Origin: Yuukianura sp. NJ FZ-2021
Lineage: Eukaryota
Direction of reading: 5' to 3'
Length of the DNA: 64,000 bases
Assembly (NCBI GenBank): GCA_046563655.1
Contig: CM102283.1
Location: forward strand, 8,246,001 to 8,310,000
Numbering within the stretch: the first letter of the stretch is position 1; each line of letters starts with the position of its first letter. Position numbers and translations under genes: made by a program. The notes under the pieces were generated by a model, which did not search any database, was not told where the DNA came from, and saw only the letters and a list, made by a program, of their open reading frames with translations. Positions 1-64,000 of the stretch are shown one piece after another.

Positions 1-1793
1 AGGAGTCAATTGAATTAGACAAAACCAAAATTTTGATTTCTGAGTTTTCCTAACCATAACGTTATGAAACCTTAAAATTGTGAAACTGAAAAACTTAGAA
101 ATGAAAATGGAAAGTTCTTATTTTATAAAACGATTATGATTTAATTAAGCATGAACAGAGAGTGTCAAGTGATATCAAAATTATGGGTTATTGATCTCCC
201 TTTATAACTTTCTATTCATGCCAAACCTATTGTTCTATCTGCCAACAATCATGGTATACATTTAACCAATCTTCCTGAATTATAATTATAACTTATAATT
301 CCTTAAATTATAATTATAATCCCTCAATTATAATTATAATCCCTGTCAACTTTTGTTTATGAAAATGACGACAGGTGGCATGCAAAGGAAGAAGTAAATT
401 GTAGTTTGTCAATTGAGACGCACGTAAAACGTGTATAAAATTACGTGTTGCCGTCTAAATGTGTAACCCAAGAGGCTACACTAATCAGCAGAATCAGTAA
501 ATACTTGTAACTAGCATGTGGTAATAACCTAAATAACATATTTAGTAAAACATTTTATTAAAATCCTTCGTAGAATGATGCTAAACTGTCACTGATTGGT
601 TGACGACGGTACTGCTGTTGCCACTAAAAATCGTGTGTAGAGTTCAATAAAATGAGCGATTGCGAAATTGCGCTAAACGAAACCGAAACGTTTCCGAGTT
701 GCCACTTTTTATTACTTTTGATTTTTGGTAGGATTGATTGAACTTACATAGTGGAGGTGACAATGCTAATTATGAATTTAGTTATGATTAATCAGGTGAC
801 TAATCAAGTTGATTGTGCTAAATGCTGCTAATAATGCTATTAGAAGTGTCTATAAATTAAGAAAAGTGGACGTACGACTAGATTTTCTAAGGTCAAAACA
901 GCGTCACTACGATGCTAAATTTCGTGAATCACAAGGAATTAATAGTTGATTGAAAAATTTGGAATTCTGATTGAACATGAATGTGTTTAGTACAGGAATA
1001 GCTTAAGTCCATTTCCCACCGTCAATTTCTTGTTGTTGACCTCTTGACCTTTGTCAGTTAGAGGTCAAAAGTGAGTTAACTCGATTTCTCAAGTTAGATT
1101 GCTAAAGAATCTTCCCTTGCATAAGGGATCCTAAGCTAAATAAGTTAAATTACCCACTAAAATCTAAAAGCTAACATTTTTCTAATTATTTTCTGGAGGA
1201 ATAATTGTTAAGGCTATGATGTTTCTTCGTCATCCAGCAAACACGAACATCTAAACACAAACTAAACTAAACAACGACAATTTCACTTTAACATTTAAAC
1301 ATCATAAACTCCCTGCATTGCACTTTTTAAACAAAAAGAAAACAGAAATTCAAAATTTCAAAAAGTCTAGGCTATTCTAACAAAGCACCTTCTATACTTT
1401 AACATTTATAGTCTATAACTTAATCTCGAGAGTTAATTATTGCAAAATTAGTTTGGTGGGATTTGGAGTGACTATTTTCTTAGTAATGGAGATCAACTTA
1501 CAAGGTGGATTTGGAATTAAGGAAATGCATTTGAATTGATTGGAATTACTCAATTACTTGGACTAGAGAAAAGAGAGTGACTTGGAATGAAAAGGTAAAT
1601 CAAATACCAAAACAAGTTGCTTAAGTTGCCTAAAAGTGTTGATTAAGCAGGGTAATTTAGCAGGAATGGTTCGTGCAAGACTCCAACTTTGTCCAGGGCT
1701 GCATAATGCTTCCACTATTTCTTCATCTTCATCTTTTTTTCACGTTTTGTGAAAAACGTTTTTCACAAGCTTGAATTTGGAATTTGAACAAAT

Positions 1794-4196
1794 TTAAGTG
1801 TTGCTCAGTTCCTTCAAATCGCACAAAAATCCATCCGGTACCAAGATGTGAGTCGATCCTTAAAACAGAAAAAAATAGTTACAAAACTTATAAAATTTTT
1901 CAAAATTTTTTCAAAAATGTTAGAGTTGCATTGAAATCTGAAAAGCTGCTTACCAATAATAACTTCCCAATTCTTTGAAGCGTTGGTAACTTCATAGGCT
2001 GATCGCATCTCTGAGAATGTGACGCCACCGACAATGAAAACGATGAGACGCGGAAGGTTCTTGATGTTCTGTTGACCTTTCTCACGGTGCCACTGTCCAT
2101 ATCGTGCACTGAACAAGTCATTTTGTCAATTAATCAATCAATTACTTTCAATTTGTTTAATTATTCATTAGCTATTATAATGTTAAACTTACCTTGTAGC
2201 CGGACCACGATAGCCAGAAGTAGCAGCTCGTCCAGCCCAAAACGGAAAATGCTTCTGATCCAGCTTATCCTCGACAGCATCTTCCATAATATCCTTGACA
2301 ACGGGAGTCCAGCGAGACATTTGGTAAGTCTGCTCAGTAATTCGTTCTTTGCGATTCACTTGGTACACTTTCTTCTTATTCTAAACAGAAAAAAATTAAT
2401 CATGAGCAAAAATGAAGTAATTGAGCGCATGATATGTGATTAAATACTATTAATCAATGTAACTAATTACTTACCCCGTCAAGCAAGATGTTGCAACCAA
2501 GATTCGCCATGTTGGTGATGATGCATCTCAGATCCGGTTCAATATTTGCATGCTGGATCAATTTGTTCAAATTTTCTTCCGTGATGCCATTTTTGGAAAG
2601 AACGTAGAGTAGAATAATCCGGAGTTTCTCGAAGCTCGAAATTCCAGCCGAGTTGTTGTCCAGTAAAATGGGAACGATGTTTCTCATCTGATCTTTGATT
2701 TTCTCTCCCTCTGCGTTCGTTCCCATTGCCAAATCCTACAATTTCAGAAAACACTGGTCAATACTTGATTGAAACGATAATGATAAGATGTTGGATTAAT
2801 TGAAGTAGTTAATTACTTGCTCAACGCGACACAGCATGTCAACGCGATTCTGGTAGGCCTTCATGCAGTCCTCTGCCAAGTGTAAGTGCGTAGCATATTT
2901 GCTCAACTCTTTCTGGTACTGCGGCATCTTCTTGATCATCTGACCCAAATCCTTCATCGACGTCTTGTCACTTGGCATCCGCTTAGAGTCAATGAACTTC
3001 TTCAAATTTTTTGTCACATTTCTAGAAAACGAGATAAAAACTTCTAGCTACGATCTCCTATTATTGGAAGTATTGACCAATGTTGGACAAGTACTTACTG
3101 GGACACAACGGCGATGTGCTGATGTCGAAGTTCCACCCAGAGATCGTCGTTGTCGTCCAGAAGAACTTCTTTCTCGGGTCCACCGGGGCCACCTTGACCC
3201 TCGTACTTGTACACGTCGTTCTCGATGTTTAACAAATCGTAAGCCATTGCTTGAAAAGTTAATTCGTGAAGCAAAGGCGACACACAGTCAAATCCACGGT
3301 CCAGAATCAGAAGCTGCGATCTAGCTTTCTCCGGTCCTTCTCCCATAGTAGGCTCGTCGGCCTTGTAGGCATCCAGTTTCTGCTGAACCATTTGTGCCAA
3401 TTCAACATTCCGTTCGAAATCCCCTCTGAAAAACAAATTATCAATTAGTAATTAACTTAAGATGAAAATATCATTAATTCATAGAGCCATGACTTTGATT
3501 TACCTGTATCGAACTGATGGATACTCCCCAAGAGTAGCACACAACGTAGCAATTTGTTCTGCCATTCGTTCCATACACGAAGAACGTCCAGAAGACAAAT
3601 GTGGATTGTAGTACAGTTGGAAAGACTCTGGACAATCAAGTGAGAAAACTTGATGTTCGTAGGGTAGAAACGCAATGTTAATTTCCTTAATCGTTTTGAT
3701 TCGTTTTCCACACGGTGACTTGCAGAGTTCATTGAACAGTTCTTCTGGACAAACTTCTGTGAAGAAAACGTGTACTCCACGGTACATTGTACGATTCAAG
3801 TTGTCAAAGTCTGCCATGAGGGCGTTGACGGACTTGCTAGAAGGAGTAATAAGGTAAATGGCATCCATCGATGACAATGGTTCTCTCTTCTTGTGGATAT
3901 CTTCGACTAGTGTGATTCCTTCGGCAGCGATGTCATGCATTTTGCAACAAGCGGAAACCATTCGCATTGCCAGCTGATCGACGACCAGAACTCGCCATTC
4001 CACGGCTCCAGCCTTCTTGTTCTTACTTCCCGTACCGGCTGCTGTTCCGCGTATGACATCGTTCATGATTTCTGGAAGTTAACAATCCATGTACACATCA
4101 ACGTTTAAGAACCGTAAACATAAACATAGACAATGAACGGATAAATCGTTATAGATGGATTGACTTACTCAGCCCAACAAGCGTTTTGAGTGCCAT
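1794..4196 (-). CDS. Rop: Sec1/Munc18 family syntaxin-binding protein (Rop/UNC-18/STXBP1), about 8 coding exons
   Basis: Spliced translation [16 protein letters not shown]...[41 protein letters not shown]...[30 protein letters not shown]...[23 protein letters not shown]...[25 protein letters not shown] introns; ATG at 4196, stop at 1796-1794. Confidence 0.96.
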
Positions 4197-5243
4197 CGTG
4201 AATTGTCAGCTTTTGTTGTTGTCAGTGTCTCCGTCCAAGTCCAACGATCTGTGGTGACCTAATTAACAATTTGATGGAGTGTGACTTGTTTTTATGACAC
4301 TCCAATGACTAATGAACGAGAAAGATGAAATGACTAAAGTAACTTATCAAATCTACCGTACAGTAGCTCTGCTGTGTTCCAGTTATCCGTTATTTCTGGA
4401 ATCTGGACAAAAAAGTATACAGTTAAGTTAACACTATGTTATGCGTGTTTGGGATGTAAGGAGTTTCTTCCTGGAGACATGGGACTGGGACATGGACATA
4501 AACTTAAAAACTGTTGCCATGCGCCAATCAAGTACGTAAACCCACCCGATCCGAATTACCCGAATTCCGGGACGAAAATAGTTTTCTGCTGGAGGACGGA
4601 GAAAGTTGGCTCCCCGTTTTCGTCATCATCTCATTTAAGCCCACTCACACTCGTCGTTTCGTTGTCGTCACTCGTGTCACTTTAGATTGACAATTGATGT
4701 CAACAACATGTTCACATTCACAAATAACGCCCACGACCAAAATCAACCAAAAGATGTTCTATTTATAGCCTGTTACTATTCTGTCTTTTCATCTCTTTTG
4801 GACTAATCTGGGCTAATTTTAGAACAACTAAACTAATTAACGCCAAATTTATCGAAAAGTTTATCAAAAAGGCACGAATTCTGGAAAAAACAATTACTTT
4901 ATTACTTTTATTTGTAAAGTTATACTGCACGATTTGTATCACATTTAGTATAAGATTGCATTTCGAAATTCAAGTGTCAATGACCTTTTGAATAGATCAA
5001 CATACAAATTTTAATATGGAGTGACAATGTCAGGGTCAAGGTCAAAGGTCACCTGAATTCTGCCAATAACTTATTTTCAGCTCGGATGTGCCCCCAATTC
5101 AGCAAGGCTTAGTGGACTAACCATCGCTTGGCAAGTGGTGAGATTCCAGCCACCTTTGAAAATTAACACCCTTAAAATAATTAATTAATAATAAACTTAA
5201 TTAATTAAAGCTAAAAGCTAACAAATGATCCCTCCACCATAGG

Positions 5244-5441
5244 CTAAACTACTGAACACCCAAAAAAGATTGTGTCTTTGCCTGTCATTCTGATTTTGTA
5301 TAACAAGTCCTCGATATAAGTACAGGGACAAAGTTGTCGTGGACAATGCAGCGACACTTTTTGTCCAGACAGGGCCAGTCCGCGCACAAAGTCTTTGGCC
5401 CACCGCTGCCCAAAAAATAGCAAAAGACGAAGGCCCAAGCT
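5244..5441 (-). CDS. TMEM268: Alternative (duplicated) terminal coding exon of TMEM268
   Basis: Poly-T acceptor TTTTTTAG, phase 0 like the 6053 exon. Translation SLGLRLLLFFGQRWAKDFVRG...HCPRQLCPCTYIEDLL is paralogous to the 6053-5781 exon. The 3' end is uncertain. Confidence 0.7.
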   Translation of the reverse strand, partial: SLGLRLLLFFGQRWAKDFVRGLALSGQKVSLHCPRQLCPCTYIEDLLYKIRMTGKDTIFFGCSVV

Positions 5442-5723
5442 CTAAAAAAATTAAAACAAAATTCAAAAACACTAACAAAAATACTAATTTTCAAAAAAAA
5501 AACTTCTTAGCAAACAACCACTGAAAATTTTTGTTGACCTTTGACCTAAGTATACTTTAATTAAAATATACTTAATTATTGAACAGTACAAAACTAATTT
5601 GAAGGAACGCCGGGACGGAATTTGTAACTTTTTTGGACTTTGGGTTTCATATGGCTAATTGATCCACGCAGCACAGAGCATGCGTAATGATTGTCACTAA
5701 TTCACAACTTCAGAGCTCATTCC

Positions 5724-5767
5724 AGGTCATTGACCTCGTGACCTTATCTTCGCGAGGTCATTGACCT
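5724..5767. promoter_or_regulatory. Two perfect IR1 palindromes AGGTCAtTGACCT (ecdysone-response-element consensus)
   Basis: Exact motifs at 5724-5736 and 5755-5767; function is not shown by the sequence. Confidence 0.4.
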
Positions 5768-5780
5768 CGTAACCTCGTAG

Positions 5781-7720
5781 TTATGGAACTTGTATTGCTG
5801 AAATGTTGCTCGACCCTGCTGCGGCAGTACTTTTGATCCTGACAGGCAAGCATGGACAAAATTCGTGGCAGTCGTTCTGCGCCTGCGTCGGTTTTATACG
5901 CAAGTACTCTTCAATGTACTGGCAAGGGCAGAGGGCAGAGGTCAAGTGACGGGGACTCGACGGATTCTCTTCACCGACCGTCCAGTCCAGGCGTCTGCGC
6001 AAGTAGTCCTTGGCGTACCTTTGACTATATCTGGCCAGGAGGCTTTCACCTCTCTGTTTTTAGTTTAATATAAATCAAAAACTTGACAAAACTAATTAAA
6101 ATATATTATGTAATAATACATAATTTATATTATATTTTATTTAAAAAAGCTAACCTCTTTGACTGGAATGCGTCTGGAATTTTGTGTTCCCGTTATGACA
6201 ATTTCAACGTCACGTGAATCCAGTTGCCTCTCGATTTGAGCTCGGTCGTCTGCCGTCGCCAGTACTTCTTCCAAACGTTTCTAAAATTTCAAAATTTCGA
6301 AAACTTTAAAAATTTCAAAATTTTATGACTTTATCCTTGCTACATGCTGGAATTTGCTTACAACACACTCGGTAACATCAAAGTAGATGAAGCAAAGATG
6401 GACTTTGTGACAAGACAGACGACCTCGATCATCCAAGCCCAGAATCAATTTGTGCTTGATCAGGATTCGATTGACTCGGGCTAAGCATCTCTCCAGTCCT
6501 TGATTAATCTTGATTTTGATAAACATGCAGAGAAATACTGCTCCAGCATTTATGATTAACCAACTGATGCCAAGAGCGAAGAGTCCAATGCCCATGACTC
6601 CACTGAACAGAATCACTAGGAGGATGATGAAGGCAGCAGTGAGCCAAGAGGCTAAGATTCGTTTGTAGCAAATGGTGTAAGCATTGAACCGGAAGTCAGA
6701 CGTCAATTGATCCATGGCTGTCACGTAGTCTTCCACGGTCAGTGTTAATCCAGCACACATTAGCTCTTCTGGAACCAGTTCTGGACGGAAGGAGGCTGGA
6801 GTTATCCAAGGAAACTTCGAGTTCACCGGTAGGACAGAAACTATCACGTCACCATTTGCTGCAATTAAAAAAAAAGTTCACATTTTGGTTTAGTTAGGTT
6901 TAAGTTGGAGAATTTCTGAGGAATTTTGAAAATTTTGGTGAGTTTAGCAGTGCGTCAAACATATTTAGTCTCTAGGACGTAATATTAATTAAAAAAATAT
7001 TTGCGGGGTTTTCGTTGCTAAATATTTAACTTATTTGATCATACCCTTAATATTAAATCCGTAAATATTTCAGCTATTTAAAAACAAATTGCTAATATCT
7101 CGGCGATTTAAAAAAAAATATTTTTTTCAACATTTCGGCAATTTCAAAAAAAAAAAATTTTGCCAGTAATTCCACGATTTAAAAAAAAAATATATTTTTG
7201 GCAATATTTCGGGGGATTTTAGCACATGTTTTTGACATCCCTGGTTATTATGGCCTAAAGTTGGAAATTTTGTAAAATTCTTTTAATTTTTTCAAAATTT
7301 TGATTGAAACTTACTGAATCCGTGGGTGGTTCTACGTGTACTTCCGCTGCCATTTTGAGAAACTTGACTGCCCAGAGTGACTGCTGGACTAGGTCTGGGC
7401 GAATACCGGAGTTCGACGTTCTGGAGGTTATCCGGTGGACCAATCGCATTGCCCGGAGCACTGCCACGACGTTTTCCTGACGTCGATAATCCAATTCCAG
7501 CCGATTGGACAATCTCCACCGACGTTTCTAGGACCGCCGCGGCTTGACTTGCTGCCGAGTCCCCCTCGTCCCCAAACTTAACCCATTTACTCGGACTTGA
7601 CCCCGTGCCGCCTCCAGGATTCGAACCCCCGCCACCTCCATTTGGGCTGGTTCCAGCTCCACTTGGCTGATTTCCGCTTCCTGGTCCAGTGTTATTTTTG
7701 TTATCAGGCTCTTCAGCCAT
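5781..7720 (-). CDS. TMEM268: Transmembrane protein 268-like; exons 7720-7315, 6858-6362, 6280-6155, 6053-5781
   Basis: NGDVIVSVLPVNSKFPWITPASFRPELVPEELMCAGLTLTVEDYV, two hydrophobic helices, LGLDDRGRLSCHKVHLCFIYFD, and C-terminal YSQRYAKDYLRRRLDW...LCPCQYIEEYL. All junctions are in-phase GT-AG. Confidence 0.85.
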
Positions 7721-8532
7721 TATCTTCTGGAGGATTTGACTTGTGTTGGGGGTAGCAAGTGAAGTGGAATCTCGTCACCACACCTCAAGTGACTAAATCA
7801 GACATCTCCTGTGAAGTGGTTAAGTGGTTGCAGAAGAACAACAGAGGGTGGAAGGAGAGACAGGTGCTGGTGGTTAGGCTAGTTTTTAAGTTAGGTTTAG
7901 CCTATGTATTTTCAGGTTAGGTTTAGCTATGTTCTTGGGACGCCGCATACCTGTGCCTATGCATCATCATCATCCCTGAAATGTTTTCATTGCGTGTTTT
8001 TCATTCCAGGGCAGGTCTTTGGAAGATGAGGGGAGCAACTAAAACACAATAGAAACAAAAACGTAACCTGAATTATTGATGAGGGTTTTGGCCTAACGTA
8101 GTTCTTATTTCCAAACGCTGTGCAACTCTACTCTAACATAACATTCCCATAGTAAGACAATAACAACGTAGGTAATTATAATTAAATTTTAGCAGTATAG
8201 GAACAATGCGTAAGCTCCGCCCCTTTTGTCAAGAAAAGTAGTCTACCAACTAAAAGCAGTAGTAGTTAGTAGTCTACAATATACATTCCTCCTGTTAGTT
8301 GACCTAGATTTACTGTCATTTATTTTTGATATGAAAAATCGATATGTGGATATCCAGTGAAAGGATAAACAAAAACCACCGAATTTTAAAAAGCAGGCAA
8401 TGAAACCTCGTAATTTCTGGAAAAACTTTATGGAATTGTTTTCGGTCTGTCTGGCTGAAATGTAAAATTAGGCTGTCACCCACTTTCTAATTATAATTAT
8501 AATCATTATAATATTTTAAAATGTAATTTTCT

Positions 8533-9006
8533 CCGATGCTTAGACTCATGTTCATAAGAAACCAAACTTTAGCGCCCTCTATCTATGCATTTCTGCTCAG
8601 ACTGTGAAAGCGGGAAAGTGAATTTAAATTTTTTTTTTCCGCCGATTCGTTTAGGATTTGTTTTTTTTTTGCTTTTTGTAAAAAAAGATAAACAAAAAGT
8701 GACGTAAAATCAAAATCCCACGCAAAACTTGCCTAAACGAGGACGAGAGGGACTGTTTTGCTCAGCTTAATTAATATTTAGTTAAATTAAAACTAATTTG
8801 CATTTAGTGAACGGGAGAGGGTTGGGAATTCGGTTCCGAAGAGGCCCTGAACTGGTAAGTGTTGTTTGTTGTACTAACGTAAACCGAACTAAACTTTTTC
8901 AATTTGGTTATGTATGCAAAATGCAAGGGATTTTACATTTGTTTTGGAGTAAATGACATTGGGACATTGTTTCTTTTTTGGTTTAGGTTACCACTGGGAG
9001 ATCATT
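8533..9006 (+). repeat. Diverged duplicate of the GCLM promoter/5'UTR (copy upstream of the F-box gene)
   Basis: Collinear matches to 12487-13010, including CTCATGTTCRTAAGAAACCAA, GTGAAAGCGGGAAA, AAAAAGTGACGTAAAA, GTTGGGAATYCGG, and the acceptor TAG|GTTACCACTGGG. Confidence 0.85.
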
Positions 9007-9264
9007 TCTCATCTGCTACCGTCACCGCGTCACCGCTTCAACTTACTGTCTAAAATCACAAATATTTCAAAGAAGTTTTTCCAGCACATGCACAACTTAA
9101 GAAGTACAGTTTATTTTTCCACCTAACCAACGTGTCTAGTTAGCGGGCGAGGCGAGACGTAATCATTCTAATCTTCACAAAACGTACGAGCTACACATCA
9201 GCTAATTCGTTGAATTACGAACTTCGTCCTGTGGCAAAGGCAATTTGTTTTGCATAGCCAAGAC

Positions 9265-11298
9265 ATGGATTACATTCCTAATGAGGTAAAGTTCATTCTA
9301 ATTATTAATTTGTTAATTTAATAACTATTCAACTTTATGCTTAACAAGCTTACGTATTTTTCAGATACTACTTAAAATCATTGGCTATTTGAAGAATGAA
9401 GATGTTCCAAAACTGCGTCTTGTGAATACCCGCTTCAATCTCCTAGCTACGCCATTTGTACAAAAATTGTTTCAAGTGGACTTCAAAAAGGACTCGGACA
9501 TTATGATGTTTGTGGACATGTTTGAAAATAATTCTATTGTGCCCTTTGAGAAGTTTGGATTTGGCAAATTACTGACCTGTGAGCCGTTGAAGCAGTTTTG
9601 TGTCCAGTTTGGGAAAAATGTGAAATTCTGGCAAAATTTTGTGGGCGATCCTTCGATGTTGGAATTGACAGCCCGTCAAGAGAATTCGATTTCAAAAAAC
9701 ACTCCAATCCTCTTGGAATACTGCGACAACGTAGAAGAAATCAACTACTTAGTCGTTGCGGAGAAAAAAATTACCAAAGTCATTGAGGTTCCTACACTCC
9801 GAAATTTGAGAACCATCACCATCACGTACCTCTGTATTGAAAACAACAAAGACGTTTTTCCGTTTCTGGATCATATTTTTCAAAACGCTCCAAACCTCCG
9901 AAACGTTTCAATCGAAAATGGTGGAACTGAAATCTTTGTCACAAACATTTTACATCAACTGCAAAAAATCAATGCAACTGTTCACATACCAAAGTTGGAC
10001 ATTGCACTTGGACTTCCAGTGCAGAAAATGGATGACATCAAAAATTTGGTTGCAATTTCAACCCAATTCACAATTCTTGATTTGAAATTGTTCATGCCTA
10101 TAAGGTCAAATTCAGACGAATTGCCTCAAACTGGCGAAATTTTGTCAAAATGGATTGAAAAGCTAGCGCCATTGCGCAACCTTTCTCTGAAACATCACGA
10201 CTGGCGTGGCTTTGATCGGTTCGAGCCTTATACTCCAATGTCAACACCGCTCCATTCCCTCGCAAATCTTCAATGTTTGACGGTTGACAATCTATACACT
10301 CCTGTACTTCCACACATGAAGTTTCCAGTTCTCACAACGCTCGACTACATGAATGGCGGCGATAAGTTTAGTTTTCCTGGCTGTGTTTTTCCAAACGTGA
10401 AATTTGCAAAGATCGATTTACGACGTGAAGAAGACTGTGAACATTGGCCATTGGTATTACCAAACGTTGAAGAGTTGTATGTCTGGTCCAAAACTTTAAA
10501 GGGAATTTTCAAATTTCCGAAGGTCAAGAAACTCCACATCCATGTTTACATGGAACCTTATCTCAATAAGGATGATTGTAAACTTCATCCTTATGTCATT
10601 AAGGATTATTGTAAACGTCATAGGCAACACTGTTGGAACAACCTTACTGGAGATGCTCAACACATCTCGAAGAAACAAATTTGCAGGTTCGAGCCAGAAA
10701 CAGCCAAGACGTCGGATTCGATTGATTCCTTTCGGAATTTGTCGCGTATGTGCCATATCTTACTATCATAAAACAGTTTGATAATTTTTGAAACTTTTCG
10801 ATTTTTGAAAAATAAGGAATAAGTTATTAAATTCAATTTAAAACAAAGTTTTACGTTCAAATTGGTTTGTCTTTAATTGACAAAATTTGGCTTTGTCTTT
10901 TTTTCAGAGTTGACACATTTGAAGTTTTTTGAGGAAAACATTGAGTGCTGGAAGGCAGTTATTTACGCAAGTCGAACTGGGCAACTACGACGCCTTGAAA
11001 AGCTCGTCTTCAGTGATGAGTATTTCAAGCAAGTGAGTGTTGAATTACTTGTTAAATCAAAGCTCTATTCCAACACTTCCAAATTTCGAAATATTACAAA
11101 AATTATGATGAAATATTCGAGCGTGTAAATATGGAAGTTTTGCTATTTCAGGCAGAGGAGTACCGCTTGGAATTGACAAAGTATCACAACTCTACGATTA
11201 TTGCCGACAAGTATAAACTGTCACCGTTTCTCTGGACTGAAGCAAAAGCAAACGATATTTATTCAAATGAAGATGATGATTTTTACTATGAAATATAA
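9265..11298 (+). CDS. F-box domain plus degenerate LRR protein; exons 9265-9285, 9365-10745, 10908-~11032, ~11152-11298
   Basis: Spliced N-terminus MDYIPNE|ILLKIIGYLKNEDVPKLRLVNTRFNLLA fits the F-box pattern. Repeated LxNLxxLxL/FPNVxxLxI units; 460-codon main ORF. Confidence 0.8.
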
Positions 11299-11783
11299 TT
11301 TCATATTCATATTTCATACGCGTTTGTTTATTATTTTCATAATAAACAAACGCGTCCAAACTTTTCTTTTCTTTTCATTAAATTTTCCTTACATAAATTA
11401 TCCAATTTACAATAATTAATTAAAAATACTTTCCTTTCGCATTGACTATACTTTTCATGTTGCAATGCAACACGTTTATTCTTTTTTATCGAAAAAAATC
11501 GATATGCGGATATCGACTATCATGACATGATACCAACGTAAGTCAATGGCCCAGGCCCAATTTCAAAAGCACAAACGCGTACCATGTAATTATTGTCATG
11601 GAAACCATGGTTCTTACAAAACAATTTTGAGCACAAAGCCTTTACAACTTGTGAAAAATAATTCAAGAAAAACATGCGCTTTTGCTTCGTATAAAAAGAT
11701 AGCGTCGATATTTTCCGTTTTTCGACTTTTGAGTGTCAATTTTTACTTGTTTCTCCAGGAGAATCCAGGCAGTAATTCTTGAA

Positions 11784-12388
11784 ATGGTAAAATTCATTTT
11801 GAAAAAACTTATACATAAGCACAAAAGTTTGATGAATGATGAAGGTTTTATGAATGATTTGATTTTTGAATGGTAGGCAACGTCTTCGGTGGATGCAAAA
11901 GACAGTTACCAGAAGCTACTTGGTCTTCCGGGTGTTTTCGGAGTCATGGTGATCAATGCTGATGGGTTGGCCATTCGGTCCAACTTGAGTCCAGAAGAAA
12001 CGCTGCGATACACGAGTCAGATTGCCCCGATGGTTGACAGGGCCAGGAAGTTCATGCAGGAGTTGGCAGCGACAGATGAGGATCACTATGAGGTGGAGAC
12101 TGCGGTGGGGCAGGCGGGGCATGGGCATGGTGGGGCTGGGAGACAGCAAAAACTGGAGGAAGATCTGTCTGTCATTCGAATCCGGACGTTCAATTACGAA
12201 ATTCTGATTTGCCCTTGCCGTAATGACACTTGATTTGCTAAGAACTTTTTTTCGAAAGTTTTTTGTTAAACATGAAATTCACATTTCAAAATGGTTTTTC
12301 AGCGGAGGGCAGCGAGTACATCATGGTGGCTCTCCAGAAGTCGTTTGTCGATGAATCTCAGGTAGAAGATGCTCCACTTAACTCATGA
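11784..12388 (+). CDS. Roadblock/LC7 family (dynein light chain roadblock-like) protein; exons 11784-11786, 11877-12219, 12303-12388
   Basis: PGVFGVMVINADGLAIRSNL...DLSVIRIRTFNYEILICP...EYIMVALQ matches Roadblock hallmarks. The ATG-only first coding exon is plausible for this family. Confidence 0.8.
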
Positions 12389-12486
12389 CTGACAATAGCA
12401 ATCAGATTATTGCCGCCTTCTAAATTATTATAATCATGAAATGTACTTTATTAAAACTAATTCAAACGAATAAAATGTATTTAAAT

Positions 12487-13010
12487 CCGACGCTTAAACT
12501 CATGTTCGTAAGAAACCAACCTTGAGCGTTCTCTATTGTGCCAATTTCTTATAAAAGTGAAAGCGGGAAACCAAATTTCAAATTTTTTTCGCCGAATCAT
12601 CTGGATTTTTTTTTTTTTGTAAAAAAGTGACGTAAAAATCTCTATCCCATTCCCAATCCCACGCAATTTTACTTTTACACGAGGACAAGGAAGAGGAAAT
12701 CTTTCGCTCTCCAAGTTTAAGTTTAGCAGTTAGTAATTAAAATTTTAGTTAATTGAAAACCGACTTGCATTTACCAATCGCAAGGGAGTTGGGAATCCGG
12801 ATCAGAAGAGGCTCCTGACATTAGTAACTTCTGTTTCGGAATCTAATCTCCTAATCTTATATAAATATTGATTTTAACTAAACTGAATTAAACTTTTTCC
12901 AGTCCGCTAGAATTACATAGGTAGATTGTAGATTTTGTATTTGCTTTAGCGGACATGACTTTTTGACGTTGTTTGTATTTTTTGGTTATAGGTTACCACT
13001 GGGTCATTTT
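12487..13010 (+). promoter_or_regulatory. GCLM promoter and spliced 5'UTR (partner of the 8533-9006 duplicate)
   Basis: Lies directly upstream of the GCLM ATG; putative UTR intron 12824-12991; collinear similarity to 8533-9006. Confidence 0.7.
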
Positions 13011-13043
13011 TTGCGTCTTCACTATCATTACTGGGTACTGGAC

Positions 13044-14213
13044 ATGAATCAAGTTCGTCAGGTTACTATCCTCTCCGGGAACGTACTGAACAAAGCACTC
13101 AACTTTCGTAAAGGAACTGACGCACATTCTGAAGAGGTAACAAGAAATTTACGCTTTATGCTTGAGAGTTCCAGAGGTGAGCGACATTGCCGCATGCTAA
13201 ATGTTGTCAACTTCTTGGGTAATCTCTCTGGTTGGTATGTTCTTAGAAATGTTCTACTGGGTAAAGATTGTACAAGGATAACATGAAAGAGTGACGATTT
13301 CAATTTGTGAATCAAATTGAAATTTTGGAATTCTGTGTGCTTAGTTATATCAAACCCTCAAATCCTGCCTTGAAAATCCTCCAAAGGAAGTCGACAGTGA
13401 GAAAGGGAGCCTCATCGAGGTGAGAGGTTTTTTGAAATTCCTAAAAATTGCTCCGTTTTAAAAAATTATTCATCAATGTCATTGTCATATTTTTAACAGG
13501 TAAATAACAATGACGACAACAGCAACGGCAGTGCGACAATTGGTGAAGACCGGTCCGAACTCAAAGTGAGTTTGAAGTTATTTCTGTACGACGTCGACGC
13601 AGACGAAATTAATCAAGCGATTGAGCGGGGACTGGAACGTAGTTCTGTCGATTACGTTGACACCTTGGTGCTCTCTTTTCCTGGACAAGATCGGCAGTCA
13701 CGATTGACACTGGACATAATTCAAAAAACTTGGACGGTGCTGGAAGACAACGTAGCAAAGAATCGTATCAAGATGATTGGAATCTGTGACTTGGATCCTC
13801 AGCTGTTTTTCCAACTTTACAATACCGCAAATGTCAAACCATCCATTGTACAAATCAATCTATCGTCGTGCTGTGTCGTTCCTCCAGAACTCTCTGCATT
13901 CTGTAAGGAAAACGGTGTACAACTTTTGACACATTCTGATCCCATGGGTAAGTTGACATTCTTCAGATCAAACACTTTGTAAATTAGAAGATGTCAATTA
14001 ATTTAAATTTTTGTCGATTACTTTGCAGAAATCCTTGCAGAAGACAAAGTAGTTGACCTCATGAAACCGCTGGAGTCTCACCTAAAATCACAAAGTGACG
14101 AGCGGAAGACGTTCAAATGGGAATCCAAGTGGATCCTTCGATACCAAATCCATTTGAAGTCTCGCGGAGTTTTGGCATCCAAGGGCTACGCCGCATCGTT
14201 CCTCTTAATCTGA
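13044..14213 (+). CDS. GCLM: Glutamate-cysteine ligase modifier (regulatory) subunit; exons 13044-13136, 13345-13419, 13500-13947, 14029-14213
   Basis: ELKVSLKLFL, YVDTLVLS, IGICDLD, VKPSIVQINLSSCCVVPPELSAFCKENGVQLLTHSDP, WILRYQIHLKSRGVLASKGY. Confidence 0.95.
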
Positions 14214-14479
14214 TAGAACCCAGAGTACCTTATCCAATTAATCATAGTCAATTTATTGTTCCAATCACATTACAGTTACCAAATTCCAACTTTGATTCCT
14301 AAACTTTTAGTCCTCACAACGTTCCGCAGCTTAATAAATCTTATGAAACTTATTCCTAGTCACTCTTTCATGTCTATCTGATGCAATTGGACAGTTCAGT
14401 AGTAAAAATTTCAAAATGTACTTCCAGTATATTCATTCTTTTTGTTTTTAGTAAGGATCGGTTTCAGAGAAAAATCAAA

Positions 14480-16850
14480 ATGAACGTCCCCGTAACGTAC
14501 ATAACGGAAGCTAGGACGGTATGGAGGCTCCTCAACGGTGTCATTTGTGTGTACAAACCAGTTGGAATGACCAGTCGTCGACTACTGGACGAAGTTCGGA
14601 ACAAACTTGCACTGGGACTGAACGCAATGAACGTTCGTGAACCAGAAACTATAGTTGAGTTCAAACGTATCGAGGGGACTACTGTCAAGGATTCAGCGAT
14701 AAGCGAAGTATACTCCGAAGTATCGACAGCTGATGTCGAATATTCGAATGTTCCAAGCGTTGCTGTCCAGCAGAGGAAGCGGAGACCGCCGATGTCCAAT
14801 TTAGAAAAGACTTTCAAGCATGAGCTGATTGGTGAACTGGAAGATGGGCCAGACAAGATCCGGATCTTAAAACGTGCAAATTATGCTGACCATACTCTTG
14901 TGGTTGGTCCTCGTTATCAGGAACAAGACATCAGGGTGATGGATATCACTAGACTCGGGCCGAATACCTCGGGACTTTCCGGTAATTGTTAATTAGTTAT
15001 CGTTCTGGTTCATTCCTTACCTTGAATACTGTTCTAAATGTCACTTTTGGTATGAATTTTGCAGTTTTGGGTATCAATCGTGGGATCCGAACTGTTTATA
15101 ACTGCAGAAACTTAAAATGGCTTCGGAATTATGTCATCTCCGGTAAATTTGGAATCGCCACCAACACGGCATTCCATACTGGACGGATAATCGACAAGTC
15201 AACGTTTCACAGAATTCAGAAACCAATGGTGGACAGATTCCTGGCGACAACTCAAGCTTCTCATCAAAAGAACATGTTTATGTAAGAAAATTACCACATT
15301 AGAGTTAGACTAATCGCGAGTTCATTAAGTTAGTTCATCGTTATTTATTGCAAGTTAAATGTTAATTACCGTTGAAAACATTTCAGAGCTTCCGGTATTC
15401 CGCTAAAGAGTGAACGAGCTTATGAAATCGCAAGTCAGGGATTACCACGGCCAGGCAACGTATCAACGCCGCTCATCTACTCACTTAAGTGCACCAACTT
15501 CGATCCACCAAACTTTGACATTGGTAAGTTATACATTTTCTAATTAACGACAATTAACTAGTTTGCAAATTACTTATATAACAGAGCCAATCGCTTCTTA
15601 ACCCTTTAACGCAAGAGATCAAATCCTCAAATTTATTCTCATGATTAAGCACAATCAAAAGAGTCGTACTTCAGTAGATTACCTCTCATCGTTAACTGAA
15701 TTTTCAAAGGCGATTGACGAGTAATAATTTAGCAAGGTAGAGTAATTGTTGAATTGTTGTTAGATTAGGCTTGATTGTTGTGTTGTTTTGTTGGGTGAGA
15801 TTCATTCTGGAGGTTGCTCTTCTCCGCCATCGGCCGCTGCCTGAGATGGAGAGACGGTCGGAGGCTTGTCACCGTCGGCATTGTCTTCACAGACACAAGG
15901 ACTCTGGCCACATTTTGGACAGACATCCTTCTTCTTTCCGCTACACTTTCCAAGGCAGGAACCCATTGTTCAAGTAGCCAAGGGCTCTGACGACTGGCGC
16001 ACGAACGAGAGCAGGAACCAAACTCTCCTGAAACAAACAGAAACAGGGAAACGATTAGCGTTGAGCTAAGTATTACAACACTGAAGACTCTGCCTAATGA
16101 GTTAGAAATGACAAAATGAGGGAAAGAGTGTCAAGGTCCAGTCCAATTTTCCATTAATTAGCCCCAAAACTGGTCTCTGTGGTTGTTGCGGATGGATTCG
16201 CGGTCCGTACACTGTTAGTCCATTATCAGTTACTTATGTAATTAACTTACCCAACTGTGAGAGGTATGGTCTCGTAGTCAGCTGATGTGGATTGACCTAG
16301 GGTGACGATTAGTTGACCCAGTAGGAGTAGAGAGAGACAGACGTCCGTCTTCGTGAGAGGCAAAAAAGCGACTGACAAAGAAATGGGAGAGAGAATGACG
16401 TGGCGAGTTCAATAACCTCCGCGCGCCTCTTTTCCCTGTTTTTGAATTTTCAAACAGTGCCGCGCTTGGTTTCGTTTCCTTGACAATAAGTTTATATTAA
16501 ATTTAATTCATATAATTCAACTAATTTCTATAATTTGTATAGAAATGGCCGTGATCAATGAAAATGAAGACTTTTTGATGGGATTCGTCCATGACATGGG
16601 AGTACGTCTACGATCGGCAGCAGTTTGTACCAAAATTCGGTGTATCAAGTATGGACCATTTACGCTGGACTTCGCCCTGCTCCCAAAACATTATTCTCCG
16701 GAAAACTTCGTTAACAATATGATTAAGACAAACGAGATCTTGAAGACGGTTGACCTTAAAGTTAAGGATCCGATTATCATGGATGACAGCGCTGACAGGT
16801 CACGATCACCAGCGAGGGAGCACGAAAAGCAAACAGTTGAATACGTTTAG
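14480..16850 (+). CDS. TRUB2: TruB pseudouridine synthase family member 2 (mitochondrial); exons 14480-14981, 15065-15281, 15387-15523, 16543-16850
   Basis: LNGVICVYKPVG, ADHTLVVGPRY, YVISGKFGIATNT, QASHQK, AYEIASQGLPRP, VHDMGVRLRSAAVCTKIRCIKYGPF. Confidence 0.92.
15802..15966 (-). CDS. Putative 54-aa Cys-rich, N-acylated microprotein nested in TRUB2 intron 3
   Basis: MGSCLGKCSGKKKDVCPKCGQSPCVCEDNADGDKPPTVSPSQAAADGGEEQPPE*. ACAATGG start context, 5'UTR intron with donor GTAAGT at 16250 and acceptor TTTCAG at 16028, downstream AATAAA near 15632-15637. Confidence 0.7.
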   Translation of the reverse strand: MGSCLGKCSGKKKDVCPKCGQSPCVCEDNADGDKPPTVSPSQAAADGGEEQPPE

Positions 16851-17971
16851 ATTTTAGGCTTGTGCTGTTTTTTTTAAATCCCAAAAAAGTTCGTTTAATT
16901 GAGTAGGTTCTTGTAATTTTTGGAAACAAATCTGCAAACAATGAACTGAAATAGAATTGTTTTTTATTCGGTATAATAAGTCTGTATGCTTTGTCTTTGT
17001 GTAAAAAGAAATTGCGTATACGTAGATACGTAGATAAATAACTTGGAAGGCAGTTTACTACCAGTAATTTAATTAATTGCGGGTAAACTGAACAAAAGTG
17101 ATGACAATAACGTGCAAAAAAAAATAGAAGAAAAAATGCTGTCTTTGCGGAATATTCGGTTGGAGCGGAGTGAGACTGCACAAGGAGGGAATTTTGAATT
17201 TGAATTTCGGCTGGCTTTTTCACTCGTTTTATAAAATGATGCGGCAGAAAATGCCGCACCATGTCACAGGTTAGAACTTGTCTCTTTTCTCTACGTCAAC
17301 GTCACATGATTGTATTGTTATCTCATATATTTATAATATATATAATTATAATTGCAAATTAATTATAATTTGTTAAAAAACAGTTTTGGTAGTTTTATTG
17401 TTGCAATTAAAGCCACTCCTTGCATTGGTGCATTTACACTTCGGGTCTTCGCACCTATTTTTGACCACTGTGTACACATAAACACTCTTGTTTACCTTCC
17501 CTCCTGTGCTTACCTTGCCGTTTTCGGGGATCCAATGCTAATTGCATGCATTTTCAATTTCAATACACTGCTGACTGGCTCCGTAACATCATACGATTCC
17601 CGCTCCAGTGTCTCCGTCACTTGACTTACCTTTTTCAGTACTTCTTTGTCGGTTGTCGTCTACTACTTCAACCCTGCAAGGTAAGGCCTCTGTAAAACAT
17701 AGCTAAACCTCAAAAAATTGACAAGGTACGGGTACAGGGCAATAGATTTGAAATTAACAAAGTTTTCAAGAAAAAGACTTAATTTTGCAGGAACAGGAAG
17801 GCTGCATGAAGTTTAAAAGAGATCATCAAAATAGCGGTTTAGTTACATCGGAAGAGAATATGAATGCTAATTTTTTTTCTGGTTCGTTGACCTTCCTTTC
17901 AGCTCCGACTGCTGGTGCTGGTTAATAGTTTACCGGAATTGGTCGACTCCGTGAACAATCAATACATCGAC

Positions 17972-20567
17972 ATGGCTATCACTACGGCGAAACTCCAGAA
18001 GGCTATTTCAGGTATGTTTTGTAGTTTCGGTTTCGATTTTGTAAGGTATCTAATACATTGTTCTTACATCCTCATGCAAGACTAAAACATTTGAAAATTA
18101 GCAGTTAAGTCTCATATAGCTGAATCAGGAATCTTATTGGATGGATGAAGCATGCATAAATTCTAACAATTGAATGAATCTCAGCAGGAGCAGCCAGTCC
18201 CTGTCCTTGGCTTCATTTTTAGTTTGAGAGGAATGCGGTAATTTCACGTTTAGTCCTGCGGTAGTCTAGTCTCGTGAAATTCTTTAAATCGGTATCTCCG
18301 TATCTGTATTACTACATTTTCATTTTTAAGCTTCAGTACTCATCATTAGTGTGTATAATTTCGAGCCAGATTGCAGCAGACCACAAACGAAGGGTAGTAC
18401 TCGATACGTTTGCGTTATTTCTGAGTCTGACGTACGCTTACGGCATACTAATTTGCACGCGACGCCGGCAATTTAAAGTTGATTTTATACTCCGCCGCCT
18501 CCATCGTGTAGCCGCAACTTACCCCCTAACAACGTACGGTCTCTATACTGGTTGCTTCTGCTACTGACACTTTGATTGTTAAAGGTTACTAAAGGTGTTA
18601 AAGGTTATGCTAAATTCTTAAAAGTTATAAAATAGTTTGGTAAATAGGATGTCATCATAGAATAAGTTTATATTGTTTGAACAGTTTAGTTTAACATTTC
18701 TTCCTGATTATTTACAGCTTTCATACGAAGTGTTCCACTTTATTGTCACCCTGACCCTGGTCCACTCAAAATGACGCTCCTAACTCCTGATCCACCGCCT
18801 TCTGATTCCAAACTTGGATGTTCTTGTGTTGTACAAGCTATGACAATGTTCAGATCTCCTTTACTTGCTACCTTACGGTGCCATTCAACATCGGATGACT
18901 ATTGGTTACCTTAATTTTCAATTGTTTTGTCCGTTGGTGCGTTGGGGAAGATGATGCTACGGCTTGGCTTGACCGTGTTGCCAAATCGGGAATAGGGAGA
19001 GATCTTTTGAGAACGAAGAAGAAGCAGGGGGGAACGACCGTCCATAATCCAAGCTACATTTCTACCGTAGTACAAGCTAACTTCCATAACGTATCACAGG
19101 ATAGACTTCAAATGCTCTCTGTACATAGGCTCATAGCCTAACTTTTCCCTGCTTCTTCCCCAATCCAATTCCATTGTCCATTTGTTTGCCCTGGCTTTGA
19201 CTACTTCTAACAGCAAAATTCCAAAGTTGTACTACACAACACATCGGAGAAAGGAGCGTCGAATTTTGGTAGCGTCCTTTTCCCCACTTGGTTACCCGAC
19301 TTCATCTTCCTTTACTTGCTAAAAACAGTCCACAAAAACACACTTCTACATTGGGTAATTCATATTATTGCGTACTTTTCAGTTACTGTCAAAAGTTAAA
19401 CTAGATTGGTCCAGGTTGGGATTACGAAGGTAATGGGGAAATTAGTGCGTATTTTAGGGTTGAGGCATAGCCGATCTTAACCGAGCTGGACGTCGGCTTG
19501 CTTTGCTTAGACAGGAGTAGAATACTTGCTGAAGTCAGCATTAATTAATACTTCTTAATTCCATTAATTGATATGATTGTTAAGTTAAGAGGATCGTAGT
19601 TAGTATCAGGTGAAAATGTAGTTAGAAGGGGCAAGGGGGGAAGAAATTACATATTGAGTGTAGTGAGGTTCGGGCGGGCTCGAGTCGTTCCGAACGGCAC
19701 GGAAAAGTTTCAAAAGTTTTGTAATAATTTTGATCTTTTTTGTTTCAGAAATTCTTGACGAGTCAAATCTTGACGAAATTACGACAAAGAAAGTTCGTGA
19801 GCAACTAGAAACAAAGTTAGGAGTGAACTTAGCCGACAGGTACTAATCAATATATGAATTCTTAACTAAAAGTCGAGTGGTGAAGTGTAATTGATGTACT
19901 AATTGAATTACTTTTTAGACGAAAGGAAGTAGACAAATTGATCATGGATACTTTGGAAGAAAAGCGAACAGCATCTGAAGAAGAAGAGGAGGAGGAGGAA
20001 AGTGAGGAAGAAGAGAAGAAGCCAGCGAAACGAGGTCGTAAGGCTGCTGCGGCCAAGAATGGCAGCGATTCTGGAAGTGAAGAGGACTTTGAACCTGCTG
20101 CTAAGAAGGGACGAAAACCTGCTGTGAGTTACAGTTTTTTAAAAATTTCAATTTTGTAAACGTTTTTAATACGTTTTTTATCTGTTAGGCAAAGGGGAAG
20201 GCCAAGAAAGCCGCTGGTGGAGGTGGAGGCCGAAAGGCTGGCACTGGTTACACAAAAGAATGCAAGTTGAGTGCTGAGCTGGCAGCAGTTATGGGTCAAC
20301 CGACAATGGCTCGACATGAAGTCGTCAAACAAATGTGGAAACTTATCAAGGAGAAAAATCTCTATGATCCAAAGAACAAGCAGTTTGCCATTTGCAATGC
20401 TGAATTGCTTCCAGTTTTTGGTAAGTTGGCGACTAAACGACCGAAAAACGATTTTTTTCTGTTTTCGGACTTTGATGTTAACTTTTATTCTGAAAATTGT
20501 AGGAGTGAAGCGATTCCGGACTTTTGGAATGATGAAGTATCTAAAAACTCACTTTCTCGCAGACTAA
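17972..20567 (+). CDS. DEK-C plus SWIB/MDM2 domain protein (UAF30/Spp27/TRI1-like); exons 17972-18011, 19750-~19840, ~19919-20123, ~20190-20421, 20503-20567
   Basis: MAITTAKLQKAISEILDESNLDEITTKKVREQLETKLGVNLADRRKEVDKLIM (DEK-C), acidic/basic linker, LSAELAAVMGQPTMARHEVVKQMWKLIKEKNLYDPKNKQFAICNAELLPVFGVKRFRTFGMMKYLKTHF (SWIB). Confidence 0.9.
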
Positions 20568-21089
20568 TTGTTTAGAAGACTAAAGTCTTGTTATGGGACG
20601 GACAAAACCTTACGCAGAATCCCTAAGAATCTAAAAACTTGAGTCCGCTAATGAATTTGTATTATAACTAAAACTATTAAGTGAGTTAAGTCCCTCTCAT
20701 TGTCAATTAAGTCTAATTTATACATTTCCTTCGAAATATTTTGAAATGTTCATGTAGAAGATGAATCAGAGAAGAATGTATTTGGTTAATGTTTTTTTCA
20801 CGTGTAAAGTTGGAAGGCTCTGAATTTTAGAGAGGAAGTTGAGGTAAAGATGACAAGTTTTATAGATCCGACAAAAGTAGATTTTTTTTTCACTGAAACT
20901 GTTCATTATAACAGTTGATGGAAATATGTTTAACTTAAATTGAATTATATAAATTATGGTATTTAGAATTCCAGAGGGTCGAATGATTCACCAATTTCCT
21001 TGTATTTCTTCTATTTTACTTTGAATTTAAATAAATGTTATTACAAAAGGGGTAATACAATCGATCATGATTTTTCAAAATTTAATTCA

Positions 21090-22626
<1,537 letters not shown>

Positions 22627-23326
22627 TCTAAAAACTTGGCTTTTTAGTGCTTCTGGACACTTGACTTAAAAAAAAATAAATTTTGCTCTGGAAATAGTTT
22701 TTCAATTAAAAAGAGAGCATGAATTTGCTAAATGTGGAGTCCAGCGGTGGTTATCAGCCGAAAATGAGGCTGCAGCAACAGCTGTTTGGATACTAAATGT
22801 CGCCTGCTATCCGAATGAGTCCAGACAGCACGGGAAGATGTAGGATGCTGATTAGTTGGTTGTGGCCGTGGGTTGTGATTGACATCCAATTACCTCGATT
22901 CCAAGTACTTTGTACTTTCACTACTTAATTAAAGTGTTTACACTTTTAGAAATTGTCAAGAGAGGCTCTTACTAAAAACACGGTGGCCGTGAAGTGTGTT
23001 TTCCCCTGTGATGTGGCACCATTTCAATTCAACCAAACTGCTCCCGCTCTTCAAAGTGCTAATTCAGCATTCTACAACGAGAGACCACTCGTGTTTCATG
23101 TCAACTACTGTTAGTTGCATAGTTTTCATGCAACTGTATGCTAAAAGTCTCTGGAGGTCAAAGGTCAACGGGATCTTATCATAGGTCAGCCTGGAAAGAC
23201 TGGATTTGGTATAAGGTAACCCGAAATTCCATTCGTTCTGAAAACGTTTTCATTTATTTGTGATTTTTTTTATCATCACACTTGGTTGCAAGTTTTCTGC
23301 ACTGGTTTGCACAAATCTGAGTTTTA

Positions 23327-24421
23327 GGGCGCATTCACACTATGCCAAAAGTATCTAGCAACTAGTTGCTAGGAACTTCGGGTAACTTTTTCGTTTTTTG
23401 AGGTTCCTGTTCACATTAGCAAAGATTTTCGAGGAACTTTTCCGCAGGGAACTAGGAACAAGTTACTAGGTACTTGTTCTCTCAACTTTACATTTTAGAT
23501 GTGAACGCATCTAGGAACTTTTCCTTTCCTTCATATCAGCTGTGTCGACACAAACTATATATAATTAAAAACGAAGGTACATCATAATGGTTGCTTATAC
23601 TGGCACATCATGTTAAACCATGATTTCCTACTATAGTAACAGATCGACCTTGACCTGGATGGAGGTCATCTAGGGTTACGGTAAGGTCAACAGTACTTAT
23701 CCGGGTTTCAATTGTACTAATGAGGTGGTTATGTACTAATGTCATTACTGCTGGTCAACGACCATTCAAGTCATCTGGGTCGACCTGGTCACCCACACTA
23801 TTGTCGTACTGTAGTAATGCTGTAGTAAAATGTCGTACTGTGGTCGAAAGAAACGTGGCGGTGATTGATTGGGTTCGACCCAATGACCCTGTCCTAACCA
23901 ATAGCGGACGTGATGTAGCACATGCACTTGCATCTCTGGTTGAAGTTAATGAAATTGTGAAAAACTTACTTAATTAGAATTGAAACTTAATTAAGTAATT
24001 CTAGACATGGTACTTTTCATTTCAAAAACAGATGAAAAGATGAAATTATTAAGCAATTGAAAATAGGTTTGAAATTAGCGGGTCGACCCGCAAAAAAGAA
24101 AAAAAACTTGAAGTGAGGCAATGTGAGACAAGATGAGCCAATCAGAAGCGAGGAACTTTTTTGGAATGGAAAAGTTGAGTGATCGCTTCACTCACCAAAA
24201 GTTCTCTCAACTTTTGGTGCTAGCACCAAAAGTTCATAGAACTTTTGCTCTAGTGTGAACAGAAGAGTTTTGGGAACAGAGAACTTTTGTTGCTAGGAAC
24301 TTTCCGCTCAGCTGTGCGGAAAGTTCCTAGCAGCTCCCCTCTAGTGTGAACGCAAGTTCCCCGAAGTTCCCGAAACAAGTTCCTTGATGCTAGGAACTTT
24401 TGGCATAGTGTGAATGCGACC
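23327..24421. mobile_element. Non-autonomous PIF/Harbinger-type element (MITE)
   Basis: TIRs GGGCGCATTCACACTATGCCAAAAGT / ACTTTTGGCATAGTGTGAATGCGACC, TTA on both flanks (3-bp TSD), subterminal CTAGGAACT repeats, no transposase ORF. Confidence 0.88.
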
Positions 24422-24490
24422 TTAGTGTGCTTGCGAATTTTGAAATGTTGTGATTGCATTGCAATATTGCAAATTGTTAAGAAATGCTTA

Positions 24491-25369
24491 AGGGCCGTTT
24501 ATACCGGAGCTCTGGATGGATTTTCCTTCCACTGGACGTCCAGTCCAGTGGAAAAAATTTGTCTCGTTCATACCAGATTTTGGGGAAAGTGAGGGGTGGA
24601 TTTTTTTTCCATGGATGGATTTTCCTTCCAGTGGAAAGAAAATCCAGGGACGCGGTATGAACGCTGTTTTTCCACCCTGGATTTCAGAAAGGCGCCTGCC
24701 TTTCCATTCAAAGTTGAAATATGTCAACAAAGAGTTAATTGCTGTTTTCAACAGCTGACAACATCAAAATAACTAATAGTTAACAATGGAAGACTCAGGA
24801 GATATCGAAGATTCAGAGAACGTACGAATTATACCAGAACATTTTTTTCAGTATACATACAAGGACTAGCAATACTTGCACATGACAGATTAATTGTTAC
24901 TCTCAGGTTAGCGCTAACCTCGTATTAGTAGGTTGAATTAAATGTTGATAAATTGTTAGGCGTAATCCAACCTATTTACTTTGATTAATTATTGGAAATA
25001 GTAATTAACATTCCAAAAACTGTACTTTTGAGATTAGTTTCGTCATTCGAGCTTATTGTCTCAAAAGCTCCCATGTGTGATTGGGGCACACTGCAAATTT
25101 GATGATCAATCCAGACCAAAAGTTGAACTGAGTGAACTTTTGGTCTGGATCGTTTCTCCCATCTCTCAACATTACAAGAAAATCCAGTGGAAAAAATTTC
25201 CATGGACGGATTTTTTCGGTGTGAACGATGGAAATCCAGTCCAGTGGAAAAAAAATCCACCCCAACTTTCTCTGGATGATCCATCCAGACGGATTAAATC
25301 TGGTGTGAACGACTGGATTGCAGTCCAGTGGAAGGAAAATCCATCCAGTGGTCCGGTATAAACAGGCCT
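24491..25369. mobile_element. Second non-autonomous PIF/Harbinger-type element (MITE)
   Basis: About 45-bp imperfect TIRs AGGGCCGTTTATACCGGAGCTCTGGATGGATTTTCCTTCCACTGGAC and its reverse complement, TTA TSD, many subterminal CCAGTGGAAA motifs. Confidence 0.88.
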
Positions 25370-28300
25370 TTAAGGTTTGTATGAATTCATGTCATACGAT
25401 GCAATTTCAATTGGATTTTCCAGTTTTTTGAAGGTCCACAGTTGATTTTTAGTTTGTAAAAGTAAAAGGTCATCCCATGAAGTGCAATTAAACATAAAAT
25501 GTTACTTCCGCTTTTCAGTTGAAATGGAAAATGACTTGCTAAGATGCCAATCTTTTCCTAACGACTGTTTTTATTGTTTACCAATTAGGAAAGAAGAACT
25601 TTAAATGTTGGAATTTTGGATTCTGAAGATGATTCATTACCTTGAATCTTTTTTTTCGTTTTCCGTGAGTAAGTATGATGGGTCTTAATTGGACAGTCCG
25701 AAGAAGACGTGAAACGACGATTAATTGTTTAGGATGATTGTATTTGCAACATGAAATTACTAAATAGGCCTGGGAAGTAGGAAGTTGCAAAAACAAGTGC
25801 AATTTTTCGTCTTTTCAAATCTTAATTATCACAAGTGCCAACTTTATACTAATGGAAAGATGAAGGTGTCATTCCGAAAGTACCGGAAAACGTTTTGAAT
25901 CTAAACGTTTTTTCTTAGCAGGAACGTTTTCAAATTATTCCAAATCCAAGAATTATTAATTGCAAAAGGTCAAAGGTCACCAAACTGTTTGCAATTCATA
26001 CAAACTTGAAACCGTTAATGGCAAAGTTCATAATTGTTGTTATTTTTCACAATTTTTTAAAAATTGTTGGCATTGTGTTGAAAAGTGACACCCGGAAGCT
26101 AATTTGCACAAATTCTTGATGGTAAAAATTAAAAAATGCAAAATAATTGAGACAATTATGGAATGCGGTTTATGACTTTATACGAAGCAGGGGGTTAAGC
26201 ACGCAAGGCAAACAGCACAAGCAAATGGCCATGAAAATATTTGAATTTGAGCATTTCTTGGCGCCAACATCCGGCGGACACTGTTATTTTTTCAAAATTT
26301 TGAATTTCATAGTATTTTTCCTGTCAAGATGAAAAGTGAGTGATAAAGTATGCTGTAGGAAGAAGTATGACTTTTGGAATATTTGCAGAATAAGAACTGG
26401 AAAGGTGCAATAACTACTTCGTATTTGCAATAAAACTGAAAACAAGTTTCTTGTTCCTCGGTATCTTAAAATCATAATTATTCTCACCAAATTCCATGTT
26501 TTTTGAATTCCTTATCAAATGAATTTGAGATGAGATTGATCATCTTCACAGGAAATCTGTTGGAATTTATGTTATAGTCTTTGGTATCCCCTTGGGATCT
26601 TAAAAACAGCATAAACTTTAGTATAAAAAACTGAAATTTAAGATGGGGAGCATCATCCCCTTGCCAAGGTCACTTCTCGACCTTCTCTTCAATTTTTTTT
26701 AAACAACTTCAGCATAAAGGGAGCATCTTTCCATTGTTTTTCTCCATTGTTATTATCTTGAATCATAAAAAAACTTAAGATTTTTTCTACACAACATGCT
26801 GCAACCGATGATCATTGATAGTTACTCGACAGGGGCTATAAAATACAAAAATTTTAGTCCAGAAAAATTTACAACAAAAAAGTTTTTTAGATCAGTTTTT
26901 TTGGTTTTGCAAAAAAGAAAAGCCTGTGGGCGACGGCAGGAGAAAATTGCGAGAATGTGAAAAATTTTGTGTGGCGCTAAACCGCAACCAATTTCGGTTT
27001 TAATCAATTTCTTTATACTGTTGTAACAAAAATAAATTGCTTTAATGATGTAAGTTGCAATTTTTTTTTAGAAATCGTAATTTATTTTGAACAAAAAATG
27101 CAATAGGAAGGACAAAGATGCAAAATATCTTTTTTATTTGTTGTTTTTTTTTGTGGTCCAAGAATAATAATTTTGGTAACGCACCAGTACACTCCCTTTT
27201 GCTGCTAATGTTTACTACTTGTCATGAAATACTAAAATAAACGTTTAAGGAATATTAATTTTTACAAAAAATACAAATCTCAATGCCAAATTGTCAATTT
27301 TTATTGGGCTTCCGCATTATCATTTCCACAGAAGTATTAATGCTGTTGACGCATTAAAAATTTAAATTGACGCCACCGTGAGGATTTCGGATGGATTTGG
27401 AAACCGCTTTGAGTATTAATTTCACTTTTAAATTTTTCAAAAATTTTCCAATTTTTTTGATACTATAATTCCAGTTTATAATACTTTTGTGACAGAATAT
27501 GCCGACATTTAGGAATTAAGCGATTTAAGTCATGCGAATTAGACTTTTGGGGCACGTTGAGACAATTTATGGATCCTTCACTAGCTTTTGGAATTAGACT
27601 TCAATTTAACTACGATTTGCATCACAATTCATAAAACTAAAAGGTTTTAACCTCTCATGCTATGCTTTGTTCTTAATTTTTTGTTATTACTAAGCAACGC
27701 AATCCCATTGTTTTCAGATCTTTGCCAAAAACGGATTCTAACATTTGAAATTGGAGGGATGCCGGGAGTTTCCAGACGTCTGCGCTGTTCGTTTTTCCCA
27801 GAAAAATGACCGTGAATTGAGCAGTGACTCATGAGCAAAACACATTGCATGACCAGAAGTCGCCAACATATCTTAATGACGAGTCACACATAATTCTTAG
27901 GTAAGCTCAACAAAGGTTCCAGTGTCGGGTACAAAAATCAAATAACCGAAGGTAGCATGTTTTCGTTTTTGAAATTTTTCAAAAAATTCAGGTACTTTTT
28001 ATAATTTTGCAGAAATCTTGAAATATTTTATCACACACAGCGCCTAATAATTGTGAAAGTTAAGAGAAATTCCACTGTAAACTTTTTTGACTTTTTTGAA
28101 TTTCGACGTTACTTTGTCCGCTCCTTTTTTTTTGCGAATTTGCGAAAAATGTCAACACATAAAGACGGGTCGTGACAGGTGACAAACCTGTCATTCAGAC
28201 TTGGTCGGATGTCACTCTCCCTGTTCATGCTAAAACTTATGAACAAGTCAACGCCCCGAACTTTTGCAAAACTTGCAAATATTTTTGACCAACAATTTCA

Positions 28301-29145
28301 TTGATTTGCTAATCAGTTGTTTTGTACATAAAACGCCTTTATTTGCACAAACTTTTGCACGGAACTTCCTCCTCTGCCACACGTACCAATTAAACAGTTT
28401 TCCAAAATGCCAATTTAAAACCGTTTTTCGGAAAATTGTATAGACCTTGACTGACAAGCGGGAGAAGTGACCGAGGTTGAAATTAAAGTTGCTGAAAGCA
28501 AACCTAACCTTAAGACGACCAACGTAGTTACTCCCTCCACGGTATACTTTAACAAAATTACTTGATTCAGAGGAGCGTTGGCCAATTTTGTACAAAAAAA
28601 CGAATTTTAATAATCATAGTAATTAAACAACAAGAAAAAAAGCTGAAAGTGTCAGATGCCAATCAGACAAAAGAATCTTGATCCCTGCTTTAAGTTTGGC
28701 AAGATGATGCAAAAGTTTGTATTTCAACCCTGATGATGCACTTTGTGTGCAGCAGAAGTTGTAAACTCTGTGCGCTTTGCCAAAAATGCATTTTTGAGCT
28801 TCGTTTTTCTTTGATTGTTGCATTACTTGCACTTTTGATGTGAATTTTCGAAGTTTTTGCCCACAATTATCCCAAGTTTTAAAGAAAGTTTTTGCTGGGA
28901 TGAAAAATTTCCTGAATAGTTTAAAGCTGACGATTTTTTGTATGTCTTTGATTTATTTTGCAGGACATTTATCAAGTAGCACTCATTCCATTGTTACCAA
29001 GGTCATTGACCTTTTTTGCACAAAAATTCTCGCATGTTGTACAATTACATGGCTGTCAAAACTTATAGGTCTTTGGTCTTAGCATTTTTGCATTCCAAGG
29101 TCATTATCCAGGTAGTCCAGGTCGTCTCTGAAGCGTCTCAAAATT

Positions 29146-29310
29146 TTCCGCATTTCCTACATCTTCTGGTTTTCTTCAAAATTTTCTGCAATCCCTTGAA
29201 AATCTTTGATTTTCTTCAAAATTTTCTGCATGCCTTGTAGAATCTTTGATTTTCTACAAAAGTTCTGCATTTCCTGTAAAATCTTTGATTTTCTTCAACA
29301 TTTTCTGATT
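29146..29310. repeat. Minisatellite, about 4 diverged copies of a 39-40 bp unit
   Basis: Recurring AATCTTTGATTTTCT...AAAATTTTCTGCA. Confidence 0.75.
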
Positions 29311-30560
29311 TTCGGCCAAAAATTTCTGATTTTTTTTTTGTAAAAAGAGTTTTGATTGGTCGGTTTGAGTCAAGCGAACAAGAAATACTTAATCAATTGT
29401 CAAAACTTTCTCCAGCATCGGCAGCAGCATAACATCACCTTCCAGTGCTCCATCATTTCTCACTTAACGTGTTCGACGTTTTGGAAATTCATGTTTGCAT
29501 GTGCTGACGCTTCCAAAAATATTTCATGCTCTCATGACCTTTCCGCTTCTACCGGCTCAAAGTTTCCAAGAATTTTGAAAATTTCAAAAAAGAAGAGAGA
29601 AAGTGAAAATTTTTCTATTCTTCTTTCCTCATTCAAAATTCTACACAATGGTTCTATTATCCCCAACTTTTTAACTGGTTCTGGTTAAATTTAAGTGAGT
29701 TTACGTCGGTACTTGATTCATATCGACAAAAAATTCTAAAAGATCATGTTTCGAAATTTTTATTTGTATTTTTTTGGTGTTTTGAGCATTTTTTTTTCTG
29801 TTTTGGTATCAAGACTTGGTCCGTGTCTGATACGAAGGCTGTAATGTGAGAGGCATATGGTTCCAATTCCCATCCATCGAAAAACTTTGTAGTTACTCCC
29901 GCCAGGCCGATCTCAAAATGCTTCAACCATCGTAGCCTTTCCTTTCGTTTTTGTGAAATTTGCACGAACATGTTGCGATGAGTTTGGAAGGTTTTGGTCT
30001 CAGTTCTGAGAAGGCATTGGACGAAGCAGGATGTTTGATCGAAGTCCTTCCTAAACCATCTTTGTGGGAACTCAAAGTGTATTGTTCCCCCTCATCTTAT
30101 CTCAAACTGACTCGACCAGTTCGAAACAACTTTTAAAAAAAAGTAAACTAGTTGAAAACAGTGACTGAAGACACTAAAAAGTAAGTTTTGTGCTCATTTT
30201 TCATTGGTTTGGATTAAGGCCAAAGGTCGCACTCATCAATCATTGCAGAACGATGGTGTTACGCTGTACAAGTCTTTCCAGAAAAAGTGTTTTGAGACAG
30301 AAGAAAGACTACAATTCTCATCGCCAACCGTGTGCTGCCAGTGGTAGATGATATTTGAACTTCATGGTTGACCTAACCAATTTAGGCTGTCCAATTAACA
30401 CTTAGATTTTCAGAAGTTGCTAAAAAGAGGAAAGGTCAACGACCTTTGACCCCCAAATACTTCTGACTCCAGGAAGCGCGTGGATGCAGAAAAAGACGCT
30501 CGTGGTTCTGGAAGGCACCTTCTGGAAGTTACAGTTATTACAAAAGTTAAGGTAACAAAA

Positions 30561-31010
30561 ATTTTCAGATTTCAGAGTTTGAGAAACTTTCAGGTTTCAG
30601 ATTTTGAGAAATTTTCGGATTTCAGAGTTTGAGAAATTTCCAGATTTCAGATTGTGAAAAATTTTCTGATCTTTAGGTTTTGAGAGTTTTTAAATTTTAA
30701 AACATATTGAGATTTCAGACTATAGTTGTCAAATATGGAGGTGATTAGGGATGTCGGATTTTGCGGGTTTCAGAATTTAACAATTTTGGGATTTTATTTG
30801 GATTTCACTATTTTCGGATTTTCAAGCTGTCAGAATTTGAGTAGTTTTCAGTATTTCAGATGCTGTGGGATTTCGGATTTTAGATTTACGAGTTGTCAGA
30901 ATTTAAAATTTTTTTGGGTTTGGAGAATACAAGCTGAAGATTTTAGTTTTTCAGATTTTGAAATATTTTGAGACCTCAAGATTTTGGGACATTTTGAGAT
31001 TTAGACTGTG
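30561..31010. repeat. Degenerate tandem repeat (unit about 28-30 bp, TTTTCAGATTTCAGAGTTTGAGAAA-like)
   Basis: Clear copies at 30561-30690 that decay toward 31010. Confidence 0.65.
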
Positions 31011-34004
31011 GGAATTATTCATGAATCGGCAGCCAAGTGCTTCGGAGCGTGTCAAATGTGTTTGCCAAAAGGTGCCGAGGCGCCGTCACTTTCTAAACAC
31101 GCAATTTTATGTTTTTCGCAGCTTTTTCTCCAAACGCGTAAACTTTAACACGCTAAAGTTGACATTTTCTAAATTTAACTTTCCGTTTTCCTGCATGATC
31201 TTCTAAAGTTTTGTTTTCAATAGGCATGCAGATATGCATTAACTTTTTGTCTCTAATTATTTTTTGTTTCAATTAATTCGAAGTTAACACCGGCTTAAAT
31301 GCTAATTAAGGATTTGAGATCATATTTTAATTAACTAGGTTTACAAAGCAGACTTTTACGAAACAAGGGATTTAAGTGATGCTTAGGAAACTTTTTTATG
31401 GTGTGAGATTTCACACCTCGCCTTTGGCTTAAAATGGACAATGCACCACAAAAAGCACATGACGTCTATTTATTGTATGATTAGATAAAGTTTATGCTTA
31501 CTAAACGTATGATATGAAACGGAGAGTCATAGATTACCAAACTATTTTTAAATCAAACTTATTTGCACCGATTCAAAAAAATTTTGAAAAAAAAAAATTA
31601 AGGTTTCAAGTTGCAAAGTACAAAGAAAAAGTTTTCTTTTAATAAAATTATCACAGTTTGGGTGAAAGCAGAGAAAATTATGTTTAAATTTTTTTTTGAA
31701 AAAAAAAAGCCATTTATCATTTTTCGCTTCGTTCAAATCACGAAGCGATGCTTAACCAAAAATGGTAATTTTAGGCCAAAGTTCACGACATCAAGGTTTG
31801 GGCTTCTTTGTTTTAAAAAAAATGCAGTGAAAGCAGACTTTTTACTGTTTTCATTTTTTTGAAACTTTAGTATTCGAAGTTTCACTTTTGATTGGCACTT
31901 TTGCTTAGCCTTTTATGGTGGTTTACAAAAGTTGACTTTTTCTATTTTTTGTAAAGTTTTCTTTTTGAAAAGCATGTGCATTCAAAGAGGTTGACGTTGA
32001 TCTCAAAGTATGAAAAGCAGAATGGAGGATGTTGCAAATGCCACTTTGGTTTGTGTGATCTGTGATTGTGTGTTCTTTGTTCCATTGGAGCCTGGAGCAC
32101 TTTGAATCATCTTCCTTGAAGAATAAATTGACTTCAAAAACCGTTAAGAGAGACACTGTGTGAGGATTTGAATTTGAGACACTACGATAGTAAAGTAGCT
32201 TAACAACAAATTCTCACATGAAAAGTGGTCATGTGTATTTTTTCTATTGTAAAAATGAGTTGATTGAATAACTGGTTCTCTGTGACCATTCAACCCTTGG
32301 CTTAAGGCACAAATCAGGATTCAGTTATGGCCTCTTAAGGCCAAAAAACGATTCTAATACATAGTAGTCTGTACGCTCAGACGCACTCAAACGCAAATTT
32401 TCTTCAAGAAACTTAAGTTTTCTGAAACTGAACTTTTCCAAATCGATATTTTAGCCCAGAAGCCACGTTTTAAATTTTCCCGCTGCCAGTATTAGGAGAA
32501 AAACAGAAATGTTTTTCTGTGTTTTCAGGTCACATGTTAAAGATGGTTTGTGACCAAATTTGAAATGATAAATTTTGATGATCATTTTGCAAGGTTTTAC
32601 ACGTGGAAGAAGAGTTATATTGCGTGTTTGCAGTTAAACTTTCAATTTTTTTTTCATTGACTTGCTAATTTTTGGCACAATTTGCGTTTTATTTCAGAGT
32701 TTCATAATTTCCTAAAAAATTTGTCTAAAAAAATATACACTTTTTGGAGGTGCAATTGCAATTATCTTTTAAACCAGTAGCATCTCCATTTACAATTAGC
32801 ACAAAGTGTTGAAACATTTCAAAATAAGTGATGAATGAGTGGAATGAATGAACATGAAAAAACGAAACAAGTAACAACAAATGACAATTACAGTTTTTGT
32901 GCTAATTTTTCTTCTTTTTTGAGTGAATGAAGAAATATCCCATGCAGAAAATTGTCATGCAGAGCAAAAGACAAATTAGCCTCAATCGAGAATAACGCAA
33001 TGGTTTAACTTAAAGTGCCTAGCGTAATCTAAATTAAAAACAAACATTCGTTTTAACAGGCGTTTTAACATAGGTTTTAACACTAACATTTTTTTCAACT
33101 TGAAATTATGTATTCAGGAGTTAAAAGAAGATTTAACCACCCACACCTTGTCACAAAATTGACTTTCCGTTTTGTCAAACGTTCATTTCTGGCTATATAG
33201 TTAAAGTTAGTTAAGTTATTCAGACGATTTGTCACACTTTGGATGACTTGAGAGACTTAACCTCTCCCGACCGTTGAATAATTTTAATTCGGAACACCGG
33301 CAATGACATATTCCTGTGAAAGTCATGACCCCAACTGCATAACCGATGTCGACAAGAAGTTGTCACAAAGTGTTGTCACATTGTTTCCGTAATTGTATGT
33401 TACAACTTGTACAACTAGGCAACGACGCTGACAACTTCTTGTCATGGACGGTTCACAAGCAATAACCGATGTTGACAAGTTTATGTCATCGACGGATGTT
33501 TAAGATTGCTCCACCGCCATCTTTGGGGACTTTATCGAGTTTTTAATTTTTGGCCGCGTCTTTCGGCCATTTTGTTTGTTTAAATTCCGAATTAAATTTT
33601 TTTGGATGGTGCTAAACCCTTCCAAATGAGATGTCCTGGAATTTGGCGAATTTGACGCAAGCGCCACGTATTGGAAACTGCCTGAATATACGCATTTGAC
33701 AAGATGATGTCATTACCGGAATGGAGTTGGAGGGGTTAAAGTATCCTCCCAGGCACTTTTATGGTGGACCAAATTCATCTTTTGGACTTAGGCGAAAGAT
33801 TTTGTATTTTTTAATGTTATTTCCTTTACGGCATAACTATAACATAGTAAATTATTTGGACGATGAACATCCTAAGGCTTATTTCATCCCTTGTATGTCT
33901 CAACTGTGCTTTGGATTTTGATTAAAGTCAACCTGTTATTTAATAAAGGCCTGCTCTGAATGGATTCTGTACAGTCATTGTTGGAGATTTCTATTTAAGG
34001 GTAC

Positions 34005-34188
34005 GGGGTACTTATAAACAATCAACCGCCGCGGTATCGAATGCTTACAACAATCAAATCCCAGGATATAGGGTATTTACAGCAGTTATACGCTAGGATT
34101 TAGGGTATTTATAAGATTCAAATGCCAGGAAATAGGGTACTTGTAAGAATCAAACGCCAGGAAATAGGGTACTTTCAACAATCAAATA
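34005..34188. repeat. Minisatellite, about 5 copies of a 32-bp unit
   Basis: AGGGTACTTGTAAGAATCAAACGCCAGGAAAT-like units in tandem. Confidence 0.8.
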
Positions 34189-37100
34189 TCTTTTTGTTCT
34201 AAAAAATTTAAGGGTAGGTTGGGAATTAGAGAGCGACTTTTAAGGGCCCACTTTTTTTGAATTTTTTAAAAATGAAAGTTGATGTGAAGGAGAAATGGCT
34301 TGAGGACATGAATGTCAAGGGCACCGAGTAAACTTCCTCTCAAAATCGTGTTTTTGAAGGAAGTGGCCTGAAGGGGGCCCTTGGAAAAGGGCATGTCTTG
34401 CATGATTCAATGTTATGTAACATATACTTACCGTTCAAAACCACATGTACATAGGATCTTATACATTTTTTACGAAATGAATGATGCTGTCCCTATGAGG
34501 CACACGATTGCATTTTTTCTGAGTCATTCCACTTTAGTAATTGTTGATCTTCATCATATACTCAAACATCCTGGTAGAAGACGCAAACCAGAAGATGATG
34601 TAATAGTGCAAGCGTGAAAAATGAACCTGATCTTCCACGAAATTTCCATACAAGTTCCAGTATTTTCATTCACTACGAAAAAAAAGCAACTTAAAAATCT
34701 ACAATCTGAAAAACTCTAAATGCGCCGTTTTGAGACAAGTCAAAGGATTAGTCAAACTAATTTTTTTCTCATTTTAATTCATGTTGTTCCAAAAAACTTG
34801 TTTCAAATTAGCTTAATTGTGATTCAAGGTCACAATCTAATAGTACAAGACTAGAAAAGCCTAAATACTGTGGTAGCATCAGAAAAGTCTAAAATACTGG
34901 ACTAGAAAAGTACTAGAATTAGGCTACAAAAGTACTATGGTGGTCTAAATTGACTAAAACTTGGAACTAATCATTCTTGAGGTTTAGTCGTGACATGGAT
35001 TTGTGTGGAACTTTGATTAACTCTGTGAGTTTCTTTTTCGTTTTGTGTTTTGTTTTTGCCAATACTTGAAGTGGCCACAACCTTGTAGAAACTCAACCCT
35101 CCCGTTTTCTGTTTGCGTTTGTGACTAAAAGAGGGGAAGTGGAGCAAGAGGTATTGATCCGAATTCGGATTAAAGTGACTAAAAGGTGAGTTCTGGCGAT
35201 ATGCGGAGCTTTCTCGGGTAGTAGAAAGCGTGCTTTTTACTTTTATAGACTTTCTAGAAGGTAGTGGATGATGGAAGTCCATATTATTCCCTTGGAACTT
35301 CAAAAAACTTACCAAACCGACACATTTTTTTTGAAAGAGGGATTTCTGGAGAGAAAAACAGGCAGGTTGAGCTTTTTTTTTGTGGTGGGATCCATTTGTG
35401 GAAGGTGTTTCTTTTGATCCTGGAGAAAGTTAGTGAAAGTGATGAGAGTGCTTTGTTGGTAAGAAAAGACAATGGGGTTAAGACAATGGGCTGAGACAAA
35501 TGCATTAACATGTCTTCCAGGATTTCCAGTAAGATCCTGGAAGACACTGGAAGTATCCAAGTAATCGAGAGCTTCTTCGTTTGTTGGGATTAATTAGTTT
35601 CAATGTCTCTCCACTTTCAGCCTTTCTTTTCAACAAAAAAGCGGGGAACTTGAGCTGCTTGAAAGTTCCCGCGTGTCCGCTACTTTTCCATTTTCTAAAC
35701 TGAAAAATAGATGGATGGTTCTTTTGTAAAGCAAAAAAGGAGATGAATGGCTCCTTGAAATCGAAAGCGAGAAAGTGAGATTTTCCTTTTCAAAAGATTT
35801 CTTTAGAATTTCAAAACGACACATTTTCTAGAATTTCAAACACAAAGAGTTTCTACAATTCCAAAACATCACCATTTTCTAGAATTCTGAAATAGAACAT
35901 TTCCTAGAATTTCAAAACCCAAGAGTTTCTAAAATTTCAATTTCTGGAACTTCAAAATTTGAATTTTCTAGAAATTTTGAAAAACGTCACCCCTTTCGGA
36001 GAGTGTTTGCGAATTTCTTGATTTTTGAAAAGTACGACGAAATTTAATTAAATTGGACTCACTTTCTGGAGTTTCAAAATCTTGAAAACTTAGAATTCGT
36101 TTTCTTTAAATATTCAAAATTAGTTCGAAATTCAATTTTCTTAGAAAGTTTTCAAAAACAAAGTTGTTTTTATTAGAGTTGAAGGACTTTGAGACGTTTA
36201 TGGGTAGGGGTGGGGCCCTTGAGTCCCACTTTTGCAAAACACAGCACAGGGATACTTGCGAACCTTAGGCTTTTATGTTAGCTAAAATTGGCCCATCCAG
36301 AACTTTTTTCTGTTTTTTGAGTTAACATGGCCGTGGAGCATGTAATGGTTAATTCCATAAGGACTTTCTTCTGAAACTGCCAAAAGTCATGAGAAAAGTG
36401 GTGGTAAATGGCTGAGGTTTTGAGTTTGTGGCTGTTTCATGTTTGCTTTTAAAATGAAAACGTCTGGAAGTGACTGGAGGATTCTGCTGGAAGTTCTGGA
36501 AGGAGTGTTTTCAGTTGAGACATGGACAGGTTAGGTTCAAGGGTGGGTGAGGGACGCACTTAATGTTGAGTGTCAAGGAACAGTAGACAGTGACAGTGAC
36601 ATGGGGGAGTACTCATGGACTAAATGACAATGTCACTCTTTTTCCTGTTTTACACAAAAAGTTTTTAAGTGCTCTGGAGTTTGTTTAAAGTTCGGACTCT
36701 CAAGTCCCTCTGCTGTCAAATTCAAACAAAATTTTGTTTGGTCAGGACAATCCTTACAGGAGAACTTGTCCAAAAAAGAAGTGTGACTTTCAAAATGGGT
36801 CGTGACTTCCGGAGTAACTTTGAAATGGACATTTGAGAAAAAAATTCTTAGCTTTTTGTCAACTTCTTGCAAAAAGCATCTCTGGACTTCAATTGGCGAT
36901 TTTTCAGCTTTCAATTTTGCAAAAATTCCACTTTTGAAATTCGAAAAACTCAAAGCTGTCAATTTTTAGGACAAAAACCACAAATTCAATTGGGCTTTTT
37001 ACCTAATGAGAAAAATTGAACTGAATTTTCTTAATTTCTCATTTCTTCTAATTAAACTGATGTAAAGCACAAAGCACTTTAGATCAAAAACTTCTTCTTT

Positions 37101-40100
37101 TTTCGGAAGGTTGAGAAACATTGATTTTTTTTATAACATTACTTTTCGTGATGTAAGTTTAACATGAAATGTGTTTTGAAATGTTGATCTGGTTGGACAG
37201 TGCTTGGTTGATGATTGTAAAGTGAAAGTTTTGGATAGTAGATGATCACATTGTGATAGGTTTAATTTAGAGTGATACTGTGCACATGGGTGAGTAGTAT
37301 GAAATGATCTGTCATCTGATATTGATTGCCATGTGTCCTAAGGAAATTGAGAAGTCTCGAAAAATCATGTAGCTTTGTAGTTGGCGTTGCATTTATGAAA
37401 CCATAACGCAACCAAACCACCGTCTATTCAAAACATCTCGCCCTCATAAATCGTTTCAAGCTTATTTTGAAATTTCGAGCCGAAGGAAATTTGATCCATT
37501 TTTTTAAATGTCAATGAACACACATATCACCCAGTTTAAATTGAGATACAAGATTGTAACATGAAGTTGAAAAAGTTGTTTTGTTAAGCAAAGTTTTCAC
37601 TTGCTCGTCGCGTGACACTTTTCACTTTTTTAACCAAATTCTGTAAATGTTTCACTAGTTTCTTGCATCAGTTGGTTTGCTTTTTTTAAAATCTTTTGCA
37701 CTTTGAGGCGGTTTTCCAATTCAAAATTTTAAATTTGGAGATTAGTGGAATTTTGAATTTTGTTACAACGTGTGAACTTCTAAAGAAGGTGGTCGAGGCT
37801 TTTAAGACGTCCATTCAATATTTATGAGAAGCTTTTGAAAATATATACGTCTTCTGCTCTTGCTTCCTCAAGAAAGTTGAGCAACTTTGAATCACAAAGT
37901 TTTAAAAGTGAAAGTGTACCGTTAAAGTTTCAAAAACTTTTGCAAAAATGTTCTACAGAGAAATTGTTTTTCAAAGGCGAAAAAATGTCACAGCTAAAAG
38001 TTAGTATAGTGAGAAGCAAAATACAGCAGCAGAGTATACTACAACTTGTAATGCGTTTTTGAAAGTTGAATTTTGTATCTTAAGTTGTGGTTATGTTTCT
38101 AATTTTAGAAAAAAAAAATTCTGTAGAGTTCGTTTTTGGTTTCATTGTGATAAAAACGTGTCTTAAGTGGCTGCTCACTTTTAAAACTACACTCAATTCT
38201 AATTCAAATTGAACGTCTAAAACTCTAGAAAAATTTGGAATCATTTTATGTAATCTAGGAATGTTTTGTATTTTTGTCTCATTTTCAACTGAAATGGGCA
38301 TTTAGCTTTGCTGTTGTTTGTTTACGCTCTGTGTGAACAACAGAACCAATTTTCTAAAAGTTGAATTTACAACGGAGTTCTAAAATCTGAAAACTTTATA
38401 CTTTTTGCACTATTTTGAAAATTTATTCCTACTGAAAAGCACACTGGTGGAGAAAGTGAAGATATTAGACTTTATGAGACTTTCACGAAATTTCTTCCTT
38501 TTGCAGATTCCTCACCACACGCAGAATGTTGCTGGAGCAATATTGTCTCTGTCTCTCCGTTCACGGCTCCCTCATGTTCATATTTTCATAAAGTACTAAA
38601 AAAAGTACTATAAACTGTATAAATTTTGTGTAGTAGGGCGTATAAGAAGCCAGAGGGAGGTATTCTAGACAGAATCAAATGAAAGTGTCACATCGTTCCG
38701 CCTGACACTGGAAACCTAAATCATGTTATTACAAATTCACAAGTCAAATCTGTCACCTTCACCTGACTTTCACACGCAAATGCAACATGTTCAAAAATTT
38801 CACTGAAAAAAAAATTTTTAGTAAAAAAGTCCAAGCTGCTGAAAAAAAAAGTTTTCTTTTGTAGCAGCTCTTCCATATTTTACAATCTTCAAAGTAAAAC
38901 AAAAAGAAGAGAAAGTTTAGTCTACAGTTTTTGTTTATTTTTGTAAACCAAAATTCCTGACCTTCACTTTTTCCTTTTTTGTTTACTTTTCCAAGGTTTT
39001 CTTAAATTTTGAAACAAAAGTTGCTCACTTTCAGTTTAGTTTTAAGTAAGAATGCGGTTGATGACACGAACGAGCTATCCTGTAATGAAACTGATCCTTG
39101 CAGACGTGTTTTGAAAGCATAGTTTCAAATTTCTGCCTAAGTATAAAGTTACCTTATGTTTTCTAGTCCTTGTATCTTTTGATCTAAATTAAGGAAGATG
39201 GCGGCAGAATGAATGATGAAGATTCGTATCAGGCATGCTAGGCTCATTAACTTCCAAAAACCTACGTTCCCCCATAGTATACGTTTCAGGTTAGGTTCCA
39301 ACACTAAAGTTAGGCTATGTTGTACATTTTCCTACACTAAAGTTATAAGTTCCCGCCTTTGGGGAAGAGTGAAAGCGTCATTTGAGGTGAACTAATCTAC
39401 AGGACACGAAAGTACTTTAGCAGATGAGTTTCAGCCAAACTGCACTCAGACTCCCATGTATTAAGACACGCCGCTTTTTCATGGTCTCCAAAAACTCTTT
39501 TCAGGAAAAAAGAGTTAGTTTTTTAGAATTCCATTTTCAAAGTTTGTCCAAGTGGGAACAGCAGCAGCCAAAGGTTCTAATTAGACAAATTGAGGTGGGA
39601 AGCGCCAAAATTCAAAAAAGAGAGAGCAAGAGACTTTCACTCCTCGAGACGCTCCAAGTCCAAGGTGGTTTAGTTCACTAAAGTAAAGTGCATGAGATTT
39701 GTCCTTGTCACTTTCCTCTTCCCCTAACTTTTTTCTAATTAGTTACAAAAGCCAAGGAGAAAATTTTAGTCTAACCTAAAACCTAACCTTTGGAACTAAA
39801 AGTTAGGCTAACAAAGTGAGCGTCAGGAGCAAATGGTGCGTTAGAGTCACTGTTTTCCAGAAAGGAAAGCTGGAGCAAGTGATTCATCGTGCCAAATAAC
39901 AAAGTTAACTGGAGAAAGTAGGTGAGGAAAGACATTCGTTAGGTTAAATCCAGACCTTTCGTTTTTATGAACATCTCCAGCAGTGTTAAGGTTAGAAAGA
40001 GGAAGTTATAAAAGGTGTTGGGCCACTTACGGAAAAGTAAACTTGGATAGTTCTAGTTCTTTTGTTAGCCTAACACCTAACCTTACACTCTAACATAAGT

Positions 40101-43100
40101 TGTGGAAAGACAAAAGTTTGTAGTTGGGTGTACGTGGTGATTTTGGGTGAAAGTGGCAAGAGTTTGAGGGGAGGAGATGAGATTCCTGCTTTCACTTTGA
40201 CTTTCTCTGGGGATAATGGGATCAATTTCCACTCAACCAACTGAACAACCAACGCCCTCCAATTCACATTCTACTTTTACTACTTTTCACACTTACTCAA
40301 AAACTACAGTAAACAGAGGTTCCTTTCTCTAAAAATACTTTGGGTTAGGCTAAAACTTTGTTAGATATAGTGAATTTTAAAGATTTTCAACTGAAAATGT
40401 GCTAAAACGAAAATTCTTTATTTAAAAAATGTTTAAACAAAAGTCCTCCACTGAAAATGTGCTAAAGAAAAATAATTTTTGGTTTCCGCTGGATTTTGCT
40501 TTTAGTTTTTGGATGGAAAATTTTTGTAATGACAAGAGCGGAGTTTTTGGGTTTTGGTTTTGGTTGGAGAGTTTTTGAACGTGTTTTGAAACGGTTTTTG
40601 GTTTTTAGTTTTCAGAACGAAATTGGTTGAAGTTTTGCTTTGAGTTTAAAACTCAAAGTTCCAAATTTCGAACTTTTAGTTTGCTCAAACTATGGCAGTA
40701 ATGATTAGAATCTCCACTGAGTGGAAAACCAATTAAAATATACTACTTTTCCGCTTTTTCAAAAACAGCTTCCAAAATTTGATTCTCCAAAAATGGAAAA
40801 GTTTTCAACAATTTTGAAATAATTTTTTTTTGTCTTTAGAAGTAAGAACCGAGAATCACTTTAGGCAACAAATGGATGCCTTTTTTTTTTCTTTTTTTCC
40901 CCAAACGGTTTTAAAATGGTAATTTTAATTGTAAACGTCTTTCGTTTCGTATTTTTCAAATTGTTTTTTGAATTGGTCTAGAAAATGATTTGATTCGGAT
41001 CAGGTTCGTTTCAATTTCTGTTCTAAATTGAAGACGTTGTTTATAACTTTGAAAGTTTCCAAGTCTCTTGGGAGTGAAATGCTGAGGAGAAAGTAATAAT
41101 TGGCTTTCTCCAGGGACTCAAAGCTTCTTCTGGAGAACGGAACTGCTCCAGCATTTCCCAAGCACAAATGCTGCGAAGATTCTTTAGCTAGAATCGTGCC
41201 TAGGCCTTCAAACTGTCTCTAAAATTCCATTACTTTCTCCTCTCCTCCATTTAGGAATTAATCAGAAAAGACGCTAACGTTCACTTCAATATGTTTTCAC
41301 CCCAAACTGTTTCGAATTTTGGAGCCAAAAGGGAGGAAAAGTACAATTTTCTCATCTCAATTCAATTTAGACGTCCAATTTCAACTTCTTTCTACTAAAC
41401 TTTCATTTTCTTTTGATAAACTGCGGAGAAAAGGTTTTTACCTTTCCAAAAAACAAAAAAAATATGAACATCTCAATGTTTTTTACGATTCCATCCGTCC
41501 AGGAACCGAAACAGGACAGTGTGCGCCGGATGAACATTCCAGCGAATCGCTGGCAGCGATATTTGCTCATTGCAGCGCCTAGGTTACGTAACCTGACATT
41601 CCAGAGACAGCGAAGTGTTAGGTTTAGAAATGCTAACGGCTAAACAGTTTCAAACAAAGTCATAACTCTTGTTCACTAAAGTTGTCCTGTCCAGCGTCAG
41701 CGATACGCCAGCGTTTCCAGGACGCTTCTGGAAGGTTAGGTTATGTTAGCCTAGTTTCCAAGGTAGTTATGTCGTAAGGGCTTCGTAAATGGTCTCATTT
41801 TGAACAGGAAGAACTTCATTCCGCACGCTGTCTGAATTCAGGAACACCTCACTTTCTCTCCAATAAGCGAATCAACTCAACACAAAAAGACTTTTTTCGT
41901 TTCATTCTGCTTTTTAGTGAGTCCTAGGGCCGCTTTCATTCCTTTTTTTTTGAAAATTGAACCGAGTAGAAAAAGTTTTGGACAAAAAGCGGGCGCTTTT
42001 TCCCCCGCTAGTGCTACTGACTGCTCAATTATTTGAGAAGAAAAGCGAAGAAAATGAAATCAATAGGGTCGTCCCAAGGGCACTTTGACTAATATCGTTT
42101 TTCCACTAGAATAATTTACAAGGTTTTTAGCACAAAATGAAAAACAAAGAATGAAAACGACCAAATAATCATAGCATATTATTTCACAAGATCATAAAAT
42201 TTTGATTTTTAGTACCTTTTTAGAGTTTTCTGCTGCAATTGCGAAATTGAACAATTTCGGCAAAAAGTTGTGCAATTTTGGGTGCACTTAGAAGGTCTTG
42301 AGGACCAAGACATAAAAATGCATTGAAATTTTTTCTAAATTGTCTGAGAAATTGGAAATTGTCCTTGTAGGTTCTCACAGAAAGGTGTTGAAGGACGTGG
42401 TCAAATAAAAAAAAAATTTTTAAAGTAACTAAAAGTTAACAACCTAAGAAAAAGTTAATTTGTTTGAAGAATTAGTTTCAAAATTTGAAATACCTAAAAA
42501 CAATTTGAAAATTAAAAATTCGAAATCTTGATAATCATTTGAAATATTTTGGTTATTTGATTTTTGTCAATTCAAGAAATGGCTTTTTCGTTTTGTAAAC
42601 TTCTGAGTTTGAAAAGGCAGAAAAAAGTTTTTGTTCTTTTCGACATTTGCAATTTTTAGACAAAAAAAAAGATTTTTTGGGAGAAGGCAGATTGGATTGG
42701 GAACTTCCTGGAAAAGACAAATATTTGCTTTCACCTACAGAATTTTTATGAGATTTTTATTTCTTTTTGAATTTGAAAAAAAAAAACTTTTTTTTTGTGT
42801 ACGTAGTACTAGTACTTCCGCTATGTTTTCAAAATTTCTACAGAATTTTTTTCGTTTTTGGAATTCAAAATTATTCAAAAGGAAATCAGAGCACTTGTGA
42901 GGACTTGCTAATAAGGCGGACACAAAAAAAATCGTTCTCGATTTTTTTCTTCTTTGAAAACAACTTTCACTTCTTTCGTGCTCTGTTCTAGTTTGCCAAT
43001 TTTTCGCTCTGCTTTTGATTACTGAGCCCTTAATTACAAAATTTTGTGGAAAAGTTTGCGTTTTCATAATTTTGACTTTTGATTTTCACAGTGATTGAAA

Positions 43101-46028
43101 ATGAAGTTGAGACTCATTCATTCCTGTATGGTCCTCGGCGTTCTGGCACTGCTCGTTTGCTACTCAGCGTTCCTCACTGTTCCACAATTTACAGATGACA
43201 ACAGCCTAACGACAGGTAACAATTTTTCAAAAAATTTCAAAATTTCAAAAATAAAATCAAATTACAATTTTTTTTTGTTTCAAAAACATAGGTGATGGAA
43301 AACGAGTTGAGAGCGGGACAGATTTGGACTTGCTCCAGCCACCAGCTCCGCCACAGCCTTTAATCGTCGACATTCCCAAATTGACCCCGGGTCAGCAGGA
43401 GCCAATCAGCCAATCACAGACAGCCAATTCCAATTCAGGTCTGAAATTATGCAGTAAAGGCTCTAAATTAAAAAATCTTATTGATAGTGATCTTGCAAAA
43501 CATGCAAAATGACAAACGAAATGCATCAATTTACGCCTGCGTCACCTTGCTTCATCTGCTTGGCTCGTTAACTGTCCCCCGTCATGCAACGTTTTGGATG
43601 TGCATAAGAACAGATTTTGATTGAAGTTCGATGATGCAAGAACTTTAAAGTGGCCTAATTCTTGAATCTTCTTGTGCTTAATGCTGGCTGCAAGCATCAG
43701 CATCAGCATCAAGCATGATTGAGTCACTTTTACATAGGAAGTATAAGTAGCCGAAGAATCTGCATTCACGAGAGCACGCTATTCTTCTAAAGAACTTTTG
43801 TCATGCGCCGTCCTCTGTCCAACTTCCTGTATTGAATATTGATTATACTGCCAATTTGAAACCAATTTCAAAAGTATTCAAAAAATGGAGCCTTACTTGC
43901 CAGTATTTCAAAATGATTTTGTATTTTTAGATGAACCGCTACCGTCGTCACCAGCCGAAGACGGCAGTCGTAAAGACTCGGAACAGAAACGTGACATCGG
44001 CGGGCTAACGGCGACCGTGAACCTCCCGCCAAGCCAACCACAAGTCCCACCCACCCAAACCAAAATGACAACGACTACTGCCCAGGCCCCACCAACATTC
44101 CCACCAACACGAGCATTCTATGATCCAGGATTTGCGTATCCCAATGCCCCCATATGCCCCAATGACGGAGAGGATATCCGGCTCCTTATCCTTATCATGT
44201 CGGCTCCTACACACTTCTCAGCGCGGGAAGCCATACGGTTGACATGGGCTCACTATGGTCAACGGTCCGACATCTCCATTGCCTTCCTCATTGGTAAGTT
44301 TAGGACCTACTCAATATCATAATTTAATTAATATTCTAATCAATCTAACAGTATAGACAAAGGAACTTGAACATGTTAATCACAGGGGCTGTAAAACGTA
44401 TGAGATACGATCACTGAATAACTTGAATTCCTTGGGGTTTTGGACTACGACCTTCCCTTGTTCTTCTGAGAGAACCAGTTATTGAGTACGCTGTATACTG
44501 GCAAGTATCTATACTGCCAAGTTGTATATTGGCAAGTAGTATGCTGGCAAAGTTGTAGTACATGAAACCAGTTTCAATGAAGGGTGAACGTGACCTCAGT
44601 GATCTGCATTTTTGTAGTACATAGGCATACAAGGATAACTTTATTCTTGTTCCTTGTTAACGTCAATTACTTACTATGCAGATACTGTTTTCTTCCTCTT
44701 TTTTAACGGTATCCCTTTTTGCACAACATTTTTGTTCGAGAACATCCGCAGAACCCGTGAACTTTAATATGCACGTTTGTGAAGGTCATTCGGTTAAGGA
44801 ATTCAAGGAATTTCTAGATCCGCTTTAAGGGATTCGGGTTTAACAAAATCCGGGATCTGACCCGGACGTTTAGATTCCAAGAGTAATTGGTATTGATAAC
44901 GTTATTCTCTGTAATATAAACAGGTCGAACGAGCAATGAGACAGCCGTGGAAGGAATGGAAATTGAGAAGCATCTTTACGACGGTGAGTGTGGAAACATA
45001 GCACATAACGTACGGTAATCCGTACAATACTGAATACTGGTTACACTTAACAAGTACTAATTGATAGTGTTGCATCCTTTTAGATCTCATCATTGCCAAC
45101 TTCGCTGATTCTTATGATAATCTTACGCTCAAAACAATGGGAATGCTCGAATGGATCGAGACGTACTGCAATCAGTCACAATTCATTCTCAAGACGGATG
45201 ATGACATGTTCATCAGTGTCGTAAGTTCAACGTTTTTGGAAAAATGTACCCAAAGGCATTGCGAGGTGCAGATATTTCGATAAGTATTTTCTAACAAGTT
45301 CTTGTTTCAATTTTAGCCCAATGTTCTCAACTTCATCAATCGGATTGAGGTGAGCAGCGATTTGTAAAGTACAGCAAGTTGTGATTCGTTTGACCTTGCT
45401 TAACAAACGACCTTGTCAATATGATTCGAGTTTACGTTTGTTTTTAGGTTGATGATGCCAAGGAGGGTAAAATCTATGGACGTCTAGCCAAGAAATGGAA
45501 ACCCGTTCGAAATAAAAAGTCCAAGTATTACATTTCCTTTCAACAGTATAAGAAAACTGTGTACCCGGATTTCACAACGGGTCCGGCGTATCTCTTTCCC
45601 ACTAGACTCGCTTCCAGGTTACTGGAAAAAGGTAATGCTAAAACAAAACTAAAAGCGATTTTGAAACGTTCTCTAACTTTCTATTTCTGATAGGACTGGA
45701 AAATACGTATTTAAAATTAGAAGACGTGTATACGACCGGAATCGTCGCTCAGCAACTCGGTATCAAGAGAGTCAACGTTGGGGACTTTGCCAACAAAAAA
45801 GTCAATTTTCATAAGACAGGGTTCTGTGCCCTGTCCCACCTCGTGTCAATGCACATGGTAGCATTCCATGAACAGTTTGAACTGTGGAAGAAGCTTCTAG
45901 ATGGTCGTACCAAATGCAAAATCGTCTATCAAACCAAACCAAAAGCACCGCCCGTAGTCCCAGCCAAAAAGTCATCAGAGACAACCGTCGCGGGAGCCAC
46001 AAGCAGAACGATTCCAACAGCAGCGTGA
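43101..46028 (+). CDS. Beta-1,3-galactosyltransferase (GT31 family), type II membrane protein, 8 coding exons
   Basis: N-terminal signal-anchor, Pro/Thr-rich stem, LLILIMSAPTHFSAREAIRLTW, FADSYDNLTLKT, FILKTDDDMF (DxD), YPDFTTGPAYL, LEDVYTTGIVA. Confidence 0.93.
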
Positions 46029-46794
46029 TCAGAAAACGTTTCCGAAACGTTTGATTCTCGTGCAGCTTGTTTTTGTGTTCCCGTGACATGTCACGACTCT
46101 CTTAAATAGTCACAAGTCATAGGCCATGGTGTCAAAGTCTCTGTTTATAGTATGTCGAGGGGTCAAATGCCAAATTTAAATTAACCTGATTGACGTGAAA
46201 GATGACACCAACTGGTCCAGTATTTAAAATTGCTCAAAACCAAAAAAAAATCATCCCAGTGACACAATGTGTGTCAATTGACAGATTGACATTGACCGAG
46301 CTCTACTCCCCGGTGGACGAGCAATTTTTTAGAGAGCTTCTTTGTTGTTTTTATAGTAAGAGCGCCATGGCATGGAAGAAACCGTCCAAAAATTCTCAGT
46401 ATATGAGCAAGTCCTTTCTAGAATAATTTTAGATTTATAAATTAATATAGATTAATGCAATTTAATTTAAAGAAGAATGAAAGAAAAGCTTTAAAGCCAA
46501 CCAATCATAGACTGCTAATCTCTCCATTTTTATGAATTGACGAATAAAGAGGGAGAGAAATTTAATTTACAAACTTGTTAATTGAATACTAAAAAAAATT
46601 TGGACTCAAAATTTTAAGTAGTCAAGCGAAATCTTATCGAAATTTATTTCTAAATCTTAAGCAAAGAAAAAATCGAACCTCATACTTGCGCCGTCACTTA
46701 AATTCTGGAAGAACACGGACTGGGTGGATATTTTGGTAAGCATCTGGAATTTTTCTTGTAGCATAATTTCTGCGCATGCGCTGATTCTAAGATT

Positions 46795-49700
46795 CTAGTC
46801 ATTGTAGTCCATCATTTTGATAAATTCAACAGCCGAACAGAACTGTGTCCACCAGTACTCTTCTTCTCCAGTCATTTTCCCACCGTAGAAACTGTTGACA
46901 TACTGAATAGTAGAAAGGAGAGCAGGGGGATTCGACTAAAGCAACAAAAAATCATCAATGTAAAAAAAAACATTCAAATTGACCTCAATTATTACTGTTA
47001 AACCGGTTAAATCAGAAACAATCAATTAGAAAAATGAAATTTTTACCTTGATCATGACATAAACAAGGACAGGTACAAAGTCATCCGCTGCCATTGCCTT
47101 CTCTGCTGACGTTGAAATAAGGCTCAAGATGAGAGAACAGGCTCGGAGGACACATCGCAGTTTATCTGATGCTGTTCGATATGCTGACAGCATTCGAAGT
47201 TCGCGTTGAGCCGGTGGCCACGGACACTCGCTCAAATGTGACTTTGGAATGCGCAGGTCCTTGTGACTTGTAGTAACGATGCGTCCCAAATTTACAATGT
47301 GTTCCTTCAGCACTCTGAAATTCAAACGAATGATCAACATCATGAAATTTATGAAATCTCTTTTACCAAAATTTTGAAAAAAAAAGTCGTTTGGACTTAC
47401 GAATCTCGGTGAACATCTACTTCACCATTCGGATGGAGGGCATAACAATACACATGCGTGACGAGATATTGCTCCAGCGCGTTTTCCAGCGTCTGGATTT
47501 GAGCCTGAGTCAGATCTTTGCGATTTGAAAGGAAGAAAGTTAGGCGTGACGAGATGAAGGAGTTCAGTAGCTCCATCTTTTCATCCACGGTCTTTGAGCT
47601 GCGAAAAGTAGAAATGAATCCATCCAGAAGCGATTCCTGTCCAGGCTCTTCCAAACGAAGACGAATCCATTCAGTGACCAAGTAGTGCGTATAAGTCTCC
47701 CCTTCGTGGCGACTTCTTTCCAATCCGCGTTCCAAAAAGTTCAAAGTCGACAGAAGCCCTTGTTTTGCTCGAATGAGGTACGACACGTAGTCACTCCTTC
47801 GTCGATAGTCGTCTCGTAACTGTCTCACAACTTTCTTGCATCCTTCAGCCCGCAATTGCTGAATAGTTCGAATGGCTTCTTGGAGTTGAGCAGCGGTGAC
47901 ATTGTCGGCACGGCTGATGGCACTGGCCACTTCGATTCGCAAGATGTTGACAAGTTCTGCGTCGATGGTCGCCGCGGTCATGGCCGTCCCCTCCTTAGCA
48001 AATAAGAATAACAATTAAACACAATGTTAATTAGTTTTTGGCATAATTAACTCACTTGAACTAGTTGCAAATCGCAATTTCCAAGAACCGAGCGAAGTTT
48101 CTTCCTAGCATCTGAGGCTAACTCTGAGCGATTGAATTTGATCGATTCTTTGCGTGGCATGAGCGGAGAAGCATTTGAATCAGCGTTAATTTTTACATCT
48201 CTTGAAGCCGGAAACACGGGAAGACTAAATCCAGAATCCGTTAGACTCGGTTTTCTTCTGTACTTGGCCAAAATATCGTCCGAAGTTTCATCAAAACCTG
48301 GAAAAATAAAATTTTGAAATTACATTAGTGAAATTTTTCAAAAAATTTCAAAAATTTACCTTGTGACAACAATGACACAGCTCCCGGAATGTCTTCGGAC
48401 AAACTCTTCCTCATCTTTGGTACTGGCAATGACGGATTCTCTGGCATGCGTTCTGTCCAATCAAAACGCTCTTCCCCACGTGATTTCCTGCCCACTCTCC
48501 CGCGAAATATTTTGAAATTTCTGAAAAACTTTTTTGTTCTGCCAGTTTCTTCATCGTAGCGATCTCCCCGTTCAGCAGTCTTATCAAACGTTATAGTTTT
48601 GGAAATGATTGGAGTTCTGGACGAGGACACTCCAGAGGCCAATGGGTTTGACACACTTGGTTGAGTCACTCCAAGATCCAATCCTAGAAGATCTTTCGAA
48701 TCTCCAGCTTCCGAACGTTCCGTCATCGCTTCAACTTCCATGGGCACATTCGAGTCATTTCCAGAAGTCGAATCGGCTGGAACAATTGCAAGTCCAGTCG
48801 GAGGATTATCAACTGGTGGTGGCAGTTCTCCAAAAAGTAGAAGGTCAATTGGTTGCTCCGGCGGGTACAATCCTAATCCTCTGCCACCCGACAGCGAACT
48901 TCTTGGCGTATCGTCCACTACCGGTTCGACTTCGGATCTTGCCGTGTCGTCACTCCTGGCAACACTTCCGGTCTCCTCGGTATCAAAATCATGGAGTCTT
49001 TCAATGTCACTGGCAGCAACATCAGTACTCCAAGCTTCCGACATCGTTTCACCTCCAGCAGAAGCGTCAATTGATGCTCGGCTACTCTGATTTTGTTGAT
49101 CCGGCGGAAGTGGAAGTAAAAGTCGTCCGTCTCCACCCATTTCACTGTCGCTGGCCAGCACATCCGTGGACCAAGTATCACTTACAAGTGAAATGGTTTC
49201 GTCTCCGCCTCCAAAGAGCTTCTTGATTTCAAATTTACAAAACTTGTCGTCAATCTCAGAGCGTGCTTGTTTGGACGGATTACGACGGTCGTGGAGATTC
49301 AAGTTATTGATGTTGGGGGGATTGATGTTGTTTGGATTAACTGGCGGCAACTCGACAGCTCCTTCCTGTTCCATGGCTTCATCTTGTTGTTCTGCATCGT
49401 TTTGAAGATTTTCAGGCTCTGCGTTACCTTCTTCCACATCTTCTCCGGCTTGGCTCAGAGGTGAATTTCTTCCAGAAACGTTAGGACTTCCACGGCCAGA
49501 GACATTTGCTGACATCATGTCAGACAGGTTGTCATTTTGATCTTCCAACTCAATTGAAGATGAAACACTATGGGTCGAGGCTGCTTCTGAAACGGCTTCT
49601 AAGTTGTCACTTGTTCCTGTTATTCAAACAAAGTTAACCAACTATCAGTTTATGTGCAGCATGGAAAAAAAGTTGTTGTTTTTTATGTATTTTGACGCTT

Positions 49701-51918
49701 ACCGATTGAACCTTCGTCTTGTGAAATGGAAAATCTAGTGCGCTTTTCACCCGTGAGACTCCGCTCTTCTTCTCCATCGGCTTCGTCCAGCCCAACGAGC
49801 GAATCTTCTTCAATCGAACCTTTGTCGGCCTTACGATTACTCTGTACTTCTGACTCCGGTAACATCCCGACCCACTCCCAGCCTTCGTTTGTTATCGGGA
49901 AAACGAGAACTTGGACAGGAGGCTTGTTTGATTCGGCTTCAGCTTCACTCGTTCCTGAAACCAAAATTACAGTTTCTTTTGTAACGTCAAATTTTTTTTT
50001 CAAAATTTCTTCCAAAATCTGCAGCACCAGCAATACTGTGTCTACCTTTTCTAAGAAATGAGGATGTCCTGCCATTGGGCAGAAGAGAAGTAGGTCGATG
50101 TGAGGCAGAAGTGGTACTAGAATGGTTCGGCTTGTTAGATGTTGAACGTAGTGCAGTCGGAGAAGGCGAAGGTAGGGACTCTGACACTGCTGAAGAAAGC
50201 TTCACCAGGAGCGGCCAGATTTCTATGTCAGTTAGTTTTCCATTTCGTTCTAGCAATAACAAAGTTTCTTTGAACCAAGCAAAGAGTGGCACGAGTTGAT
50301 TGTCTGGAAGCAAAATAGTCCGGCGGAAAATTGCGGACAGGCCTTGATCTTCTACTGACACTTTTTCCATATGCAAAATTGTGTTGAGGACTGAACTGCA
50401 CAGCGTCTGATAAAAAAATTACTCTATGGATAAATCGATTAATGGCACAAATTATGACGAATGCTTGGAATCCTAACTTACGATATCGAAGTAAGAAATG
50501 TATTCAACCAAGTGCTGTGGACTGGGTTCATAAGGAAACAGAGCCAGAGCTTGAAGAATCATCGCCACTTGAGACAAAATGTGGCGTTCCTGTGTCCCAA
50601 CAGGGGCGGCCGTTACACCAAACGGTTCCGGATTTGTCACAGCAGGACAAATGAAAAGAGCCCAGATCAAGTCTGTACAAATGATGTTCAATTCCTTTTC
50701 TGGAATGGATTCCTTCAGTTGTTGATGAATGGACTGAATGAGCCACGCAAGTCCTGAAACATAAACGTTTCAATAAGCAATCGAACTTTCCGTGCTTGTG
50801 AAAACATTACTACCTGTAGGAAAAGCATGAATGTTGTCCAAAATACTATCCAGAAACAGTTTGGTTAGCTCTGCCATCTTCTCAGTTCTATCCAATAGGG
50901 CAATGTCCTTATTTGTGGCCTGTGCTCCAAAAGTCGAAAGTGAAACTTCCATGGAAAGAGGTGTATTGGGAGATATGGTGGTGCCGAGTTGTAGGAATTC
51001 AGGGGTAGACAGCAGTTGTGTCACAGGATGGTGTAGAGCACCAACCAAAAACAGACGAGCGCTGGGAATCGTTTCTGAAATTAGTCTAAATAAGTAACTG
51101 AACGCAGTTGATCCTTGTCGGAGTACATGCCGTGGACTTTCTGAGCCTACAACCTACAAGAACAAAAAAGTATTATTGTTGCGAAAAACTTGGAAATTAT
51201 GAACAGATCACATACCTGCAACCCTGCCAAGACACTCAACAGTTTCAACAGTAGAGCACTGTCACCCGCTAAAGGACCTCCTACTCCGCCTAGAACAAAA
51301 CAAATTGGCTAAAAATCAATAACAAAATAACAGCAGTATGTTAGTACCACCATACCATACACATTAATGATAGCCTGTAAAACTTGGCCAGAAGTGACTC
51401 CACTAGGTTCTCCTTCCAGTGAAATATACGGAATAAGGTGTTGCTTCTCCCTTTCATATGTAGTGATACCTAGTCCCACGATGTCCGGATGTGTCCGAAG
51501 CAGTATCAAAAGTTCCACATAGGAATGGTAGTACCGCTGAGGAATGAACCTCTGAGCTTCAACAAGGTCCAGACCAAGTTCATCCCCTGTTGAAGACGGC
51601 AATACCGATGACCTGCTTTCTGTATTTGTGACATATTCATTTGAGAAGGGGGAATCAATTTGACCTCGGCTCAAGTTTTCCAGTGTCAGTCGATGTTGTC
51701 CCGTTAGCCACGACTGCTGCAGGAAATTCGTACAAAGATGTTGAACCTGTCAATCATAAAAAATTGATTAGAATAAAATCCAAGAAGCTAAACAAAAAGT
51801 TGTCAAATCTTACCTTTTTATTAAGGGTTTCGATTTCCCTTCGTTCATTGGCAATAAATAACTTCTCATACTTCAATTTTTTCACAAGTTCTACGAGGTC
51901 AATCTTTGAAGAGGTCAT
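46795..51918 (-). CDS. GAPVD1: GTPase-activating protein and VPS9 domain-containing protein 1 (RME-6/Gapex-5)
   Basis: N-terminal RasGAP-like region ([26 protein letters not shown]), [36 protein letters not shown], and C-terminal VPS9 domain ([28 protein letters not shown]...[15 protein letters not shown]). Confidence 0.95.
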
Positions 51919-52688
51919 TGTAAAACTTAATTTAGAATTAGAAAGAAATTAAATAAGCGATAATACGCCTACTCCGTAGTCGTCTACTCCAATGTTCGAT
52001 GGATTAGATTCACTCTTTCTAAAGTAAAGTGTGAAGGGAAGTTGGGCAGTGCGAGTCACACTAACGACACTGTCAATTAACTTAATTAATCAAATGTCAA
52101 TTTAATAATTTTTGTCTTCGTTAAAATTTCATTGTTTTTCAAATGCAAAGTGAAAGTTTATGAAAAAAAAATTCATTCATTGGTATTCTGCCCATAAAAA
52201 CAAACGTGTTCATATTTCGCGCTCTACCGTCAGCTGATGTTCGTTTATAAACAAACGGAATTACAACTCAATTAAACGTGCATTGTGGTGCACTTTCAAT
52301 GAGTTTAATCCATTTTAACTGAATTTAGTTAATTTAATTTACAGTTAATTAGATTATAACTGTTTAAACTTTTGTTTGATTAATTAAAATCCCCGCATAA
52401 ATTTTAAGGGTGCCCAGTAGAAGTGAACATGGCGTAGTGTAGACATGTGTAACTCTTGGTCAGACTCCACGCGATAGAAAAAATGTAGCGTCCGCGTGTT
52501 CAATACTTTTTGCATGGACTTTGTTTAGGTGTTTTTAAGGTTTGTTAAAGGTTTTCAATTAATTTGTGTAATTAACTAACTATTATGCGGCGGTACTGAA
52601 TTTGGACACTTTGGGAATAAATTGACAGAGAAGATCTTTAGAGATAGCATTTTCAAGCGGAAAGTAATTTTTTGGAAACTAGAGCAAG

Positions 52689-54755
52689 ATGTTGGTTCTC
52701 TTCGAAACTGCGGCTGGCTATGCCATTTTTAAGGTAATTGGAAAGTTGACTAGGTTAACTGATTACTTTGGATTTGGATTCTAATGGAAATGATGCTGAG
52801 ATGGTGGATTATGGCTCCTGCATACTGATTATCTGTTTCTTGTTTGCAGCTCCTCAAGGATAAGAAACTCAAAGCGACGGATAATCTGTTCCAGGACTTC
52901 GAGACTGCTGAAGCCGCTAGTAAAATGTAACTGTTGATGTCAATTGATTCATACTCCATCCGCTGTGTTGAAACTTAAGCTAATTGATAATTTTGTTCTA
53001 GTGTCAAGTTGAAGCATTTTGAAAAGTTTACGGATACGACCGATGCTTTGGGTGCTGCAACAGCGGCAGTGGAAGGGAAGGTTTCTAAGCCACTGAAGAA
53101 ACTGCTGAAGAAACTGATTGTGAGTGATGCTCAAGAACAACTGCTCGTGGCGGATGCGAAGCTAGGAAATGCCATCAAGGAGAAAATGGATATCAGTTGT
53201 GTGTCAAATTCCAATGTGCTGGAGCTCATGAGATGTATTCGATCACAAGCTGACGGACTCATTGGGTCACTGCCGCAAAGGTACGTCTGGATCAATCAAA
53301 ATTAAAGTTCACGACTGATTTTTTTTTCAATTCTTGTCGTTTAGGGAGATGGCAGCAATGGCCTTAGGTTTAGCCCATTCACTGGGTAGATACAAGCTCA
53401 AGTTTAGTCCAGACAAAGTTGACACCATGATTGTCCAAGCAGTAAGTTTGCTGGATGACCTCGACAAAGAACTTAACAACTACATGATGAGATGTCGGGA
53501 GTGGTATGGCTGGCATTTTCCTGAGCTATCGAAAATCATTCTCGATAACATTGCCTACATCAAATGCATCAAACTGATGGGAATGAGAACGAATGCAAAG
53601 TCCACCGATTTCTCTGACATCCTTCCGGAAGAAATGGAAGAACAGGTCAAGGAGGCCGCAGAGATATCTATGGGTACTGAAATTTCCGAAGAAGACATCA
53701 TCAACATCAATTTCTTAGCGGAACAAGTCATCGAAATATCTGACTACAGGACACAACTGTAAGTAATCAGCAAGTCTCAATCAATCAAGATCGGTAGTTA
53801 TTTTAATTAGTTTGGATCTTGTAGATACGAATACCTCAAGAACAGAATGATGGCAATTGCCCCCAATTTGACTGTTTTGGTTGGTGAACTTGTCGGAGCT
53901 CGCCTAATCGCCCATGCTGGAACACTCATTAATCTTGCAAAACATCCTGCCTCAACAATTCAAATTCTTGGAGCTGAGAAAGCACTTTTCCGAGCTCTCA
54001 AAACTAAAAAAGACACTCCCAAATACGGACTCATCTATCACGCTACTCTTGTCGGACAAGCATCAACGAAGATGAAAGGAAAAGTAAGCACATAAGCACA
54101 ACTTCTAACTTTTTCTGCGGCCATTGTTCTAACTGTTCCGTTTTTCTAGATTTCTCGAATGCTGGCAGCAAAAACAGCTCTGGCTGCTCGTGTCGATGCT
54201 TTAGGAGAAGAAAGTTCCATTGGATTAGGCACAGAACACAAGGCATACTTGGAGCAGAGGTTACGAATCTTAGAAGAAGGGGGCCAACGACGGATTTCAG
54301 CCGGAGGAAGGAAGTCATTCCAACCGGCCAAGTATGAAACCAAGAGCGAAATACGGCAGTATCCAGTATCAGCTGATTCCACGACAATGAAGCGGAAACA
54401 CTCTGCAGCCTTCGAAGACTCTAAACAAATGAAACGTAAAACATAAAAACCGATAATCTAGTTGCTAATCAACTATTCACTACTTTCTAAGTCCATTGCC
54501 CAAGTTTTAACTTGTTTTGTGATTGTAGAAGAACCGGAAGATGAAAACGGAGAAACAGAGAGTCCAAAGAAGAAGAAAAAGAAAAAGTCGGAGAGTGTCG
54601 CTGTTCCTGACGCAGAAGAAAACGGAGAACCGTCAGAGCCAGTAGTGAAGAAAGAGAAAAAGAAGAAGGTGAAGCAGGAGGCAGTTGAAGAACCGGAAGA
54701 GCCTGAAGTGGCAGAAGAAGTGCCGAAGAAGAAAAAGAAGAAATCCAAAGTCTAG
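52689..54755 (+). CDS. NOP58: Nucleolar protein 58 (box C/D snoRNP core)
   Basis: [108 protein letters not shown], Lys/Glu-rich tail. Confidence 0.97.
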
Positions 54756-55394
54756 AACTAAACTTTGAGTTCACTGCCGAAAACACTTCAATTATCAATT
54801 GACTAAAGTGTTATTTTCTAGTAGATTAGGTTCGTTCGTTAAGCCCATTCTGAAACCTTCCATTTCCTATATTCTAAGTTTATAAACTGGAGGAACCATC
54901 ATGAGAGCTACAGTTTGACTCTGGACATTCTTAAATTTTCGTATATTCCGAGAGTACTAATAAACAAGCCATAAAATCCATGTTTTAACAACTTTCACTT
55001 AACTTTACACGATTTACTAAACAGAAACATAGTGTAATAAATTATTTAAAACTGAAGCGACAAAATTTTTAGAAAGGCGAAAGAGAAACAATTTGTGAGA
55101 AAACTGAACTGAAGCAGTACGATATACGCAACTTGTGCAACGAATCTGCTCAATTCATCTTAGCAATAAATTAAATATATACATAGCCTTACCACACTAA
55201 AACTGCTATCGATTTAACATAAAGTTGAAAAGCATACAGTATCAATCTTTACCAAAGTATTAAGAAGCTGAAATAGCTTTCAGAATGATAATTTGATTTG
55301 ATAGTTTTCATGTCGTTTTTCGATCCTTCGTTATCACTTTCGATTTCCTCTGAACAGTAACATAACGAGTCCAAATGAGGTCAATAACGCCTGC

Positions 55395-57565
55395 TTAATT
55401 GTTTGGAGGTGCTGGAGGTTCTGAATTGAATGAAGCAAAAGGTGGATCAGATCTTGGTCGTGGAATGACCCCCCATCGAGTCAAGGTCGGTGCAATGAGG
55501 ATATTGTTGTAGAGACACATGCCACAGAGGAGGATGAGAAAGCCAATGAGCTGAACGTAGTTGAACTGTTGCCATTGGACACAGAGTGACACGATCCAAA
55601 TCACCATCGTCCGAAGAGAGTCTGAAACAGTAGTCAAATATTAAACAACTTGACTCATCGTGGAATTTAAAGCGACTCTTTTATTATGTAGTACCTAAGA
55701 CCATGCGTGTCGTGGCACTCAATTCCTAAAAAAAACAAGTGACATGTGAATGACTCATTAACTATTTAGTCATAGAAGTTAACATGAACTTACTTTGGTG
55801 ACAGAGATACCAGCAAAGTTGAAGAATGCGATGGAAACGATTGTGCCTGTAAGGTTAACGTAATCGTTAGGAATAGGATTTCGTATACATGAGCTTTTCA
55901 GTTAACTTTTTAAGGATTTACCGGTAAATGCCACAACGAGAAGTGGATTGTTGTGAAGCTGGGCAAATGCGTCCAGGGCATCTTCCAGTGCAAATCTAGG
56001 TTCATGTCCGAATGGAAATGGAACGATAATGAAGTACATTGGAATCAGCAGAATACTTAAAATGAAGAATCCAAAGAATCCTTCCAAACCAACCGCCATC
56101 AATGCTGTATAAAACAAAAAGGAAAAAGTCATTTTTGTTGGAAAGCTGTAAAGTAAAGTGTATTTTCATGCCTGGAACGTTGTGTTTGTTGACAAACTTT
56201 TCTTCGTATGTCATTTGGCAAGCGGAAATAATCTGAGCCAAGATGATCAGAAGGTCCCCTAAAAACATTAACGCCAATGTTAACACAGTTATGATGGAAC
56301 TGGAACAGACTAGTAAAGTTTACTTGTAGTTGTAAGTAGCGAAGCAACTTACCTGTGATTATACTGTTTGTGTTGTGGAGTTCAGTAGTTGACGGGAACA
56401 TAATGTCCGCTGTTACCAAAAAGCAAGAGTCAAAATTTCCGAAACGAAACAAGAAAATATTGGTGTTGTGATTTGTGAAGATGTTATTATATCAAGAACC
56501 TTACCTCCCCCAACTAATCCCAGTCCCACCAAAATCGTTAGGATCCCTGCGCAATACGTTTTTGATAAAAACTGTTGTTTGTCGAATTCAAATGCTTTTA
56601 TATTATTGTTGTAGCCTAAGTCTCACCGAACCATTGAACAGATTTAAGTACTTTGTCCAGAAACATCATAGAGAAAATTCCAGTGAACATGATGACGGAT
56701 CCTCGTAGCCTTAAAGTAAATGTTGCAAATTGTTCAATCCATCATGTTGTCAAAACAAGACAATTTTTAGATACTATTTAGAATCTTACATTTGAAAACT
56801 GCTGGCATGAGTCATGTTGAGGCCAACGTACATCAACGAAGTAGCAATCATGTCACACATTGCGGGAGGCAAAAACTAAAAGATGTTACACATTTCTTTA
56901 GATTAGTACTACTTGATGATTTAACGTAACTTTCGTACAATGAATTTGTTGAAGTCAGCATTTCCTTGAATTAAAGGTACTACGTCCCCAAGCTCACCCT
57001 GTGGAAGGTATAACAGAACGATAGTTTGCAAGTTATCAATTCAATTGAAGTTTAGTACAATTCATCTGAAACTGGGCTCACCGATCTTCTTCGCTTGTAA
57101 AATACTATAACTTTAAAGGCGATTAGGCAGAGCAGTTCACCTGTAAATAGCATTCATCTTGTCATTCCATCAGTTCGTATCTATCATAAGTAATGTGGCC
57201 AGTTGCGTTGCTTACCAAGAAACATAGCTGAGGCTATAAGGAAAAAAGTCATTTTACATTACATAACAAAACCACTATAGCACGGGCTTTTGATAACTAA
57301 CTATGAATTGCGGTGGCACCAACTAAAAGATGTCAAACGAACCTTGGACGAAGGGGTGATTAAACAACCTGACAACTCCATCCGATCCAGCGGAAGACAT
57401 CTTATCCGCCCACCTAAACACGAAATTGATTAAGTTTTTGGAAACAAGGTCAAGCAAAGGTCAATTTTTGCAGGACGAGTTCACTTACTTGGTTGTCAAA
57501 GTGTTCAATGATCCCGTTACGACCATGATCACGGCAATTAAAAGATGCTTCTGAGACCAAGCCAT
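55395..57565 (-). CDS. SLC35F6: Solute carrier family 35 member F6 (Tango9-like), about 14 short exons
   Basis: MAWSQKHLLIAVIMVVTGSLNTLTTKWAD...FNHPFVQASAMFLGE...FLPPAMCDMIATSLMYVGL...ASSFQMLRGSVIMFTG...SIAFFNFAGISVTKELSATTRMVLDSLRT. Confidence 0.94.
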
Positions 57566-58588
57566 TGTTCAAACGATGTTTCAAAATTCAAACGCTCGCT
57601 TATACTTAAGCACTACGTCGTAATACTCCAAGTTCCGGGATATCCTATTATACAATGCAAAAATTTGAGGTTACAATATTCAGTATAAACGTAACCTTGA
57701 ACATTCACCTCACCAGTACATAAACTACTGCTGAAAATCAGAATAACTGGACTCGTTTTATGGTTTTGTTACCCCGCTTTTGTTTTTCAACCAGTTCAAT
57801 CCTAGGCTCAGCCGTTCGTTGCTAATCCAAAAACGCCCCTGGGGTTTGTTATCTCAAACGAGGGAGCAGTTAGCAGCTCTTTGAGTATTTTGACCTCTGG
57901 ACTGAAGCTGATGACTAATCTCAAATTAATTTAAAGGGTTAGCCAACGACAACTTACGGAACCATCCAAAATCAGCCGGAGACGATGATAAATTAAATCA
58001 AGGAAAACAACAAATAAAGTTGAAGATGTTTTGGAATTCTCAATTAGAATTGAATCATATGCGATTCATAATGAATTTCCCCCGGGAAATTACATCTGAA
58101 TGGAAAATTAGGTTGGGGTAAGCTATAATTGCATGCATGTGACCACCTAACAAAACATTGACAGATTTGTAACTACAGTGGTTTATTTTGCATTTGCATG
58201 GTTATTGGTTACACATTTTTCACCATAAAGCAGTTGTTTCATTGGAACCACTTGCTGTAACCATCTGGTGATTACGCAAATGCGTGAATTTGGAACGCAG
58301 TAATACCGTATCAGTTGGATTGACTGTTCCTCTGACACTTTGTTGGGTTTGGTAAGCATCAGAATTCTGAGGATTAGACACATTTTCCATACCGCATATC
58401 ATATCTATCCAAATTCACGGACATAGCTGAACACCATGTGATTACAACGTATGCAATTCCGTGTTACGTTAACCCAAGATCACTCTTTTTCGATTTGTTT
58501 TTGTTGTCGTTTGTCGGTTTGTCGCTGTTGTTGTTGTTGTAAGTTAGCGCTCTTTTGTCGTTTTGTCCAGTGGTCATTTCGATCCAGA

Positions 58589-60189
58589 ATGGCGGAAGAA
58601 ACAGAGGCCGTAAAGGATATGTTCCATCGTACGTTGGGGTCAAGCCCTTCATTTCTAATAATCAATCTCCAGGATGAAGTCGTCCGTTACGAAGCAGCAG
58701 AAAAGAGAGGTCTTTGGAGAGGTCCGGACAAGTTGAGTATACTCGTAAAGAAGATCGAAGTAAGTGAAATGTACACAGTGTTGTTTTAAATGGATTTGTG
58801 GATTTAAAATAAACCAGTTTCTTCTTTCTCTTTAGTATCTAGGTGGTCGCGCTACTTTACTTGAAAACGTACAGGAGGTCAGGAATGGATCTGACATCCC
58901 ACTGGTCTTCGTGTCAACTAATATCGCACACAATGAGCTGGCGTTGAAGAAATGGCTCCACATGGCAGATCAACATGGTCGCTGTTTTGATATCTTCCAT
59001 GAAAACTTTGTTCATGACATAATCGAATTTGGGGAAGTTGGACTCCTAGAACACTATTTGTAAGTAATTTGGCAAAAATGCTGCGTTATCGTAGTAATTT
59101 CGATTTTGATAAGCAGAAAGTCGATAAACATCAAACTACGATTTAAGACAGTGATATTCTCTTTAGGATAAAACCGTCGATGTTTAAAGCCGGAGCTTAC
59201 ACTGGACAACAGATCCTGTCAGGAAGTTTCAAATGGAGAAACTTTGCTTTCGACAAAGAAGATTCGGATTCTTCGTCTTCAGAGTCGGAAGCTGATCGGT
59301 ACGTTAAGTATCGTAATCGTGACAAATCTCGAGTCACACCTCGACAGGCTCCTCCTCCTCCCTTAGTCTCGCCGGTACCGATCAACCCGCCATGCACGTC
59401 AAAATCTGTTAAGCTGGAGGCTTCCTCTGATCGAGATGCAACTCCTCAAACTTTCGACCACTTTGACTTCAACGACCCAACGTCCTTGGTATCTCTAAAT
59501 CTCAATGAACAAGAATCAGACAGCGTGAGTACTTTCGAAGAGAGCGACGAGGATTCCCACGATAGAGTGCCGGCACGAGCTACAGCCAAACGAACTGCAA
59601 CTGGTCGGAGCATGTTGGATTCACCACCCACTGCCAGAGCTCGTCGTGTGAGCCCTATCCGAGACTCACCACCGGCTTCTCCTCCTCCTCCTCCTAGTCC
59701 TAATCGGTAATGTTGAATGATTATTTCAATTTCAATGTGAAGAATAGAATGTAGACCGCCGTAAAGAAAAGAATTGACTTTTGAAATTTTGAACAGCAAG
59801 AACCGTGGAGGGGCACCTCCTGGGCCAAAACTGCCTAAAATAAATCCGGAGGATCAACAGCAAATACTGAATTACATCATTGACAATAATGAATTCTATC
59901 GGATCAAGGGGAGATCGCTGTACCAGGAGATGGCCCAGGCCAACGTAAGCCAACAGTACATTACAATGCACAAGTCGGAGGCGGAGCGGATCTGCCTAGT
60001 AACTACGTACAGGACCATGTCACTCAATGTCATGTTTGCTTCTTTTTTCTGTAGATCCTTCCTGGACGCACTTATGAGACTCTAAGTAACCATGTGAGAC
60101 GGATTCTTCTCCGTCGCGACGTGTTTGAGCAATTCGGTCGTCACATTGACCCAATCGCCCGTGCCAAATTTGAGCGTCACCTTTTTTGA
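58589..60189 (+). CDS. BRCT-like plus Rap1-type Myb domain protein (telomeric RAP1/TERF2IP-like), 5 coding exons
   Basis: N-terminal LVKKIEYLGG...IFHENFVHDIIEFGEVGLLEHYL (BRCT-like), Ser/Pro-rich linker, and EDQQQILNYIIDNNEFYRIKGRSLYQEMAQANILPGRTYETLSNHVRRIL (Rap1 Myb-like). Junctions are in-phase GT-AG. Confidence 0.62.
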
Positions 60190-63100
60190 CTGGTTTGTAA
60201 CTTTTTTTCCAAATCAAGACCAACTTTAATCGATTCACTTTTAACTGCTAACAATCATCACGCTCAGGTTAAAATATTTTTAAAAAAGTACCGACGCATG
60301 AGTTCTCATTTCCAAACCTTCTAAGAGGTGTCTACACGCATCTTCTAGTAAACCCGGCTTTATTTTTTCAAAGGAGACTGGAGAAAGGAAGAGCTGGAGG
60401 ATGCGTTTTCTCCAGGAGAGCAAAAACTATCGATTCCGTCCCGCATAAACAAATACGCTGAAACTTCTATTTCTGGACTTCAGTTCACTTTCTCCAGTTC
60501 TCCAGGAACGTTCGAACTAATCTTATCTACACCGGAACTTTCTCCACGCGTACTTTTCTCTCTCATTTTACTTCCAACCCTCCAAAATTCTAACAACAAA
60601 TCAATAGAATCAACAAAACTTTTATCTTTTTTGAATTTTCTATTTGAACAAACTACACGAAGAAACTTCCAGCTTTTATTCTGAAAGTACAACTCTACTA
60701 GCACGCAGCCCAACTTTTTAGAAACTTCTAAAGGAGAGACTTTGATTTTTTTTATTTTTAGAAAAACTCCAACGCTCAACTTCTCCAGCTATCTCAAGGA
60801 ACTTCAAATTCATCCAGTAGTGAAAACAAATCAACTGCTTAATTTCTACTCCTCTGGAACAATGATCACTCTCTATAATGCTAAAAGAGACTTCTGAAAC
60901 TTAAATTATTCCGGTAAGACAATAAACTTTCGTTTTATGCATAATTTCTCTCTTAAGATTTCAATCGTTGGTCTTGTGAGAGACGGAGAGGATCGAGGAA
61001 TGAATTCGAAATGAGAAATCAACAAACTTGATTCCTACTTTTCAATTGACAACTAATCAGGAAATGCTTGGGTTTCTTGTGATGCTGCTGGAAATCTAAG
61101 TTAGGTTAACATTTTGTAGTCTTAAGTTTCTGCAGGAGAAAGCACAAATTTGAGTTTCCTGATTGAGACTTTCTAACTCCGGGAAAGTTAAAAGCGGACA
61201 AAGAAAAAGCGAAGTTCAAACAAGGTTTTTGTTTCATCGTTTTCTGTTTTGGAGTGAAAGCGAACCGTATTTCTAGAAATTAGATTTTGTCGTGACTCTT
61301 GTTTCAAAATTTTGAAAGGAGCAGAGGGCAGCCTAGTAACTGTCTTGTTCTAAAATTTTGAAAAGAGCGGGAGTATCTTTTTAGATGAAGATGAAACTGT
61401 CTAATTATGATCTTCTCCCCACTTCTTGGATGTTACACATGTAAAAGCTTACTATACTGCCAGTACTACTGCCGTTACCGAGGGAGATCCATCCAGGAAG
61501 AAAATTATTCCGAAAGAGAAAGTTTCCCTGTCTACATGTAAATCCACTGGATGCAAATTTTCACATAAGCAAAGCAGCAGCCTACCACCATCTGCTGCTT
61601 CCTTTCTCTCCTGCTTTCTTGAACAGACTTTTTCAAAAAGTACACAAAAATTAGAATTTTTTTGAACCTTGTTTGTTCAAACTAAAGGAAGAAAAAGGAA
61701 AAAATTCTATGAAAAGTTTTTGTCTAGTTTCTAGAAGAAAGAAGTTGTTTTCAGGCTTTGAACTTTCACCTAAAAAGTTGGAGCGGGGCTTTCACCCGTC
61801 TTGTTAGTACTGCTGGATGCTGGGCTAAAAAATGAAAAACGAGTGGGCTAACTTGGATGCTGGAGAAGTAGTTGTGTAAAGTTGGGTTCCGAAACCAATC
61901 AAGCTAATCGAAATGTGCTGTTTAGGAAGATCAAGCATTCTAAAGTACTGCCAGCACATGGGGTAGTTTTAGGAGAAACTGGAAGTTTGAAAGTAAAAGT
62001 CCATTATAAAAGGAAATTAAGTACAGAAGCTTTTCCAGGATTTCCGGAAAAGCCATGATCTCTTTTCAGAGCATTTGGAAAACATTTTCGAAATGGAATT
62101 CAATATGATTCTGGAGGATAGTTGTTTTTGTTTACAGAAATGGAACTTTTTTGTGCAAAAGTGGTGCTTAATTTTTGAAATGACTTTTTCTTGTTTAGTA
62201 TCTCCTAAGATCTTAGAATTTCTGGAGTTTTTGTAAGGTTTAGTCTGTGCTTGGTTGTAAATGCTAATTTTGTTTAAGTTCCCAAATGGGAAATTTCAAG
62301 CTTCCTGAGTTGTAAAATGCTAAGTGTTTTGTACTATGTAATTTTGTCAACACTTTCAAAAGTAAGCTAAAGCAGAAAATGTATCTCTTCAGCAAAGTGG
62401 ATGATCTCTGTTTCCAGGTTCTGCATTTTATTGCTAAGAATTTGAGTACTAAAACTAGGCACGATTTGACTATTAATTTCAGCACAAATGTGGAATGTAC
62501 AGAGCGATTTTGTAGAAATTTCAAGGTGGAAGTGGTGAAATTTTGGCGGGAAATGTACCTTTACAGAATGAAATTTAAAAAAGATAAAAAATAAAGAAGC
62601 ACCGCATTTCCCGGGGTTTTGTTTTTGAATTTTTGTTAATTTTTTTGAATTTTTGTTTCCTGTTGCTAGAAATAGGAGGAAAAAGAAAAAGATATTTGGG
62701 GAATTTCTAATTTGGCGCCAAAGTTTTTTTGAAGGAAATTTGGTGGATTAAACTTTCACTTCCGGAGGGAAAGCTTTTACAAAAATTGTCTGTTATAAAT
62801 GTAACCTTACAAGAATTTTTTTTATTAGACTGGATTTTCTACTTAGTTACTCCCTCCACCACAGTCTGAATCCTCCTTTCATTTCCACTTTTCATTTTTA
62901 CTTCTTTCACTTTTCTTCCATGTTGCATTTCGAAAAGTGGATTTTCATTTCGTTTTATTATCCACCAAAAACGGGCGAAAGTTTTGTAAGGTTTTTCCTT
63001 AAACTGCTGTACTTTCTCACACTTTTTTTTTCATTTTTTCAAAAAAATGCAAGACGGAACACGAGAAAGAGAAAGTAAGAAAATCCTAGAAACTTTTGGC

Positions 63101-64000
63101 CTTTAAGCTCTAAACAATGGGCGGGGTGGAATGGAACTACATACTACAGTGTGATTTTTTTAGTCGTCTACGAACGGAAGTCTTCAGACTTTTCTATTCT
63201 CACATTTCACTTTTTTTTTACTTTTAGTTTTTTTTCCTGCTGCAGCAAGCGATATCGCTGCTTCTCCACCGTCGTTGCTGCCGGAAGCGAATCTGCACTC
63301 CCTCGACGTCTTTTTGCAGCAAAAACTTCCTGCCACCACCGCAGTGCTGCTGGAACACCACCAAAAAACTTTCACTTTTCCATTAAGCTTTTTTTCTAAA
63401 AACATTTTTTCGATTTCATTTAACCCGCCACTTTAGTTTTTTTTTGTTCAAGGAAAATGTGAAGGAAATTCTGAAAATGCACAAAAAATAGAGTGGAACG
63501 AAGCAGTTGTGGTTAAGCGTACAGCTTCTTTTTTCGGAAACAGTAGAATTAGACACCATTTTCCGGAAGTGTTTACAATCCTCATAAAACTTTGTTCTCT
63601 TTTTATTTTTTAATCTTGAACTTTGGCGCTTCAAAGTTGTATAAACTTGCAACATTTTCATTGAGATTGAGTTTTGTACAAAGCTCAAGTAAGTGTTGGG
63701 GTTAGGGTGAAAGCAAAGCAATAAAAACTGCTTGTTTTGTACAATTTTGTGTCTGTAGCTTTACTACAAAGTAAAATCCTTGTGAGTCAGAGTGTGTATA
63801 TGTGAGGATGGTAAGAAAATTTTATTTTATGGCGGGTTGCAGTGTATCCTTATAGTACAGAATTGTACGGGGAGAATTAAGAGGCTGATCCTGTGGGCGT
63901 CCTTGGGCTTATGTGAAGGTTGTTATAATGGGCTTCTTACTTAACTCCATGGAACATAAACTCTGGAGTCCAGAAGGCTGGTGCAGGAAAGAGAAAGCGG

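Follow-up and report, generated by a model that had tools for sequence, protein, structure and literature searches.

The DNA analysed here, referred to as the window, is a 64,000-nucleotide stretch of contig CM102283.1 from the springtail Yuukianura sp. NJ FZ-2021. It contains a plus-strand gene for a TRUB2-like pseudouridine synthase, and the third intron of this gene carries a set of gene-like signals on the opposite strand (Table 1). By protein similarity the host gene is a TRUB2 orthologue; a search with its product returned only two matches at E <= 0.001, both insect TRUB2 proteins with 28-33% identity. Introns 1 and 2 are 83 and 105 nt in length, and intron 3 is 1019 nt, which bears out the claim of an earlier note on this DNA that intron 3 is about 1 kb long while the other introns are 80-105 nt. 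In a tblastn alignment, residues 222 and 223 of P0007 border intron 3 with zero residues missing. The sequence of intron 3 is single-copy, matching only itself in the window, and a transposon or repeat origin within the window was rejected, with no repeat or transposon signature being found. The nested antisense unit described below, at approximately 760 nt, would make up most of the excess of intron 3 over the 83- and 105-nt introns.

Table 1. Features of the TRUB2 locus and of the proposed antisense unit in intron 3 (positions are those of the window).
Feature	Position	Strand	Details
Host gene, TRUB2-like pseudouridine synthase	14480..16850	+	four coding exons
TRUB2 coding exons	14480-14981, 15065-15281, 15387-15523, 16543-16850	+	
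TRUB2 intron 3	15524..16542	+	1019 nt
Initiator-like element (Inr)	16370..16375	-	TCAGTC, A+1 at 16373; consensus TCAKTY
DPE-like element	16341..16346	-	GGACGT, exactly +28..+33 from Inr A+1
Proposed non-coding exon 1	16251..16373	-	123 nt, no ATG; GC 0.49-0.51
Proposed intron	16028..16250	-	223 nt, GTAAGT...CAG; GC dips to 0.40
Exon 2, 5' untranslated part (proposed)	15967..16027	-	61 nt, no ATG
Predicted CDS	15802..15966	-	54 codons + TGA; peptide MGSCLGKCSGKKKDVCPKCGQSPCVCEDNADGDKPPTVSPSQAAADGGEEQPPE
Putative Cys4 knuckle	15889..15921	-	CPKCGQSPCVC, residues 16-26
AATAAA polyadenylation signal	15632..15637	-	165 nt past stop, then T/G-rich stretch

Judged from these signals, TRUB2 intron 3 rather probably holds a real two-exon, protein-coding gene that is antisense to its host and unannotated. 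The earlier note had described a small spliced gene nested here in antisense, and this anatomy is present in the sequence: the exon end at 16251 with its GTAAGT donor, the acceptor at 16028, the ACAATGG start context and the AATAAA were all recovered where it had placed them, and the 54-aa minus-strand reading frame from 15966 to 15802 encodes exactly the peptide that it quoted. Signals that it had not mentioned are the Inr and DPE pair, an ATG-free leader, exon-like codon usage and an exon/intron-shaped GC profile. Since the GTAAGT donor begins at 16250, exon 1 would end at 16251, and since the acceptor ...GTTTCCCTGTTTCTGTTTGTTTCAG terminates at 16028, exon 2 would start at 16027. The proposed intron has a CTAAT at -31, a long pyrimidine tract and two ATGs. 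The spliced leader is 184 nt without an ATG, in a window where the ATG frequency is 0.016 per nt, and an in-frame TGA at 15972-15970 lies two codons 5' of the ATG, so the frame has no 5' extension. The GC content peaks at 0.49-0.53 over both proposed exons and dips over the proposed intron, and the 3' end of the transcript is probably near 15612.

At the 5' end, the Inr fits the consensus tabulated in PMC1538597, and the DPE-like element includes the G(A/T)CG that the same source gives as the most trusted DPE core. The Inr also overlaps an acceptor-like pyrimidine tract and CAG, with 16371 scored as a strong-acceptor exon start, and the 5' end of the unit is therefore ambiguous. If the CAG at 16372 served as acceptor, the 121 nt from 16371 to 16251 would be an internal exon of a gene starting upstream, beyond TRUB2 exon 4, and the transcript, possibly also the protein, would differ from those proposed here. 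This is very unlikely in our judgement, even though the minus strand of the region has just two exon starts of the strong acceptor type, 16371 among them, and one frame is open through the whole segment. The open frame meets the TGA just 5' of the ATG and so cannot lengthen the 54-aa protein. The 25 ORFs that rank highest by codon score include none with an ATG start on the minus strand between 16.4 and 20 kb, and the spacing of the DPE from the Inr is exact.

The window contains 191 ATG ORFs of 40-120 aa, and the length of the ORF is by itself not significant. Its codon usage was scored with a model trained on only 2513 codons of the window's exons, for which leave-one-out analysis ranked the true frame first for 36 of the 41 exon chunks. 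With this model the ORF frame scored 0.317 bits per codon, the best of six frames (the other five gave <=0.157), a value that falls inside or exceeds the span covered by the 11 training exons (0.07-0.28) and ranks second among the 191 ORFs. Among 20000 mononucleotide shuffles only 11 came up to this value, as did 81 among 20000 Markov resamples. The codon use of the ORF is thus like that of the window's exons, beyond the effect of composition.

Whether the signals could have fallen together by chance was judged from an ordered arrangement of GTAAGT, a strong acceptor, a first ATG with a purine at -3, an ORF of 50 aa or more and an AATAAA within 400 nt. This arrangement occurs twice in the real window and 0.14 times per first-order Markov shuffle, with 11% of 300 shuffles having at least one; when an Inr and DPE within 300 nt upstream were added, it was found in 0 of 300 shuffles. 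These figures are rough because the criteria were set after the locus had been seen. By itself the Inr and DPE composite shows no enrichment: the window has 3 matches versus 1.32 expected, a count that 11 of 100 shuffled sequences also attain. The contrary explanation is that a relatively GC-rich part of a long intron happens to resemble a gene, that no transcript is made, and that the length of intron 3 has some other cause. The site was picked from 64 kb with tests designed post hoc, and each signal is frequent, with densities per kb and strand in the window of 0.35 for GTAAGT, 0.62 for AATAAA and 1.73 for TCAKTY, so that the AATAAA is weak when taken alone. The rarity of the ordered arrangement in shuffled windows, the codon score, the GC profile, the consensus Cys4 motif considered below and the lack of any repeat or transposon signature for the intron within the window all speak against coincidence, which we consider unlikely.

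Searches with the whole peptide found no full-length homologue among 1.84 billion representative proteins, no exact copy in a 15-billion protein collection, no match among proteins 29-95 aa long in a word-indexed search, and no Pfam family at E <= 1; in the ESM Atlas the best score was 0.78, below the level that carries weight. Neither the literal strings of the motif and peptide nor a springtail smORF gave a match in the literature searched. At E <= 0.001 the peptide search gave six matches, of which four were large proteins (1380-5409 aa, E 1.7e-17 to 2.2e-4) that were rejected as relatives. The one of these that was aligned (P0001) matches through a repeated 14-residue stretch in the tail of the peptide, half of which is low-complexity, and the two that were scanned (P0003 and P0006) carry bacterial Ig-like surface repeats. 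Metallothioneins have a Cys content of about 25-30% in repeated C-x-C, C-C and C-x-x-C clusters; the peptide, with Cys at 6 of 54 residues (11%), has too little, and this identity was rejected on that ground together with the Pfam result. A structured RNA was also rejected, the one lncRNA match being sub-threshold at 18.2 bits versus a gathering score of 80.

The six residues C1, C4, G5, P8, C9 and C11 of the peptide's C-x2-C-x4-C-x-C spacing are those of a recurrent prokaryotic motif. Two small metagenome proteins with repeated VCPKCG..PC.C were found with phmmer at E-values (6e-5 and 1.7e-4) that are boosted by the repeats in the targets. In a sample of 46 repeats from 31 metagenome loci, not selected by a search pattern, C1, C4, P8, C9 and C11 were present in all 46 and G5 in 45, and the modal residues elsewhere included P2 (23), Q6 (26), E12 (27) and, at position 10, V or I (30), each of which the peptide shares. 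At every position from the V before the first Cys through the E after the last, the residue of VCPKCGQSPCVCE is the modal one or ranks second in frequency. In bacterial type I restriction enzymes the Cys4 repeat, C-P-x-C-G-Q-x-P-C-V/I-C, occurs in tandem in the linkers that join the helicase domain of the R subunits to the EcoEI_R_C domain, with three tandem copies in 22 of the 31 proteins; a single copy is seen at MazG-like C-termini, and the motif is also present in small phage-like proteins (L001-L047, P0004, P0005). Unlike these linkers, the peptide, 54 aa long and predicted from a eukaryotic spliced gene, contains the repeat only once. Where the earlier note had recognised no family, this stands for the whole protein, and the Cys motif has relatives at the motif level.

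A fragment of a transferred R-subunit gene was rejected as the source, given that similarity ends with the motif: a tblastn analysis of 11 R-subunit proteins found it confined to the motif region, with none in the flanks. The DNA identity of the motif to R-subunit genes, 23-27 of 33 positions, is at the level expected from shared amino acids alone. Scans of metagenomes and prokaryote genomes gave loci which, where inspected, were bacterial or phage-like and matched the Cys motif only. No Pfam model covers the R-subunit linker repeat, and a literature search for HsdR with zinc, cysteine or CxxC gave nothing relevant as judged by titles and the starts of abstracts. If the gene is real, it would be the first eukaryotic home known to us for this undescribed Cys4 module.

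The module bears on a further explanation, that a non-coding antisense RNA is nested in TRUB2, with a real promoter and real splice sites and an ORF that is untranslated or without function; such an RNA might, for example, modulate TRUB2 transcription or splicing. Gene-like signals are silent on translation, no protein homologue was found and ORFs of this length are common, but a non-coding transcript would not be expected to have frame-specific codon usage exceeding that of composition-matched shuffles, or an ORF starting in good context at the first ATG after an ATG-free leader. A Cys cluster that coincides with the consensus of a recurrent module is also unlikely to arise in untranslated sequence, and we regard this explanation as rather improbable.

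A protein-coding gene remains the preferred reading, and its peptide can be compared with a characterised zinc knuckle. PMC6237735 describes an N-terminal knuckle, CX2CGLPX3C(phi)C, in archaeal aIF1 (PDB 4mo0) that retains ~0.8 Zn per protein. Both sequences share CX2CG, a spacer that includes a Pro, and C-(V/I)-C at the close, but in the peptide (CX2CG-QS-P-C-V-C) the spacer is four residues rather than six and lacks the GLP triplet, and the aIF1 knuckle belongs to a translation factor. In a PDB sequence search aIF1 was the best match of the peptide, a weak one over residues 14-32; as its E-value was 1.5, it shows no homology, and at the sequence level the similarity is a resemblance only. 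The same search with P0005 gave only generic CPxCG ribbons at E >= 0.08. The suggestion that the cluster may bind a metal ion, made in the earlier note from the spacing of the cysteines, gains support from the consensus Cys4 repeat and the likeness to aIF1; a redox- or metal-sensing role is speculation. An AlphaFold2 single-sequence model of the peptide, computed with no metal, was poor (mean pLDDT 61.7, and ~72 over residues 11-30).

By a regular-expression match, the N-terminus fits the permissive N-myristoylation pattern G-{EDRKHPFYW}-x(2)-[STAGCN]-{P}, quoted in relaxed form in PMC1885993, with Gly2 after the initiator Met. Cys4 and Cys8 lie within the first ~10 residues and adjoin the basic Lys7 and Lys11-13, so that the proposed SH4-type arrangement of myristoylation, palmitoylation and polybasic signals agrees with the sequence. 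Anchors of this dual-acylation type are found in Src-family kinases, G-alpha subunits and the N-termini of kinetoplastid PPEF and HASPB (PMC1885993). The peptide shares with them the Met-Gly start, the cysteines (at 4 and 8) and the lysines, but differs in having Cys at position 4 instead of 3, and the anchor carries a 40-residue remainder in place of a kinase or G-protein.

From these signals, transcription would start at the A+1 of a TATA-less Inr and DPE core promoter, splicing would remove an intron that holds the only upstream ATGs, and scanning ribosomes would begin at the first ATG, at 15966, to make the 54-residue protein. Met1 would then be removed and Gly2 N-myristoylated, and Cys4, perhaps also Cys8, could next be S-palmitoylated, with Lys7 and Lys11-13 adding electrostatic membrane affinity, which would place the protein at the cytosolic face of a membrane. 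There Cys16, Cys19, Cys24 and Cys26 may fold as a single Zn(Cys)4 knuckle, of the type C-P-x-C-G ... P-C-phi-C, followed by an acidic, proline-rich tail (residues 27-54) that would be disordered. Overall the product would be a membrane-tethered adaptor with a single knuckle for a partner protein or nucleic acid. A bolder reading, which we consider rather improbable, is that it is a lineage-restricted, lipid-anchored microprotein of a new family, zinc- or redox-sensitive, whose sole folded element is a single Cys4 zinc knuckle of prokaryotic-defence or phage type, acquired by ancient transfer or arrived at by convergence. Taken as a whole, the interpretation in the earlier note is strengthened for the anatomy, the N-terminal pattern and metal binding, and is speculative where it speaks of sensing.

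Genes nested in introns are common in arthropods and account for ~6% of D. melanogaster genes, according to PMC3786989, which gives 2mit, in an intron of Drosophila tim2, as a nested antisense protein-coding gene. As with 2mit and tim2, the unit predicted here is a complete opposite-strand transcription unit inside a single host intron; it differs in being much smaller and without known relatives. Should it be unexpressed, the finding is merely a well-shaped false positive. If real, it would be a clean example of a functional microprotein overlooked by annotation because it is below length cut-offs and hidden in an intron, with a design of lipid anchor, one zinc knuckle and acidic tail. The analysis further highlights a Cys4 module that is widespread, occurs in type I restriction enzymes and has no Pfam model. 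Soil springtails are models for metal tolerance, and a membrane-bound peptide with a Cys cluster that may bind zinc would therefore be of interest in these animals.

The + strand host gene was identified as a TRUB2 orthologue of arthropod type using a search with its first exon, which gave two matches at E <= 0.001 among 462 candidates and no others. Both were insect proteins described as 'pseudouridylate synthase TRUB2, mitochondrial', with 28-33% identity. A tblastn comparison of these two proteins with the window showed that consecutive residues 222 and 223 of one of them (P0007) flank the long third intron, and therefore no part of TRUB2 is missing from it. The junctions gave introns of 83, 105 and 1019 nt, and the nested unit described below, at approximately 760 nt, makes up most of the extra length of the third. 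The TRUB2-like host protein carries the motif LGPNTSGLSGVLG (14957-14981 and 15065-15085, + strand), which reads LGPNTSGV and LGKHTSGV in the two insect proteins. In an alignment, LGKHTSGV of the second insect protein, P0008, falls opposite LDSAARGV of human TRUB1 (8jfx). The Asp that serves as the TruB catalytic nucleophile is thus replaced by Gly in P0008 and, by its tblastn pairing, in the protein in the window as well, and because of this Gly the window's enzyme may be inactive or may rely on another residue.

The earlier note had placed a putative spliced minus-strand unit in intron 3, and direct reading of the sequence from 16373 to approximately 15612 matched its description. The ORF frame is shut upstream by an in-frame TGA (15972) two codons 5' of the ATG, and the predicted spliced leader of 184 nt contains no ATG, while the interval to be removed contains two. 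GC content was 0.49-0.53 over both proposed exons versus 0.40 over the proposed intron; that of the TRUB2 exons was 0.43-0.48. Most likely, though with moderate confidence, the locus is a true microprotein gene that annotation has missed, nested antisense in its host in the usual manner. Its product would pair a predicted lipid anchor with one putative zinc knuckle of prokaryote-typical form.

Coordinates of the proposed nested minus-strand unit and of the exons of its host gene
Feature	Position	Strand	Basis
End of proposed exon 1, GTAAGT donor next	16251	-	sequence reading
Interval of 223 nt, with a long pyrimidine tract before its final CAG	to 16028	-	sequence reading
First ATG, context ACAATGG, 61 nt downstream of acceptor	15966	-	sequence reading
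54-codon frame, closing with TGA	15966..15802	-	ORF translation
AATAAA	15637-15632	-	sequence reading
TRUB2 exons	14480-14981, 15065-15281, 15387-15523, 16543-16850	+	junction reading

The codon log-odds table used to score coding potential was trained on 2513 codons from 11 long, exon-like frames in the window. With this table the ORF frame scored 0.317 bits per codon, against at most 0.157 for the remaining five frames, and the training exons scored 0.07-0.28. The window contains 191 ATG ORFs of 40-120 aa, so that a length of 54 codons is unremarkable, and among them the ORF ranked second by codon score. When the ORF was shuffled by mononucleotide, 11 of 20000 sequences reached its score, 9 of them among the 1672 that kept an open frame; with first-order resampling 81 of 20000 did, 75 of them among the 2995 that were open. 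Elsewhere in the window, both score and margin were reached by 5 of 1005 chunks of 162 nt. On leave-one-out, 36 of 41 exon chunks had their true frame ranked first among the six. These results indicated a coding signal that is frame-specific and goes beyond composition, as read with a small codon model. The top codon score among the 191 short ORFs belonged to a 71-aa ATG ORF at 19944-20159 (+), which is probably an exon of some gene.

Single signals were common in the window, at 0.35 (GTAAGT), 0.62 (AATAAA) and 1.73 (TCAKTY) per kb and strand. Four features exceed what such signals would give: the ordered arrangement, the leader free of ATG, the GC profile and a putative core promoter. The ordered arrangement of a donor, a strong acceptor, a first ATG with a purine at -3, an ORF of at least 50 aa and AATAAA within 400 nt was found twice in the real window versus 0.14 times per Markov shuffle, and in none of 300 shuffles when Inr and DPE were also required; the significance of these figures is somewhat overstated, since the criteria were chosen after the locus had been seen.

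The initiator and DPE, absent from the earlier list of features, add to the gene-like character of the unit. TCAGTC lies at 16375-16370 (-), with GGACGT at exactly +28 to +33 from its A; the Drosophila consensus in PMC1538597 is TCAKTY for the Inr and RGWYVT, with a G(A/T)CG core, for the DPE. The composite was matched three times in the window versus 1.32 expected, showing no overall enrichment, and one of the three sits 123 nt upstream of the GTAAGT donor (16250). The Inr overlaps a pyrimidine tract with CAG and is also flagged by the acceptor filter (exon start 16371), so that the 121-nt segment upstream of the donor could instead belong within a longer transcript as one of its internal exons. 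However, the sole frame open across this segment runs into the TGA at 15972, leaving the 54-aa protein without an extension, and the top 25 ORFs of the codon ranking include no minus-strand ATG ORF from 16.4-20 kb. Within the promoter proposed for a minus-strand start at the Inr, an ACGT-core bZIP-type site, TGACGTGG, lies at 16396-16403 (+), or -23 to -30; its sequence is of the unfolded-protein-response element type. A second composite falls within an apparent coding exon. The third exact one (TCAGTT ... GGATGT) is at 30000-30034 (+), with a GTAAGT donor, AAAAAGTAAGT, approximately 180 nt downstream at about 30183; this repeats the layout of a short non-coding first exon and is a candidate start of another gene. 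Just 3' of this candidate first intron is a short tandem array of approximately 30-nt units, variants of TTTCAGATTTCAGAGTTTGAGAAA (30555-30680, +).

The earlier note did not recognise the peptide's family. This holds for the whole peptide: a word-indexed search of 29-95 aa proteins returned no relatives, no Pfam family or useful Atlas neighbour was found, and the exact sequence is absent from a 15-billion collection and is therefore unannotated in the sources searched. It does not hold for the Cys motif, which has relatives by phmmer and metagenome scan. Exhaustive phmmer gave six matches at E <= 0.001, two of them small metagenome proteins each with three copies of VCPKCG..PC.C. The other four, of 1380-5409 aa, were set aside as relatives; in P0001, the one aligned, the alignment covers 14 tail residues many times over, and P0003 and P0006, the two scanned, show bacterial Ig-like surface repeats.

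The N-terminus, MGSCLGK, matches the permissive N-myristoylation pattern (as in PMC1885993), and with Cys4, Cys8 and Lys at 7 and 11-13 it agrees with the SH4-type arrangement claimed previously. These cysteines and lysines would round off the layout of a dual-acylated anchor. In PMC1885993, both acylations were lost when Gly2 was mutated, and localisation shifted when only Cys3 was. The peptide lacks a hydrophobic segment, which makes it improbable that the protein is secreted or integral to a membrane.

PDB sequence searches found no structure of the Cys4 module; the best match of the peptide, a weak one, was the N-terminus of M. jannaschii aIF1. In PMC6237735, CX2CGLPX3C(phi)C is reported at the N-terminus of 64% of 744 archaeal aIF1 sequences, and after dialysis with EDTA the protein still keeps 0.8 Zn per molecule. 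The peptide likewise opens with CX2CG, has Pro in the spacer and ends with C-V-C, although its spacer is four residues. By analogy with this zinc-holding knuckle, the Cys cluster most likely forms one Zn(Cys)4 site. A single-sequence AlphaFold2 model was poor (mean pLDDT 61.7, approximately 72 over residues 11-30) with no regular secondary structure.

Scanning metagenome contigs with the peptide gave 31 loci, 18 of which encode restriction R-subunit-like proteins by a crude regex flag, several unflagged ones sharing their flanks; three motif copies were present in 22 of the 31 proteins. A prokaryote genome scan added 16 loci from many phyla. Across both sets (L001-L047), the R subunits of bacterial EcoEI-type (type I) restriction enzymes have C-P-x-C-G-Q-x-P-C-(V/I)-C repeats in tandem, usually three, and in the only such protein scanned for domains (L008, 5001-5234) they occupy the linker that joins Helicase_C to EcoEI_R_C, a stretch without a Pfam model. 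Other carriers were MazG-like C-termini, an HD-domain protein and a DUF499 protein. No paper was found for the literal motif strings in the literature searched. Among 46 repeats gathered by a regular expression for the spacing alone, with those selected by the search pattern excluded, C1, C4, P8, C9 and C11 were invariant and G5 was present in 45, the commonest residues elsewhere being P2, V3 (K second), Q6, V/I10 and E12. The peptide (VCPKCGQSPCVCE) has every invariant residue and the modal or second-commonest residue everywhere. Its likeness to the R subunits ends at the motif, with none around the ORF, and within it 23-27 of 33 nucleotides are identical; for these reasons the link is a mini-module common to both, whether through convergence or a very ancient capture, and not a recent transfer. 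One compact, phage-like metagenome contig encodes a 68-aa protein (L017:482-688, +) that resembles the peptide in its short basic N-terminus, one C..CGQSPCVC knuckle and acidic disordered tail.
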